A stretch of 64,000 bases of DNA from Endomicrobiia bacterium (GTDB taxonomy: Bacteria; Elusimicrobiota; Endomicrobiia; DTEH01), in assembly GCA_025059805.1 (NCBI GenBank), contig JANXDG010000050.1, forward strand, positions 18,157-82,156, written 5' to 3'. Position 1 is the first letter of the stretch. The number at the start of each line of letters is the position of its first letter. Positions 1-64,000 of the stretch are shown here, piece after piece. A program made the position numbers and the translations under genes. Under the pieces are notes generated by a model. It saw nothing but the letters and a program-made list of their open reading frames with translations, was not told the DNA's origin and did not search any database.

Positions 1-358
1 CTTCAGATTCGTCATTAATCGCTTCAACTAATACAGGCACTGCTTTTTTATCACCAATCTGTCCCAACGCTATTGCAGCTTTCTCACGAACATATTTTGA
101 CGGATCTTTCATTAAAAGCATAATTTGTTTCAACGCTTTTTTTTCTCTCATTTTACCTAAAACTTCACAACTTATAGCACGAACAAAAGGATCTTTATCA
201 GATAGTGATTTTATAAGCGCATCTACACTTTTTATCTGTAACGCTGTAATTGTCTGTTGAGATATCTCAGGCTTTGGTACAGATGGTGTTTCAGCTGTCC
301 CAAACCTTATTTTACCTATTTTTCTTATCAGGTTAAAAGGTAATTTAACTCGTATCAT
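1..358 (-). CDS. HEAT/PBS-lyase repeat protein (runs off the window edge)
   Basis: Manual translation from ATG at 358 (GGAGG SD at 361-365): MIRVKLPF...DALIKSLSDKDPFVRAISCEVLGKM...KDPSKYVREKAAIALGQIGDKKAVPVLVEAIND, typical HEAT repeats. Confidence 0.85.
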   Translation of the reverse strand, partial: MIRVKLPFNLIRKIGKIRFGTAETPSVPKPEISQQTITALQIKSVDALIKSLSDKDPFVRAISCEVLGKMREKKALKQIMLLMKDPSKYVREKAAIALGQIGDKKAVPVLVEAINDESE

Positions 359-388
359 ATCCTCCACACCTCCGAATTTGATTTTTCA

Positions 389-1042
389 CTATATTTTTCT
401 AACAAATTTAATGAACGGATTATGCAACTTTTCGTTTTTTAAACTGCAATGTTGCTGATGGCCAGGGAAAAAAATTGTATTATCAGGTAGAGAAAAAATT
501 TTTTTTAATGATTCATCTAGCTGGCTTATATCGCCAGTGGGGAAATCTGTCCTGCCAACAGAACCACAAAATAATGTATCTCCTGTGAACAAATATTTGT
601 CTTCTACATACAGACAGATACTTCCTTTCGTATGGCCTGGAGTATGAATAACTTTAATTTTTTGTTCACCACAAAAAATAATATCATTATCTTTCACTTT
701 TAACCAGTTTATCTTTTCAGCATCACGAATACAGGATTGTCCTAAAAATAAGGATAGATTTTTACTATCATCTAAAATCAAATCAAGTTCGTCCTCGTGT
801 ATCACAACATCCACAGGATAGAAATCTAAAATTTCTTCAAGTGATTTAATATGGTCATAATGCCCGTGAGTTAATACTACATATTGTGGTATAAAATTAT
901 TTTTTTGCAAAAAATTAATTATTGACTTTTCTTCACCACCAGGATCAATTATAATAACCTTCTGCGAAAATTCATCTCTGTAGATATAACAGTTGGTAGC
1001 GAACTCGTTCACCACAAATGTATAAACATTGTCTTGTCTCAT
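389..1042 (-). CDS. Metallo-beta-lactamase fold hydrolase (glyoxalase II-like)
   Basis: THGHYDH, HTPGHT, FTGDTLF and GRTD motifs. Confidence 0.9.
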   Translation of the reverse strand: MRQDNVYTFVVNEFATNCYIYRDEFSQKVIIIDPGGEEKSIINFLQKNNFIPQYVVLTHGHYDHIKSLEEILDFYPVDVVIHEDELDLILDDSKNLSLFLGQSCIRDAEKINWLKVKDNDIIFCGEQKIKVIHTPGHTKGSICLYVEDKYLFTGDTLFCGSVGRTDFPTGDISQLDESLKKIFSLPDNTIFFPGHQQHCSLKNEKLHNPFIKFVRKI

Positions 1043-2211
1043 TTTTTACACTTAGAAAAAACTTTAACTAATATCTTAATTGCAGTATCAACATCATTTT
1101 TTGTTATAATTAATGGTGGTAAAAATCGTAACACTTTTTCTTGTGTAACATTTATCACCAACCCGTGCTTCAAACATTCCTCAACAATATTTCTTGCAGG
1201 AAATGTTAGTTCAACACCTAACATAAGACCAATACCTCTCACATCTTTTATAAAATCATATTCATCTTTTAGTTTACACAAACATTGATAAAAATACTGT
1301 CCTACATCCTGCACTTTCTCTAAAAAAGTTTTGTTATCAATCATTTTTATTACTTCAGCTGCAACCACGCATGCAAGAAGATTCCCTCCAAAAGTTGAAC
1401 CATGGTCACCGTAATTAAATACATCTTCATATTTTTTATCAACAACTGTAACACCTAACGGTATTCCATTAGCTACACTTTTCGCTAAGGTGATAACATC
1501 TGGTTTCACATCATAGTGTTGAAATGCAAAAAGTTTACCAGTTCTACCGAAACCTGTCTGTATTTCGTCAAAGATTAGAAGTATATCATGTTTATCACAT
1601 AGTTTATGCAATTCACAAAGAAAATTTTTATCTGCTGGTATTACACCACCTTCGCCCTGGATCGGTTCTAACATCACTGCAACAGTATTTTTGTTAATTA
1701 ACCTTTTAACAGAGCTAATATTGTTAAACTTAGCATATTTGAAACCTTTAGGTAACGGTCCGAAACCCTTATGGAACTTATCCTGTGCAGTAGCGGTAAG
1801 TGTAGCAAGTGTCCTTCCATGAAAAGAATTTTCAAATGTGATAATTTCATATCTTCCAGTTTTACTGCCATATTTTCTTGCTAACTTTATCGCACATTCG
1901 TTAGCTTCAGCGCCTGAATTTGAAAAAAACACTTTTGACGGAAAAGTACGTTTTATTATTTCCTTAGCAAGAACAACTTGTGGCTGTGAGTAATAAAGGT
2001 TTGAACAATGCCAAAGTGTATCTATTTGTTTTTTTAATACTTTTATTAAATTCTTATCACAATGACCAAGATTCGTTACACTTAAACCTGAAAAAAAATC
2101 TAAATATTTCTTACCGTTTACATCATATAGATACTTACCTTTCCCTGAAACAAATGTTATATTGTACTTTTTGTATGTTTTTAGAAAATATTGTTCAAAC
2201 TTTGATACCAT
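1039..2211 (-). CDS. argD: Acetylornithine aminotransferase
   Basis: NSGAEANE, SFHGRT, EPIQGEGG, DEIQTG and TLAK class III PLP motifs. Confidence 0.9.
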   Translation of the reverse strand: MVSKFEQYFLKTYKKYNITFVSGKGKYLYDVNGKKYLDFFSGLSVTNLGHCDKNLIKVLKKQIDTLWHCSNLYYSQPQVVLAKEIIKRTFPSKVFFSNSGAEANECAIKLARKYGSKTGRYEIITFENSFHGRTLATLTATAQDKFHKGFGPLPKGFKYAKFNNISSVKRLINKNTVAVMLEPIQGEGGVIPADKNFLCELHKLCDKHDILLIFDEIQTGFGRTGKLFAFQHYDVKPDVITLAKSVANGIPLGVTVVDKKYEDVFNYGDHGSTFGGNLLACVVAAEVIKMIDNKTFLEKVQDVGQYFYQCLCKLKDEYDFIKDVRGIGLMLGVELTFPARNIVEECLKHGLVINVTQEKVLRFLPPLIITKNDVDTAIKILVKVFSKCKK

Positions 2212-2226
2212 AAAATTTTCAAGATG

Positions 2227-2300
2227 TGGAGACGAGGGGATTCGAACCCCCGACCTTCCGCGTGCGAGGCGGACGTTCTCCCAAACTGAACTACGTCCCC
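2227..2300 (-). tRNA. tRNA-Ala(CGC)
   Basis: GGGGACG/CGTCTCC acceptor with G3:U70, anticodon loop CT-CGC-AC, GGTTCGAATCC T-arm; CCA not encoded. Confidence 0.95.
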
Positions 2301-2336
2301 ACTTTGTATTAGGCTAAGTTATTAGGTTCAATACAG

Positions 2337-3422
2337 TTATGTTTCTGGTAAAGAAGTTAGAATTTCAACCGCTATCTTTACAACATCAGGGTCAAACCAT
2401 AATCCACTATATTTTTTCAAAAGTTCAACGACATTTTGCTGAGATGTTCCGTTAATTTTTAATTCTTCAATATAGTCAACCACTGATATTATCCGAGCAG
2501 GTAACGGAATCTGAGCACCATTTAAACCCTCCGGATACCCTGTACCATCATAGTGTTCATGGTGATGTTTAATAACAGGAGCTATATTTTTAAGTAAACT
2601 TATTTTACTTACAATCTCTGCACCAATAATAACATGCATTTTTTCTATTCTTGCACGTTCTACTATATCAATTGCATTTTCCATTTCAAAACGTAGTTTT
2701 GACGATAAATATCCAATATCGTGTAATAAAGTACCGAAATAAACTTCCTTGTATTGTTCACTTTTAGGTTCTATGTTTAACTCTTTTGCAATCCTTGTTG
2801 CTAACTGTGTCATTTTCCAGTAACGACCGATATATTTAGGCCGTACGGTTTCTATCGCTGAAACAATAAGTTCTGTAACATTAGCAAAAAAGTTTCGTTG
2901 GTTTTCTGAAAATTTCGCATTAATTATTGTTACCGAAGCAAGCCCTGCTAAACTCTCTAATAATTTTTTATCTTCTTCAGTATAACCTTGTAAATCACGT
3001 TTGTTTAATACTTCAACTACACCTATAACTTCACTGTTACCCTCAGATGTTGTCATTAACATCGGTACTGCAAGTATTGACCTTGTCTTAAACCCACTTT
3101 GTTTATCCACAGAACCTGTAAACCTCGCATCTAGCGAAACATCATTTACAATCTCAGATTTTTTCGTCAAAGCAACATTACCAGCTATACCTTCGCCAAG
3201 TTTTACTTTTATTTTTTTTACTATAGCACCGTGTTCACCACCTGCAGTTTTGAAATATAAATGTTGTTTATCATCATCAACCAACATTATAGAACTTGCT
3301 TCAGAATTTGTTAACCGTTCAGCTGCTTCACCGATACGTTTAAGTAAAACATCTAAGTCTAAAGTTGAAGATAAACTTTTTACAATCTCAAAAATTTCTT
3401 CAAGTTTCTCTATTTCTGTCAT
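2337..3422 (-). CDS. GAF + HD-GYP domain protein (c-di-GMP phosphodiesterase family, partly degenerate)
   Basis: N-terminal GAF (SILAVPM, GVVEVLNK); LLHDIG and HHHEHYDGTGYP. Confidence 0.85.
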   Translation of the reverse strand: MTEIEKLEEIFEIVKSLSSTLDLDVLLKRIGEAAERLTNSEASSIMLVDDDKQHLYFKTAGGEHGAIVKKIKVKLGEGIAGNVALTKKSEIVNDVSLDARFTGSVDKQSGFKTRSILAVPMLMTTSEGNSEVIGVVEVLNKRDLQGYTEEDKKLLESLAGLASVTIINAKFSENQRNFFANVTELIVSAIETVRPKYIGRYWKMTQLATRIAKELNIEPKSEQYKEVYFGTLLHDIGYLSSKLRFEMENAIDIVERARIEKMHVIIGAEIVSKISLLKNIAPVIKHHHEHYDGTGYPEGLNGAQIPLPARIISVVDYIEELKINGTSQQNVVELLKKYSGLWFDPDVVKIAVEILTSLPET

Positions 3423-3449
3423 TGTGTACTCTCCTACTATCTCTAAAAA

Positions 3450-5252
3450 TTACCGTTGACATACAGATAGTACTTCAGAATAAGTTGTTATGCCTTTTGT
3501 AACTTTTATTAACCCGTCAACTAACAATGTCCTCATACCTGTCTTTAACGCAACTTCTCTTATCCTATTTGCTGAAAGTTCTTTCAAACAAAGTTCACGT
3601 AGTTCATCGTTCATAACAAGTAATTCATGCAATGCTGTCCTACCTTTCATTCCTGTATTACCACATTTCCTACAACCAACAGGTTTCATAAATGTTGCAT
3701 TTGAATAGTCTATGTTATACTCTTTAAGTACAGATATTAATTCTTCCGATGGTGAATTATCAGGTTGTTTACAATCATTACATAATGTCCTTACTAACCT
3801 CTGTGCTAAAACACCTTCTAAAGTGTTTGCAATAAGATATGTAGGTACACCCATCTCATACAACCGTGCAACTGCAGAAGGTGCATCGTTAGTATGTAAA
3901 GTTGACAAAACTAGATGTCCTGTCAATGCTGCCTCCATTGCAACCTGTGCAGTTTCCTGATCACGTATCTCGCCTACCATAATTATGTCAGGATCTTGAC
4001 GAAGGAACGCTCTCAACGCCATCGCAAAATCAAATTTTCTATCACCCATTTTTAAATCTGGATTTATCGGCACTTGTACTACGCCGTCAAGTTCGTACTC
4101 CACAGGATTTTCAGCAGTTATTACTTTTTCTTGTGGATCTTTAACTTTTTGCAATGCTGCGGTTAAAGTGAACGATTTACCAGAACCCGTCGGTCCACAA
4201 ACAAGAATTAAACCATATGGACGATTTAATAAATAAACAAATTTTTCCAACGTGTCAGGTAAAAACCCTAATGCTTCCAATGGTAACATCGCTCCAGACC
4301 TATCTAACATACGCATAACTACACTCTCACCATATATTGTCGGAACAACGCTTACTCTAAACTCAAGTGGAACACCTTTTGCTTTCACCTGTAGCCTACC
4401 ATCCTGTGGTATTCTCCGTTCAACAATGTTCATATTACACATAATTTTTATCTTTGATATCAACGCGTTTTTATACATTATAGGAATTTTAAACGAAGCT
4501 TTCCTGAGTAAACCATCAACTCTGTATCTTACAAGAATTTTTTTCTCAAAAGGTTCTATATGAATATCAGACGCTTTCAATCTTACCGCTTCAAGGATCA
4601 AAGCGTTAACAAGTTTCTCAACTTCTGGCGCATCAGGACTTACCTGCATAATATCTGTAATTTCTTCCTTAATCTGCTGTTCCACTGAAACTTCGCTTGA
4701 AACATCTAAACTTGCAAGTAACTCCTGAGTTAGCTCTTTAGCATCTTCAGTAAGTTCTTCATGTGAAACAGCAACTTTAACTGTATCTTTTTCTTCAAAA
4801 CTAACACTTTCTTCATAAGTAGTAGGTGTACCGTATAACTGTTCAATCCTGTCCTTTATATCATCAGGAAGTGCTAAATATGGTACTACTTTAAGTCCTG
4901 TTCTCAACTCTATGTCTTCTATGACAAACAAATCTCTTGGATCTACCATTGCTATAAACAAAAAATCTTCCTCTTTACTGAACGGTACAAGTTTATGCCT
5001 CTTACAAGTTTCTACGGGAACAAATTTTGATACATCAGGATCTATATCTAAATCTTGGAGGTCCACCACTTTTACTTTCCATTCAGACGATATTGTTTTA
5101 AGCAACTTGTGTTTCTCAACAATTTTTTTGTTAACCACATACTGTTGTAATGCTATACCACTGACAGATGCTTCGCTAGAAATCCTATCAATATCAGATT
5201 TTGACAAACCAAACTGTTCAGTTAATATTTCCGCAATAGTTTTCCTTTTCAT
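3450..5252 (-). CDS. pilB: Type IV pilus assembly ATPase, PilB/GspE family
   Basis: ASDIHIEP, PQDGR, GPTGSGKS, LRQDPDIIMVGEIRD, TGHLVLSTLH and Cys4 zinc motif. Confidence 0.9.
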   Translation of the reverse strand: MKRKTIAEILTEQFGLSKSDIDRISSEASVSGIALQQYVVNKKIVEKHKLLKTISSEWKVKVVDLQDLDIDPDVSKFVPVETCKRHKLVPFSKEEDFLFIAMVDPRDLFVIEDIELRTGLKVVPYLALPDDIKDRIEQLYGTPTTYEESVSFEEKDTVKVAVSHEELTEDAKELTQELLASLDVSSEVSVEQQIKEEITDIMQVSPDAPEVEKLVNALILEAVRLKASDIHIEPFEKKILVRYRVDGLLRKASFKIPIMYKNALISKIKIMCNMNIVERRIPQDGRLQVKAKGVPLEFRVSVVPTIYGESVVMRMLDRSGAMLPLEALGFLPDTLEKFVYLLNRPYGLILVCGPTGSGKSFTLTAALQKVKDPQEKVITAENPVEYELDGVVQVPINPDLKMGDRKFDFAMALRAFLRQDPDIIMVGEIRDQETAQVAMEAALTGHLVLSTLHTNDAPSAVARLYEMGVPTYLIANTLEGVLAQRLVRTLCNDCKQPDNSPSEELISVLKEYNIDYSNATFMKPVGCRKCGNTGMKGRTALHELLVMNDELRELCLKELSANRIREVALKTGMRTLLVDGLIKVTKGITTYSEVLSVCQR

Positions 5253-5258
5253 AAGATC

Positions 5259-6482
5259 CTAATTTTTTGAAATTGCACTTATATCTTTCAACCCATGACC
5301 TGTTATCAAAACTACAACTTTTTTGTTCTCTAAAACTCTCCTATGAGTAATACTATATTTTAAAAAACCTGCGAACGATGCTGCAGCTGCAGGTTCCGCA
5401 AATATACCTTCTTTTGACGCTAACAACTTTATTGCTGAAACTATTTCTTTATCTGTCACTTCTACGACATCGCCACAAGATTCAAAAACCGCTTTTATTG
5501 CAGCGTAACCATCACGTGGTAGATCAACACTAATTGAATCCGCTAAAGTCTTTGATTTTACTTTTTTTAGTTTGATTACAGACAACAATTCTGAGAGTTT
5601 ATGTCCACCTTTAAGTTTCTGTTTTATCTCAGAAAAAGTTAAAGATATAGAATTGCTACCGGTTGACTGCACAGCAATAAGTCTCGGCATAACTTTAATT
5701 AAACCACAAAAGTATAGATCTTTAAATCCTTTCCATACACCACTTATAATATTTCCATCACCTACAGGAACAAATATGAAATCTGGAACTTTATTTCCAA
5801 GTTGTTCCCATATTTCTAACGAAACAGTTTTTTTACCTTCCCTTGTGAAAGGATTCACACCTGTGGATCTGTTAAAATAACTCTTATGTTTCTCACAAAG
5901 TTTAAGTACATATTCAAAACATTCATCATAACTACCATTATATTTTATTATCTCAGCACCATAGACTGTAATTTGAACAAGTTTTGCTTCAGGTGCACTA
6001 CGTGGGACAACTATCAACGGTTTTACTCCAACCATTGCTGAAATACATGCTAATGCACAACCTGCGTTACCAGTTGACGCTGTTATAATTTTTTCTTTTT
6101 TATTCTGTAATGCATAAGCTGCAACTACAGCTGAAGCTCTGTCTTTAAGAGAACCTGACGGCAATTTCGTATCATCTTTAAAGAATAACTTCAATCCTTT
6201 TATCCCTAAATTGGGCTGAATATTTATTGATTTAACTAACGGCGTATGGTAAATACAGATTTTGTTTATTACCTCATCTTCCTTCAGTGGTAAAAAAGGA
6301 AGATATTTCCAAATTAAGCCTGCATATTTCCCTGTCGTAGAAAAAAATAAAAATTGTTTAAGAACTTTTATGTAGTCATATAGGACTTCCAGATTGTTCC
6401 CACAGGCAGGACAAGTATATGAAACTTCTGACCTGTCAAACTCTTTTTCGCAAACAATACATTTGAAGAAAAAATTGTTCAT
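5259..6482 (-). CDS. Threonine synthase-like fold-type II PLP enzyme
   Basis: N-terminal CxxC-CxxC, PSGSLKDR (PLP lysine), ASTGNAG, VPVGDG, EPAAA and ITGHGLKD. Confidence 0.8.
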   Translation of the reverse strand: MNNFFFKCIVCEKEFDRSEVSYTCPACGNNLEVLYDYIKVLKQFLFFSTTGKYAGLIWKYLPFLPLKEDEVINKICIYHTPLVKSINIQPNLGIKGLKLFFKDDTKLPSGSLKDRASAVVAAYALQNKKEKIITASTGNAGCALACISAMVGVKPLIVVPRSAPEAKLVQITVYGAEIIKYNGSYDECFEYVLKLCEKHKSYFNRSTGVNPFTREGKKTVSLEIWEQLGNKVPDFIFVPVGDGNIISGVWKGFKDLYFCGLIKVMPRLIAVQSTGSNSISLTFSEIKQKLKGGHKLSELLSVIKLKKVKSKTLADSISVDLPRDGYAAIKAVFESCGDVVEVTDKEIVSAIKLLASKEGIFAEPAAAASFAGFLKYSITHRRVLENKKVVVLITGHGLKDISAISKN

Positions 6483-7433
6483 TTAGTTCTTTACGACTAT
6501 AGTGCCTGATTCACCCAGTACAGCTTGTGGAAGTTTTTCAGGACAGGTTATAACTCCTCTCTTGCCAGTAGAACTAACAAAATCTATCATAGCATCAATC
6601 TTTGGTAACATACTGCCAGGCTTGAAATGTCCCTCAGCACGGTATTTTATTAATTCTTCAATACTAACCTTATCAAGAGCTTTTTGTTGTGGAGTGTTAA
6701 AGTTAAGATATACCTTTTCCACTGCAGTAGAAATTATAAACATATCAGCATTTAAATTTTTTGCAAGCAAACTTGAAGCAAGGTCTTTATCAATTACAGC
6801 TTCTACACCTTTAAGTCCCTGTGGTGTTTCTATCACAGGTATTCCGCCACCACCTACTGCTATTGTTACTATATCATTATTTACCAGTGTTTTTATCACC
6901 TCAAGTTCAACAATACGTAATGGTTTCGGTGAAGGAACAACACGACGCCAACCTCTACCTGCATCTTCTTTCATAATCCAGCCGTCTTTTGACTGTCGTT
7001 CCTTTGCTTGTTCTTCTGTATAAAATGGTCCAATAGGTTTGCTTGGATTCTTAAACGCAGGGTCATCTCTGTCCACTACAACCTGTGTCACTATTGACGC
7101 AACTTCTTTTTTTATACCACGACGGGTAAACTCGTTCCTTAACGCCATTTGAAAATTATAACCTATCGCACCTTGTGTATCAGCATCTATTGAATCAAGG
7201 GGTACTTCATGTAGTATCCCTCGTGAATATTCAGAACGCATAAGTATAAACCCTACCTGTGGACCGTTCCCGTGAGTTATTATAACTCTGTAGCCCTGTT
7301 CTATTATATCAGCAATATATTTCATTGTTTCACAGGCAGCTGCGTACTGGTCAGGTACTGTCATATGTTTCTCATCTTTTATAAGTGAATTACCACCTAC
7401 TGCTATTACTATCAAAGAACCTTTTTGCATCAT
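6483..7433 (-). CDS. arcC: Carbamate kinase
   Basis: AVGGN, THGNGPQVG, KPIGPF, GGGGIPV, AVIDKD and GSMLPK. Confidence 0.95.
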   Translation of the reverse strand: MMQKGSLIVIAVGGNSLIKDEKHMTVPDQYAAACETMKYIADIIEQGYRVIITHGNGPQVGFILMRSEYSRGILHEVPLDSIDADTQGAIGYNFQMALRNEFTRRGIKKEVASIVTQVVVDRDDPAFKNPSKPIGPFYTEEQAKERQSKDGWIMKEDAGRGWRRVVPSPKPLRIVELEVIKTLVNNDIVTIAVGGGGIPVIETPQGLKGVEAVIDKDLASSLLAKNLNADMFIISTAVEKVYLNFNTPQQKALDKVSIEELIKYRAEGHFKPGSMLPKIDAMIDFVSSTGKRGVITCPEKLPQAVLGESGTIVVKN

Positions 7434-7621
7434 TGTAGTTATACCTCATTTCAAAAAGTTTATAAAATCAAAAAGATTTAATAAATAATTGTTAACAACT
7501 TCTTACTCTAGCAATCTGTAATCAATCTATAAAACCAATAAAACTTTGGTAGAACAAAAACTTTCAGAATTTTATCATTACAAGGAATAAATTGTTAACC
7601 TTATTGTAATTATCACCATAA

Positions 7622-8635
7622 TTACGGTCTGCCGCCCATAGTAAGTGCTAAGATTGCTTTCACAGTATGCAACCTATTTTCTGCTTGGTCAAAGACCACT
7701 GACTGCGGACCATCAATTACCGCATCTTCAACTTCGTATCCGCGATCTGCAGGTAACGGATGCATATATATTGCATGTTTTTTTGCAAGTTTCATTCGTC
7801 TCTCAGTACAAACCCAGTCTTTATATTTATTAAGTAAGTCCATGCCAAGTTTTTTCTTTTCTTCTTCAGGCACACCCTGGTCAAACAGGTATTGATGACA
7901 TCCCCAAGATTTAGGATATAAAACATCAGCATCACGGAATGCTTCGTCCATATCATGAACGATTTCAAACTTAACTTTATTTTCTTCAGCAAACCTTTTC
8001 GCCCATTCTACAGTATGTGGCATTAAATAAAATTCTTTAGGATATGCTAAAACCACATCCATACCAAACCTTGGCATAAGCCAGATAAGTCCCTGTGGTA
8101 CTGAAAGTGGCCTTGCGTATGCAGGTGCGTATGTCCAGGAAATAACAAATTTTAACCCTCGTGTATTTTCTCCGAACTTCTCTCTAATTGTCATAAGGTC
8201 AGCAATTGACTGACAAGGATGGTCAACATCGCATTGTAGGTTTATCACGGGTATTGAAGCATACTCAGCTACTTCTTTAATATATTTGTTCCCTATACCA
8301 TAAAAACAGTTTCTTATAGCAATACCATGGCCATAGCGGGATAACACCTGACCTGTATCCTTTGGTGTTTCTCCATGTGAAATCTGCATTTTGTCAGGGG
8401 TGAGGTCGTGAGCGTGGCCACCTAGTTGTGTCATTGCAGCTTCAGTAGAATTTCTTGTTCTTGTTGACTGTTCAAAAAACATCATAAACAATGTCTTATC
8501 TTGCAACAACCTGTGTTCTTCACCTAAAGCAAATTTTATCTTTAGGTACTTTGATACTTCAAGTACTGTCTCAAGTTCTTCTTTTGACCAATCTTTGGTC
8601 TCTATCCAATCTTTCCCCCTTAGCATGGTTTTCAT
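7622..8635 (-). CDS. YgeW-like (knotted) carbamoyltransferase
   Basis: STRT, HPCQ and HPLP, plus YgeW-type segments QISHGET, NLQCDVDHP, WTYAPAYARPLSVPQG and YPKSW. Confidence 0.8.
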   Translation of the reverse strand: MKTMLRGKDWIETKDWSKEELETVLEVSKYLKIKFALGEEHRLLQDKTLFMMFFEQSTRTRNSTEAAMTQLGGHAHDLTPDKMQISHGETPKDTGQVLSRYGHGIAIRNCFYGIGNKYIKEVAEYASIPVINLQCDVDHPCQSIADLMTIREKFGENTRGLKFVISWTYAPAYARPLSVPQGLIWLMPRFGMDVVLAYPKEFYLMPHTVEWAKRFAEENKVKFEIVHDMDEAFRDADVLYPKSWGCHQYLFDQGVPEEEKKKLGMDLLNKYKDWVCTERRMKLAKKHAIYMHPLPADRGYEVEDAVIDGPQSVVFDQAENRLHTVKAILALTMGGRP

Positions 8636-8662
8636 ACTTCATCTACCTCCTCTCAGTCTTTT

Positions 8663-8697
8663 ATTTGTAATATACAAATTATGAATGTGGTATTCAA
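8663..8697 (-). promoter_or_regulatory. Sigma70-type promoter with an overlapping palindromic operator, upstream of the carbamoyltransferase operon
   Basis: Minus-strand TTGAAT-N17-TATATT; inverted repeat ATTTGTA-ATA-TACAAAT (8663-8679) covers the -10; GGAGG SD downstream. Confidence 0.6.
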
Positions 8698-8719
8698 TAA
8701 GCGGGCTATAAACCTATCT

Positions 8720-10054
8720 CTATTTTACTGGATATTCAGATGTGAAACATGCTAAACAAAAATCTTCTTTTTTTAACCCAGTCGCAGATACCATACCGTC
8801 AACAGAAAGATAATATAAAGATGTTACACCTAAAAATTTTCTAATCTCATCTACTGAATAGTTAGCAGCGATAAGTTCTTTCTTTGTCGGTGTGTCTATC
8901 CCATAGATGCAAGATGAAACTATAGGCGAACTGGTAATCCTTAAATGTACTTCTTTTGCACCGGCAAGTTTCAACATTGTGACTAATTTTTTTGAAGTTG
9001 TCCCACGTACAATAGAATCGTCAACAACTATAACTCTTCTATCATTAAGTACTGTCTTAACAGTATTATACTTAATTCTTGCAGAAAAATCTCTTATCTT
9101 CTGTCTTGGTTGGATAAACGTACGTCCTATATAATGATTTCTTATAAACCCAAACTCAAACGGTGTCCCGCTCTCATAAGCATAACCCAACGCTGCAGAA
9201 TTTGCAGAATCTGGCACTGAAATAACAATATCTGCATCTGTAGGGTTTTCTCTAAACAAATTTCTGCCTAACTGTAATCTTACATCATGGACACAACGTC
9301 CCTCTATAAAACTGTCAGGCCTTGAAAAATAAATGTATTCAAAGATACAGAAACTTTTATTATTTTTTTCTGCAAAAAGAAAACTACGCATTCTGCCATC
9401 TTTAAACTCAACTATTTCACCAGGTTCCACTTCGCGAACAAAACTTGCTGAGATTATATCCAGTGCACAAGTTTCAGAAGCAATAATAAAACTTCTTCCA
9501 AGTTTACCAATTACTAACGGACGGAAACCATACGGGTCCCTTATTGCATAAAGTACATTCGGTGTCATTAGTATTAACGAATACGCACCTTTTAGTCGTG
9601 GTAAGGTTTTTTTCAAAACATCAATAAGATTTTTTTCTTTACTATGAGATATTAAATGAAGGATCACCTCAGAATCTGTGGTAGTTTGAAATATAGCACC
9701 AACCTCTTCCAATTTTTTCCTTAGGTATTTTGCATTGACGAGGTTACCATTATGAACCAAAGCTAACAAACCTTTAGAACATTTAACAACAATAGGTTGT
9801 GCATTTTTTATATCAGAAGCACCAAACGTAGAATACCTCGTATGACCTATCGCAATCTTACCTTTTAGTTTTACAAGATCATCTTGTGAAAAAATTTCTT
9901 GTACTTCACCTTCACCGATTTTCGTATAAAACCTGTCACCATCGGAAGAAACTATCCCTGCGGATTCCTGACCACGATGTTGTAACGAATACAAACCAAG
10001 ATATGTAAGTTCAGCTGCATCAGAACAATTGTATACTCCAAATATACCACACAT
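8720..10054 (-). CDS. purF: Amidophosphoribosyltransferase
   Basis: MCGIFG N-terminal nucleophile, QHRGQE, VDDSIVRGTT and Fe-S cysteines. Confidence 0.97.
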   Translation of the reverse strand: MCGIFGVYNCSDAAELTYLGLYSLQHRGQESAGIVSSDGDRFYTKIGEGEVQEIFSQDDLVKLKGKIAIGHTRYSTFGASDIKNAQPIVVKCSKGLLALVHNGNLVNAKYLRKKLEEVGAIFQTTTDSEVILHLISHSKEKNLIDVLKKTLPRLKGAYSLILMTPNVLYAIRDPYGFRPLVIGKLGRSFIIASETCALDIISASFVREVEPGEIVEFKDGRMRSFLFAEKNNKSFCIFEYIYFSRPDSFIEGRCVHDVRLQLGRNLFRENPTDADIVISVPDSANSAALGYAYESGTPFEFGFIRNHYIGRTFIQPRQKIRDFSARIKYNTVKTVLNDRRVIVVDDSIVRGTTSKKLVTMLKLAGAKEVHLRITSSPIVSSCIYGIDTPTKKELIAANYSVDEIRKFLGVTSLYYLSVDGMVSATGLKKEDFCLACFTSEYPVK

Positions 10055-10108
10055 AACTGCTCCTTTTAAGGGTAATATTTATAAACTAGCTTTATAAAAC
10101 ATACTTTT

Positions 10109-11275
10109 CTATTTCAATATTTTTAACAACTCGTGATAAACTCTAACAGGAGTTATTGTTTCCATACAATCAGGTTTTTTATCACAATTACGTCTATAAC
10201 ATACAACACAACTTTTATTAGAAACAATTTTTGTACCTAACCCATAAAGTTCTATCTCGTTTGCAGAAGTAGGACCAAAAAGTACAACCACTTTTTTCTT
10301 TAATGCCAATGCTATATGTAATGCTAAACTGTCAGAAGTGATAACTACGTCACAAAGGTTCACCAGAGAAAAAAATTGTCTTAATGTGTTATTACATCCT
10401 GTATCTATAATTTTAGTAGAGAGTAGCGGGTAGCGAGCAGTGAATAATGTAATAATTTTTTTATTTCTTTGTTCTTCTTTTACTCCGCCGAATAATAAAA
10501 TTTTAATTTCTTTACCCACATAATTCTTACTGCTCGCTATAAGTTTCATAAGTTCTACTGTTTGGGGAACAGGATATTCTTTTTTCTCCCATTTGTCACC
10601 GCCGCCAAGATTTATACCAACAAAAACAAATTTTTTAGATTTTTCATTATTAGAAACATACGGTTCTATAAAATTTTTTGCGAACAATTTTTCTTCATCG
10701 GTTAGTTTAATTATAATAGGATATTCTGAAGAAGATAAATCTTTAAACTCTAAAATTTCCATCAAATATTGTTGATAAGTTTTTTGATTTTTTTTCTTCA
10801 ACAAGTCATTGTGACTTAGGTCAAACCATTGTTTTGCAGCATCGTTTGAACATAAAATTCTATTATCGCCATCTAAATAAAAACCATAAATTTGTTTAGC
10901 AAAAATATTCCTTGTTAACCGCAACGCGTCAAGATCAAGGTCAAGGTTTATCATAATGTCAAATTTTTCACTAAATAAAAGAAAAGATTGACTTAATGGT
11001 ATAACTTCATTAATATAAGAGTTATTATACAAAACTTCAACTGCGTTGTCCTCCGTTATCCAGGTAAGTTTTGAGTTTTTCCATCGTGTATGAATAGGTT
11101 TAAGAATACAAGTTGTACGGACAACATCGCCTATCGCTGCAAGTTTTATCACCAAGATTTTTTTATTTACAGGTTTATAAAATTTACAATTTGCACATAC
11201 TACACTTGCATTATCCTTATGAAACTTACAAGGTCTGTCAGAAAGAAAATAAATACAATCTTGTTTATAATTCAT
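10109..11275 (-). CDS. Glycosyltransferase family 9 (LPS heptosyltransferase-like) with Cys-rich N-terminus
   Basis: IKLAAIGDVVRT, DSLALHIA, LFGPT and CxxC. Confidence 0.85.
   Translation of the reverse strand: MNYKQDCIYFLSDRPCKFHKDNASVVCANCKFYKPVNKKILVIKLAAIGDVVRTTCILKPIHTRWKNSKLTWITEDNAVEVLYNNSYINEVIPLSQSFLLFSEKFDIMINLDLDLDALRLTRNIFAKQIYGFYLDGDNRILCSNDAAKQWFDLSHNDLLKKKNQKTYQQYLMEILEFKDLSSSEYPIIIKLTDEEKLFAKNFIEPYVSNNEKSKKFVFVGINLGGGDKWEKKEYPVPQTVELMKLIASSKNYVGKEIKILLFGGVKEEQRNKKIITLFTARYPLLSTKIIDTGCNNTLRQFFSLVNLCDVVITSDSLALHIALALKKKVVVLFGPTSANEIELYGLGTKIVSNKSCVVCYRRNCDKKPDCMETITPVRVYHELLKILK
10415..10449. repeat. Degenerate heptamer tandem repeat inside the GT9 gene
   Basis: agtagag agtagcg ggtagcg agcagtg aataatg; encodes ITLFTARYPLLST. 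Confidence 0.6.
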
Positions 11276-11279
11276 TTTA

Positions 11280-12101
11280 TTAAACTCTTACTTGAATACC
11301 AGCAGAGTTCATTGCAGTTTTCACTTTTTTTATAGAATACTTTTTATAATGAAACACTGAAGCTGCAAGCACTGCGGAAACTTTTGCCTTCTTTACAACC
11401 TCTATAAAATGTTCTATTTTGCCAGCACCGCCTGAAGCTATGACAGGTATATTTACTGCATCAACTACTGCTTTTGTAAGTTCAACATCGTATCCTTGAT
11501 TAGTACCATCAGCATCTATACTTGTAAGCAAAATCTCGCCAGCACCAAGTTTCTCAACTTTCCTTGCCCAAAATACTGCATCTAACCCTGTTGGTGTTGA
11601 CCCTGCATTTATATATACTTCCCACTTCTTGCTTTCAACTTTTGATCGTGAACTGTGAACTGTGAACCGTGAACTATGAACTGTGAACTGTGAACCGTGA
11701 ACTAACTTAGCATCTATCGCCACAACTATACATTGTGAACCAAACATTTTCGCAGCTTGTTTCACAAAATCAGGATTTTTAACAGCAGCAGTGTTTATTG
11801 CAACTTTATCCGCACCTGAGTTCAACAAATCACGAATATCATCTAAACTTTTAACACCACCACCTACTGTTAACGGTACAAAAACATTTTGTGCTGTACG
11901 TTTTACCACATCTAACAATATTTGTCTTTTCTCAATTGTCGCTGTAATGTCTAAAAAAACAATTTCGTCTGCTCCTTCGTCAGAATACCATTTCGCAAGT
12001 TCCACAGGGTCACCCGCATAACGTAAATTCTTAAAATGAATACCTTTTACAACTTTACCTTCTTTTACATCAAGACATGGAATTATTCGTATTGTGTACA
12101 T
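11280..12101 (-). CDS. hisF: Imidazole glycerol phosphate synthase cyclase subunit, with a repeat-derived insertion
   Basis: [27 protein letters not shown] and IASGGAG. Confidence 0.97.
11627..11703. repeat. Heptamer tandem repeat (GTGAACT)n, in frame inside hisF
   Basis: 8 near-perfect RTGAACY units at 11648-11703 plus about 3 degenerate units; encodes [22 protein letters not shown]. Confidence 0.95.
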
Positions 12102-12115
12102 AAAAATTTATTTAG

Positions 12116-12976
12116 TCATTTATGCAATAATAAAATTATTATGTCCACTATTAACAAAACTACAAAACCTGACAAACCTAACATACCAACTATAAATTCA
12201 TTACCGCCTTTCAAAAACAATATTGAAATTCCATATGTTGCATTTAAAGTACCATGAAGGATAGAAGTTGCAATCACAGAACCTGATTTAAATCGTATAT
12301 AGTTAAAAATTGGTGAATATAAAACACAAAAAATTATCATCCATAAAACACCTAAAGTAGGATTACTTGGATAATTATGTCCCTGTAGAATCAACGGTAT
12401 ATGCCACACTCCCCAAATAAATCCTGTCATTGTTGAAACTTTCCAGAAGTTAAGTTTCTGAGATAACTCATTAAATAAAAACCCGCGCCAACCTATCTCT
12501 TCACCAAACGCTACTAATGCGTTTATAGTAGCACCTGCGACTAACGATTGTAAACTCCATACCACTACAGGACTAACCTGTGCTGAATCAAACTGTGTTC
12601 TTATTTGCCTTAATTGTTCTTGTGACATTGTTTTACCTAATCTTTCAAAAAACGCTTCCATATCTACTGAAACTTCTATCCCTGGAAACAAACTTGCTAT
12701 ACCAATAGATGCATAAGACAAAACTAATGGCAACAACCATGCAACTAAAAACCAAAAATTAACTTTGAACTTAATCCCACAAGTATCATTAACATCATTA
12801 TGATAAAAAATCCTTTCAATAACTATTACAGAAATTAACGGACAAAACATATACAAAACTGCCACAAGGATACCTGTACTACTATTCCACTTACCTCCAA
12901 TAAGAGGAAATCCTATACCTATCAGCCAACTTAGTATGAATGTAAATACTAAAAATCTTATGGCACGCTCAGTCAT
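12116..12976 (-). CDS. CPBP/CAAX family intramembrane protease
   Basis: EEIGWRG, WGVWH and HGTLN motifs; multiple TM helices. Confidence 0.9.
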   Translation of the reverse strand: MTERAIRFLVFTFILSWLIGIGFPLIGGKWNSSTGILVAVLYMFCPLISVIVIERIFYHNDVNDTCGIKFKVNFWFLVAWLLPLVLSYASIGIASLFPGIEVSVDMEAFFERLGKTMSQEQLRQIRTQFDSAQVSPVVVWSLQSLVAGATINALVAFGEEIGWRGFLFNELSQKLNFWKVSTMTGFIWGVWHIPLILQGHNYPSNPTLGVLWMIIFCVLYSPIFNYIRFKSGSVIATSILHGTLNATYGISILFLKGGNEFIVGMLGLSGFVVLLIVDIIILLLHK

Positions 12977-12995
12977 AATTAGTTTATATCAAAAA

Positions 12996-13619
12996 TTACA
13001 ACAACTCAAAATATTTCATTATGTTACTAAGCAGTTTCAAACCTTTATCACCACTTTTTTCAAGATGAAACTGTGTCGCAACAAGATTGTTTTTAACTAT
13101 CATTGAACAAAATTTCACACCATAACACGTAGTAGCAAAAACAATATTTTTCTCAGACACCAAAGGATAATATGAATGAACAAAATAAAAATATTCTTCA
13201 TCTCGTAATCCAGCAAGTAGTGCTGTATTTTTATTTTTAAACCTTACAATGTTCCAACAAATATGTGGAACAGGTAGTCCTCGTGTAGAAAACTTTACTA
13301 CCTTTCCACTAACTAAACTAAGACCTTTAACATCTTTTGCTTCCTCACTTGAATTAAACACAAGCTGAATACCAAGACAAATACCTAATATTGGTTTACC
13401 AAGAGAAAAAAATTTTTTTATTTCTTCATCCAACCCAGTACTATTTAACATCTTCATTGCAGAACCAAAATTGCCAACACCTGGTAAAATTAAAACATCA
13501 CAGTTTTTTATCGGCGAAGAATTAATAATCAGAGGTTGGTAACCTAAAACATCTATCGCTTTGCTTATACTCATCAAATTGCCAGCACCATAGTTTATAA
13601 TACCAACTTTTCTAATCAC
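12996..13619 (-). CDS. hisH: Imidazole glycerol phosphate synthase glutaminase subunit
   Basis: LPGVG, GICLG, YFVHSY and QFHLEKS. Confidence 0.95.
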   Translation of the reverse strand: MIRKVGIINYGAGNLMSISKAIDVLGYQPLIINSSPIKNCDVLILPGVGNFGSAMKMLNSTGLDEEIKKFFSLGKPILGICLGIQLVFNSSEEAKDVKGLSLVSGKVVKFSTRGLPVPHICWNIVRFKNKNTALLAGLRDEEYFYFVHSYYPLVSEKNIVFATTCYGVKFCSMIVKNNLVATQFHLEKSGDKGLKLLSNIMKYFELL

Positions 13620-14506
13620 TTCAATGCTCCAACTATTTGATCTAAAGTTAACTTTTCTTTCTTAAGATAATTTGTTAAAAATTTTATACATTCAACTGGA
13701 AGTTGAGGATTACGAAAATAACCACTACCAATTTGTACTGCTTTCGCTCCTAATAACAAATACTCAATAACATCTCTTGGAAATAATACACCGCCACACG
13801 CAATTATGTCTATATTAAAATTTTTACCAATATCATATACCCATCTTTGTACTAACGGTTTTATACCAGGACCAGAGTAACCACCGTATTTGTTAGCAAG
13901 TCTAAACTTTCTTTTCTCATAATCAACAGCAATACCAGTATAAGTATTAAAAAGCGTCACAGCATCTATCCCGCAATCTACAACTATCTTAACCCACACC
14001 TCAATATCAATTTCAGGAGTAAGTTTCGCAATAAGCGGTTTTTTAGTAGCCTCTCGTAAATTTCTCAACATAATAGCCAGAATTTTTTTATCATAAAACC
14101 ATCTACCTTTCTCAACATTTGGACAAGAAAGATTTAACTCGTACGCATCAAAAATTTTATACTCTTCTAATTTCTTAAGTATAACAACAAACTCTTCATC
14201 AGTATAACCTAACAAACTTGCAATCTTTATAGTCTTTACCCTCTTGATATACTTAATTTTTTCAATTAGATTCTCCACACCAGGATTTTCTAAACCAATA
14301 GAATTAAGCATACCATAAGAAAAATCAACCACGCGCGGTGTAGGGTTACCACTGCGAGGTTCAAACGTAACTGTCTTAAACACCACAGCACCACATTTGT
14401 TAAGAACACCTACATTTTCTTCACCAAAACCGCACACACCTGAAGCTACAATTACAGGATTCTCAAGGTTTAACTTTGCAACGGAAGTTTTAAGGCAGGT
14501 AACCAT
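13616..14506 (-). CDS. pyrD: Dihydroorotate dehydrogenase family 1, catalytic subunit
   Basis: GNPTPR, NSIGLENPG, ELNLSCPN and GGYSG. Confidence 0.9.
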   Translation of the reverse strand: MVTCLKTSVAKLNLENPVIVASGVCGFGEENVGVLNKCGAVVFKTVTFEPRSGNPTPRVVDFSYGMLNSIGLENPGVENLIEKIKYIKRVKTIKIASLLGYTDEEFVVILKKLEEYKIFDAYELNLSCPNVEKGRWFYDKKILAIMLRNLREATKKPLIAKLTPEIDIEVWVKIVVDCGIDAVTLFNTYTGIAVDYEKRKFRLANKYGGYSGPGIKPLVQRWVYDIGKNFNIDIIACGGVLFPRDVIEYLLLGAKAVQIGSGYFRNPQLPVECIKFLTNYLKKEKLTLDQIVGALK

Positions 14507-14543
14507 TTTTGTTTAGCACTTATTCTTTTGAGATAAAAAAGGA

Positions 14544-14616
14544 AGGTGCGGGTGGGATTTGCACCCACGAATCGCGGTTTTGCAGACCGCTCCCTTATCT
14601 ACTTGGGTACCGCACC
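14544..14616 (-). tRNA. tRNA-Cys(GCA)
   Basis: GGTGCGG/CCGCACC-U73 acceptor, GCGGT-CT-GCA-AA-ACCGC anticodon arm; atypical TGCAAAT T-loop. Confidence 0.9.
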
Positions 14617-14659
14617 GTTTTTCCTCAAAAAATCAAGGTTAACATTTAAAATTTAAAAT

Positions 14660-14688
14660 AGTATATTTTATTCGGAATAAAATGTCAA
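14660..14688 (-). promoter_or_regulatory. Near-consensus sigma70 promoter for tRNA-Cys-pyrD-hisH, with a palindromic spacer
   Basis: TTGACA-N17-TATACT; ATTTTATTC-G-GAATAAAAT inverted repeat at 14665-14683. Confidence 0.7.
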
Positions 14689-14734
14689 TATTTCTCACTT
14701 TTTCACTAATTAGGCAGTTTAATAAAGGATTTGA

Positions 14735-14989
14735 CTATTACATGTATATTATACATATATATTAACCAAGGAAATCTATTGTAAAACTTCATGTGAAAAA
14801 GAAGGTAAGTTTGAAGATGCATTACAAAATTACTTGAAGTTCTTCAAATTAAGAAAGGATTTGTTATCCTTAATGCCTAAAGAATTACAACTAACTTATC
14901 TTAAATCACAAAATAGGAAACAACTAAACAAAGAAATAATAAATCTCTGTAACAAACTGCAAAAGTCAGTCCCTACAGATGTGCAATAA
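14735..14989 (+). pseudogene. Possible remnant (C-terminal fragment) of a TPR-like protein gene
   Basis: About 84-codon open frame with no proper 5' start: ...CEKEGKFEDALQNYLKFFKLRKDLLSLMPKELQLTYLKSQNRKQLNKEI... Confidence 0.35.
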
Positions 14990-15252
14990 GAATACTTTTC
15001 TATACAAAACAGTCGAACTTAAAAAATCAAAAAACTTCTCATCATAAAATTCTGAGGTGGTTCTTAAATTAAAACAGGACAAAAATATTGCCCTGTATAG
15101 CAAAATAAAACAGGTAATGTTGAGGATATTTAATTGTTCAGCAATTAGCAGATAGTAGTTATAGATAAATCAGGTTTCTTTTGTTTTACTTTTCCCCTGC
15201 AAGGGAAGAAGTAGGTTTAGACACTTTACTTTATTGTAGAAAAAAATAATGA

Positions 15253-15272
15253 AACCTAAAGGTTGCAGCTAC
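15253..15272 (-). repeat. REP-like palindromic element (GTAG + hairpin)
   Basis: Minus strand reads GTAGCTGC-AACCT-TT-AGGTT; an opposing GTAG is on the + strand at 15236. Confidence 0.45.
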
Positions 15273-15503
15273 TATTAAGTAAATCGGTGGAAAATATAAA
15301 AATAGAAAAAAGTAACAGAGGTCATCGGTTAGCGAGTAACGGTAAGGATAAAATACGAACTTGAAGGCTATCACTGTAAATAGTTTTTTTAGGTGGATAG
15401 GTTTTAAAAAAATTTTAGTCAGAAATGTTCACTCGTTCAAACACCGACATATTAAAACAACATACCAGACTAGGTATACCACTAATTGAAAAGCAAAAGA
15501 TAA

Positions 15504-15577
15504 TTGCGGGGGGTGGATTTGAACCACCGACCTCAAGGTTATGGGCCTTGCGAGCTACCGGGCTGCTCCACCCCGCG
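15504..15577 (-). tRNA. Initiator tRNA-fMet(CAT)
   Basis: CGCGGGGTGGAGCAGCCCGGTAGCTCG start, C1:A72 mismatch, anticodon arm CAAGG-CC-CAT-AA-CCTTG. Confidence 0.95.
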
Positions 15578-15609
15578 GTTAAGTTATGATAAGATTACAA
15601 AATTTTTGT

Positions 15610-15963
15610 TTATACTTCAATATATTCTTCTTTGATAAATCTTTTATACCAACATTCAAACTCTTCCGGTCGTACAAGATGTAACTGAAACGGAGAAAAA
15701 GAACCTATTCTTTTTTTAATCTCCGTGCGGATATGTCTATTCTCTTGCCAGTTTGTTGAAAGGTTCTCTGAGATTATCAAAATATCAATATCGCTTAACG
15801 GTGTATAATTCTTTTTCACTACAGAACCAAACACTAAAACACGTGCTGTACCTAAAAGTTCAACTGCTATCTGTTTTATTTTATTTGCATAAAATTCTAT
15901 GTTCTCAAAATACTTTTTTTTCTCTTCCAAAACTTTCTTACTGATTAACATCAAATCTTTCAT
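15610..15963 (-). CDS. Minimal nucleotidyltransferase (MNT), putative antitoxin
   Basis: VLVFGSVV...SDIDILI (GS-x10-DxD); overlaps the HEPN gene. Confidence 0.85.
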   Translation of the reverse strand: MKDLMLISKKVLEEKKKYFENIEFYANKIKQIAVELLGTARVLVFGSVVKKNYTPLSDIDILIISENLSTNWQENRHIRTEIKKRIGSFSPFQLHLVRPEEFECWYKRFIKEEYIEV

Positions 15964-16342
15964 TTAGTTTTTCTTCTATAAACTTAAAAAATTTTTTACA
16001 GTTTTCAAGCAATGCTGAAACTAAACTCCTATTAAACTCTTTTGGTAAATATCTTGAAGTAAAATAAGCATCGGACAAATCATCAAAAAATATTTCGTTG
16101 TTTTCGTAAAATTCATAGAATTCTTTGTCCTCTTCTATTTCAGCTAGTTTTTTAAAAAGGTCAGGTAGGTAGTGAATTTTAGGCCACTCACCTACTTTTT
16201 TCGCAATTAAGTATTTTATATATAACTGAACTGCCTGTTCTAAACTAAATGCTGCCAGATTGTATTTCCCTTCGTTGAAGAGTCGGTTAGCTTCATCCCA
16301 GAACTCTTTCGCTCGTTGTTTCAGAAAATCAATTTTTTCCAT
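15938..16342 (-). CDS. HEPN domain protein paired with MNT (likely start MEKIDF at 16342)
   Basis: A..L...G.YNLAAFSLEQAVQLYIK, PKIHYL and YFTSRY match the COG2250-type HEPN pattern. Confidence 0.85.
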   Translation of the reverse strand: MEKIDFLKQRAKEFWDEANRLFNEGKYNLAAFSLEQAVQLYIKYLIAKKVGEWPKIHYLPDLFKKLAEIEEDKEFYEFYENNEIFFDDLSDAYFTSRYLPKEFNRSLVSALLENCKKFFKFIEEKLNERFDVNQ

Positions 16343-16352
16343 AAAAAGATAT

Positions 16353-17054
16353 TCATTCAGTATATTCAAACTTATACCCAATGTTCTCAACTGTTTTTAT
16401 ATACTTACCAATCTCTTCACCTAGTTTCTTCCTCAGGTTCATCACATGGACATCAAGAGTACGGGTTTTCTCCATTTCCTGTTCGTCAGAATATCCCCAA
16501 AGTGTTTTCAGCAAAAATTTGCGGTCAAGAACACGATTCTGATTTTTCATTAACAAATATAGAAGTTGAAACTCTTTAGGCGTAAGTTCTATTCTTTGTG
16601 GTTGTAACACTGTAACTGTGTAACTATCAACATCTATTGTCAAAGGTCCTATAGTAATAACTTCGTGAGGTTTACCACCAAAAATTTCAACTCGTCGCAG
16701 TAAAGCTTTAATTCTAACTAAAAGTTCCCTTGGTTCAAAAGGTTTCACAATATAATCATCAGCGCCACATTCAAAACCTATTAGCTTATCCTCTGTACTA
16801 CTACGTGCTGTCAACATTATTACAGGTATTGTTTGAAACCTAAAGTCTGCTTTTATTTCTCTACAAAGATCTATACCATCACAGTCAGGTAAAGTTAAAT
16901 CCAGTAGTATAAGATCAGGCGAATAAAGTAAAATTTTTTTTACAACATCTTTACCTACGTAAGAGTGTATCACATCAAACTCTGCCGATTTTAATACTTG
17001 ACTAATAAATTCAGCTGTTTCTTGATCATCCTCAATTATTAAAATTTTTGTCAT
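16353..17054 (-). CDS. OmpR/PhoB-family response regulator
   Basis: IEDD, LLDLTLP, MLTA, KPF; winged-helix LTPKEF and RTLDVHVMNLRKKL. Confidence 0.93.
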   Translation of the reverse strand: MTKILIIEDDQETAEFISQVLKSAEFDVIHSYVGKDVVKKILLYSPDLILLDLTLPDCDGIDLCREIKADFRFQTIPVIMLTARSSTEDKLIGFECGADDYIVKPFEPRELLVRIKALLRRVEIFGGKPHEVITIGPLTIDVDSYTVTVLQPQRIELTPKEFQLLYLLMKNQNRVLDRKFLLKTLWGYSDEQEMEKTRTLDVHVMNLRKKLGEEIGKYIKTVENIGYKFEYTE

Positions 17055-17062
17055 AACAAGTG

Positions 17063-17123
17063 ATTTTTACAAATTTTTAATCATAAATTCAATATTGACT
17101 CAAAAATAATTTTTTTATATCTT
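17063..17123. promoter_or_regulatory. Putative back-to-back promoters for the response regulator (-) and moaA (+)
   Basis: + strand TTGACT-N17-TATCTT, 7 nt before the moaA ATG; - strand TTGAAT-N17-TAAAAA, 9 nt before the regulator ATG. Confidence 0.45.
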
Positions 17124-17130
17124 TTCAAAT

Positions 17131-18078
17131 ATGCTTATTGATAAGTATGGTAGAAAAATTACATATCTTCGTGTGTCAGTCACTGAACGATGTAATTTCA
17201 ACTGTACTTACTGTAGTTCAACTGACCCTACTGAAAGTGTTAATGAAGTTTCTTTAGAAGACTATCTTAGAATAATAAAAGTTTTATCTCATCTTGGTAT
17301 TAACAGAATACGTCTTACAGGTGGTGAACCTTTTCTTCGCACTGATTTTGTTGAGTTTATATCAGAAATTAAAAAATTAAATATAGATGTTGCAATAACT
17401 ACAAACGCCTCCTTACTTTCGGAAAGCATAATTACTAAATTAGACAAACTTAATATAAAAAGATTTAATGTCTCACTTGATACACTCAATAAGAATAGGT
17501 TTTACGAAATTACCAAGACTCGCCTGTTAAACCGTGTGATTGAGAATATAAAAATTTTATCTTCGTACGATATAAATCTAAAATTAAATTGTGTAATTAT
17601 GAAAAGTATAAATTCTGATGAAGTTGAAGAATTTATAGAGTTTGCCAGTAAACATAACGCAATTATAAGATTTATAGAACTGATGCCAATTGGTCCTCAC
17701 TATAATAAACAATTATTTCTTCCTTTAACAGAAATTATAGACAAACTAATTAAGAAAAAAAAATTGAAAGAAATAACACCTGATTATGGTTATTTTGACA
17801 ATCTTGGTCCTGGAAGATATTTTATATATAACTTAAACAAAATTATAGGATTTATCACTCCACTGTCAAATCCGTTTTGTAACAATTGCAATAGACTACG
17901 TATCACTTCAAAACTTACTCTTAGGTCTTGTTTAGGATACAATTATGAAATAGACTTAAAAAATGTATCATCAGATGATGAAATAAAATTAAAAATCTTT
18001 GAAGCATTGCAAACAAAACCACAAAAATATTCGTTTGATACAACTATTAAAGATTGTATGCGTTCAATAGGTGGATAG
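17131..18078 (+). CDS. moaA: GTP 3',8-cyclase (radical SAM, molybdenum cofactor biosynthesis)
   Basis: YLRVSVTERCNFNCTYC, LTGGEP, FCNNCNRLR and C-terminal IGG. Confidence 0.95.
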   Translation: MLIDKYGRKITYLRVSVTERCNFNCTYCSSTDPTESVNEVSLEDYLRIIKVLSHLGINRIRLTGGEPFLRTDFVEFISEIKKLNIDVAITTNASLLSESIITKLDKLNIKRFNVSLDTLNKNRFYEITKTRLLNRVIENIKILSSYDINLKLNCVIMKSINSDEVEEFIEFASKHNAIIRFIELMPIGPHYNKQLFLPLTEIIDKLIKKKKLKEITPDYGYFDNLGPGRYFIYNLNKIIGFITPLSNPFCNNCNRLRITSKLTLRSCLGYNYEIDLKNVSSDDEIKLKIFEALQTKPQKYSFDTTIKDCMRSIGG

Positions 18079-18079
18079 T

Positions 18080-18535
18080 ATGAAAAAAAATATTTCAATG
18101 GTTGATATAACAAACAAACAACAGACATTACGTAAAGCAGTAGCTAAAGGAAGAATTTATTTTTCAAAAAAAGTTTATGAGTTAATAAAAAATAACGAGA
18201 TTCCAAAAGGTGATGTTTTATCAGTCGCACAGGTTGCTGGTGTGCTTGCTGCAAAAAATGTTTCTCACATCATACCTTTGACACATCCTATTAATATAAC
18301 TTACTGCAGGGTTACACCAAGCTTAGGAGTCGCTAATAAAAAATATTACTGTGATGTAATAACTGAAGTACAAGTTGAAGGTAAAACCGGTCCTGACATT
18401 GAAGCATTATTTGCCTGTGTGGTAAGTTTAGTTACAATTTATGATATGATAAAACAATTTTGTCCTGAAGCAAAAATTGACGATGTAAAACTTATATCAA
18501 AATCTGGCGGAAAAACAAATTTTTTAAGAAAATAA
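18080..18535 (+). CDS. moaC: Cyclic pyranopterin monophosphate synthase
   Basis: MVDIT, KGDVL, IPLTHP, KTG..EAL, TIYDM and KSGG. Confidence 0.93.
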   Translation: MKKNISMVDITNKQQTLRKAVAKGRIYFSKKVYELIKNNEIPKGDVLSVAQVAGVLAAKNVSHIIPLTHPINITYCRVTPSLGVANKKYYCDVITEVQVEGKTGPDIEALFACVVSLVTIYDMIKQFCPEAKIDDVKLISKSGGKTNFLRK

Positions 18536-18544
18536 AACTGCTAA

Positions 18545-19210
18545 CTATAACTTAGAAACATCTATTCTTGGATAACCAATATCAGCAACAACAACTTTAC
18601 CTAAAAATAGCTTTGTGGTTTTCTTCACAAAACCTTTTTTTAATGCTCCCATCGTAATAGTATAATCAGCCTTTACAGCTAATCCTAACACATCACCTGT
18701 GTCAGCATTAATCCCTGAAGGAATATCAATAGCAAAAACAACCTTTTTTGAATTATTAATTAACCCTATAGCGTCACGAAATACACCTTCAACATCACGT
18801 GATAATCCAATACCGAAAATCGCATCTATTATAACATCGCTTGTACTAAGTAATTTTTTAATTTTTGCCTGTTCAAAATTCTGTATCGTAATACCTAACC
18901 GTTTTAAAATTTTATAATTTATCAGAGTATCACCTTTATATTTCTTTTCTGGTATAAACTTAACTACTACAACTTTGAATCCAAAAATAGATAAATATCT
19001 TGCACAAACAAAACCGTCCCCACCGTTCTTTCCAGGACCACAAAAAACTATAACATTATGAAGATCGTTTTTTATCATATACTTTCTAATGAACTCGGCG
19101 GATAACCGTCCCGCGTTCTCCATCAAAATTATTGATGGTATCAAAAATTTTTCCGTAGCAAGTTTGTCAAGTTTATAAATTTCTTCCGAAGTAAGATAAT
19201 ATTTTTTCAT
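18545..19210 (-). CDS. nnrE: NAD(P)H-hydrate epimerase (stand-alone YjeF_N)
   Basis: LMENAG, GPGKNGGDG, DAIFGIG and DIPSG. Confidence 0.9.
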   Translation of the reverse strand: MKKYYLTSEEIYKLDKLATEKFLIPSIILMENAGRLSAEFIRKYMIKNDLHNVIVFCGPGKNGGDGFVCARYLSIFGFKVVVVKFIPEKKYKGDTLINYKILKRLGITIQNFEQAKIKKLLSTSDVIIDAIFGIGLSRDVEGVFRDAIGLINNSKKVVFAIDIPSGINADTGDVLGLAVKADYTITMGALKKGFVKKTTKLFLGKVVVADIGYPRIDVSKL

Positions 19211-19233
19211 AATTAGAGAGTTTTAGGATTTTC

Positions 19234-20964
19234 CTATCTACGCTTCTTTAAAAATTTACAAAGTTGAGAATACGACATTGTATTAACCACATCTTTTTTC
19301 TCAAGCCAGCCACGACGTGCTACATATACACCTAAAATAAGATATTCCATTTGTGAGATATGATGTGCATCAGTTCCAATTGAAAGCATTACACCATGTT
19401 CCTTCGCATATTTTGAATTTACATCATCTAAGTCAAGCCGTTCCGGGAAAGCGTTTATTTCAAGCATAACATCATTTTTGCCAGCGTATTCTATTATTTT
19501 GGAGATATTAACTCTGTAAGGAGAACGTTTATTTAATAATCTTCCGGTAGGATGTGAAATAGAGTGAACATATTTATTATCAATAGCGCGCATAATACGT
19601 TCAGTAATTTGTTCTTCTGACTGTTTAAACCCTGTATGTATTGCTGCTATTACAAAATCTAACTCTTTCAAAACATCGTCGGGATAATCAAGTTTACCAT
19701 CAGAGGTTATATCAACTTCTTGTCCACAAAGGATTTTTACTTTACTTGTCTTATTTATATTTCTTATTTCATCAATTTTCTTATACAAATCCTTAATTGA
19801 AACACCACCTGCTACTTTCAAACTTTGTGAATGGTCACATATTATAATCCATTCATAACCTAATTTTTCTGCATACTCTACAATTTCTTTTATTGTATTT
19901 GTTCCATCTGAGTATTTTGAATGAATATGAGTATCACCTTTGATATCTTTCATCTCTAACAATTTAGGTAGTTCACCTTTTAATGCATATTCAATTTCTC
20001 CCCTATCTTCTCTTAACTCCGGCTCTATATATTGTAAGTCTAAAATTTTATAAATTTCTTCTTCAGTTCTGCCACAGATAGGTTTATCTTTTCTACCAAT
20101 CTTAAACACTCCATATTCGCTAAGAGTTAATCCTTTCTTATTTGCAATTTCTCTTAAATGAATGTTATGTTGCTTTGAACCTGTAAAATACTGCAATGCA
20201 GCACCGTATACTTCTTTTGGTACAACTCTAAGGTCTACCTGAATGTTGGAATCTGTCAATATACTTCCTTTAGTGTCACCGCTTGCCATCACTTTTTTTA
20301 CCATAGGCAATTTTGTAAATTTTTCAATTATATATTTTTCCTTCCCTGGTACAACACAACATAGAATATCTATATCACCTATGGTTTCCTTTCTTCTACG
20401 GAGAGAACCACAAGGATCTATGTTTACTACCTCTTTGTTTTTCTTTATCTCTTTTAATATCTCTTCAACAGTTTTCAACGCGTCAAACAACAGTAATCTT
20501 TGTTCCGAAACTGACAAAAGTTGTATCCCTTCAACAATATTTTGTTCAACCTTTTCCCCAAAACCGGGTAAATTCCTCAACATACCTTTCTGTGCATATT
20601 CTTTAAGAGTTTGTATATCTTTCACCCCGAGTTTTTCATAAATAAGACGAACACGTTTTGGTCCTAACCCAGGTATTCGTAACATATCAAATATTCCTTC
20701 GGGGAACTTTGATTTAAGTTCTTCTAAACGTTTAATTTTGCCTGTTTCAAAATACTCTACAATTTTTTCTGCTATACTTTTCCCAACACCAGGAATTGAT
20801 GAAAGCTTATCAAAATTTTTTGCTAAATCCTCAATAGCTTCAGGTAACGATTCTATCACCTGTGCTGCTTTTTCATAAGCACGAACTTTGAATGGATTTT
20901 CATCAGTTAAACTCAAAAGTTGTGCTATAAGATAAAACTGTTCTGCAACTTCTTTATTTCTCAT
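19234..20964 (-). CDS. polX: DNA polymerase X with PHP domain
   Basis: HhH motifs, GSLRR, GDID, VDLR and FTGSK; PHP HIHS..SDG and TDAH. Confidence 0.95.
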   Translation of the reverse strand: MRNKEVAEQFYLIAQLLSLTDENPFKVRAYEKAAQVIESLPEAIEDLAKNFDKLSSIPGVGKSIAEKIVEYFETGKIKRLEELKSKFPEGIFDMLRIPGLGPKRVRLIYEKLGVKDIQTLKEYAQKGMLRNLPGFGEKVEQNIVEGIQLLSVSEQRLLLFDALKTVEEILKEIKKNKEVVNIDPCGSLRRRKETIGDIDILCCVVPGKEKYIIEKFTKLPMVKKVMASGDTKGSILTDSNIQVDLRVVPKEVYGAALQYFTGSKQHNIHLREIANKKGLTLSEYGVFKIGRKDKPICGRTEEEIYKILDLQYIEPELREDRGEIEYALKGELPKLLEMKDIKGDTHIHSKYSDGTNTIKEIVEYAEKLGYEWIIICDHSQSLKVAGGVSIKDLYKKIDEIRNINKTSKVKILCGQEVDITSDGKLDYPDDVLKELDFVIAAIHTGFKQSEEQITERIMRAIDNKYVHSISHPTGRLLNKRSPYRVNISKIIEYAGKNDVMLEINAFPERLDLDDVNSKYAKEHGVMLSIGTDAHHISQMEYLILGVYVARRGWLEKKDVVNTMSYSQLCKFLKKRR

Positions 20965-20966
20965 AA

Positions 20967-21038
20967 AGTTAGTTGTTTAGGCGTTTAGTTGTTTAGGCGT
21001 TTAGGCATTTAGGCGTTTAGTTGCTTGAATGTTTAGGA
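20967..21038. repeat. Octamer tandem repeat (GTTTAGGC/GTTTAGTT)n
   Basis: About 9 units fill the whole DUF72-polX intergenic gap. Confidence 0.9.
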
Positions 21039-21779
21039 TATTATTTGAGTAAACCTTATTGCATCATCGTACATTGTAGAGTTGTTAAACATTACATAAT
21101 TAAGATTTTTATCACATAACTTATAAACTTTTTTAAGTTCTTCATCAGTAAATTGATAGTTATAATCAAGCCGATTACCTATGTGTAAACCATGTAAGCG
21201 ATAGTATCTATATTCTCCGTAATAAGATCTACCATATAATGGATCAACACAATGAATCAGATTTAATTCACTTGCAATTTTTCTTATAACCTTTTCATTC
21301 CATTCTTCGCCACGAAGTTCTATTATAAAATCAAAATTATACTTTTGTCTATCCTTTTGTACTTTTTTAAAGAAATTATAAAGATTTTTTAAATTCATAT
21401 CTCCAGGTGTAAAACTTGACGGACATTGAAATAAAATTTTTCTACATCCAAGTGCTACTGCAAAATCTTTTGTTCGTTGCCAAGCAGTTAAAACTTCATC
21501 TGTCAGCATAAAAAATCCATAGTTTTTTGGTTCACCAAGTTTTTCTTTCATCCTGCGGTAAGTAAACGATGTTGCTTTATGTGTGATAACTTGCCATGCT
21601 TTAATAATAAACTCAAAATTAGGATTTCGTTCCTCTGCTTCCTTTCTCCATCGTAATGCTGATTTTACTGGCGGCAGTTGATAAAATGTTGAATTAATCT
21701 CAATACAAGGAAATTCTTCATAATATTTTTTTTGTGCGATAGGGAAACCACAACATCCTATCATTATTGTTTTCTTCAT
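21033..21779 (-). CDS. DUF72 family protein
   Basis: GCCGF, EINSTFY, FQCPSSF, YYRLHG and YVMFNN. Confidence 0.85.
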   Translation of the reverse strand: MKKTIMIGCCGFPIAQKKYYEEFPCIEINSTFYQLPPVKSALRWRKEAEERNPNFEFIIKAWQVITHKATSFTYRRMKEKLGEPKNYGFFMLTDEVLTAWQRTKDFAVALGCRKILFQCPSSFTPGDMNLKNLYNFFKKVQKDRQKYNFDFIIELRGEEWNEKVIRKIASELNLIHCVDPLYGRSYYGEYRYYRLHGLHIGNRLDYNYQFTDEELKKVYKLCDKNLNYVMFNNSTMYDDAIRFTQIIS

Positions 21780-21829
21780 GTATTGAATTTTTTATACAAA
21801 ATTTCTACAAAACTTACAACCAGAAACTC

Positions 21830-22645
21830 ATGAAAGTGAGTCGATTAATTGTTTCCATTTTTGTTTCTCTTATAATATTTAACATACATTTATCTGCATT
21901 CAACTTTTTAATTAATATCATCTACGGCATACTTCCGCAACCAATACGTAGCGCATTTAAAGGTGAAGGATTACAAATTGACCAGTTTGAATACGGATTC
22001 GGCAATTGTAACTTCTCATCATTAGGTTATCTCCAATCTGAAATAGACCACAGAGAGGGCACTCTTATTACTGAAGAAGAAGGTAAGTTCAAATTTAGTG
22101 TTCCAACTTATTATCTCTACGGAGGGTACATCGCACATGTATCAACACCAATACTAACAGTTATCTATCCTGGCTGGCAGTTAGAGACTGAACTTGGTTA
22201 TGGCGGTGTCGCATATAGTGTTAGGCTAAGAGAAAAAAATCAACAGTTTTTTGTAACAGGTACTTCTGGTTTCAACTGGCGCGTGTTTAAATCAAACAAA
22301 ATTACTGCTAACTTACTTACAGGATATAAACTGCATTATTTACTCAAAGAACTTCTTTATTATGGTATACAAATAGGCAATAGCATAACAAAAAAATTCT
22401 CTCTCTCCTTTGAATATTACACCACTTATAGAGGTGGTAACTTTTTTATATTTTTTGGAGAGCCAACTCGCACTGTCTCTAAAGAAACTCATTATTTACT
22501 AAGTTCAAACTTTATCCTGTCAAAGAAATACCTTCTTAAAGCCAGTGTTATGTACAAACAATGGTATAAAAAAGAATTTAGACAACCTGAAGTTGAAGAA
22601 AAACTCAACTTATACGGTATTGTTCTTGCGCTAATCAGTAAATAA
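21830..22645 (+). CDS. Hypothetical secreted or outer-membrane beta-barrel-like protein
   Basis: Signal peptide from MKVSR; aromatic/Gly-rich amphipathic strands. Confidence 0.55.
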   Translation: MKVSRLIVSIFVSLIIFNIHLSAFNFLINIIYGILPQPIRSAFKGEGLQIDQFEYGFGNCNFSSLGYLQSEIDHREGTLITEEEGKFKFSVPTYYLYGGYIAHVSTPILTVIYPGWQLETELGYGGVAYSVRLREKNQQFFVTGTSGFNWRVFKSNKITANLLTGYKLHYLLKELLYYGIQIGNSITKKFSLSFEYYTTYRGGNFFIFFGEPTRTVSKETHYLLSSNFILSKKYLLKASVMYKQWYKKEFRQPEVEEKLNLYGIVLALISK

Positions 22646-22646
22646 C

Positions 22647-23234
22647 CTAATTAACTGTTAGATTTTCAGTTTCTTTTTTCCCTTCTAAATGGAATAGTTT
22701 ACACACAATTTTGAAAATTAGATAACCTAATATAATACCTAATATCGCTCCAAAAATTACATCCGAAGGATAATGAACTCCTACATATATACGAGAAAAT
22801 GCCGACATAAACGCAACAACATATGCTATTATGGTATAGAAAGGATTTCTAAAGAATAACATAATTAATGTAGCTGCAGTAAAAGAATTGACAGCGTGTG
22901 AAGACGGGAACGATGGCCCTCCAGAAGATACCAATTTGTAAACATCAGGTAAGACCTCATATGGTCTTTGACGAAGGAATATATGTTTAAGTATTTTACT
23001 ACTTAGTATATCCGATAATGTAACAGCAACAATAATTGTCCACCCAGCAACACGAACTTTATATTTAGACGAGAAAACCATTAATAACCATAAAATCAGA
23101 AAAACGATGTAAAAATTTCTAACATCTGTAACGAATGGCATTAAAAAGTCAAAGAAATCATTTTTTATGTCATGATTTATAAAATAGAAAAGATTTATAT
23201 CAAGCAATTTTAAAAATTCTAACACCAATCTCAC
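22647..23234 (-). CDS. PAP2 family phosphatase
   Basis: K...RQRP, SFPSSH and SRIYVGVHYPSD. Confidence 0.92.
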   Translation of the reverse strand: MRLVLEFLKLLDINLFYFINHDIKNDFFDFLMPFVTDVRNFYIVFLILWLLMVFSSKYKVRVAGWTIIVAVTLSDILSSKILKHIFLRQRPYEVLPDVYKLVSSGGPSFPSSHAVNSFTAATLIMLFFRNPFYTIIAYVVAFMSAFSRIYVGVHYPSDVIFGAILGIILGYLIFKIVCKLFHLEGKKETENLTVN

Positions 23235-23251
23235 CCCTACTAAAATGCAAT

Positions 23252-24244
23252 TTATTGTTTTGACGAAAAATGTTCGGTAAGTTTCTGGATGATATCGTCT
23301 GATTTTAACCCTTCAGCCATCGCTTGAAAATTAAGTATTATACGATGACGAAGTGCTGGAAACATCACTTCGTTAACATCTTCTACGCTGACCGTGGTAT
23401 GTCCTTTAAGTAACGCAGTAGTTTTCGCAGCTAATGTAAGTGTTTGTTGAGCTCTCGGGCCACAACCCCATTGGACATATTTCTTCACAAAGTCAGGTGA
23501 GGATTGTTCCTTTGGTCTTGTTGCTCTCACAATGTCTATTATATAATCCATCACATATTCTGTAATTGGGACCTTACGTACAAAACTTTGTATGTTTAAT
23601 ATTTCATCTTGAGTCGTAACTTTTTTAACTTCTGTTTCAACAGTACCTGTTGTTCTATATAAAATTTCTTTTTCTTCGTCTTTTGATGGATAATCAATGT
23701 TGATTTGGAAGAAAAACCTGTCAAGCTGAGCTTCAGGTAAAGGATAAGTACCTTCCTGTTCTATAGGATTTTGTGTAGCAAGTACAAAAAATGGTCGTGG
23801 CAGTTCATATGTTATACCGTTAACCGTTACTTTATATTCCTGCATTGCTTGTAATAATGCAGACTGTGTTTTTGGCGGTGTCCTGTTAATTTCGTCAGCT
23901 AAAACAATATTAGCAAACACTGGTCCAGCAAGAAATCTATAATGTCTTTTCTTAGTAATAGGGTCTTCTTCAATAACTTCAGTACCTGTAATATCTGATG
24001 GCATTAAATCAGGTGTAAACTGTATCCTGCTAAATTTCAAATCTAAAACATCAGCAAGGGTGTGAACTATCATAGTTTTTGCAAGACCAGGTACGCCAAC
24101 TATCAAACAGTGCCCTTTAGAGAGCAAAGCAATCACTAACTCTTTTATGACCTGTTTCTGACCAACAATTCTTTTACCAATTTCATTAATAATTAGATTA
24201 AACTTTTCAACAACCTCTCGTTGGAATTCTAAATCTGTTACCAT
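23252..24244 (-). CDS. MoxR family AAA+ ATPase
   Basis: GVPGLAKT, RIQFTPDLMPSD, DEINR and ATQNPIEQEGTYPLPEAQLDRF. Confidence 0.95.
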   Translation of the reverse strand: MVTDLEFQREVVEKFNLIINEIGKRIVGQKQVIKELVIALLSKGHCLIVGVPGLAKTMIVHTLADVLDLKFSRIQFTPDLMPSDITGTEVIEEDPITKKRHYRFLAGPVFANIVLADEINRTPPKTQSALLQAMQEYKVTVNGITYELPRPFFVLATQNPIEQEGTYPLPEAQLDRFFFQINIDYPSKDEEKEILYRTTGTVETEVKKVTTQDEILNIQSFVRKVPITEYVMDYIIDIVRATRPKEQSSPDFVKKYVQWGCGPRAQQTLTLAAKTTALLKGHTTVSVEDVNEVMFPALRHRIILNFQAMAEGLKSDDIIQKLTEHFSSKQ

Positions 24245-24268
24245 TGTTCTGCCCTTTAGAAATCTTTT

Positions 24269-25957
24269 TTACATTCGTTCAGGCGCTGAAATACCTAAAA
24301 TATTTAATGAGTTATTAAATATAATTTTTGTAGCCATAACCAATAACAGTCTTGGATAAATTACCACATTACTTTTTTCTATTACACGACATCTTTCGTA
24401 AAACTTATGAAAAATTCGTGCTAAGTCAATAAGGTAATTACAAAGGTGATGTAAAGAAAGTGCCCCAGCACATAATTCTAATGTATCTTTATAAAAACAT
24501 AATTTTCTTATCAATACAATTTCTTCATCAGTAAAGTTATCATAATTTTCTAATAAATCAAAATATATCTCAGGATGTGATTCAATATCGCTTACATTTA
24601 TAATGTCTCCAACTTCTCTAATAATACCACAACAACGAGTATGTGCATACTGAATATAGTACACAGGATTTTTTAATGAATGTTCTTTTGCTAAGTCAAG
24701 GTCAAAATCAAGATGTGCATTTGGAGATTTTGTTAATAGAAAAAACCGTGTTACATCTGTTCCAACTTCGGCTATGACTTCATCTAAGGTGACAAACTTA
24801 CCCTCACGAGTTGACATTGCTACTCTCTGCCCACCTTTAATTAAAGATACCAATTGATATAGTAAAATGTCTAATTTTACATTTTTACCAATACTATCAA
24901 AGATTACCTTGCATGCACTCTTTAACCGTTCAACATATCCATGGTGATCTGTCCCCCAGATGTTTATAAGCCAGTTGAAGTTACGCTGTACTTTGTTATA
25001 ATGATATATTATATCGCTAAAAAAATATGTTGGTTCACCAGTTGACTTTATTATTACTCTATCTTTATCATCTGTCAATTCAGCTGATTTAAACCAGACC
25101 GCACCATCTTTTGTTTCTACTAACTTATTTTGGTACATCAGTTGATTAATTTCGTCAACTAGTTTTGTCTCATATAGTGAAGTTTCATAAATATAATTAT
25201 CAAAATTTACATTAAACTTTTTTAAAGACAATTCAATCTCGCCCATAATTGTGTCCACTATAAACTTTTTTACATCGTTGATGTTACTTTCACTTATTTT
25301 ACCAAATTTATCTTGTAATTTCGCAGCAAGTCCTTTAATATACTCTCCTTTATATTTCGTCTCCTTCACAACATCTTCTGACCATAGACGAATTTTTTCA
25401 TCCACAATTTCGTACTTTTGTTCTATTAACGTGTACACAACAGATGCTGTTAATACATCTATTTGCCTACCTCTATCATTTACATAGTACTCTTTTTGCA
25501 CATTATAACCTAATTTTCTTAACAAATTTCCTAAAACATCACCCAAAACTGCACATCTTCCGTGACCTATATGTAAAGGTCCTGTAGGATTTGCAGATAC
25601 AAATTCTATTAGTACTTTTTCATCTTTTGTGTCAACTTTCGGATATTTCTTCTGCTGAATTAAAATCTGTTTAAGTTCTTCATAAAAAATTACTTTTGAC
25701 AATACTATATTTATAAACCCAGGTGAAGAAAAAGTTAATTCTTTAAACATATAATCCCTAAAGTTATAAAAACAGTAATCCTTAACTTTCCCAAAAACTT
25801 CTTCTGGTGAAACACCGTATTTTTTGGAAACAACAATAGGTAAGTTACTTGCAAGATCAGCTTTTATTTCTGAAGGAGGTTCGTTAACATCAAATTGTAC
25901 ATTCCATCCAAAATTAGTAATAGCTTCATTTAGAACCTTTAACACTTTTTCTTTCAT
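24269..25957 (-). CDS. argS: Arginine--tRNA ligase
   Basis: EFVSANPTGPLHIGHGR, MSTR and YIQYAH. Confidence 0.97.
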   Translation of the reverse strand: MKEKVLKVLNEAITNFGWNVQFDVNEPPSEIKADLASNLPIVVSKKYGVSPEEVFGKVKDYCFYNFRDYMFKELTFSSPGFINIVLSKVIFYEELKQILIQQKKYPKVDTKDEKVLIEFVSANPTGPLHIGHGRCAVLGDVLGNLLRKLGYNVQKEYYVNDRGRQIDVLTASVVYTLIEQKYEIVDEKIRLWSEDVVKETKYKGEYIKGLAAKLQDKFGKISESNINDVKKFIVDTIMGEIELSLKKFNVNFDNYIYETSLYETKLVDEINQLMYQNKLVETKDGAVWFKSAELTDDKDRVIIKSTGEPTYFFSDIIYHYNKVQRNFNWLINIWGTDHHGYVERLKSACKVIFDSIGKNVKLDILLYQLVSLIKGGQRVAMSTREGKFVTLDEVIAEVGTDVTRFFLLTKSPNAHLDFDLDLAKEHSLKNPVYYIQYAHTRCCGIIREVGDIINVSDIESHPEIYFDLLENYDNFTDEEIVLIRKLCFYKDTLELCAGALSLHHLCNYLIDLARIFHKFYERCRVIEKSNVVIYPRLLLVMATKIIFNNSLNILGISAPERM

Positions 25958-26324
25958 AACTCACTCTTTTACCTTTACTCCAGACCTTTTCAAGCGCATA
26001 GAAATCACGTACCTCTGGCAACATTATGTGTACTACAACACTAATGTAATCTATTATTACCCATCGTTTGTATTCTATACCTTCAGTGTGATGAGGTAGT
26101 ATTTTAAACTTAGTCTTAATATTAGCAAGAATGTGTTGTAACAGAGCTTCAGTATGTGTTTCTGCTTGTGCTGACATTATAACAAAATAATCACAAAAAC
26201 TACTCACTTTTTTAAGATCAAGGATGATAACATCTTGCGCTTTTTTATTAATGGCAAGTTTTGCTATATTTTTTGCTAAGGTAAGAGAAGTTATCCTTTT
26301 TACATTTTTGGTTTTAGTTTTTAT
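25926..26324 (-). CDS. rsfS: Ribosome silencing factor (probable ATA start at 26324)
   Basis: KKAQDVIILDL..VSSFCDYFVI, EG...WVIIDY..VVVHIM...RDFYALEKVW; the conserved N-terminus extends upstream of the GTG. Confidence 0.9.
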   Translation of the reverse strand: MKTKTKNVKRITSLTLAKNIAKLAINKKAQDVIILDLKKVSSFCDYFVIMSAQAETHTEALLQHILANIKTKFKILPHHTEGIEYKRWVIIDYISVVVHIMLPEVRDFYALEKVWSKGKRVSYERKSVKGSK

Positions 26325-26342
26325 CCCTTTTCCTCCTCTCTA

Positions 26343-27569
26343 CTATCCAGAAATTTTTGATGTAATTTCAAACATAGGTAAATACATAGCTACTACCATA
26401 CCACCTACAACAACAGCAAGAAAAACTATGATTAAAGGTTCAATCATACCGGTTAAACCTTCAATAGCAGCAGAAACTTCACTGTCGTAAAAATCAGCAA
26501 TTTTGGTCAGCATAGTATCTAACGCACCTGTTTCTTCACCAACAGCAATCATTTGTACAACCATTGGCGGAAATACACCGCTTTTCTTTAACGGTTCAGC
26601 AATACGTTCACCTTCACGAATTGACTCTCGTGCTTCTAAAATCGTCTTTTCTATAAGTTTATTGCCTGCAGTTTTAGCTACAGTTTCCATAGCCTGAAGA
26701 ATTGGTACTCCTGAACGAACCAAGGTAGCTAATGTCCTTGTAAACTTTGCAATCGCGGTTTTCTTTATAACATCGCCAAAAATTGGTGCGTTAAGTAAAA
26801 AAGTATCTACCTTTAATGCAAATTTCACATTTGTTTTATATAATCTTCTAAACACAATAACTATTGCTGCTCCTATCAAAACAAATAACAATATCCATTT
26901 CTTAATAAAAGCCGATAGGTTAACTAACATTTGTGTTGGAGCAGGTAGTTTAGCACCCATCTCTGCAAACAATGCTGCAAATCTCGGCACTACAACCGTC
27001 AACATTACAATTGCAGCACCTACAGCTACAACAGATACTATAATTGGATACATCATTGCACTTTTAATTTTTGATTTCAACTCCTGCGTAGCTTCCAAAT
27101 ATAAAGATAACCTATCAAGTACTTGGTCAAGTATACCACCAACTTCTCCAGCATGTACCATACCTATATATAGGTCAGAAAATGCATATGGATGTTTCTT
27201 CATAGCATCAGAAATAGATACACCACTTTCAATATCTGTTCTTATAGATTTTATTACATCTTTAAAAGACGGAGATTCAAATTGGTCTTCAAGGATTGAT
27301 AAACCTTGGACCAAAGGTACACCTGAAGAAACTAAAGTTGCTAACTGTCTTGAAAATATTACAAGATCTGAAAATTTAACTTTTTTCTTAAATATAGGTA
27401 GCTTATTAAGAAATGATTTTATTGTACTCTCTTTAAATTCTTTAACTTCAATTACTGCATATTTAAGATTCCGTAATTTGTCAACAACTTCTCTTGGTGA
27501 TACAGCTTCCACAGTTTCCGTTACAATTTTACCAGTAGGTGTCCTTGCTCTATAAGTATACTTTGGCAT
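26343..27569 (-). CDS. pilC: Type IV pilus platform protein, PilC/GspF family
   Basis: FSRQLATLVSSGVPL, AGEVGG, AMMYP, GEETG and EP. Confidence 0.93.
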   Translation of the reverse strand: MPKYTYRARTPTGKIVTETVEAVSPREVVDKLRNLKYAVIEVKEFKESTIKSFLNKLPIFKKKVKFSDLVIFSRQLATLVSSGVPLVQGLSILEDQFESPSFKDVIKSIRTDIESGVSISDAMKKHPYAFSDLYIGMVHAGEVGGILDQVLDRLSLYLEATQELKSKIKSAMMYPIIVSVVAVGAAIVMLTVVVPRFAALFAEMGAKLPAPTQMLVNLSAFIKKWILLFVLIGAAIVIVFRRLYKTNVKFALKVDTFLLNAPIFGDVIKKTAIAKFTRTLATLVRSGVPILQAMETVAKTAGNKLIEKTILEARESIREGERIAEPLKKSGVFPPMVVQMIAVGEETGALDTMLTKIADFYDSEVSAAIEGLTGMIEPLIIVFLAVVVGGMVVAMYLPMFEITSKISG

Positions 27570-27592
27570 AGCAGTTTTTAAAAAATAAAAAT

Positions 27593-28240
27593 TTACAACT
27601 TTTCTACAATATAAATGTATTCACCATTATCCACATTGGCAGCATTCGCTTCGTCAATATCAAGATGACACTCAGTCGCATATTCTTTTGATACACGGCA
27701 AATTACATCACTGAATATCGTTTCTCGTCCTTTCCCCTTACCAGCTAAAATTCTTACGTAATCTTTGTCTTTTATACCTAACTTTTCTGCATCTTGAGGT
27801 GTAAAATGTATATGCCTTAAAGCAATGATACATCCTTCGTTTAATTCAATCTTACCTTTAGGACCAATGATTATTAATCCTGGAGAACCTGTAAGATTAC
27901 CTGAATCACGTATTGGCGGTTTCACACCTAAGACAAAACTGTCCGTACGAGAAATTTCTATCTGTGTATATTTCCTTAACGGTCCTATAATACGCACATT
28001 CTCAAACTTGCCTTTAGGTCCAACTATCGTCACGGTTTCATTTGCAGCAAACTGTCCCGGCTGCATAAGGTCACGAAGTTTCGTCAGTTCAACATTTGTC
28101 CCAAACAAAATTTCAAAATGTTCTTTTGTTAAATGAACATGCCGATTTGAAACGTTTATTATTATTGGAAATTTTTCAAATTTTTCCATCTGTTGGATTC
28201 TTTGTGTTATTCTTTCTACTAAATCTTTCATATCATTCAT
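27593..28240 (-). CDS. pduL: PduL-type phosphate acyltransferase
   Basis: VSNRHVHL, QPGQFA, RHIH and HLDIDEANA. Confidence 0.9.
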   Translation of the reverse strand: MNDMKDLVERITQRIQQMEKFEKFPIIINVSNRHVHLTKEHFEILFGTNVELTKLRDLMQPGQFAANETVTIVGPKGKFENVRIIGPLRKYTQIEISRTDSFVLGVKPPIRDSGNLTGSPGLIIIGPKGKIELNEGCIIALRHIHFTPQDAEKLGIKDKDYVRILAGKGKGRETIFSDVICRVSKEYATECHLDIDEANAANVDNGEYIYIVEKL

Positions 28241-28254
28241 TATTTATAACAAAC

Positions 28255-29010
28255 TTATTTATCAAACATTACTATTTTGTAAAAACTTTCTGGGTCTAAC
28301 GATGCTCCTCCGACAAGACCACCATCAACATCTTTCTGTGACATTATTCCTTTAAAATTTTCAGGTGTAATAGAACCACCGTATAAAATCCTTACTTTTT
28401 CAGCAACTATGGAACCATAAAGTTCAGCGTATTTCTGTCTTATAAACTGTTGTGCTTCTTGTGCCTGTTGCGGTGTTGCATTTTTACCCGTCCCTATTGC
28501 CCAGACAGGTTCATAAGCTATAACTATCTTTTCTGCATCAAGAGTATTAAGGTTTGCTAACGAACCTCTCACCTGTCTTTCTAAAACTTCAAAAGTTTTA
28601 TTTTGTTCACGTTCTTGTAATGTCTCACCGATACATACTATAGGAATCAAACCAAACTTGATTGCAGTCAATACTTTTTTGTTAACAAATTCATCAGTTT
28701 CATTAAAATATTTACGTCGTTCAGAGTGCCCAAGGATTACATAGTTACATCCTACATCTTTCAACATTACGGGACTTATTTCTCCAGTGTATGCTCCTTT
28801 CTCTTCTATGTACATATTTTGTGCACCAAGTTTAATATTACTACCAAAAAGAAGTTTACCTGCGATGTATAAACCAGTAAACGGTACACAAAGAACAATC
28901 TCTCTGTCAAAATTTTTATCTACTAAAGAAATAAATTTTCTTATATAATCTTCTATTTCAGAGATTATTTTGTGCATTTTCCAGTTTGCTGCTATCAATG
29001 GTTTTCTCAT
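28255..29010 (-). CDS. tpiA: Triosephosphate isomerase
   Basis: ANWKM, GHSERR, AYEPVWAIGTG, YGGS and GLVGGASL. Confidence 0.98.
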   Translation of the reverse strand: MRKPLIAANWKMHKIISEIEDYIRKFISLVDKNFDREIVLCVPFTGLYIAGKLLFGSNIKLGAQNMYIEEKGAYTGEISPVMLKDVGCNYVILGHSERRKYFNETDEFVNKKVLTAIKFGLIPIVCIGETLQEREQNKTFEVLERQVRGSLANLNTLDAEKIVIAYEPVWAIGTGKNATPQQAQEAQQFIRQKYAELYGSIVAEKVRILYGGSITPENFKGIMSQKDVDGGLVGGASLDPESFYKIVMFDK

Positions 29011-29080
29011 AACTCAACTCCTTCCCTCTATATGAATAATTATTACAAAAGTTTCTACTTTTTTTCAACAAAAATTTTAA

Positions 29081-30148
29081 TCAGTAACATACTCTATTTC
29101 TTCCTAAAGATTTGGCTCTGTACAACAATTCATCTGTTTTTGATATTAATTCATCAAAGGTTTCACCAGAAAATTCCTTCACACCAAATGAACAAGTTAC
29201 AGTTATCTCTCCATTTGACGTAAAAAACTTTCTTGAACAAACTTCTTGCCTAAGCCGTTCCGCAACTATAACAGCTTGCCGCAAAGAAGTATGAGGTAAA
29301 ATTAAACAGAATTCTTCGCCACCATATCTCCCTGCAATATCCGTAATCCTAACATTATCTCGTATTACTTCACTTATAGTAGTTATAACTAAATCTCCCA
29401 CCTGGTGTCCATACTTATCATTTATTTGTTTGAAATGGTCTATATCAAACATAACCAAAGAAAGTTTTGTATTAAACTTATTAGCAAGAACAATTTCTTC
29501 CTGTAAACGCTTTATTATATAATCGTGATTATACAATTTTGTCATACTATCACTCACAACAGCATAAAACGTATAACATCTGTGTATTGCAGCTGAAGTT
29601 TGTTCAGCAATAATACTTAAAATAAGTCCCTCAAAACGTGAACGTGGAAACTTTTTGATTATTTTAAAATGTAGATTTAAGACGCCATAATTTTTATCCT
29701 GAAACTTTAGTGGTACTGCTATGAGCGCTTCTTTTCTGAGTGGTTTTACTTCAGGTGAGAAAAGTTTATAATAATATTCTGATGTTGAAACATCTCTAAC
29801 CATTACAGGAAGGCCTGTTTCAAGTGCTCGCCCAGCAACACCTTCACCAGGTTTAAGCCTTAACCCACGTACAACAGTTACACAAATATTTTTTCCAGCT
29901 TTGATTCTTAGTTCACCATTATCATAAATTAGCATTAGTGAACACCTTATTGGTCTCAACACTTCTGATACAACATCAACAATCTGTGGCAGAATTTTGT
30001 CCATTTCTACTGAAGAAGATATTTTAGAAAATTTCTTTAGAAGTTCTGCCAGCTTCGACCTATAATACGAGCTGAGTAACAAATATGAAATAATAAAAGA
30101 CAACAAACTAATAACTAATAAAAACAAAAAACAGGTTAAAAAATTCAT
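29081..30148 (-). CDS. Membrane-anchored GAF-GGDEF diguanylate cyclase
   Basis: N-terminal TM helix, GAF, DIDHFK..ND.YGH and RITD...RYGGEEF. Confidence 0.9.
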   Translation of the reverse strand: MNFLTCFLFLLVISLLSFIISYLLLSSYYRSKLAELLKKFSKISSSVEMDKILPQIVDVVSEVLRPIRCSLMLIYDNGELRIKAGKNICVTVVRGLRLKPGEGVAGRALETGLPVMVRDVSTSEYYYKLFSPEVKPLRKEALIAVPLKFQDKNYGVLNLHFKIIKKFPRSRFEGLILSIIAEQTSAAIHRCYTFYAVVSDSMTKLYNHDYIIKRLQEEIVLANKFNTKLSLVMFDIDHFKQINDKYGHQVGDLVITTISEVIRDNVRITDIAGRYGGEEFCLILPHTSLRQAVIVAERLRQEVCSRKFFTSNGEITVTCSFGVKEFSGETFDELISKTDELLYRAKSLGRNRVCY

Positions 30149-30179
30149 TGATAATTGTTGTTTGCAGAAAATATTATCA

Positions 30180-30389
30180 CTATCTGTTCAATAAAATCCA
30201 CAGTAGCAAAAGCAGAATTAAAACAAAAAATATACCAAGCACACTTCTGTGCTTTATAACTTTAGGATAAAAATTTGTTTTCAACGGTAAGCCATGCGAA
30301 GTGGAAATTAACCGCGAGAAACATACTCTACAATATTTTAAAGTTGTTCTATTTTCTGTGCCACAAATTGGACATTTTATAGTTTTCAT
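30180..30389 (-). CDS. Small zinc-ribbon membrane protein
   Basis: CPICG...YCRVC plus C-terminal TM helix; fills the gap between genes exactly. Confidence 0.7.
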   Translation of the reverse strand: MKTIKCPICGTENRTTLKYCRVCFSRLISTSHGLPLKTNFYPKVIKHRSVLGIFFVLILLLLLWILLNR

Positions 30390-30393
30390 ACTA

Positions 30394-31653
30394 TTACTTT
30401 GTTAGTAGTATACCAGCAACTGTAGCTGTCTGCAGACAAGCTAAAGTTCCTGCAATAAGAGATTTAATGCCTAACCGTGCAAGGTCATGTTTGCGTTCAG
30501 GTGCAATTGCTCCTATACCACCTATTTGTATACCTATTGATAAAAAATTAGAAAATCCACATAAAGCATAAGATAGTATCACCGCAGTCCTATGTGTTAC
30601 AATCTGTGGATTATTAGCGTACATATGTGCCCAGTTTGCATACGCTACAAATTCGTTAAAAAATGTTTTTTGACCAATTAAATTCCCTGCTATAAAAATG
30701 TCTTTACTATCAACACCGAGTAACCAAGATATCGGAGCGAAAATTAAACCAAAAAGTTTATCAAATGAAAGGTTTTTGGTAACTTCAAAAGGTAATAAAT
30801 TGCCCAAAGTCGAAAGAAGATAATTTGCAAAATATAATAGTGCCATAAAACTTATAAGCATCGCGCCAACATTCACTGCAAGACGTAATCCAACAGTTGT
30901 ACCGTTAGCGACTGCGTCTATAACATTTACATCTGTCTTTTCATATTTAACTTTAACATGACCTAAAGTTTTAGGTTCTTCTGTCTCAGGAACAAGAAGT
31001 TTTGAAAATACCAATGCTGCTGGTGCAGACATTACGGAAGCTGTCATTAAATGTCCTGCAATGTCTGGAATATAGTTTTTTAACAAACTTACATACGCTG
31101 CCATAACACCACCTGCTATAGTTGCCATACCACCAGTCATCACAGCAAGCAATTCCGAGCGTGTCATATCTCTTACATATGGTCTAACCAACAACGGCGC
31201 TTCTGTCTGCCCTACGAAAACATTTGCTGAACAACATAAACTTTCAGCACCTGAAGTTCCCATTGTTCTTACCATAATCCTTGCGAATAATTCTACTATG
31301 AATTGCATCACTCCAAAATAGTAAAGTATAGATATAAACGCTGAAAAAAATATTATCGTTGGCAAAACTTTGAATGCAAAAATATATCCAAATTTGTCAG
31401 TATTTGTTACAAGTTCACCAAAAATAAATTCTGCACCTCGTTCTGAAAAACTAACAAGTACAATAAAAGCCTTGTTAAAAACTTCAAAGAACCACCTACC
31501 AGGTGGTGTCTTTAAAACTATCAAACCCAAAATTATCTGCAACAAAGTACCCCACAAAATTGTCCTCCATAAAATACGTTTCTTATCTTCAGAAAGTAAC
31601 CAACCAATAGCTATAAGAACTAACATTCCAAAAAGACTTACTAAATTTTTCAT
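30394..31653 (-). CDS. Concentrative nucleoside transporter (NupC/CNT family)
   Basis: FAFKVLPTIIFFS, FVGQTEAP, NEFVAY and ALCGFSN. Confidence 0.93.
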   Translation of the reverse strand: MKNLVSLFGMLVLIAIGWLLSEDKKRILWRTILWGTLLQIILGLIVLKTPPGRWFFEVFNKAFIVLVSFSERGAEFIFGELVTNTDKFGYIFAFKVLPTIIFFSAFISILYYFGVMQFIVELFARIMVRTMGTSGAESLCCSANVFVGQTEAPLLVRPYVRDMTRSELLAVMTGGMATIAGGVMAAYVSLLKNYIPDIAGHLMTASVMSAPAALVFSKLLVPETEEPKTLGHVKVKYEKTDVNVIDAVANGTTVGLRLAVNVGAMLISFMALLYFANYLLSTLGNLLPFEVTKNLSFDKLFGLIFAPISWLLGVDSKDIFIAGNLIGQKTFFNEFVAYANWAHMYANNPQIVTHRTAVILSYALCGFSNFLSIGIQIGGIGAIAPERKHDLARLGIKSLIAGTLACLQTATVAGILLTK

Positions 31654-31684
31654 AAGTTAAAATGATTTAAATAAGGCAAGTAAC

Positions 31685-31757
31685 AGCGGGAGACGGGACT
31701 CGAACCCGCGACATTCTGCTTGGAAGGCAGATGTTCTACCAACTGAACTACTCCCGC
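31685..31757 (-). tRNA. tRNA-Gly(TCC)
   Basis: GCGGGAG/CTCCCGC-U acceptor, CT-TCC-AA loop, GGTTCGAGTCC. Confidence 0.95.
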
Positions 31758-31763
31758 AAAACC

Positions 31764-31848
31764 TGGGCAGGGTAGGATTCGAACCTACGTAGTCCCAACG
31801 GACGGCAGATTTACAGTCTGCTGCGATTGTCCACTCCGCCACCTGCCC
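31764..31848 (-). tRNA. tRNA-Tyr(GTA)
   Basis: GCAGA-CT-GTA-AA-TCTGC arm, long variable arm, GGTTCGAATCC. Confidence 0.95.
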
Positions 31849-31890
31849 TTTGTAAAGATTTATTAACATATCAAAATTTATCAATAAAAT

Positions 31891-32718
31891 TCAATAATTG
31901 TGTAATATTACATCTGACAATAATGATAAAGTTGAAAGTGCTGCAAGATAACTTGTTTTTGGATTATTTTCTGAAGGCACGTTTTCTGTACGAACATATA
32001 TTTCACCTGCTAATGAATTAATACTTATTTCATGGACATTACTTGTGATCTCTCTGTCAGCAATTATCTTAACCCTCACTTTTTCTGGACAACCAGAAAC
32101 TATTGCTAAAGTTGCTGCTACGTTAATGTTCTGTGGGAAATACTTTACTGCAGTATAAACATCGCCGTTAAAAATTTCTGTACGTGTTGACTTTACCACT
32201 TTTTTGTATAAACTTGGTTTTAGATTAAAAATTTGTGAATTAAGTAAACTTTTTACTGGTTTTGTAGTCGTAAGCTGTATACTTCTAATCCCGGCAATAC
32301 TTGCTGCAGATAAAGCATCACAACCTGCAATAGCACCTGAAGGAATTTTTATTCTATATCCTTTGTCTAAAAGCAACTTATATTCATCAAAGTTTTCTAA
32401 AAGTCCACCTACAGAAAGTATTATAACAGTCTTAGATTTGTATGGTTTAATACTTCTTAAAATTTCACTAACTGCACCTACTGAAGCTGATTCCATTATT
32501 ACATCAGATTTTTTTATCAACTGCTTAATATTACTACATCTAAGAAGTTTGTCAGTGTAATATTTTATTCTACTGAATTTTTTCAGGAATAATAATAACT
32601 TGTCTTCATCAATATCATAGACATAAATTTTTCTTAGTTTATCAGCGAGAGTTGTTAATTTACTTAGAACAATCGTAGCGATGTTACCTGTGCCAATTAT
32701 ACCAAGAGTTTTATTCAT
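31891..32718 (-). CDS. nadX: L-aspartate dehydrogenase
   Basis: GTGNIA Rossmann motif, ESAS, SVGGL, PSGAIAG, FPQNINVAA and NPKTSYLA. Confidence 0.85.
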   Translation of the reverse strand: MNKTLGIIGTGNIATIVLSKLTTLADKLRKIYVYDIDEDKLLLFLKKFSRIKYYTDKLLRCSNIKQLIKKSDVIMESASVGAVSEILRSIKPYKSKTVIILSVGGLLENFDEYKLLLDKGYRIKIPSGAIAGCDALSAASIAGIRSIQLTTTKPVKSLLNSQIFNLKPSLYKKVVKSTRTEIFNGDVYTAVKYFPQNINVAATLAIVSGCPEKVRVKIIADREITSNVHEISINSLAGEIYVRTENVPSENNPKTSYLAALSTLSLLSDVILHNY

Positions 32719-33311
32719 ACATCTGTTTTAAAATTTTTGTATAGCTCGGACAACATATCTCTGATTTTGTTCAATTTTTCTAACAGTTCTTGTTGTGAAA
32801 GTTTGTTATAATTATTTACCAATTGTTGAAGTTCAAATTTTATCTTTTCAACTTTTTCTTTATCAGACTTAACATACATACGTAGTTTATCTACCATATT
32901 TTGGAAACTCGCTGCTAATTCTTGTAATTCATCACCTTTCCTCAACTTAAGATAAATCGTTAAATCACCATCAGAAAGTAGATTAAACATCTTATCAAAG
33001 ACGTACAAAGGTCCTGCAATACGATGTAAAACAAATATTCCTAATGTTACTATCAGGACAACAAATATAATACAAACATATACCACTGTTCTAAAAACAA
33101 GTTTTGTTACTGCTTCAACTTCTAATCCAGAAAGATTCTCAAGTAATGTTGTAGTCCTCAATGTGAGATTTACATAATAAGCTGTAGATAATAATATAAC
33201 TATGACTAGTACTAATACAATGATTAGGTACTTAATTTGAAACTTGGGATTGATTAAATAACGTCTTCTGCGTAGTATTACAGAACTACTCCCTAAAAGT
33301 TTTCTTAACAT
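32715..33311 (-). CDS. Two-TM HAMP-domain protein
   Basis: RRRYLINPKFQ, HRIAGPL and GDL...LRKGDEL. Confidence 0.8.
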   Translation of the reverse strand: MLRKLLGSSSVILRRRRYLINPKFQIKYLIIVLVLVIVILLSTAYYVNLTLRTTTLLENLSGLEVEAVTKLVFRTVVYVCIIFVVLIVTLGIFVLHRIAGPLYVFDKMFNLLSDGDLTIYLKLRKGDELQELAASFQNMVDKLRMYVKSDKEKVEKIKFELQQLVNNYNKLSQQELLEKLNKIRDMLSELYKNFKTDV

Positions 33312-33313
33312 CC

Positions 33314-34012
33314 CTATTTTTTTGTAAATTCTTGTGGGTTTATTCGTATAGAAGGACCCATTGTGGAAGATAAGTATATATTCTTAAGATATACACCTTT
33401 TGCCTGTGCCGGTTTTAGTTTTATTATTGTATCAACTACTGTCATAATATTTTCTATTAATTTGTCTGTATCAAACGAAATTTTTCCTACAGGACAATGA
33501 ATAATACCATAATTATCATTTCTAAACTCCACTCTTCCTTTTTTAACTTCTTCAACAGCCTTCACGATTTCAGTTGTAACAGTACCTGTTTTAGGGTTTG
33601 GCATAAGTCCTTTCGGACCTAAAATTTTACCAAGTTTTGCTATATCTTTCATCATATCAGGTGTTGCAATCAGTGCATCAAAATCTGTCCACCCTTTTGC
33701 TATTTTCTCAATTAACTCTTCCGCTCCATAAAATTCTGCGCCACTTTTCTCAGCTTCTTTAAGTTTCTCACCCTTTGCTAAAACACAAACACGAGCAGTT
33801 TTCCCTGTACCATGAGGTAACACAACTGCACCACGGACTGTCTGCGATGATTGTTTTGGATCTATACCAAGATTTATATGAATTTCAACTGTTTCATCAA
33901 ACTTTGTTCTCTTTAACTCTTTTAACAACTCTATCGCTTCTTTTAAAGAATACAATTTTTGTTTGTCAACCTTTTTTCTTACTTCTAACATACGTTTACT
34001 CATAAGTTTCAA
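33314..34012 (-). CDS. rplA: 50S ribosomal protein L1
   Basis: [25 protein letters not shown] and STMGP. Confidence 0.98.
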
Positions 34013-34046
34013 TCCTCCCTAAATGTCTAATCTGTCGGTTAAAACT

Positions 34047-34478
34047 TCAATCTTCAACAACTTCTATCCCCATACTACGTGCTGTCCCTTCAACAATTTT
34101 TATCGCTGCTTCTAAACTGGTAGTATTAAGATCAGGAAGTTTAAGTTTTGCTATCTCTTTTACTTGACTCTTGGTAACAGTAGCTATAGTTTGTGAACCT
34201 GGTTTACCAGAAGCTTTCGCTAAACCAGCAATTTTTTTTAACAACGCTGAGACAGGCGGTGTTTTTAAAACAAAACTAAAAGTTCTATCTTCATATACTG
34301 TAATAATAACAGGTATTAACATTCCCTGTTCCATATTTTTGGTTTTTGCATTAAACTCATTACAAAATTGCATTATGTTAACCCCATGCTGACCTAACGC
34401 AGGGCCAACTGGTGGTGCAGGGTTTGCCTGTCCCGCTGGGATCTGAAGTTTGATTTGTGTTTTTATTTTCTTTGCCAT
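34047..34478 (-). CDS. rplK: 50S ribosomal protein L11
   Basis: [16 protein letters not shown] and GTARSMG. Confidence 0.98.
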
Positions 34479-34513
34479 AACTTGTCACCTCTAATAGTTA
34501 TTAAAAATATAAT

Positions 34514-35095
34514 CTAAACTTTTTCAACCTGTGTAAACTCAAGTTCTACAGATGTAGGCCTGCCAAAGAGTGTTACTACAACTTTTAACTTCCCTTTTTC
34601 TTCATTTATTTCTTCAACAACACCAGTGAAATGTCTAAAAGGACCATCAATAATACGTATAGTATCTCCTAAATCAAACTTGCGCACAACTTTAGGTGCA
34701 GAACCTTTTAGTTTTTCAGCTAACGCTTTGATTTCATTAACTTCTTTCTCAGACATTTTCTGAGGATTAGCACCACCTAAGAAACCTTTAACACCACTAA
34801 CACTGCGAACAAAATTGTAAGTTTCAGGTGTCAAAACCATATTTATATAAACATAACCTTTAAATACAGCTTTTCTTAATTTTGTTTTTTCACCTTTCTT
34901 TATTCTTATTTCTTCTTCCTCAGGAACCAGTACTTCAAAAATTTTTTGTTCCATACCATCTGTTGTTTTTATTTTTTCCTCTAAACGATACTTCACATCT
35001 AACTCTTTGCCTACCATACAATATACAATGTACCAACCGCTTTCTGTTGAGGTAAGACTATGCTGCATTTTTTCCGTAGTTTCCTGTTGCGACAT
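34514..35095 (-). CDS. nusG: Transcription termination/antitermination factor NusG
   Basis: NGN domain (WYIV, FKGYV, GVKGF); KOW IIDGPF and LFGRPTSVEL. Confidence 0.97.
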   Translation of the reverse strand: MSQQETTEKMQHSLTSTESGWYIVYCMVGKELDVKYRLEEKIKTTDGMEQKIFEVLVPEEEEIRIKKGEKTKLRKAVFKGYVYINMVLTPETYNFVRSVSGVKGFLGGANPQKMSEKEVNEIKALAEKLKGSAPKVVRKFDLGDTIRIIDGPFRHFTGVVEEINEEKGKLKVVVTLFGRPTSVELEFTQVEKV

Positions 35096-35096
35096 A

Positions 35097-35321
35097 TTAT
35101 ACTCTTCCTCCTAAAAACAAAGAAACAATTTTTGCTAAGATAAAGTCTATTATACCTATATATATAGACATTATTATAATAAGTATAACTACAACAAGTG
35201 TAGAAGCTACGGCTTCTTTCTTACTTAACCAAGTGACTTTCTTAAGCTCAACATAAGATTCTTTTATAAATCTCACTAGGGAATCAATTCCTTGTTTTAT
35301 ACTTAGCATTGTAGAAAACAA
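35097..35321 (-). CDS. secE: Preprotein translocase subunit SecE
   Basis: ELKKVTW plus TM helix; directly upstream of nusG. Confidence 0.93.
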   Translation of the reverse strand: MFSTMLSIKQGIDSLVRFIKESYVELKKVTWLSKKEAVASTLVVVILIIIMSIYIGIIDFILAKIVSLFLGGRV

Positions 35322-35361
35322 ACCTCTTTTTTTTCGTAAATAAATTCTAAATTGAGTTTAA

Positions 35362-35390
35362 CTTATACTAAAATAAAGAATATTTTTCAA
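35362..35390 (-). promoter_or_regulatory. Putative promoter of secE-nusG-rplK-rplA
   Basis: TTGAAA-N17-TATAAG. Confidence 0.45.
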
Positions 35391-35401
35391 TACTTGAGTA
35401 A

Positions 35402-36106
35402 TTATTTTATCCAATCGTTCAAATGTCCAAACTTATACTTTTTTTCTAAACAATAGTTTATAAATCTTTCTAGTACTTTAACAGTTCTATCCCTGTGTTT
35501 ACCACCATCATGAAATAAGTAAATACCTCCTGGCTGTAAAGCATTTATATATTTCTTAAACATTTCATCTTCAGTATAATTATGCCAGTCACAGCCAAAT
35601 GTCCAGTTAATAACTTTGTAACCAAACTTGTGCATTATAACCTCGTCCATCCATTGGCGATAATATCCATTAGGCATACGAAGAAATTGTATTTTAAAAT
35701 TATGAGTTAAAATTTTTTTAAGCTCTGCCTCTGTCTTCTCCAGCTCATCAACTAATATTTTTTTTAATTGTGGTATTGTATTGTTCTTTTGTAACTGATA
35801 AAAATTTTTATGGCTATAAGTATGACTACCTATAATATGACCATCACGTACTATTTCTCTAATAATATCTTGTCTAAATTTAGCTAACTCACCTAATACA
35901 AAAAATATGGCTTTAATATCATATTTTTTAAGAATTACAAGGATTTCTTTTGTATACTCACCTGGACCATCATCAAATGATAAAAAGATAACTTTTTCAT
36001 TATTAGTGTTTATTTTCCAGAAAAAAATATTATCCTTTTGGCTAAAACAATCAGAAGTAAATGTAAAAAGTATAAAAAATGTAATACTCAACTTTAATGT
36101 TTTCAT
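35402..36106 (-). CDS. Polysaccharide deacetylase (CE4/NodB), secreted
   Basis: LSFDDGP, HTYSH, RMPNG and LFHD; signal peptide from MKTLK. Confidence 0.9.
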   Translation of the reverse strand: MKTLKLSITFFILFTFTSDCFSQKDNIFFWKINTNNEKVIFLSFDDGPGEYTKEILVILKKYDIKAIFFVLGELAKFRQDIIREIVRDGHIIGSHTYSHKNFYQLQKNNTIPQLKKILVDELEKTEAELKKILTHNFKIQFLRMPNGYYRQWMDEVIMHKFGYKVINWTFGCDWHNYTEDEMFKKYINALQPGGIYLFHDGGKHRDRTVKVLERFINYCLEKKYKFGHLNDWIK

Positions 36107-36107
36107 C

Positions 36108-37739
36108 TTAATACTCTTTAATAAACTTTTTTGCTGCATAATAGCCAGGTGTGAATCCATATATAAAATTTATCATCACAAAAAGTATAATATAAAATAT
36201 TATTTCAAAAAAACTTAATTTAAGTCCTAACAAATATCGTTTCACAGGTTCAGCAATTGAGGAAAGAAGTATTACTATATAACACAATGATGTCAAGATA
36301 AAAATTAACCCACCAAAAGAAGTTTCAATTTGTGCTATGTCTTTATATTCCTTTTTTGGAAATAATATACCGAAAGAATATCCCGCAAGTGTCAACACTG
36401 CTGACGAAACTAAAATAATAACTAGCGACGATGACATTAAAATAGAGTCAACTTTTAATACTAAATTTGATAGCGTAACTATGATCAATCCTGGGATTAA
36501 AATCATCGGTATATATACAATAAATTTTATAATGAAAAAATGTGTTATATTTACTGGTGCCGATTTTAACAACCAAAAAATTTTATATTCCATACTTGGC
36601 TGTACGAAAACGAATCTTAATACTAATGCTGTTATTATAAACATTATTCCGCCTAAGTTAAAAAATGAAACTGTTACCCTTATATATTTAAATTCTAAAG
36701 GCAATCTGCTGATATTAAAAATATATATAGTAGTAAGAGCAATTACAACAACAAACTGTATCATTTGTATTGGTTCTCTTAGGAACAGTCTTATTTCTTT
36801 TGTTAGAATGGTCCTAAACAGTGAAGATATGTTTAGATCTTTCTCTTTTAGACAGGATTTTCTCAAATTTGTATTTGAACGAGTTAAACTTTTATAAAAT
36901 AATTTTACGCCCAAAATATATAGAACTATAACTGTAAAACAAAATACAAAAAATAATTTCAAAATATTAACACCGACTATCCAGTAGTCGGTTATCATCA
37001 ATCCGCGAAATACTTCTGTTACCCACCATGAGGGTAACCACTTAGCAACTGGTCTTGAAAGAAAATCCAAATATTCTACGAGCTCAGGGAAATTTTGTGG
37101 TGATAAAAACTTTTCTGGCTGAGAGATACGTAATAAAGAATAGAATAAAGACGACAACACTACAATTAGAATAAGTACTATATTTTTTATTTTTCTTGAA
37201 GGAAATAAATAAGACAATATTATTGTAACTAGACAACCTATAACTGTCCCAATAAACACTTTAAACAACACTGAAGTAGTTAGAACAAAATAGCCAAGTA
37301 TTGAAAAATTTTTGACACTAGCAAAACCTACCACAAAAGGTATCACAACCAAGAGTATCATCCAACAAGAATAGAAAGATGTCAATATTACTCTAAAAAA
37401 GAAAATACTATTTACATTAATTGGTAATGAAAATAAAAGATGTAATTCGTTTTCATCATAGAGAGTAGAAAATGATACAATTAATGATGAAAAAATTAAC
37501 ATCACAAAACTTGTAAGAAATGCTAAAGCTAATATTCTTATTATGAAAATATTTCCGATCACAGGAAAAGTTGAAATATATATTATCACCTGATATGAAA
37601 TTATGTAACTACATATGAACAGTCCTGTGACAAACAGTAATAATAAAACACTACGTATTTTTTCGAACTTTTGCGCAAATACTATTGTGTTTTTAAAAAG
37701 TTTCAACTGTAGAAATAACAGTCTGATTAAGTTATACAT
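36108..37739 (-). CDS. Putative ABC-2 type multi-TM permease
   Basis: About 12 TM helices, LFSLPI, KEIRLFLREP; next to an ABC ATPase. Confidence 0.8.
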   Translation of the reverse strand: MYNLIRLLFLQLKLFKNTIVFAQKFEKIRSVLLLLFVTGLFICSYIISYQVIIYISTFPVIGNIFIIRILALAFLTSFVMLIFSSLIVSFSTLYDENELHLLFSLPINVNSIFFFRVILTSFYSCWMILLVVIPFVVGFASVKNFSILGYFVLTTSVLFKVFIGTVIGCLVTIILSYLFPSRKIKNIVLILIVVLSSLFYSLLRISQPEKFLSPQNFPELVEYLDFLSRPVAKWLPSWWVTEVFRGLMITDYWIVGVNILKLFFVFCFTVIVLYILGVKLFYKSLTRSNTNLRKSCLKEKDLNISSLFRTILTKEIRLFLREPIQMIQFVVVIALTTIYIFNISRLPLEFKYIRVTVSFFNLGGIMFIITALVLRFVFVQPSMEYKIFWLLKSAPVNITHFFIIKFIVYIPMILIPGLIIVTLSNLVLKVDSILMSSSLVIILVSSAVLTLAGYSFGILFPKKEYKDIAQIETSFGGLIFILTSLCYIVILLSSIAEPVKRYLLGLKLSFFEIIFYIILFVMINFIYGFTPGYYAAKKFIKEY

Positions 37740-37795
37740 AAATTTTTAAAAATTCTTAAGATATGCCATTACTGTATTGATGGAAAGATTAGATA

Positions 37796-38548
37796 CTATT
37801 CGTGTTGAAATCCCGTAGTTACTCTAAGGTATATTTCTTCTAAACTTTCTGTATTTAGATTCAACTGTGATGCAATTTCTTTCCTTAGGCCACTAATTAA
37901 AATCTTTCCATTATTAATTATACAGACTCTTGTTGCTAACTGTTCAGCTAACTCTAACAGGTGCGTACATAATAATACCGTCTTACCCAATGATGATATT
38001 TGTTTAATATACTGTTTGAAAAAACTTATACATTTTGGATCAAGACCAACAAGTGGTTCATCAAGAATATAAAGTTCAGGATCACGCAAAAGTATACTCA
38101 TCAATAACAATTTTTGTTTCATACCTTTTGAATAAATTTCTATAGGCTGAGAAATAACATCTTGCAGTTCAAATTGAGAAATTAAATATTTATACTTACC
38201 CTGGTCAAATTCTTTCTTGTAAAGTGACAATATAAATTCAATGAATTCTATACCTCTAAGTTTACTATAAACATATGGCTCATCAGGTAAATATCCTATG
38301 TCGCGCTTTAACTCGGTATTATTAAGAAACATTTTTTTATTGAAAATATAAACTTCGCCACTGTCTGGTTCCAACACTCCAGATAAAATTCTTACAGTAG
38401 TGGTTTTACCTGCACCATTTGGTCCAAGTAAAACAAATATTTCACCTTTCTTTACAACAAAGCTTATATTAGATAAAACCTGTTTACCATCAAAATATTT
38501 TGATACATTTCTTACTACGACAATCTCGTTGTTATTCATACAATTCAC
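37796..38548 (-). CDS. ABC transporter ATP-binding protein
   Basis: GPNGAGKTT, YSKGMKQ and ILDEP. Confidence 0.95.
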   Translation of the reverse strand: MNCMNNNEIVVVRNVSKYFDGKQVLSNISFVVKKGEIFVLLGPNGAGKTTTVRILSGVLEPDSGEVYIFNKKMFLNNTELKRDIGYLPDEPYVYSKLRGIEFIEFILSLYKKEFDQGKYKYLISQFELQDVISQPIEIYSKGMKQKLLLMSILLRDPELYILDEPLVGLDPKCISFFKQYIKQISSLGKTVLLCTHLLELAEQLATRVCIINNGKILISGLRKEIASQLNLNTESLEEIYLRVTTGFQHE

Positions 38549-39135
38549 ACTACTATTGTTAACACGCCAGCAACAAAAATTGGTAACACAAAATTATCAT
38601 CCAAAGGTAATGGCAAAAATTCAATAGCCGCAGCTATAAAGGCTGCTAATAAAGCATACTCTGGTTTTACATAAAACAATCCGCACAGGAAAGCAATTAA
38701 AAAAAATGCTAAAGATCCTTCCAAACTTTTCCCTCGCGAGCCCAATTTAATCTTACCAAATGCTACTCCCACTACTGCTGCTATACTATCACCTAATGCG
38801 AGATATAACAAACTTAGCGTAACTATGTTTTTATTGTCAGAAAAAAGTAAAATTGTTAAAAACGCACCTGATAAAGTCCATATCAATGTAGATATATTAT
38901 CTTTTTCCTTTTCACGATAAGTTCCTTCAAAAAGTCTCAATAATAACTTATTAACTGAAGGATATAATAGTCTTATTGTTTCAAAAATTAAATCAATAAT
39001 TACCACAGTTGCTGATATTATAACAGAAGCAGCATATGGTAGAACATTATAAAGCACTGGATACAGTATTGTCAGTAGATGTAAACTTTTCCTTTTAAGT
39101 TCTTTTTTTAAATTTTCATTTACAAACATTCTCAT
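38545..39135 (-). CDS. CTP-dependent polyprenol/phytol/diacylglycerol kinase family (SEC59/DGK1/VTE5)
   Basis: RKSLH, GDSIAAVVG, KSLEGS and DDNF. Confidence 0.85.
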   Translation of the reverse strand: MRMFVNENLKKELKRKSLHLLTILYPVLYNVLPYAASVIISATVVIIDLIFETIRLLYPSVNKLLLRLFEGTYREKEKDNISTLIWTLSGAFLTILLFSDNKNIVTLSLLYLALGDSIAAVVGVAFGKIKLGSRGKSLEGSLAFFLIAFLCGLFYVKPEYALLAAFIAAAIEFLPLPLDDNFVLPIFVAGVLTIVV

Positions 39136-39848
39136 TTTTGTCTAAGCAAATTAAAGATGATTTTAAAAAGTTCAACAGTTATCTTATAACATTCTTTATA
39201 TGTAAGTATAATACTGCGAAGGAAAAAATCTTTTGTCAAATTTATATCGTTACGATTTAGAAACATCACATTAAATAACGCTATAAGGATTATACAGTTT
39301 AATATAAATATCAAAACAGTTGAAAACAGCCATCCTGAAATTTTCAAATCCTGCTGGCCTAAATATATAGCATGAATTGTCAAAATAATATGAAATGCTA
39401 TTGTGAACCCTAAAAAAAATGAAAGTAATCCAACTGAAAGTTCTAATTTGAATAAAAACCTCACTACGAACCATACTAATGTTCCTAAAATGGAATATAG
39501 TGGTACAAAATATGGGGATAGTGCGATAAACGTGTTAACTTTATCCACATTGACAGAACCTTGATTTGTACTTATCTTAACTTTCTTGATTTTACTACCA
39601 CAAAGATATGCACTTATCACATGCACCAACTCATGACTAAAAACATAAATACTTATAGGTTTATAAAAGAAGAAATGAATCAATACATATGTTATTATAC
39701 CAAAAAGAAAATATTGTACTAAATAATTACTCAACTCTATTTTGCTAAGTACAAAAATCAATGTTGATATAAGCACATAACACATTGGTAATAACAAAAC
39801 TCCATACAAAAATTTTACAACTTTATTATACAGAAGAAATTTTATCAT
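39132..39848 (-). CDS. Membrane metallopeptidase, M50-like (HExxH)
   Basis: YVFSHELVH and IALSPYF; several TM helices. Confidence 0.7.
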   Translation of the reverse strand: MIKFLLYNKVVKFLYGVLLLPMCYVLISTLIFVLSKIELSNYLVQYFLFGIITYVLIHFFFYKPISIYVFSHELVHVISAYLCGSKIKKVKISTNQGSVNVDKVNTFIALSPYFVPLYSILGTLVWFVVRFLFKLELSVGLLSFFLGFTIAFHIILTIHAIYLGQQDLKISGWLFSTVLIFILNCIILIALFNVMFLNRNDINLTKDFFLRSIILTYKECYKITVELFKIIFNLLRQK

Positions 39849-41619
39849 AAACAACAACTTTATTTCGTCCTGACGATTTCGCTACATAAAGTGCTTTATC
39901 TGCTTGTTCAATAATATCTCTGGATTTCATACCTCTAAAATAAGTTTTTACACCAATACTTATTGTGAGTTTAAGTTCTAAGGTATTTATTTTAAAAATT
40001 GTATTTTCAATCTTCTCCTTTATACGGTAAGCAATTTTTTCAGCCCAGTTTGAACCACATTCTATAAGCAATATTGCAAACTCTTCCCCACCATACCGAC
40101 ATACAATATCTGTTGTCCTTACAGATGATAGAAAAACTTGTGCTACTTGTTTTAACACAGCGTCTCCAACAAGGTGTCCATATGTATCATTTATTCGCTT
40201 GAAAAAATCTATATCTATCATAAGTAATGAAAATATGGTATTATATCGTTCACAACGCAAAATCTCATATTCTAATCGTGACATAAAATATCTTTGGATA
40301 AAAACTTTCGTAAGACTATCAGTTATAGCAAGCTCATATAATTGCGCATTATTCAATGCAACTGATATGTGCCTTACTAAGTTTTGTATTAGAGTGATAT
40401 CATAATTAGTAAATTTTGTATAATCTTCTTTGTCAGCAACAAGTATAAAACCTAAAACTTTATCACGAGATAGCATTGGTATAAACAATATTTCATCTCT
40501 AGTTATAATCTTAAAGTCTTCAATGTCACTACCTTGACAAACTAGTGTTTCCGTTAAATTTTCTAAAGTGGTATTAAACATTCTCAGAAGGTCAATAAAT
40601 GAAATGTTTTGTAAAAGATTGATATTTTCAACTGATTTTGACCAGCTTGCAAGATAAAAACTTTGTTTCTCTTCATCATAAATATAAACTACCACTTTTT
40701 TTACTTTTGCTAAACCTTTAATAAACTCAGGAGTTGAAGCTATAAGTTTTTCACTTTCAAGTATTTCAGAAATGTCTAAACTTATTCTATTCAACATATG
40801 TAAATCGTTTATACTACGTTCAAGATGTTTAGTTATTTCTCTAAAATCTTTTTCTAACTCTTTCTGTTTTACTACTTTGACTCCCATACCCACTTCAGGA
40901 CATATTGTAAGGAAATCACAATAAGGACAAAGATTATTTCTTACTGGTAAAAATTCTTTGTTTTCATATATTTCTCTCACTATATCTATAATTTTCTTTT
41001 TTGTTTCTTTTAAATTATCAGGAGTTTTACTCACAGAAATTTTTTGATTATATTGCAAGAAAATCTGTGATACAATCTTAGGAAAAAGTTTATATTTCTC
41101 CCAACAACATAATGCGTATATATCCATCTGCAAATCAGTGGCAAATTCATTCTCGGTTGGGATATACCCTCCAGTTTTATAATCAATTATTTCAACTCCG
41201 TCACCTACATCGTCAATACGGTCTATCTTACCTGTCAGGTAAAAATCTTCCAGGCCAACTCTAAAAAATTCTTCAACATATAATGGTGTAACCTTCATAT
41301 CATTATTTGCATAAAAATTTCTTAACCAAAAAGCAGCGTTGTGTTTAAACTCTGCTTCTTGTTCTTTGGATGTATAACCTTCGGAAATCCAAAAATAATC
41401 TAACATATACAACAGTTTGTCAACAGTACGTTCTTCTAAGTTCCTGATCTTAAAGAATTCTGCTAAAACTTTATGAATAGTATCTCCAACTGCTTGGTAT
41501 GGTTTTGTTTTTTTGTATAATGCGCCCACTCTGTCAATATACAAGAGTTTAAATTTGTACGGACATTGTAGGTATGACAATAACGCAGCTGCACTAAAAT
41601 ATTTAGGAAGGTTTTGCAT
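39826..41619 (-). CDS. PD-(D/E)XK (Cas4/AddB-like, 4-Cys) nuclease fused to GAF and GGDEF diguanylate cyclase
   Basis: S...L..Y.QCPYKF, G..IH, GKIDRID, IIDYKTG, QMDIY, CPYCDFLTIC; GAF; DIDFFK..ND.YGH, RTTD and RYGGEEF. Confidence 0.88.
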   Translation of the reverse strand: MQNLPKYFSAAALLSYLQCPYKFKLLYIDRVGALYKKTKPYQAVGDTIHKVLAEFFKIRNLEERTVDKLLYMLDYFWISEGYTSKEQEAEFKHNAAFWLRNFYANNDMKVTPLYVEEFFRVGLEDFYLTGKIDRIDDVGDGVEIIDYKTGGYIPTENEFATDLQMDIYALCCWEKYKLFPKIVSQIFLQYNQKISVSKTPDNLKETKKKIIDIVREIYENKEFLPVRNNLCPYCDFLTICPEVGMGVKVVKQKELEKDFREITKHLERSINDLHMLNRISLDISEILESEKLIASTPEFIKGLAKVKKVVVYIYDEEKQSFYLASWSKSVENINLLQNISFIDLLRMFNTTLENLTETLVCQGSDIEDFKIITRDEILFIPMLSRDKVLGFILVADKEDYTKFTNYDITLIQNLVRHISVALNNAQLYELAITDSLTKVFIQRYFMSRLEYEILRCERYNTIFSLLMIDIDFFKRINDTYGHLVGDAVLKQVAQVFLSSVRTTDIVCRYGGEEFAILLIECGSNWAEKIAYRIKEKIENTIFKINTLELKLTISIGVKTYFRGMKSRDIIEQADKALYVAKSSGRNKVVVYDKISSV

Positions 41620-41628
41620 AATAATTAA

Positions 41629-42993
41629 TTATCTTGGGATATATGCACCTTGTGGTTGTGATATCAAAAGTTTACCGTTATCTACCACAAGATTACCTTT
41701 AAATATTACTTTTAGAATTTTACCGTAAACTTCGTAACCTTCGTAAACAGTATAATCAGCAACGGTATTTAATCTTTTAACATTCACACGCCATTTTTCT
41801 TTAGGATAGTAAATTATTATATCAGCGTCACTTTTAAGAGCTAAAAAATCTCCTTTCTTAGGATATAAAGAAAAGATTTTTGCAGGTGTAGATGTTACCA
41901 TTTTTATTATATTCCTTAAATTTAACCTACGTTTTATACTTTCGGTAATGACAAAGTGAAATAACATACTTGTTCCTGGCAGACCCATTGGAATTTTGGT
42001 AAAGTTATCTCTAAACCTGAACTTCATTTTTTTACTAAATACACAATTATCAGTCGCAATAACATCTACTATACTATTCCTTACACATTTCCATAGGAAT
42101 ATTTTATCACTTAGTGATTTCACAGGTGGGCAACAAGTATAGAGGTAATTTTTCTTTATCTTAAAAACATTTCTTGTTAGATATAAATACTGTGGACAGG
42201 TCTCCGCATATATATTAAAATTTTTATTTTTTTGTTTCTTCCAGTAAATTATTTCTTCTAATGCGTCTTTGGTAGAAAGGTGAACAAAGTATATGTTACA
42301 CCCTACTTTATTATTAATACTAATCACTCTACGAACAGCTTCATATTCTACCACATTAGGTCGTGATAAAGGAAAGTATTTTACACTCAGTTTATCTTCG
42401 TTTTTTAATTTTTCAGTTAAAACATTAATCATATCACTATTCTCAGCATGTATCTCCAAAACTACATTCTTGTATTTTTTAAGTTCGTTTAAGATTATAT
42501 ATAATTTCCCATCGTCAATATACCAATTTTCTGTCTTAGGTAGAAATATCTTAAAACTTTTTATCCCATAAGAAATTAATTTTCTTATCAGTGTACTAAA
42601 GTCTTCATTAACATCAACAATTTGGGCATGGAAAGTGTAATCTACAAAACTTCCAGTTGCCTCTTTGAGGCGCCTATGGTAAGCTGCTAACAATGTTTCA
42701 CTTTTTTGTGGTATTATGTAGTCAATAACTGTGGTAACACCGTTGAGTAGTGCTGTTCTGGTACCTTTAGGAAAGTCTTCTAAAGTTTTTGCTCCGTAAG
42801 CTTCAAGGTTGAAATGCGTATGTGCATCTATCAAACCAGGGAATACGTAGCAACCATCTGCATCAATAAGCTTATGATCGTTTATAGCTATATGCTTTGC
42901 AACTTTTGTAATTTTCTGATTATTAATCTCTATGTCATATTTACCATAGTAACTTTTCGATATCAAAAAACCATTTTTTATTAACAATTTCAT
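41629..42993 (-). CDS. Dihydropyrimidinase/hydantoinase-family cyclic amidohydrolase
   Basis: PGLIDAHTH, SFK, HAEN, VHLS, ETCPQYL and ATD. Confidence 0.8.
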   Translation of the reverse strand: MKLLIKNGFLISKSYYGKYDIEINNQKITKVAKHIAINDHKLIDADGCYVFPGLIDAHTHFNLEAYGAKTLEDFPKGTRTALLNGVTTVIDYIIPQKSETLLAAYHRRLKEATGSFVDYTFHAQIVDVNEDFSTLIRKLISYGIKSFKIFLPKTENWYIDDGKLYIILNELKKYKNVVLEIHAENSDMINVLTEKLKNEDKLSVKYFPLSRPNVVEYEAVRRVISINNKVGCNIYFVHLSTKDALEEIIYWKKQKNKNFNIYAETCPQYLYLTRNVFKIKKNYLYTCCPPVKSLSDKIFLWKCVRNSIVDVIATDNCVFSKKMKFRFRDNFTKIPMGLPGTSMLFHFVITESIKRRLNLRNIIKMVTSTPAKIFSLYPKKGDFLALKSDADIIIYYPKEKWRVNVKRLNTVADYTVYEGYEVYGKILKVIFKGNLVVDNGKLLISQPQGAYIPR

Positions 42994-43346
42994 TCTATTA
43001 TTTTTTGAATCACATTATGCTCACCAAATAGTACTTTGACAGGTTTGACTTTTTCTTTAGTTTCATCAATATAACAAAAAGACATTATAATGAGTTTATC
43101 ACCAACTTCACCTAATCTTGCAGCCCCACCTTGTAGTGATACCATCTTTGAACCTTTTCTAGCAGGTATTACATATGTTTCAAACCTTTCGCCATTATTT
43201 AAGTTTATCACGAGAACAACTTCATAGGGTCTTATTTTTGCAGCTGACATAAAATTTATATCAATTTTTATACTCCCGGTATAGTACAAATTCTTATCAG
43301 TAACAGTAAGTCCTTGTAGTTTTGACTTAAGATATTTGAACATCAT
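42990..43346 (-). CDS. panD: Aspartate 1-decarboxylase
   Basis: KSK, Y.GSI.ID cleavage site, NGERFETY and GAAR. Confidence 0.92.
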   Translation of the reverse strand: MMFKYLKSKLQGLTVTDKNLYYTGSIKIDINFMSAAKIRPYEVVLVINLNNGERFETYVIPARKGSKMVSLQGGAARLGEVGDKLIIMSFCYIDETKEKVKPVKVLFGEHNVIQKIIE

Positions 43347-43366
43347 AACGGAAGTATTTCCTTCCA

Positions 43367-43837
43367 CTATTCAAGCATATAATCTTCAATTTTAAAACCT
43401 TTTTTTATGAGTTCTTCCTTCCACATCTGTTTTACAACAGGAATCTTTTGACGGGCAAGTTTCACCCACTTTGATTCAGGTGGCGAAAATAAATCTACAA
43501 CGGTTTTATACCAAATATACGCGTATTTAAGAGAACTTTCTTCAAGTTTTCTTTGTTTATTAAACTCAATAAGTTCCAATTTTATCTTATATTCCTCTTC
43601 TGAAATTTTATTTTTTGCAAATAATTTATCTAACTTAGATTTTTCAATCTGTGCTTCTTTTTCTAACGAATTCAACTTTTTCTCTGGATTATAATACCAG
43701 TCCATATATTTTTCAGCTTCATAGTAAGCTGATCTGGCTCGCAATAGCACATCTAAATATACAAATAGATATATTAAAACTATCCACATCATAATAAATA
43801 AAACTGTTTTATAGTGTTTTTTTAACAAATTTTTCAT
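43367..43837 (-). CDS. Hypothetical membrane-anchored helical protein
   Basis: N-terminal TM helix; tightly coupled to neighbouring genes. Confidence 0.7.
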   Translation of the reverse strand: MKNLLKKHYKTVLFIMMWIVLIYLFVYLDVLLRARSAYYEAEKYMDWYYNPEKKLNSLEKEAQIEKSKLDKLFAKNKISEEEYKIKLELIEFNKQRKLEESSLKYAYIWYKTVVDLFSPPESKWVKLARQKIPVVKQMWKEELIKKGFKIEDYMLE

Positions 43838-44295
43838 TCTTCAAACTTTTTTTTATATTCCTCAAATCTTTGTTCTGCAATTTTTGCTTCTTTAGACTTT
43901 GTACCTAACAAACTATGAATTTTTGATAAAAGAAGGTCTGGCTGTACAGGTTTTGTCAAAAAGTCTTTTACATTGGGTTCCATCTTAAACATCATTTGCA
44001 TGCTTAAATCTTTAAGTTGGCCTGAAACTACGATAATAGGTATCTTCTTATGACTTTGTTGTAAAGTTTTCACTACTTCATACCCAGATTTTTTTGGTAA
44101 TAGTGCATCAAGTATTATTAAATCAGGAATACTTTGTGCTATCTTTTCTAAAGCTTGTTGTCCATCTTTTGCTGTAATAACATTAAATCCTTGTTTAGTG
44201 AGATAATATTCAAAAAATGTTAGAACCGTATCATCATCTTCAACTATCAAAATAGTTTTTTCCTGTGGTTCTGCTAAAGACTCTACTTTATTCAT
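43834..44295 (-). CDS. Single-domain response regulator (receiver)
   Basis: VEDD, ILDALLP, VSG and KP. Confidence 0.9.
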   Translation of the reverse strand: MNKVESLAEPQEKTILIVEDDDTVLTFFEYYLTKQGFNVITAKDGQQALEKIAQSIPDLIILDALLPKKSGYEVVKTLQQSHKKIPIIVVSGQLKDLSMQMMFKMEPNVKDFLTKPVQPDLLLSKIHSLLGTKSKEAKIAEQRFEEYKKKFEE

Positions 44296-44360
44296 AATTT
44301 GAAATTACTACGAAAAAATAGTATAAATTTCAATAAATATATGTATCTTTCTTACAGTTT

Positions 44361-47300
44361 CTACTTCTGTTGCTCTTTTTCTTCCTCAGACCAACTTTTT
44401 AATCTGAACCTTGGTTCCAATTGAATTTTTATATCTCCACTGTATTTACCAACATTATAGTCTCTTATTGCATAGTCATAAATTCCTTTTATAAAAATAT
44501 TGTTCTTAAGACGATAACTTAATTCTATTTCGTGTTTAAGATTTAATCTATTTTGTATTTCAGCGAGTGTTACACTGTAACCAATAGCCATGTCAGGAGT
44601 TAAATATTTTTCTATTCCATATTTAGTATCTTTAACTATATCAACTGCAGAAAATGCCCTATCTGTTGTAGTATTGTTTTGATTTTCAATTCTCTTAGAT
44701 GTTGAATCTACCGACGCTTGTGAGATTACAAACTTGTCTGCGATACCCCATTTTTGTAAAATATTGCGTGAAATAGGTTCTGCTAAGGTTATATCAATTA
44801 GTTTGAGAAATTGAGTTCTTAGGATAGGTAAATAATCAATTCTTTCAGAAGCATAAACTTCAACCTTGTCTCCACGTTTTTGCAACTTACCAGCACCAAG
44901 CATCAACGCTGTAATCTCTTCTGTTGTCAGTTGTGAATACACAGGTGTATAAAGTTTAGGTTGTATATTTTCAATTTTAGCTCGTGATATAGTTAATCGC
45001 ACTGGTATTTTTTCGTATTCGGATGTAAGTATTTCAGTTTCAGCTTCAAGTGTAATATAAACATCTCTATTTATAATTTCAACTTCGCCACTGCGTAAGT
45101 CCAATTGAGTATTGAGGAAGTTAACTTTACCACGAGATGATTGTATCTCACCATTAACATCACTTTTTTTCATACCTTGTCCGTATTTGAAGTTGACCTG
45201 CCCTAATATACTTGCTGATAACGACTCATTTTCAAACCACACATTATTACCCGCTGTTAAGGTTATATCATAATAAAACTCATCAACATTACTAATTTTT
45301 TTCCCTTCAGTACCGGGATAAGTAAACCTAGTATTATTCATTATAACTTTACCGGTAACTGTTGGAATCTCATCTTTTTTATTTCTCTTTACAATAAGGT
45401 CAAAGTGCAAATCTCCACTTGACACAAAACTTTTTCTGCTAATAATCTTTAACATCTCACTTGGAGAATAACTTAGCTGTGGGATGCTTATAAAAATTCC
45501 GTTACCATCTGTGGTTTTTATCTTAAAAATATATCTTCCGTTGTTTATATTATATTCACCAGCAAGATCTAGTCTTGTTTGTTCGTAATCTCCAGTAAAT
45601 TTTTCAATTTTTATTTCATCTTCTAAAAAATTTATACGAACGGAAACATTATTTAAATATTTACCATATTTACCAAATATAACCTTACCCTTCGGTATGT
45701 GAATATAACCATACACCTTAGGTTCTCTGGTCTTACCTTTGAATTTTAAGTTGACAAGTAATGGCCCTTTTGCAGATTTTATAATATCCATAAATCCATC
45801 AAATATTGATAAATCACAGTTTTGTGTGTTCAACATAAAATTCATATCTTGATTTTTTATATTATAGTAGCCTTTTAACAACATACTGTTTTCTGGCTTG
45901 AACACAAATTTTAATTCCTCAATGTTCAAGTAATCTTTATAGCTTGATGTCTTGCCATATACTTGTTGGATTCTTAATGACGCAAAATCTAAATCGTTAA
46001 CATTGAATTGACCATTATAGTGATACTGACGTTTCTCAGGATCTACCGTTATAACAACATAATCTGCGCTTATATCGCCTGACATAACAGGTAATGTAAT
46101 TTTAAAAATAGCAGATAATACTTCCATAGGGAACTTATTTAACTTGATATGTAAAAGTTCACCTTTTTTACCAATTTCACCGTCACAGTAAAATTGTCTA
46201 TTTTCATACAAACGAACCTCAAAATCATTAAATTTTAAACCCTCACTTTCAATAACAATATCTCCAACTATTGAAGCTGTTCGATTGATACGATCCTTAT
46301 CCAAAGGTACAAAAGAAACTAAATTTCTGTCTAAATAAATAAGACATCTTGTTACCAATTCATCTATTGAGTAATTATTAATCCATAGGTTTTTAAAGAT
46401 CATTTTTATTTCTACAAGTCTATCTGTCTGAAAGTTAAATATACTTTCTAAATTTCCAATTATGTTACTTTTTCTAATTGCAAAATTTTTGATTTTCGCT
46501 GACAAGAATAACATCTTGTCACTTATAAGAAACGTGCCTGATGAAATTAAAATCTCACTTGCTTCGTCTTGTATTTTACCTTTTACAAAGATATTATTGT
46601 TGTCAGTAATATCTAACTCTAAACCAATGATAGGAGAAAATTGTATACTAGTTAAATACAAGTTATACAATTTCAAATATATTTTCTTCTCTTTTGGTAT
46701 AAAATCTAAATTGTAACTGCCTCTACTATCAGGACTGAGACTTATGTTGCCATTTAATGTTAATCTTTTGTTGTTCCAGTCATACGAAAATTTACCAGTT
46801 GTTTTAGTTAATATACTAGTTCTTTTATAAGCGATGTCATTTAGTGAATATTCACCATAAATATTTACAATCCTTTGTTTTTCTATAAAAATTTTTGCTA
46901 CAATATTTTTTGTGGTTAAATGATCCAGTTTCGCATCTTTTTTAGATACAACTGTTACAAATTTTGAAATGTTGGTTCTTATATTCCAGTAACCATTAAC
47001 AGAAATAACACCATCTACACTTTCACCAAATATTTTTAAAATATCGTTTTTAAAACTACCAGAAAATGTCATACTATCAACAATTTTATGCTTTCCAATA
47101 TTAAAGTTAGTTAGTCTGAGCGTACAAAGATATTGTCGTTCTGTATCTTTCTCTAACATCCCAGCTATACTAAAACTTAACCTACTGTTAAGATAATACA
47201 AATTCTCACAACTTATTTCAAAATTAGTTTTGTTATCTTCCTCATTTATGAGTTCTGAAATTACTCTAGTATCAGTACGACGATTTTCATAACTTAAAAA

Positions 47301-48590
47301 TATCGTAGTTGAACTAGCTGCAGACAAAAATTTTAATTTTATATCTTCAACATCAGCTTTCGTAAGAGAAATATTTACAAACCTACCATCTCTCTGCAAT
47401 TTAAAAGAAGACAATAGTGTATATCCAAAAAAAATCCCGTCAGAAATAATTTCTCTATTTTCAGAAAAAGCTAACTTCAAATTTATGATTTTACCACCAC
47501 GATTATCTTTCACCAGGAACAATTTTTGTCCAGGGTCATAAAAAAGATCACCTGATATTTTCTTCTTATTTATATTAAATCTGAAGTTGCCAGTATCGTT
47601 AACTATCGTAAACCCTCCAGTTAAATGCTGACCTTTTACATAAGCAACAGTTGAATAACCGCTTGTATCTTTTGTATAGGTTACTCTAATTTTCAAATCA
47701 CCAAGTTTTTTCACATCTAATTTCTCAACAATACTTTTCTTTATATTTAAAAACCCATCGTATGTAAAACTTAATTTACTTTCTTTACTTACAATATCAA
47801 ATGTAGATCGTACAATTTCGCTCTCTGTTACACCTTTAACTTCAAATGGTCTTATCCTGAACTTACCATAAGAAGTAACAACTTTGTCTCTCCCTTTTAC
47901 AAGAGAAACCTTATAATCTTTAAATTCTTGTAATAAACAGTTACCTAACACTTCAAAACTAACATAATAACTAGTTAACAATTTTAAAACAGATGGGAAT
48001 GTAACTTCACCCTTAGCTAAAAATTTTAGCGTGTTACAATCAACGGCGATATTGCTTATAAAGTTATATCCGCTCGTTTCTCCTTCAACAGTAGAATATA
48101 TCTTGTTTGGTAAGATTCTTTGTGCTGATAGTTTACTCAAATTAAAACTTGTATTGTTAAAAATTATTTTAATATTCTTAATTTTTATACTATTAGGGAA
48201 ATTATGTAATAACCTACGTAAAGTTTTTTCTATCATATCCTCATCTAGCTCAGTAGCTGCTGTATTAACAGCTTTTATTTTTACAAACCCATTTTTGATG
48301 TACAATTTATCAATTAAAAATTTTTTCTCTAATATCTTACTAATATTAAACTCAACAATAACCGTGCTAAGTTTTCCTTCTGCATTTTCTGAGATATAAT
48401 TTAACTTCACAAAAACTAACCTCTGTGGTGGCAGATATAAGGCAATACCAGATTTTACACCTGAAAGGAAAGATCTCAACAAATTTTTCTTAACAAAATA
48501 TATATAAGCATTTAATAATATCTGTATAGAAATCACAAACAATATTAACAACATAATGTATAATTTTATTTTTTTCATTATTTTAGACAT
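44361..48590 (-). CDS. TamB/AsmA-like large periplasmic protein
   Basis: 1409 aa, N-terminal anchor, beta-rich; C-terminal TamB-like G...P.V.G and EKYLT. Confidence 0.65.
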   Translation of the reverse strand: MSKIMKKIKLYIMLLILFVISIQILLNAYIYFVKKNLLRSFLSGVKSGIALYLPPQRLVFVKLNYISENAEGKLSTVIVEFNISKILEKKFLIDKLYIKNGFVKIKAVNTAATELDEDMIEKTLRRLLHNFPNSIKIKNIKIIFNNTSFNLSKLSAQRILPNKIYSTVEGETSGYNFISNIAVDCNTLKFLAKGEVTFPSVLKLLTSYYVSFEVLGNCLLQEFKDYKVSLVKGRDKVVTSYGKFRIRPFEVKGVTESEIVRSTFDIVSKESKLSFTYDGFLNIKKSIVEKLDVKKLGDLKIRVTYTKDTSGYSTVAYVKGQHLTGGFTIVNDTGNFRFNINKKKISGDLFYDPGQKLFLVKDNRGGKIINLKLAFSENREIISDGIFFGYTLLSSFKLQRDGRFVNISLTKADVEDIKLKFLSAASSTTIFLSYENRRTDTRVISELINEEDNKTNFEISCENLYYLNSRLSFSIAGMLEKDTERQYLCTLRLTNFNIGKHKIVDSMTFSGSFKNDILKIFGESVDGVISVNGYWNIRTNISKFVTVVSKKDAKLDHLTTKNIVAKIFIEKQRIVNIYGEYSLNDIAYKRTSILTKTTGKFSYDWNNKRLTLNGNISLSPDSRGSYNLDFIPKEKKIYLKLYNLYLTSIQFSPIIGLELDITDNNNIFVKGKIQDEASEILISSGTFLISDKMLFLSAKIKNFAIRKSNIIGNLESIFNFQTDRLVEIKMIFKNLWINNYSIDELVTRCLIYLDRNLVSFVPLDKDRINRTASIVGDIVIESEGLKFNDFEVRLYENRQFYCDGEIGKKGELLHIKLNKFPMEVLSAIFKITLPVMSGDISADYVVITVDPEKRQYHYNGQFNVNDLDFASLRIQQVYGKTSSYKDYLNIEELKFVFKPENSMLLKGYYNIKNQDMNFMLNTQNCDLSIFDGFMDIIKSAKGPLLVNLKFKGKTREPKVYGYIHIPKGKVIFGKYGKYLNNVSVRINFLEDEIKIEKFTGDYEQTRLDLAGEYNINNGRYIFKIKTTDGNGIFISIPQLSYSPSEMLKIISRKSFVSSGDLHFDLIVKRNKKDEIPTVTGKVIMNNTRFTYPGTEGKKISNVDEFYYDITLTAGNNVWFENESLSASILGQVNFKYGQGMKKSDVNGEIQSSRGKVNFLNTQLDLRSGEVEIINRDVYITLEAETEILTSEYEKIPVRLTISRAKIENIQPKLYTPVYSQLTTEEITALMLGAGKLQKRGDKVEVYASERIDYLPILRTQFLKLIDITLAEPISRNILQKWGIADKFVISQASVDSTSKRIENQNNTTTDRAFSAVDIVKDTKYGIEKYLTPDMAIGYSVTLAEIQNRLNLKHEIELSYRLKNNIFIKGIYDYAIRDYNVGKYSGDIKIQLEPRFRLKSWSEEEKEQQK

Positions 48591-48645
48591 ACTGATGAGT
48601 TTTCAAAAAAGACATATAAACTTTCAATTTCTGGAAAGAATAATT

Positions 48646-51141
48646 CTAAGTTAACTCAGGTTCTATGCCAGTAAGTGTGTCTAATAACTCGAAAGATAAT
48701 TTTTCTTCTCCGGAACTAAGAGAAGCGTATACTTTATAAACCTTATCAGTACCGGCAAGATTGCGTTTAAGCAAAATTTCTTCAGCAACCGCATCTTCAA
48801 CATATCTCTGTAATACACGTTGTAACGGTCGTGCTCCATAATGTTCATCAAAACCTTTCTCTAATAAGAAATTTTTAACATCTTCTGATAGTATAAGTTC
48901 TATGTTTTTCTTAATCAATCTTTCTGCTAATCTTTTTAACATCAGTTCAAGTATCTGTCTCATTTCTTCCTTTGTTAAAGGTTTGAAAACAACAATTTCA
49001 TCAATACGATTCAAAAATTCTGGATTAAAAACCTTTCTTAGTTCTTCCGTCAATAATGACTTCATATTTTTATATTCATTTTCTTTATCATCACTTTGAA
49101 CAAAACCTATAGATTTACCTTTAGATATAAGTTTTGCCCCAATATTAGAAGTCATAATTATTACTGCATTCTTAAAACTAACTTTATGTCCTAAACTGTC
49201 CGTCAAAACACCGTTATCCATAATTTGTAGTAAAATATTAAACACTTCAGGATGTGCCTTCTCAATCTCGTCAAGTAACACTACACAATAAGGCCGTCTT
49301 CTTACACGTTCAGTAAGTATACCACCCTCTTCATATCCAACATATCCTGGTGGAGCGCCTACTAATCGTGAGACATTAAATTTCTCCATATATTCTGACA
49401 TATCAATTCTTACTAACGCATCTTCGTTGCCAAATAAAAATTCAGCTAACGCTTTTGCGAGTTCAGTCTTACCAACACCAGTTGGACCTAAAAATAAAAA
49501 ACTACCTATTGGCTTTCTTGGATCTTTGATTCCAGTCCTTGACCGACGTATAGCGTTCGCTACAGCTTTAACAGCTTCATCTTGACCAACGATTCTTTTA
49601 TGCAACTCTTGCTCCAAGTTTAATAACTTTTTTCCTTCTTGCTCAGTTATTTTATTAACAGGTATACCCGTCCATTTTGAAACAATGTATGCAATATCTT
49701 CCTCTGTAACTTCAGGGATAACTTCGTCACGTTTTTGTCTCCATTGTTTTTTCAATTCTTCTATTTGTTTTTTAAGAGCCATCTCTTTAGCTCTATACTT
49801 AGCAGCTTGTTCAAAATCTTGTGCTTGTGACGCTTCATCTTTAAGACGAGTAATCTCTTGTAGTTCTTCCATTTTAAGTTTAATTTCTTCCGGTAACTGT
49901 GTTACTTTTAACCGTAATCTACTGCCAGCTTCGTCAATCAAATCTATGGCTTTATCTGGTAAAAATCTATCAGTAATATACCTGTCAGAAAGTTCAGCTG
50001 CTGCTATTAAGGCAGCGTCTGTATATTTTACCTTATGATGATTTTCATATTTTTGTTTGATACCTCTAAGAATCTCAATGGTTTGTTCTACTGTTGGTGG
50101 TTCAACTAATACTGGCTGAAACCTACGTTCTAACGCAGGATCGCGCTCAATATATTTTCTATACTCATCCATTGTAGTTGCACCTATACATTGCAGTTCA
50201 CCTCGTGCCAATGCTGGTTTTAACATGTTAGACGCATCAACTGCACCTTCTGCAGCACCTGCACCTATCACTGTGTGTAATTCATCTATGAATAAAATGA
50301 TATTATTTTTACTACGACGTATTTCTTCCATTATATTTTTTAATCTTTGTTCAAATTCACCTCTGTATTTAGTACCTGCAATAACCGCGCCTAAATCTAA
50401 AGTTACAACACGTTTGTTAAACAAAACTTCTGGTACATCACCCGATGCTATTTTCTGTGCTAACCCTTCCACAATGGCAGTTTTTCCTACACCTGGATCA
50501 CCAATAAGGACAGGATTATTTTTAGTCCTTCGTGAAAGTATTTGTATAACTCTTTCTATTTCAGTTTCTCTACCAATAACAGGATCGAGTTGATTCTCTT
50601 TTGCAAGTTGTGTTAGATCACGACTAAATTCATCAAGAGTTGGTGTCTTAGGTTTTTTTAAATGTTTTACTGTTTTCTGTGGCTTAAAAAATGGTATCGG
50701 AGACTCTATATCACCTAAAAGCGATAAAACTTCCTCTTGTACATCTTCGTAAGTTACCCCCAAATATTCTAAAACACGTGCTGCAACACCTTCTTTCTCA
50801 CGTAATAGACCTAACAAAATATGTTCAGTACCAACATATATATGTCCCATCATATTAGCTTCTTCAACGGCATATTCTAATACTTTCTTAGCTCGTGGCG
50901 AAAACGGTATTTCACCTAAAACCATCACATTATCCCCAGGAGGAACTATCCTTTCAACCTCATGTTTTATCTTGCGGAGATCCACACCAAGATTAATCAA
51001 TATTTGAACTGCTAAACCTTCACCAATAGAAACTAATCCTAGTAACAAATGTTCAGTACCAACATAATCATGATTAAGCCGTTTTGCTTCTTCCTGTGCT
51101 ATTAATATAACTTTTTGTGCACGATCTGAAAATTTGTTCAT
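48646..51141 (-). CDS. clpC: ATP-dependent Clp protease ATPase subunit ClpC
   Basis: Two Clp-N repeats, GDPGVGKT, UVR coil, GPTGVGKT and IGF loop. Confidence 0.95.
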   Translation of the reverse strand: MNKFSDRAQKVILIAQEEAKRLNHDYVGTEHLLLGLVSIGEGLAVQILINLGVDLRKIKHEVERIVPPGDNVMVLGEIPFSPRAKKVLEYAVEEANMMGHIYVGTEHILLGLLREKEGVAARVLEYLGVTYEDVQEEVLSLLGDIESPIPFFKPQKTVKHLKKPKTPTLDEFSRDLTQLAKENQLDPVIGRETEIERVIQILSRRTKNNPVLIGDPGVGKTAIVEGLAQKIASGDVPEVLFNKRVVTLDLGAVIAGTKYRGEFEQRLKNIMEEIRRSKNNIILFIDELHTVIGAGAAEGAVDASNMLKPALARGELQCIGATTMDEYRKYIERDPALERRFQPVLVEPPTVEQTIEILRGIKQKYENHHKVKYTDAALIAAAELSDRYITDRFLPDKAIDLIDEAGSRLRLKVTQLPEEIKLKMEELQEITRLKDEASQAQDFEQAAKYRAKEMALKKQIEELKKQWRQKRDEVIPEVTEEDIAYIVSKWTGIPVNKITEQEGKKLLNLEQELHKRIVGQDEAVKAVANAIRRSRTGIKDPRKPIGSFLFLGPTGVGKTELAKALAEFLFGNEDALVRIDMSEYMEKFNVSRLVGAPPGYVGYEEGGILTERVRRRPYCVVLLDEIEKAHPEVFNILLQIMDNGVLTDSLGHKVSFKNAVIIMTSNIGAKLISKGKSIGFVQSDDKENEYKNMKSLLTEELRKVFNPEFLNRIDEIVVFKPLTKEEMRQILELMLKRLAERLIKKNIELILSEDVKNFLLEKGFDEHYGARPLQRVLQRYVEDAVAEEILLKRNLAGTDKVYKVYASLSSGEEKLSFELLDTLTGIEPELT

Positions 51142-51186
51142 AATTTTTTTATATCAATTTAAATATAAAAATTCAACGATTCATAC

Positions 51187-52080
51187 TTAAACCAAGATTT
51201 GACATTTGAAATCCTCTAATTGCTGTTTGTACTTCTTAAGGCTTTCTAGCAGAATATATGGTATTTTTAAACTCCCTAATAGAGGTTCACTACCATCTAC
51301 CGCGCCATGACAATCACTACCTCCAGTAATTAACAACCCATATTTGTCTGCAATATTATTTAATTCTTCTGTTACATTCTTATGGTGTTTAGAATGATAA
51401 ACTTCAATACCTTTTATACCTTGGTTTACAAGTTTTTTAATAGATTTTGTATCCACACAAATACCGAAATATGGATGCGCTAATATGGGTATACCACCAG
51501 TCTGTAAAATTAAAGAAATTGCCTCCTGAGATTGTAATCTAAATTTTGGCACATATGCTGGCATACCGTATCCTAAATATAAATCAAATGCCTCTTTAAC
51601 AGAACTAACTATGCCTTTCTCAAAAAGAATTCTTGCAAAATGTAATCTTCCAATACTCTGAGTAGAACTAAACTCTTTGATAACTTCGTCCTCTTCAAGC
51701 TTTATCCCTAAAGAGTTAAGTTTTGCTAAAATCTTATACGCACGCTCTTGTCTTACCTGCCTAAATATCTTCAATTTTTGTTGTAAAGTTTTATCATGCC
51801 AGTCAATATAATACCCGAGAATATGTATTTCTGACTCTGTTGAATCCTTAAATTCCACCGAAAGTTCAACACCAGGCACAACTTCTATACCTTGTTTTTT
51901 ACCTTCTTCAATTGCTTCTTCAATACCATCTGTCGTGTCGTGATCAGTTATTCCTACAGCTACAATACCTTTGTTTTTACAATACTGAACAACTTCTTTA
52001 GGAGAAAAACTACCATCAGAATAAGTAGTATGTACATGAAGGTCAATATAATTCTCAGCTAACATTTTTGTTAACTCCAT
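51187..52080 (-). CDS. PHP-domain phosphoesterase (TrpH/YciV-like)
   Basis: DLHVHT..SDG, ITDHD, HILGY and GGSDCHG. Confidence 0.9.
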   Translation of the reverse strand: MELTKMLAENYIDLHVHTTYSDGSFSPKEVVQYCKNKGIVAVGITDHDTTDGIEEAIEEGKKQGIEVVPGVELSVEFKDSTESEIHILGYYIDWHDKTLQQKLKIFRQVRQERAYKILAKLNSLGIKLEEDEVIKEFSSTQSIGRLHFARILFEKGIVSSVKEAFDLYLGYGMPAYVPKFRLQSQEAISLILQTGGIPILAHPYFGICVDTKSIKKLVNQGIKGIEVYHSKHHKNVTEELNNIADKYGLLITGGSDCHGAVDGSEPLLGSLKIPYILLESLKKYKQQLEDFKCQILV

Positions 52081-52088
52081 CTTTTATT

Positions 52089-53432
52089 TCATAGCAGCTC
52101 AGCTGCTAAAGCAGCAAGTTCACTTCTTTCCGACTTTGTAAAGTTAATATGTCCAAAAATTTCTTGCCCTTTGAATCTATCAACTAAATATACCAAACCG
52201 TTTGAAGAATCGTCTAAGTACGGATTGTCAATTTGGTACGGATCACCAGTTAATACTATCTTGCTACCCTCACCTGCACGTGAAACTATCGTTTTTATTT
52301 CATGTGGAGTAAGATTTTGTGCATCATCAATTATAAAAAACTGACTTGGTAAACTTCTACCACGAAGATATGTCAAGGCTTCTACCTCAATTAATCCAGA
52401 TTCAAAATAATAATCTATTGTTGATTGCAACTTTTCCGTATCAAATTTGTACATCTTACCAACTAAATAATCTAAGTTGTCATATATTGCACCCATCCAA
52501 CTTGATAGTTTCTCCTCTTTAGTTCCGGGAAGATATCCTATATCTCGTCCCATTGGTATTACTGGCCTGCTTACCAACATTCTTCTATACACTTTTTCTT
52601 CAAGAACTTTGTGCAACCCACAAGCTAAAGATAACAATGTCTTACCAGCACCAGCTACTCCAATAAGTGTTACTAAAGATATCTTATCATCTAACAATAA
52701 CTCCATTGCAAAACGTTGTTGTACATTTAATGGCTTCACACCCATAGCTATAATATCTTTTGGTGATACTAAAACAAGTTCTTTCTGAGCATTTTGACCT
52801 TTCTTAACACGTGCAAGAACGCTATGTGACTTTTCAGACCTAAATATAAAAAATTCATTATAATATATCTCTTCAGTATCCATCTTCAACTTTTCAGCAA
52901 TATCTTTTACATTTATTTTTTTCTGCGAATAAATTTTATCAATTATTTCTGAACTAACATCGTACTCTCTAAAACCAGAATATACTGTTTCAAGTTTAAC
53001 CTTTGCTTTTTCATAATCTTGCGTTGTAATACCTAAAGCTTCTGCTTTTATTCTTAAATTAATATCTTTTGTTATAAATATAACACGTTCTCCATCTTTC
53101 TTTAGTTTTAAAGCCACAGCCAAAATTCTATGGTCAGCTTTGTTTTCTACAAACTGGTGCGGCAAATCTTTATCCCAGTCAAGCTCTATTTTTATCATTC
53201 CGCCTTCTTCAAGTTTTACTCCTTCAATAATATTACCCTGTCTGCGTAACAAATCTAACTTGCGAGATACAAGCCTTGAATTTCTACCAAGTTCGTCATT
53301 ACGACGTTTCATTATATCAAGTTCTTCTATTACAGTCATAGGAATAACAACTTTATTATCTCCGAAAACGAACATTGATTCCGGGTCATGAAGTAAAACA
53401 TTAGTATCTAACACAAAAGTTTTTTGAACCAT
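52089..53432 (-). CDS. PhoH2/YlaK family PIN-PhoH protein
   Basis: VLDTNVL PIN domain, GVAGAGKT, RGRS and DAQN. Confidence 0.92.
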   Translation of the reverse strand: MVQKTFVLDTNVLLHDPESMFVFGDNKVVIPMTVIEELDIMKRRNDELGRNSRLVSRKLDLLRRQGNIIEGVKLEEGGMIKIELDWDKDLPHQFVENKADHRILAVALKLKKDGERVIFITKDINLRIKAEALGITTQDYEKAKVKLETVYSGFREYDVSSEIIDKIYSQKKINVKDIAEKLKMDTEEIYYNEFFIFRSEKSHSVLARVKKGQNAQKELVLVSPKDIIAMGVKPLNVQQRFAMELLLDDKISLVTLIGVAGAGKTLLSLACGLHKVLEEKVYRRMLVSRPVIPMGRDIGYLPGTKEEKLSSWMGAIYDNLDYLVGKMYKFDTEKLQSTIDYYFESGLIEVEALTYLRGRSLPSQFFIIDDAQNLTPHEIKTIVSRAGEGSKIVLTGDPYQIDNPYLDDSSNGLVYLVDRFKGQEIFGHINFTKSERSELAALAAELL

Positions 53433-53453
53433 ATTTCCCCCAAAATCCTCACA

Positions 53454-54266
53454 CTAATACATCATTCCTATATTAAAAACTAAATTTTTAGCATCTTTAG
53501 TGATACCAAAAGATAATCCTGTAAAAAATCTACGATATTCATCAATATCATAACTTATACCAGAAGAAATATAAGATTCAAATTTTTCCGTATTAAGTAT
53601 CTTGCTACTATTCTCTTCGTCATTCTTTTTATTTTCACCTTTCAAACCAAACGAAACTTTAAGTTCATCGGTAAGTTGAAAATTACTACCAAAGGTGTAA
53701 AAAAAACTGTCCCCAACTTTGTATTTGTCAGGATTTCTAGTATAATATCTATACCCGAGGTTGATTGTTAAATTAAACCAATGCTGTGTTTTTAGTATAA
53801 CTTCTTTATCTATCATCCAAAGAACTATAATTCCTATTCCTCCGGTACCAAATTTTTCTTTATAATTCCCCGTAGGCAAACTAAATCCTAATTCAGCACT
53901 TATTGTAGGTATGTTTACACTACCATTTTGTTCCTTAGTAATCAAATGTTTTATACCAATTAACATATCAGAAATACCTTTATCCACATCATCTCTTTCA
54001 CTCCTGCTAACACCTGCGATTTCAAATCCAACCTCTAAACTGTCTGTTGCACCCCAGTATAAACCTACTGGAATTTTAAGTTCGGCTTTGTTAGAACCAA
54101 TAAGATAGTAGTTCATCTCTAACATCAATCCATAAACGTTAACTGGACAACATAACGTTGATTGAAATGGTCTATAAATATTAAAAAAATTTATCTGTGC
54201 TTGTATAACGTTTAACAAGATGAGGTTAAAAATTAAACTATATACAGTTTTTATTCCCAACTTCAT
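53454..54266 (-). CDS. Putative outer-membrane beta-barrel transporter (MetA-pathway-like)
   Basis: Signal peptide, GISD...G.K, SLPTG...GTG and C-terminal aromatic residue. Confidence 0.6.
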   Translation of the reverse strand: MKLGIKTVYSLIFNLILLNVIQAQINFFNIYRPFQSTLCCPVNVYGLMLEMNYYLIGSNKAELKIPVGLYWGATDSLEVGFEIAGVSRSERDDVDKGISDMLIGIKHLITKEQNGSVNIPTISAELGFSLPTGNYKEKFGTGGIGIIVLWMIDKEVILKTQHWFNLTINLGYRYYTRNPDKYKVGDSFFYTFGSNFQLTDELKVSFGLKGENKKNDEENSSKILNTEKFESYISSGISYDIDEYRRFFTGLSFGITKDAKNLVFNIGMMY

Positions 54267-54327
54267 TCTAAATGATATATAAAATAATATTTATTGAATT
54301 CAATATAATATAATTTTTTGTGTATAA

Positions 54328-55413
54328 TTAACCGCATATTTCACCAGACAAAAGAATCCTACCTACTAAATCATAGATTGCAGCATACTGACCTCTTGTA
54401 ACTGCCCTTTGCGGAGTTTCAAACATAACTTTTATTAAGTTTCCATCTGATAAACTTAAATTACACTTAACCGGCGGTGTCTTATATCTTATTTTTACAT
54501 AAACTTTTCTCTTTTTTAACAAATTGTATTTGCTTTCGTAAAATATGGGATTAGTAATTAATAATTCTGAAGAGTACAAATCTTTTTCTTCACCAACATA
54601 AACAATGTTTGTCTCAGGATCTGTTTTAACTACATACATACGTGTCGTTAAATTTTTTAGTCCTAAACCTTCCCTTTGACCAATAGTATAACACATATAA
54701 CCATTATGATATCCAAGAAATTTATTTGTATGTATGTTTAAAATTTTTCCTTTTCTGAAAACTTCAATACCTTTCGTTCTTAGAAAATTTTTATAATCAC
54801 GGTCAGCAATAAAACATATATCAAAACTTTCCTTCTTATGTGCTACTTTAAGCCCGGCTGACGCTGCAATTTCACGTACATCTTTTTTTGTCAGGTTGCC
54901 AAGTGGAAACATTATATGTGGCAGTACATTATTTGGTACTGTACATAGAAAATATGATTGGTCTTTATATTCATCTTTCGCTTTAGCTATATAAAACTTT
55001 TGTCTTGTTTTCACAACACGAGCATAATGACCTGTTGCAAGAAATTCTATTCCTGTAAGTTCTTTCAATTTTTCGAACGCTATGCCGAATTTAATTTTCT
55101 CGTTACAAATAATGCATGGGTTAGGAGTATAACCCATTTTGTATTTTAAACAGAAATATTTTATAACAATCTCTTCAAATTCTTTAGATAGATCTAAAAC
55201 ATAATGCTTTATCCCTAACTGCGAACATACATTTTTTGCATCATATATATCATGCGGAGAACAACAAATTTGTCTTTGTAAGTTATCAGTTTTACCACAC
55301 TGCCATAGTTTTAATGTTACACCTATAACATCATATCCATTCTTCACCAAAATATACGCTGCAGTTGAAGAATCTACACCGCCTGACATCAATATAGCAA
55401 CTTTATTTTTCAT
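54328..55413 (-). CDS. mnmA: tRNA 2-thiouridine(34) synthase
   Basis: SGGVDS, TPNPCI.CN, ATGHYA, KDQSYFL and YTIGQR. Confidence 0.96.
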   Translation of the reverse strand: MKNKVAILMSGGVDSSTAAYILVKNGYDVIGVTLKLWQCGKTDNLQRQICCSPHDIYDAKNVCSQLGIKHYVLDLSKEFEEIVIKYFCLKYKMGYTPNPCIICNEKIKFGIAFEKLKELTGIEFLATGHYARVVKTRQKFYIAKAKDEYKDQSYFLCTVPNNVLPHIMFPLGNLTKKDVREIAASAGLKVAHKKESFDICFIADRDYKNFLRTKGIEVFRKGKILNIHTNKFLGYHNGYMCYTIGQREGLGLKNLTTRMYVVKTDPETNIVYVGEEKDLYSSELLITNPIFYESKYNLLKKRKVYVKIRYKTPPVKCNLSLSDGNLIKVMFETPQRAVTRGQYAAIYDLVGRILLSGEICG

Positions 55414-56312
55414 CTTGAGAATATCACATCTTTATCCTTTGGTAAAAATTTTCTTATCTTATAATCTTCGCCATCTATAATAACTTCAATTGTACCGTCT
55501 CTGTCAGTTCTATAAATTTCAACTCCATAATTTTTAAGCCGTTTAATAACACTGGGATGAGGATGACCAAAACGATTGTTTAAACCGCAGGATATAACCG
55601 CAACTTCAGGCATTACTGTATCTAAAAATATCTCTGTTGTTGAAGTAGCAGAGCCATGATGTGCAACTTTTAAAATGTTTGCTTCTAACAATTCCTTCCT
55701 ACGTTTGTATATATTAAGAATCTCATATTCAGCATCTTTTTCAATATCACCGGTAAGCATCACTGCAATTTTGTTATACTTTATTCTAATAACAACACTG
55801 TTATTGTTAGGATCTTCAAATACCAAATTTTTTGGCGGATAAAGAATTAAAATTTCTATTCTTGGATCAAGTTCTATTTTAGTTCCTTCTCGTGCTAAAA
55901 TATATTTTATCCCGTTATTATAAATATTTTGAAGAAGCTCCATATATATAGATGAAGGGTATGGAAAACCGGGGTCATAAAATTTACCCACAGTAAAATT
56001 AGCTAAAACAGTATTGAGTCCACCAATGTGGTCCTTATGTGGATGAGAAATTACAACAATATCTATTTTTCTTATATTTATTTGCCAAAGAAATTTACAT
56101 ATTTTTTCTCCGTAGTCAAAAAATTCATCTTTATCACCAGCATCATACAACATTGTTTTTCCGTTCGGTGTAATTATAAAAACAGAATCGCTTTGTCCCA
56201 CATCTAAAAAATAAATTTTTAAAACTGAACAGAACAGTGAAGCAACAAAAATTGAAAATGTTAAGAAGAAAAGAAGAGAAGTAAAATTTTTCCTGTGGCG
56301 GGATATTATCAT
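55410..56312 (-). CDS. ComEC/Rec2-like metallo-beta-lactamase
   Basis: FLDVGQSD, SHPHKDH, NNNS, TGDIE, KVAHHGS and FGHP. Confidence 0.88.
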   Translation of the reverse strand: MIISRHRKNFTSLLFFLTFSIFVASLFCSVLKIYFLDVGQSDSVFIITPNGKTMLYDAGDKDEFFDYGEKICKFLWQINIRKIDIVVISHPHKDHIGGLNTVLANFTVGKFYDPGFPYPSSIYMELLQNIYNNGIKYILAREGTKIELDPRIEILILYPPKNLVFEDPNNNSVVIRIKYNKIAVMLTGDIEKDAEYEILNIYKRRKELLEANILKVAHHGSATSTTEIFLDTVMPEVAVISCGLNNRFGHPHPSVIKRLKNYGVEIYRTDRDGTIEVIIDGEDYKIRKFLPKDKDVIFSR

Positions 56313-56313
56313 C

Positions 56314-56544
56314 TTACTTTTTTTTGGAACGTTTCAGAAGTTTCTCTTGTAGTTCTTGTATACGCAATTTCGCCTGTTTAGTTTTTTCTTCATCTGGTAG
56401 AATTTCAATATTTAACCATAGTCCTTCATAAATTTTAAAGTCGAAAATTTCTACTGGTAAGTATATACTTCCTTTTCTGTCTACTATATTTATAACAACT
56501 ATTTTTCCATCTTCAATCCTGTCTATAACACCATATATTTTCAT
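56314..56544 (-). CDS. DUF3006-like protein
   Basis: VIDRIED...EG pattern; next to the ComEC-like MBL. Confidence 0.7.
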   Translation of the reverse strand: MKIYGVIDRIEDGKIVVINIVDRKGSIYLPVEIFDFKIYEGLWLNIEILPDEEKTKQAKLRIQELQEKLLKRSKKK

Positions 56545-56560
56545 TAGTATATACAACAAC

Positions 56561-57169
56561 TTAGGTAATCTTTACCAGAATATCACTCATAATATTAGCA
56601 GCTTCATCAACTCTATCAGCAGCGTTTGATAGGTGCCTATAAACTTCTCTGGTCTTTAATATCTTTTTTATATCATCAGATTCAAAAAGTTTTACTAACG
56701 CTTCTCTGTACCTATGTTCTACAAAGTTTTCAGTTTTCTTTGCTCGTACTATGTGTTCGCTGCATACGCCTGGGTGCGATTTTAAACATTTCAAACCCAA
56801 CATAATTTCTTTAGCAGCGTTATGTATAGCTTCAACCATTTTTTTCATATATTCATCTGCTTCCAACTTGAATAACATAATTTCTTCAACAGTACTTTTT
56901 GCATAATCTAATACATCATCAATCGCCCGAGATAATGCAAAAATATCTTCTCTATCGATAGGTGTAACAAAACTACGATTTAACTCATCTATAAGTACTC
57001 TACGTAACTCATCAGCCTCTTCTTCTGTTTGTTCCACCTTGCGTTTGTTTTCATCACAGATATTGTTTATAAAATCTACAAGATATCCCGTACCTTCTGC
57101 AACTTTCACTGCTTGGTTATATAACATACCTAAAAAATCTTTTTCTTTAGGAAACAATCTTATACCCAT
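56561..57169 (-). CDS. DUF47 (PhoU-like phosphate transport regulator)
   Basis: E.EAD, FVTPIDREDI and DDVLD. Confidence 0.88.
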   Translation of the reverse strand: MGIRLFPKEKDFLGMLYNQAVKVAEGTGYLVDFINNICDENKRKVEQTEEEADELRRVLIDELNRSFVTPIDREDIFALSRAIDDVLDYAKSTVEEIMLFKLEADEYMKKMVEAIHNAAKEIMLGLKCLKSHPGVCSEHIVRAKKTENFVEHRYREALVKLFESDDIKKILKTREVYRHLSNAADRVDEAANIMSDILVKIT

Positions 57170-57183
57170 TTCTTCTTACCTCC

Positions 57184-58446
57184 TTATAAAATTCCAGGTT
57201 CAACAAAACCATTTTCTTTAGCCTCCGGTGTTAGTTTTAATGAACCAAATTGTATTATTTTCACATCTCTTACATCATATCTTTTAGGATAAGTTAAGTA
57301 AATTTTACTATTGACAAAATCTATATCTTTTATAATTGCTAAGCATATAAATTCGTGATTGCCATCAAGTAATGCAACAATTACATTTTTAAAATCTTCT
57401 ACAACAGGATTTCTAATTTTTTTCACGTTATAAACTTTTTGTAATATTTGTTTCTCTCCATCAGTAATTTGTTTACTACTAACAACATATAAACCCTCAA
57501 AACCAGGTAGTCGTTCTAACCATTTTATACTTTTTATTTTAGTTTTGTTTTCTATCTTTTCTCCGGTAAGAAAATATGAACGGTCTGTAAAAATTTCTTG
57601 AAAAGAAAATTCAACATCTTCTAATTCTGAAAAATATTTCTTATAAACAAATTCGCGCAACTTCTTCCTTTCATCAGTTGAAGTTGGCGATGCTTTCTTT
57701 GAAACTGTTAATCTCATAATACGTTCTTGTGGAATTGATCTCACAAGATGTTCAATCTCTTTATTTCTTTCTAATAATATTACAAGATAATTTGTCCCCA
57801 GTGCACTTAGAATCTCAATTTCGCTATTTCTTAACATTCTACCACCATCACCTAAAACCCAACCTGGTGTGTCAATAATCACAACATTGGAATTCTTAAG
57901 ACCAAAATTCAAAAGTTTTGTAAACCCACAAAGATAATGTAAAAAATGTTCTGCTGGAGAATGTGAACCTACAAAGTATAATTTAGTAGGTTCTATTTCT
58001 GTCATAAAAAGTATTGGTTTGTCAAACACTGCTATACCAAGTGTTGATGGCGGTCCTATATCCGATTGTCCAGTGTCACAATCCAAAACTGATGGTTTTA
58101 CATTAAAAGAAAGCAGTTTGTTTGTAAGATAAGTTGAAAAAAACGTTTTCCCTGTATCCACTTCGCCAAAAATAATCACACTGTTGATACGTTTTGAAAT
58201 TATATACTCAACAACTCTGTCCCAATCGTCAGGTATAGTCCGCGAAGGTAATTCTGTGATTTTGCCAGTATCGTCAGTCTCAATCACAGCTTCCTGCGAG
58301 TTTACTTCTAAAGGAATACGTTTACCTTCGGGAACAAAAACTTCTTCGTTTGGTATAAACTTTCTACCAATACTTTCAACCTCGCCACTTATAAACTTTA
58401 TATTCAAAGGTCCAGAAATAAAATATACACCTTTTTTGATCAACAT
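57184..58446 (-). CDS. Clp1/Nol9/Grc3-family polynucleotide 5'-OH kinase
   Basis: GEVDTGKT Walker A, DCDTGQSDIGPP Walker B, FVGSHSP, IDTPGW clasp and R..LR lid. Confidence 0.85.
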   Translation of the reverse strand: MLIKKGVYFISGPLNIKFISGEVESIGRKFIPNEEVFVPEGKRIPLEVNSQEAVIETDDTGKITELPSRTIPDDWDRVVEYIISKRINSVIIFGEVDTGKTFFSTYLTNKLLSFNVKPSVLDCDTGQSDIGPPSTLGIAVFDKPILFMTEIEPTKLYFVGSHSPAEHFLHYLCGFTKLLNFGLKNSNVVIIDTPGWVLGDGGRMLRNSEIEILSALGTNYLVILLERNKEIEHLVRSIPQERIMRLTVSKKASPTSTDERKKLREFVYKKYFSELEDVEFSFQEIFTDRSYFLTGEKIENKTKIKSIKWLERLPGFEGLYVVSSKQITDGEKQILQKVYNVKKIRNPVVEDFKNVIVALLDGNHEFICLAIIKDIDFVNSKIYLTYPKRYDVRDVKIIQFGSLKLTPEAKENGFVEPGIL

Positions 58447-58448
58447 AG

Positions 58449-58853
58449 TTATTTCCCCTTATGTTTAAAACTTAATGAAGGCCAAAGTTTTTCTAAAACT
58501 TCGTAATTGAATTTATAAATTTTCTTATTCTTTATGTTAACATCTTGCGTCGTTTTTTTCTGGATAACCATTAGATTCTTAAGTTTGATTTTACCATTTT
58601 TTTTAAGTTGTACCTTGCCTTTGTATACAACATTTTTGTCCATAATAACTATTGTATCACCATTTTTGATTTCATTCGGTGTAATTTCATTAACAAAATG
58701 TTCCATACACATTCCTACAATTCCAATATATATAGGTACGCGTTTATAAAGCTCGTATGTCTGTTTAACTATTTCGTCAAGTGGTAAACCTTTCGTTCTA
58801 TATCCATTCAATATCTCCAGTAACTGCGGGAAATCTGATTCTTTATATGTCAT
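58449..58853 (-). CDS. Hypothetical protein
   Basis: 134-aa ORF with an SD (GGGAG), between add and clp1. Confidence 0.75.
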   Translation of the reverse strand: MTYKESDFPQLLEILNGYRTKGLPLDEIVKQTYELYKRVPIYIGIVGMCMEHFVNEITPNEIKNGDTIVIMDKNVVYKGKVQLKKNGKIKLKNLMVIQKKTTQDVNIKNKKIYKFNYEVLEKLWPSLSFKHKGK

Positions 58854-58871
58854 ATTTTTGTTCTCCCATTT

Positions 58872-59906
58872 TTAGGATGATATAATAGAATTATTAAAAT
58901 ATTTACTTATTAACTCTGATTTTTCTTCTTCTGCTAAAAACGCTGCTTTAATACTATTATAAACAATTTTTCTTAAATCATTTAAATCAAAGTTAAAAAC
59001 TTTTACGGCCAATTGAAACTCGTAGTTCAAATCTATACCAGAGACTGAAGGATCGTCTGTATTAAGAGTGATTTTTATTCCGTAATCATAATATTTGCGT
59101 GCAGGATGAAGATTAATATTATCTACCACTTGTGTCTGAATGTTAGAAGTTAAACATATTTCTAATGCAATATCATTATCTCTTACAAGTTTCATAATAT
59201 TTTCATCTTCATAGATATGTGTTCCATGACCTATACGCTTAGCACCTAACTCTATCGCGTGTTTTACTTCAACTGCACTTGCAGCTTCTCCTGCGTGACA
59301 GGTTATGGGTATACCAGCTGACCTTGCATACTCAAAAAATTTTTTATAGTTCAAAACTGAAAATTTTGACTCGTCACCAGCAAGGTCTATCCCTACCACA
59401 CCATTACCAAGATATTTTTCTGCCAGTTTTAATGTTTTCCAATTTTGTTCTTCAGTAATAGTGTGGTATCTATACAAACACAAAATAATACCTACACGAA
59501 TTCCAAATTTTTTTTGCCCATATTTTATTCCGTGAAGGACACTTTTAACAACTTCTTCTTCAGTGAAATCATCTCTTGTTTGCAACGGTGGTGCAAAACG
59601 TAATTCTAAGTATTTTATGTTTTCTTTTATTGCAGCATCTTCACAATTCTCGTACGCAATTCTCTCTAGAACATCTGGGAATTTTAAAAATTCATAAAAA
59701 AAATCAAAGGTCTTAAGAAAGTCAGTTAATGATTTACAGTCAGGAGATACCTGCGAATACTTTCTTAATTCTTCAATATCTTGTGTTGGTAGGTTAAAGC
59801 CATGTTCTAATGCTGCATCACGTATTGTCTCAACACGTACGGAACCATCAAGATGTCTATGAAGGTCCACTTTTGGAAGTTTGTAAATAAATTCTTCAAA
59901 GTTCAT
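58872..59906 (-). CDS. add: Adenosine/adenine deaminase
   Basis: LPKVDLHRHLDGS, DLAGDE, HAGE, RIGHG and NTDDP. Confidence 0.92.
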   Translation of the reverse strand: MNFEEFIYKLPKVDLHRHLDGSVRVETIRDAALEHGFNLPTQDIEELRKYSQVSPDCKSLTDFLKTFDFFYEFLKFPDVLERIAYENCEDAAIKENIKYLELRFAPPLQTRDDFTEEEVVKSVLHGIKYGQKKFGIRVGIILCLYRYHTITEEQNWKTLKLAEKYLGNGVVGIDLAGDESKFSVLNYKKFFEYARSAGIPITCHAGEAASAVEVKHAIELGAKRIGHGTHIYEDENIMKLVRDNDIALEICLTSNIQTQVVDNINLHPARKYYDYGIKITLNTDDPSVSGIDLNYEFQLAVKVFNFDLNDLRKIVYNSIKAAFLAEEEKSELISKYFNNSIISS

Positions 59907-59958
59907 AAACGGTGGGATATTGTTATACAAAAAAAAGAAATGAAAATCAACCTATAGG

Positions 59959-62900
59959 CTAACTTTTAGAATTATGCCAGAATTGTAAAGAACCTACATT
60001 AAAATTAACTTTCTTAGTGAGAATATTATAATTCTTCTTTAATTCTTTTATTGATTCTATTACACACTGTGCTGCTTCCAATGTTGTTATTATGGGTATA
60101 TTGTTAACCAGAGCGTTTCTACGAATCATAAATCCATCTGAGAAAGATCTTCCTTTACCAGTCGGTGTGTTTATCACTAAGTTAACATCACGATTTAAAA
60201 TTACATCAACTACGTTTGGTCTTCCTTCGGAAAGTTTGTTAACCTTTTCACAATTGATACCATATTTAGATAAATATTCCGCTGTACCAGAAGTCGCTAT
60301 TATCTTAAAACCTAATTCTGCTAATTGTTTTGCTATTTTAACTCCTTTCTGTTTATCTTTGTTATTCAAACTTAGCAAAACTTTACCTTCTATCGGTATT
60401 TCACTGTTAGCAGCAAATTGTGATTTTGCATATGCTAACGCAAATGTTCTATCAATACCCATAACTTCACCAGTTGACCTCATTTCTGGTGATAAAACTA
60501 CATCTACATCTGCAAATTTTTGAAATGGCAAAACTACTTCTTTTACTGTATAATACTTTAAGTTAAAAATTTTGTCTTGTGAAAAATTATAATGTTTTAA
60601 TAAATCCGATAATTTATAACCTAACATAACTTTAGTAGCAACTTTTGCTATGGGTAAACCAATTGTTTTTGAAACATAAGGTACTGTACGTGACGCACGC
60701 GGGTTAACTTCAAGGACATAAATTATACCGTCTTTTATTGCAAGCTGTAAATTCATTAATCCCTTTACTTTTAATTCCCTTGCCAATAAATTTGTATACT
60801 TAAAAATCGTTTTATATTGTTGTTCTGAGATTGAAATCGGAGGTATTACACATGCGCTATCACCTGAATGTACACCAGCAGCTTCAATATGTTCCATAAT
60901 TCCAGCAATAAAAACTTCTTCACCGTCACATATAACATCAACATCAAGTTCAGTCGCATTTTCTAAAAAACGGTCAATTATTACCGCAGCAGAAGGTGCA
61001 GCAAAACGTTCCGCTTCTTCAAACAACTTTGATAAGTATGAGCTTAACGTAGTTTCATCATAAATAACTTCCATTGCACGGCCACCAAGAACATAAGATG
61101 GCCGCACAATAACAGGAAAACCAATTTTACAAGCAATTCTAATTGCTTCTTTGTAATCCCGTGCATATCCATGTTCAGGATATGGTAGTTTAAGTCTCTT
61201 TAAAACTTTTGCAAAAAGTTCTCTATCTTCTGCAAGAGATATATTCTCAGGTTGCGTCCCTAATACTTTAACATTAAAAGATTTTAACTTTAAGGCAATG
61301 TTAAGTGGTGTCTGACCACCAAACTGTAGTATTACTCCAAGAAGTTTAGTATTTGTAACTTGTGATATAATCTGTTCTGTTTTATATAAATTAAGAACAT
61401 CCTCAAATGTTATAGGCTCAAAGTAAAGTTTATCTGAAGTATCATAATCTGTGGAGACAGTTTCAGGATTACAGTTTACCATTATTGCTTCTATGTTTTC
61501 CTCTTTAAGTGCCATTACAGCATGGACACAACAATAATCAAACTCTATCCCTTGGCCAATACGGTTAGGTCCCGCACCTAATACAATAACTTTGTCTTTA
61601 TTTTTCTTTGTAAATGTTAAACTTTCGTTAAAATACGATAATTCTTCTACTGTATATTTCTGTGAACTATGAACTGTAAACTGTGAACGACTATCAACAC
61701 CGTCATAAGTAGAATAAAAATATGGCGTATATGCTTCAAATTCTGCAGCACAGGTGTCTACCACTTTATAGTTTGGCAGTAAATTTTGTTTTAAACGAAA
61801 GTTCGTAATTTCTTCTGTTTTTTTATCCAACATATACGCAATCTGATGGTCAGAAAAGCCATAGCGTTTAGCTTCCAAAAGTAATTTTTTAAATTCATCA
61901 CTTCCAAATTTTTTCTTAGATTTAGCGAATAACCTAATTCCCTGTTCTAAATCAACGATTTCTTTTATCTGATATATAAACCACTTATCAATACGCGAAA
62001 TTTTAGAAATTTCTTCAACTGACATACCAAGCTGTAACGCATATTTTATGTTAAAAACACGATCACAGTTCGGATGACGTAATTTGTATTCAACAAGTTT
62101 TAAATATTGTTGTCTTTCTTTGTTATCTTCTGGTAAACTCATCAATCTTTCAACTATTTTCACTTGACCTAACCCGTCCGCACCTAAACCATATCTACCT
62201 ATTTCTAACCCACGTAATGCTTTCTGTAGTGCTTCTTTAAAAGTTCGTCCAATAGCCATTACTTCACCTATGGACTTCATCTGTGAACCTAATATTTGAT
62301 AACTATCATTTACAACTTCGCCATTTTTTGTCACTGGTTGAAATTTTTCAAATGCAAATTTTGGTATTTTAACAACTACGTAATCTATTGTTGGTTCAAA
62401 ACATGCTGGTGTCTTCTTAGTTATGTCATTAGGTATCTCATCTAAAGTATAGCCAACAGCTAACAACGCTGCTATTTTCGCAATTGGGAAACCTGTTGCT
62501 TTTGACGCTAACGCTGAAGAACGTGACACTCTGGGATTCATTTCTATTATGACAATCCTGCCAGTTTGAGGGTTAATAGCAAATTGTATGTTAGAACCGC
62601 CAGTTTCCACACCTACAGCTCGTATACACTTAAATGCCATATCACGCATACGTTGATATTCTCTATCAGTGAGCGTCTGTGCAGGCGCAACAGTAATAGA
62701 ATCTCCAGTATGTACACCCATAGGGTCAAAATTTTCTATACTACAAACAATTACACAATTGTTTTTACAATCACGCATCACCTCTAGTTCGTATTCTTTC
62801 CAGCCATCTAAATATTCTTCAATAAGTATCTCAGATATCATTGATGACTGCAGGGCATTTTTTGCAGCTTCTACAAATTCATCTTCGTTGAAAACAATTT

Positions 62901-63438
62901 TAGAACCTGTCCCACCTAAAGTAAACGATGGACGAATAATTAACGGGAAACCAATCTTTTTTGCAATATCTACAGCTTCGGTGAGATTATAAGCAAAACC
63001 ACTTTTTGGTAAATCAAGGCCAACAGCTAACATTGTTTCTTTAAACAATTTTCTGTCCTCACCACGACGTATCGCTTCAACCTTAGCACCAATAAGTTCC
63101 ACATTGTATTTTGAAAGTATACCCAATTCGTCAAGTTTAACCGCAAGATTTAAACCTGTTTGTCCACCAAGTGTCGGAAGTAACGCATCAGGACGTTCTT
63201 TCTCTATAATTTTTTCTAACACTTCGGGAATTAGGGGTTCTATGTAAGTACTATCTGCAAATTCTGGGTCTGTCATTATAGTTGCAGGATTAGAATTAAC
63301 CAGTACAACTTTATAACCCTCTTTTTTTAACACCTTAACAGCTTGAGTACCAGAGTAATCAAATTCACAGGCCTGTCCTATAACTATAGGTCCTGAACCT
63401 ATAACAAGTATTTTTTTAATATCTTTTCTTTTTGGCAT
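59959..63438 (-). CDS. carB: Carbamoyl-phosphate synthase large subunit
   Basis: [24 protein letters not shown], two ATP-grasp domains and MGS domain. Confidence 0.98.
61662..61688. repeat. Heptamer repeat (GTGAACT family), in frame inside carB
   Basis: gtgaact atgaact gtaaact gtgaac; encodes [10 protein letters not shown]. Confidence 0.85.
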
Positions 63439-63448
63439 AAATTTACTC

Positions 63449-64000
63449 TCAACAAATTGAATACTTTTTTTCTAACAGATTAATAAATTTTTCAAATAAA
63501 TATTTTGAATCATTAGGTCCTGGAGCAGATTCCGGATGATATTGAACTGCAAAAATTGGTAATTTAATATGTTCTATCCCTTCACATGAATAGTCATTTA
63601 AATTTATGTGTGTTACTTTTAATTCTCTATTGCCTTTGACATAATATATATTATCAGCTTGTTCCATCTCTACTGCAAAATTGTGATTTTGTGAAGTAAT
63701 TTCTATCTGTCCATTGACAAAATTTTTAACTGGATGGTTAATACCGTGATGACCAAATTTAAGTTTGTAAGTTTTACCACCAAGTGCTAACGCTATCATT
63801 TGATGTCCTAAACATATACCAAAAATAGGTAAATATGTGTTAGTAGATATAGAATAAGAAATAATCTTTTCTACAGTTTTAAAAACATAAGGTACACCTT
63901 CAGGATCACCAGGACCGTTTGATAAAAATATTCCATCTGGAGAAAAACTTAGTATTTTATCTATACTAGTATCTGCTGGCACAACAATTAAATCACATCC
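63449..64000 (-). CDS. carA: Carbamoyl-phosphate synthase small subunit (5' part outside the window)
   Basis: [19 protein letters not shown] and QYHPE. Confidence 0.97.

Follow-up and report, generated by a model that had tools for sequence, protein, structure and literature searches.

A 64,000-nucleotide stretch of an Endomicrobiia genome, analysed as a whole and termed the window here, encodes a 597-aa protein, P0001, in which an AdnA-type PD-(D/E)XK nuclease is joined to a GAF domain and a diguanylate cyclase. The reading tentatively preferred here, which falls slightly short of being probable, is that the nuclease is the input domain of the cyclase, and that its engagement of single-stranded DNA (ssDNA) ends would switch c-di-GMP synthesis. 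What is new is a sensor-linked cyclase with an undescribed and, by its residues, catalytically intact input domain. Also new are a form lacking the GAF domain, forms in which either the nuclease is dead beside a live cyclase or the cyclase is degenerate, and sister nucleases that stand alone and have SSB-like acidic tails. A nucleic-acid input to a diguanylate cyclase had been proposed in the preliminary description of this DNA, and that idea holds up, gaining comparative support.

P0001 is read from the minus strand (41619-39826) as one unbroken ORF with no internal stop (Table 1), around which promoter and terminator scans returned matches at chance level. Pfam assigns PDDEXK_1 (PF12705) to residues 8-241 (110.6 bits against a cut-off of 22), GAF_3 to residues 289-424 (28.4 against 27) and GGDEF to residues 431-587 (154.5 bits), and the NCBIfam model TIGR00254 scores 175.8 against a cut-off of 37.4. 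Every motif previously quoted for this ORF is present in the translation. The nuclease site comprises H49, E116, D133 (in GKIDRID), D146 and K148 (in IIDYKTG), and Q164 and Y168 (in QMDIY), giving a RecB-like fold with both the D-DxK triad and a 1+3 Cys Fe-S staple (C19 with C231, C234 and C240). The cyclase carries the active-type signature (GGEEF, D469, N477 and D486). Judged by these residues, both active sites are intact, and P0001 is predicted from its canonical signature to synthesise c-di-GMP from GTP as a dimer.

Table 1. Positions, strand and basis of assignment of the features discussed, within the window
Feature	Position	Strand	Basis
Nuclease-GAF-GGDEF fusion gene P0001, 597 aa	39826..41619	-	ORF and Pfam
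AdnA/ACE1-like PD-(D/E)XK nuclease domain, residues 1-243	40891..41619	-	Pfam, model, fold match, conservation
Hinge, residues 245-251	40867..40887	-	pLDDT <50
Long helix 252-284 into GAF, predicted coiled coil of dimer	40768..40866	-	DSSP on model; conservation
GAF domain, residues 289-424	40348..40755	-	Pfam, model
GGDEF domain, residues 431-587, with D469, N477, D486	39859..40329	-	Pfam, conservation
RxxD inhibitory site RTTD, residues 501-504	40108..40119	-	Motif in translation
GGEEF active-site motif, residues 510-514	40078..40092	-	Motif in translation
M50-like membrane protein, downstream neighbour	39132..39857	-	Match below cut-off, E 0.0096
Membrane protein, ABC ATPase, ABC permease, polysaccharide deacetylase: class-level block	35402..39135	-	Pfam, locus comparison
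Dihydropyrimidinase-like amidohydrolase, panD, 156-aa hypothetical, single receiver domain; upstream, untied to fusion	41629..44295	-	
MshEN-bearing pilus/secretion ATPase, candidate c-di-GMP reader (inferred, unlinked)	3450..5252	-	

The full-length AlphaFold model, built on a 25-row alignment, has a mean pLDDT of 88 and a pTM of 0.50. Long helices (252-284 and 405-432, by DSSP) flank its GAF core: the first, preceding the GAF fold, fits the coiled coil previously proposed to follow the nuclease, and the second extends the last GAF helix as a signalling helix up to a DxLT motif. The top fold matches of this model are PadC (5llw) and Dcsbis (PA2771, 4zmu), which likewise combine a sensor, a helical linker, DxLT and GGDEF, but whose inputs are light or a presumed small ligand, with no nuclease domain. 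The shared order of input, GAF and GGDEF suggests that the nuclease is the input of P0001. However, the pTM of 0.50 and the hinge between nuclease and helix (residues 245-251, pLDDT below 50) disfavour rigid coupling, and are consistent with a fusion that does no more than bring a repair nuclease and an ordinary cyclase under GAF control together in expression or location, an explanation we consider rather unlikely for reasons of conservation set out below.

The nuclease domain modelled separately reached a pLDDT of 95.3 and a pTM of 0.89. Its closest fold is AdnA (Z 21.9, rmsd 2.5 over 231 residues, 19% identity), ahead of ACE1 (Z 17.4), AddB (15.1), RecE (13.8), Dna2 (13.5) and Cas4 (13.1); ACE1 and AdnA also take the top Foldseek ranks. 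In a profile search of the PDB, AdnA structures were the only nuclease matches (E 0.006-0.27), and a single-sequence PDB search with the nuclease found no match. The sequence family is pfam12705/COG2887. Hence, of the Cas4/AddB-like label originally given to this domain, the assignment as an Fe-S PD-(D/E)XK nuclease stands, whereas the Cas4 part is weaker, AdnA being closest. Identity as a CRISPR Cas4 was rejected, as P0001 scores 36.5 against a cut-off of 65 for TIGR00372 and 20.3 against 22.7 for PF01930, and its neighbours are housekeeping genes; Cas1 was not found in the source genome, which is 92% complete. Identity as an AdnAB or AddAB helicase-nuclease was rejected in turn, P0001 having neither a helicase domain nor a helicase or partner gene as neighbour. 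All 10 genomes of its own family carry a separate PD-(D/E)XK frame of 940-960 aa, which in G000 is one of an AddAB-like pair, the genome's pair lying on C72. Hence resection would not need the fusion, which is an extra.

The AdnA module of mycobacterial AdnAB (9np6, 6ppu) shares the 1+3 Cys staple and D-DxK site of P0001, which differs in lacking a helicase domain or partner subunit and in being joined to a signalling enzyme. ACE1, an Argonaute-associated Cas4-family nuclease (9iab), is likewise a helicase-free Fe-S PD-(D/E)XK domain of equal size, but its partner is a separate pAgo with a role in immunity, whereas that of the fusion is the fused GAF-GGDEF. By analogy with AdnA and ACE1, the nuclease domain is predicted to carry an Fe-S cluster and to cleave ssDNA. 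ACE1 is described as cleaving only linear ssDNA by threading of a free end, sparing circular ssDNA and dsDNA, with the D-DxK site buried in a channel in both AdnA and ACE1 (PMC12094033), and the AdnA nuclease as nibbling 5' ends (PMC5314763). A solo Cas4, however, is described as preferring supercoiled dsDNA (PMC12501428), and the substrate of the fusion may therefore not be ssDNA ends.

For the cyclase, the cGAMP product raised as an alternative in the preliminary description is unlikely. The Hypr GGDEF signature is a Ser nine residues after the guanine-binding Asn (PMC6456294), and in P0001 this selectivity position (N477+9) is an Asp, D486. NCBIfam cyclase equivalogs fall far under their cut-offs for P0001 (DgcA 210 against 370).

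Selection appears to have maintained both enzymes. Motifs were counted over 43 aligned fusion rows, some of them near-duplicates, 41 of which bear the cyclase. K148 and Q164 are kept in all 43, D133 and H49 in 42, D146 and E116 in 39, and Y168 in 38; the complete D-DxK triad is present in 38/43, and all four Cys in 42/43, the remaining row being N-terminally cut. Among the cyclase rows, GGEEF is kept in 41/41, D486 in 40/41 and RxxD in 39/41. Pairwise identity averages 49% in the nuclease, 43% in helix 252-284 (in which D272 and L273 are invariant or nearly so), 58% in the signalling helix and 61% across the N-terminal half of GGDEF; the GAF domain is the least conserved part, at 25% for its core. 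Nei-Gojobori dN/dS estimates were made for eight pairs, at least one domain being saturated in three of them. Among G044, G063 and G059, they were 0.075-0.107 for the nuclease, 0.135-0.177 for GAF and 0.068-0.080 for GGDEF; for G011/G017, 0.088, 0.089 and 0.077, respectively; and for G000/G009, a pair near saturation, 0.21, 0.35 and 0.17. These estimates indicate that purifying selection acts on both enzyme domains, with dN/dS of 0.07-0.11 in the first two sets. Conservation of the joining helix above that of the GAF core (43% against 25%) argues against a tether without coupling.

The fusion is patchily distributed yet long-lived. It was found in 15 of 401 genomes of the phylum, in six families and at least two classes: 4/10 genomes of its own family, 3/3 of f3, 1/1 of f6, 5/11 of f19, 1/1 of f23, and one genome of f31, whose copy is cut off by the contig end ahead of the cyclase. 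It was absent among the matches listed for the two largest families (f4, 89 genomes; f20, 118), and 253 weaker matches lay outside those listed, so divergent fusions may be missed; 20 long-frame nuclease loci from the same search carry neither GAF nor GGDEF. Residues 1-270 gave 375 matches among proteins of 328-1045 aa, the best 120 of which include at least 14 other 90%-identity clusters with PF12705 and PF00990, two being source-named Endomicrobiia or Elusimicrobiota. Among the 150 proteins listed from a profile search across 1.84 billion representatives, at least 14 combine nuclease and GGDEF, and two more have nuclease-GAF-GAF with an unassigned end. A nuclease-GGDEF ORF was present in 0 of 80 viral loci and in 1 of 80 metagenome loci, two further metagenome loci being cut by contig ends; the genome-contig and metagenome scans extended to 19 of 64 parts. 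The concern that the ORF is an assembly chimera is thus ruled out by homologues beyond this assembly, in the 15 phylum genomes and the at least 14 further clusters. In the read check, three DNA runs contain the stretch, with no RNA run among those listed; X3 contigs span 39100-40896 and 40894-41432, none bridging the nuclease-helix junction and no joints being listed. In the G005 copy, an A-run within GGDEF carries a frameshift, and the nuclease has D133N.

This patchiness, with a clean loss in six genomes of the same genus, is compatible with an uncoupled tether, but such a tether would less readily account for a fusion lasting across classes down to about 35% identity, with at least 14 clusters at 50% identity. 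The case of G061 cuts both ways: a nuclease half from a G048-like lineage sits on a genus-typical GAF-GGDEF, as might occur were the halves independent, yet the swap preserved the fusion in frame.

Natural variants bear on the direction in which a signal would pass. P0154 (Elusimicrobiota) lacks both GAF and RxxD, its nuclease and GGDEF being connected by a 41-residue helix. D146 has been lost both from P0151 and two full-length cluster mates, which keep the staple and GGEEF, and from P0140, which keeps all four Cys and GGEEF. P0154 and P0140 are single sequences in which assembly error is possible, and P0133, an apparent in-frame deletion product, was left out of the weighing. Conversely, P0143 and P0159 keep the nuclease motifs, followed by a second GAF-like domain and a terminal domain that resembles GGDEF (hhalign 45%, E 2e-4; for P0143 also 0.93 to GGDEF clusters in the Atlas) but lacks the catalytic motifs. 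The GAF-less and D146-less variants favour the nuclease as input, and the degenerate-cyclase variant favours it as output.

Several observations speak for an input role. Firstly, identity in the nuclease is double that in the GAF core (49% against 25%). Secondly, P0154 joins it straight to GGDEF. Thirdly, the loss of D146 from forms keeping the domain, its four Cys and an intact cyclase suggests that cutting is dispensable in some lineages in which the domain is retained. The opposite direction, in which the nuclease is the output, gated through the dimer by RxxD-bound c-di-GMP, a GAF ligand or a partner, is unlikely. It is the reading that P0143 and P0159 fit, and conservation of the triad (38/43 rows) and of RxxD (39/41) agrees with it; indeed, the triad is kept more widely than a pure binding sensor needs, which counts against the nuclease as a sensor. 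However, nuclease-dead, cyclase-intact forms occur, and an effector would have no need of GGEEF in 41/41 cyclase rows. A membrane input to such a gated nuclease might be provided by the TM-HAMP gene that adjoins the fusion or lies two genes away in 7/7 loci of the f19/f23 clade. A close orthologue of it was not found in five f19 genomes without the fusion, only paralogues of 25-29% identity. The window itself has a TM-HAMP homologue (32715-33311, 31% identical), but within the genus this homologue is retained in 2/4 genomes without the fusion, so the two do not co-track.

The persistence of all four Cys, including in every row without D146 or D133, would also suit a 4Fe-4S staple serving as an oxygen or redox sensor, cluster loss unfolding the domain and altering cyclase activity. 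This is improbable: stand-alone nucleases share the invariance of these Cys, the DNA-cutting residues are likewise under selection, and the staple is described as structural in this nuclease family (PMC12094033).

The stand-alone relatives point to the kind of DNA involved. In a 96-row nuclease tree, 24 Elusimicrobiota-type fusions form one starred clade, and the next one adds two further fusions and five stand-alone nucleases, all five of which end in an acidic-x-PF tail. This tail is absent from 16 other stand-alone, 53 mid-length, 123 helicase-fused and 27 fused rows, and in the source genome only 2 of 2141 ORFs end in this way, one SSB-like by a weak Pfam match and the other, we presume, XseB-like. 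The consensus of the SSB tail is DDDIPF. The acidic tip of SSB is described as recruiting repair proteins (PMC7145534). In a 110-row tree, one starred side holds all 35 fused, all 9 tailed and 22 untailed stand-alone rows; an end of Pro and an aromatic residue occurs in 6/25 representative stand-alone rows inside that side and in 0/12 outside. Three of the tailed nuclease genes precede a TIGR00375-like gene, which we take to be EndoQ-like, and one follows dnaX. A tandem two-nuclease paralogue lies inside a ComEC-like operon in G000 and G230, and in G004 and G007 as far as their loci reach. As genomic associations, the tails, the TIGR00375-like and dnaX neighbours and the paralogue in the ComEC-like operon point to a place for this nuclease clade in ssDNA handling, which would suit ssDNA-end sensing by the fusion.

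Fused and stand-alone forms interleave in the nuclease tree, with five changes of which at least three are forced. Hence the halves appear able to live apart, and stand-alone members of the same clade agree with tethering without coupling. A single origin of the fusion is unsupported, as the nuclease tree needs five changes and the GGDEF tree is without resolution at depth; the trees were built rapidly under LG+G4 from subsets of 96, 110 and 49 rows, from which near-duplicates and most helicase-fused rows were excluded.

The genomic position of the fusion is conserved, as a check of its neighbourhood established: the M50-like gene follows it directly in 14/14 complete phylum loci and one metagenome locus, making a fixed housekeeping position in 15/16 assessable loci. 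The exception, L133, adjoins a 5'-nucleotidase gene near one for endonuclease IV. However, the M50-like gene is present in 366/401 phylum genomes, and at the locus in 20/20 loci from genomes without the fusion. Six such genomes of the same genus keep the block, panD or the 156-aa gene abutting the M50-like gene, after which come the genes for the membrane protein, ABC ATPase and permease; in f19 and f23, of another class, the M50-like gene alone follows the fusion. This pattern indicates an inherited gene order and no circuit behind the linkage. The envelope output earlier suggested for these downstream genes is therefore not supported, the block being near-universal and kept where the fusion is missing. 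As to their labels, the ABC ATPase, permease and deacetylase stand, whereas the M50 match falls short of its cut-off (E 0.0096), and the label 'lipid kinase', for a gene with no Pfam or NCBIfam match, is only putative. Linkage to a presumed recA gene was rejected, since this gene lies a few genes upstream in G044, G063 and G053, yet also in fusion-less G055.

The same context makes it very improbable that P0001 is a one-protein anti-phage system, detecting or cutting phage DNA and triggering an effector such as the M50-like protease through a cyclic dinucleotide. Nucleases of pfam12705 are described in defence contexts (PMC5704561), and ACE1 as an immunity nuclease (PMC12094033). But the housekeeping position and the near-universal M50-like gene speak against such a role, and PADLOC returned just generic Cas4 and weak DruK matches. 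The cyclase has the canonical Asp and I-site, with signal turned over by HD-GYP enzymes. Nor does the locus match the pAgo-ACE1 system (APACE1), which has a co-encoded Argonaute: the genes neighbouring P0001 were assigned to other families.

Diguanylate cyclases are described as requiring two GTP-loaded GGDEF domains to meet, with RxxD conferring product inhibition (PMC4937426), and inputs as shifting the coiled-coil register before DxLT, as proposed for GAF-linked cyclases too (PMC8041772). In the preferred reading of the nuclease as an input, the helix-GAF-helix part would hold a constitutive dimer, and free ends of single-stranded DNA would be threaded by the nuclease domain, as predicted from its AdnA/ACE1 fold. 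Once inside the nuclease channels, the DNA would pull helix 252-284 and thereby make the signalling helix change register, in the manner of DgcR and PadC; strand cleavage would reset the signal, and the RxxD site would cap the output. The effect of DNA on the cyclase could have either sign, on or off. The source genome has three MshEN ATPases, two PilZ, four HD-GYP and eight GGDEF matches, and two ComEC-like genes; the predicted readers of c-di-GMP are these MshEN ATPases and the PilZ proteins, acting in pili, attachment and DNA uptake, rather than the adjacent M50 block.

DNA directly controls cGAS-type cyclic-dinucleotide enzymes; the literature search found no direct DNA control of a c-di-GMP synthase. 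The described fusions of COG2887/pfam12705 'RecB family exonucleases', which are Cas4-like and non-CRISPR, are with UvrD or other helicases, and GGDEF is not mentioned in the text or searched supplements of two reports on these nucleases (PMC5704561, PMC3424549). Nor was a nuclease-GGDEF fusion described in the literature found, including a passage of a 2026 defence review. The nearest counterpart is DisA of Bacillus subtilis, in which one polypeptide also connects a cyclic-dinucleotide synthase through a helical linker to a DNA-binding domain, and whose c-di-AMP synthesis is described as suppressed by branched DNA (PMC6547438). The differences are substantial: DisA has a DAC fold making c-di-AMP, not a GGDEF making c-di-GMP, in a reversed domain order and with a non-catalytic HhH domain in place of an Fe-S nuclease. 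Neither DAC nor HhH has a Pfam match in P0001, and the one DAC of its own genome sits elsewhere, in a 262-aa frame. DNA control is established for DisA and proposed by analogy for the fusion, which would work like DisA with no domain in common.

A bolder extension, possible but doubtful, is that these proteins make up a c-di-GMP synthase family whose members detect free ssDNA ends, whether at breaks, at gaps or on ComEC-borne DNA, through a self-resetting nuclease sensor, and so set pilus, attachment and uptake behaviour. This would be a c-di-GMP counterpart to DisA derived from a repair nuclease whose sisters have SSB-mimic tails. If the coupling holds, the natural variants without the GAF domain, with a dead nuclease or with a dead cyclase would be ready-made controls; the hot-spring member should be a tractable target for assay and structure. 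Were the two enzymes uncoupled, the protein would be a lasting yet minor domain fusion. Were the coupling true, one soluble protein would link the state of the genome, or incoming DNA, to the main lifestyle switch of bacteria.

Acidic-x-PF tails resembling the acidic tip of SSB terminate stand-alone nucleases from the clade of the fusion, and a TIGR00375-like gene follows three of the tailed nuclease genes. A tail of the same kind ends a putative XseB-like open reading frame of the window's own genome.

The Fe-S nuclease module also recurs in other arrangements. Tandem arrays in Ozemobacter and Avigastranaerophilus records carry three to five copies per protein, the inner ones diverged. A stand-alone paralogue of about 250 aa, widespread in the window's class, lies between genes that probably encode an RsmD-like methylase and arginine synthesis enzymes. 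An operon encodes a long ComEC-like protein, in the own genome (G000) with an insert we assume to be SNase-like, together with a metallo-beta-lactamase protein and a two-nuclease protein whose copy 1 lacks catalytic residues; another ComEC-like gene lies 8 kb away.

The fusions themselves vary. P0143 and P0159 are nuclease-GAF-GAF proteins with a degenerate GGDEF-like C-terminal domain, and the G061 fusion is a mosaic, its nuclease half clustering with G048 and its GAF-GGDEF half with its own genus. In genome G005, an A-run frameshift shortens the GGDEF domain, ending the protein at 529 aa, and the same copy carries D133N in the nuclease triad; this copy reflects either decay or an assembly error.

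Within the window, a MshEN ATPase gene adjoins a GAF-HD-GYP gene, and a second GAF-GGDEF gene is also present. A small TM-HAMP protein without an output domain occurs together with the fusion in the f19/f23 family clade. The M50-like membrane protein carries HExxH, with a Pfam score under the cut-off, and its gene has a single match in 366 of the 401 phylum genomes.

Coordinates of the features (L, locus; C, own-genome contig; P, protein)
Feature	Position	Protein
Tailed stand-alone nucleases	L134:1164-1940, L066:6520-7290, L072:6606-7385, L011:1444-2226, L012:1489-2265	P0147, P0157, P0167, P0186
Tailed XseB-like (assumed) ORF	C7:3772-4086	
Tandem nuclease arrays	L187:1894-5856, L190:4726-8706, L174:180-3002, L204:5965-8286	P0123-P0125
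Paralogue of about 250 aa	L067-L071, L073, L077, L078	
ComEC-like/two-nuclease/metallo-beta-lactamase operon	G000:C69:32831-39170 (L023, L024); L076:2183-8522; L015; L017	
G061 mosaic fusion	L063:1620-3386	
G005 frameshift	L026:10200-10220	
MshEN ATPase and GAF-HD-GYP	window 2337-5252	
Second GAF-GGDEF	window 29081-30148	
TM-HAMP protein	L059:3051-3614; window 32715-33311	
M50-like protein	window 39132-39857
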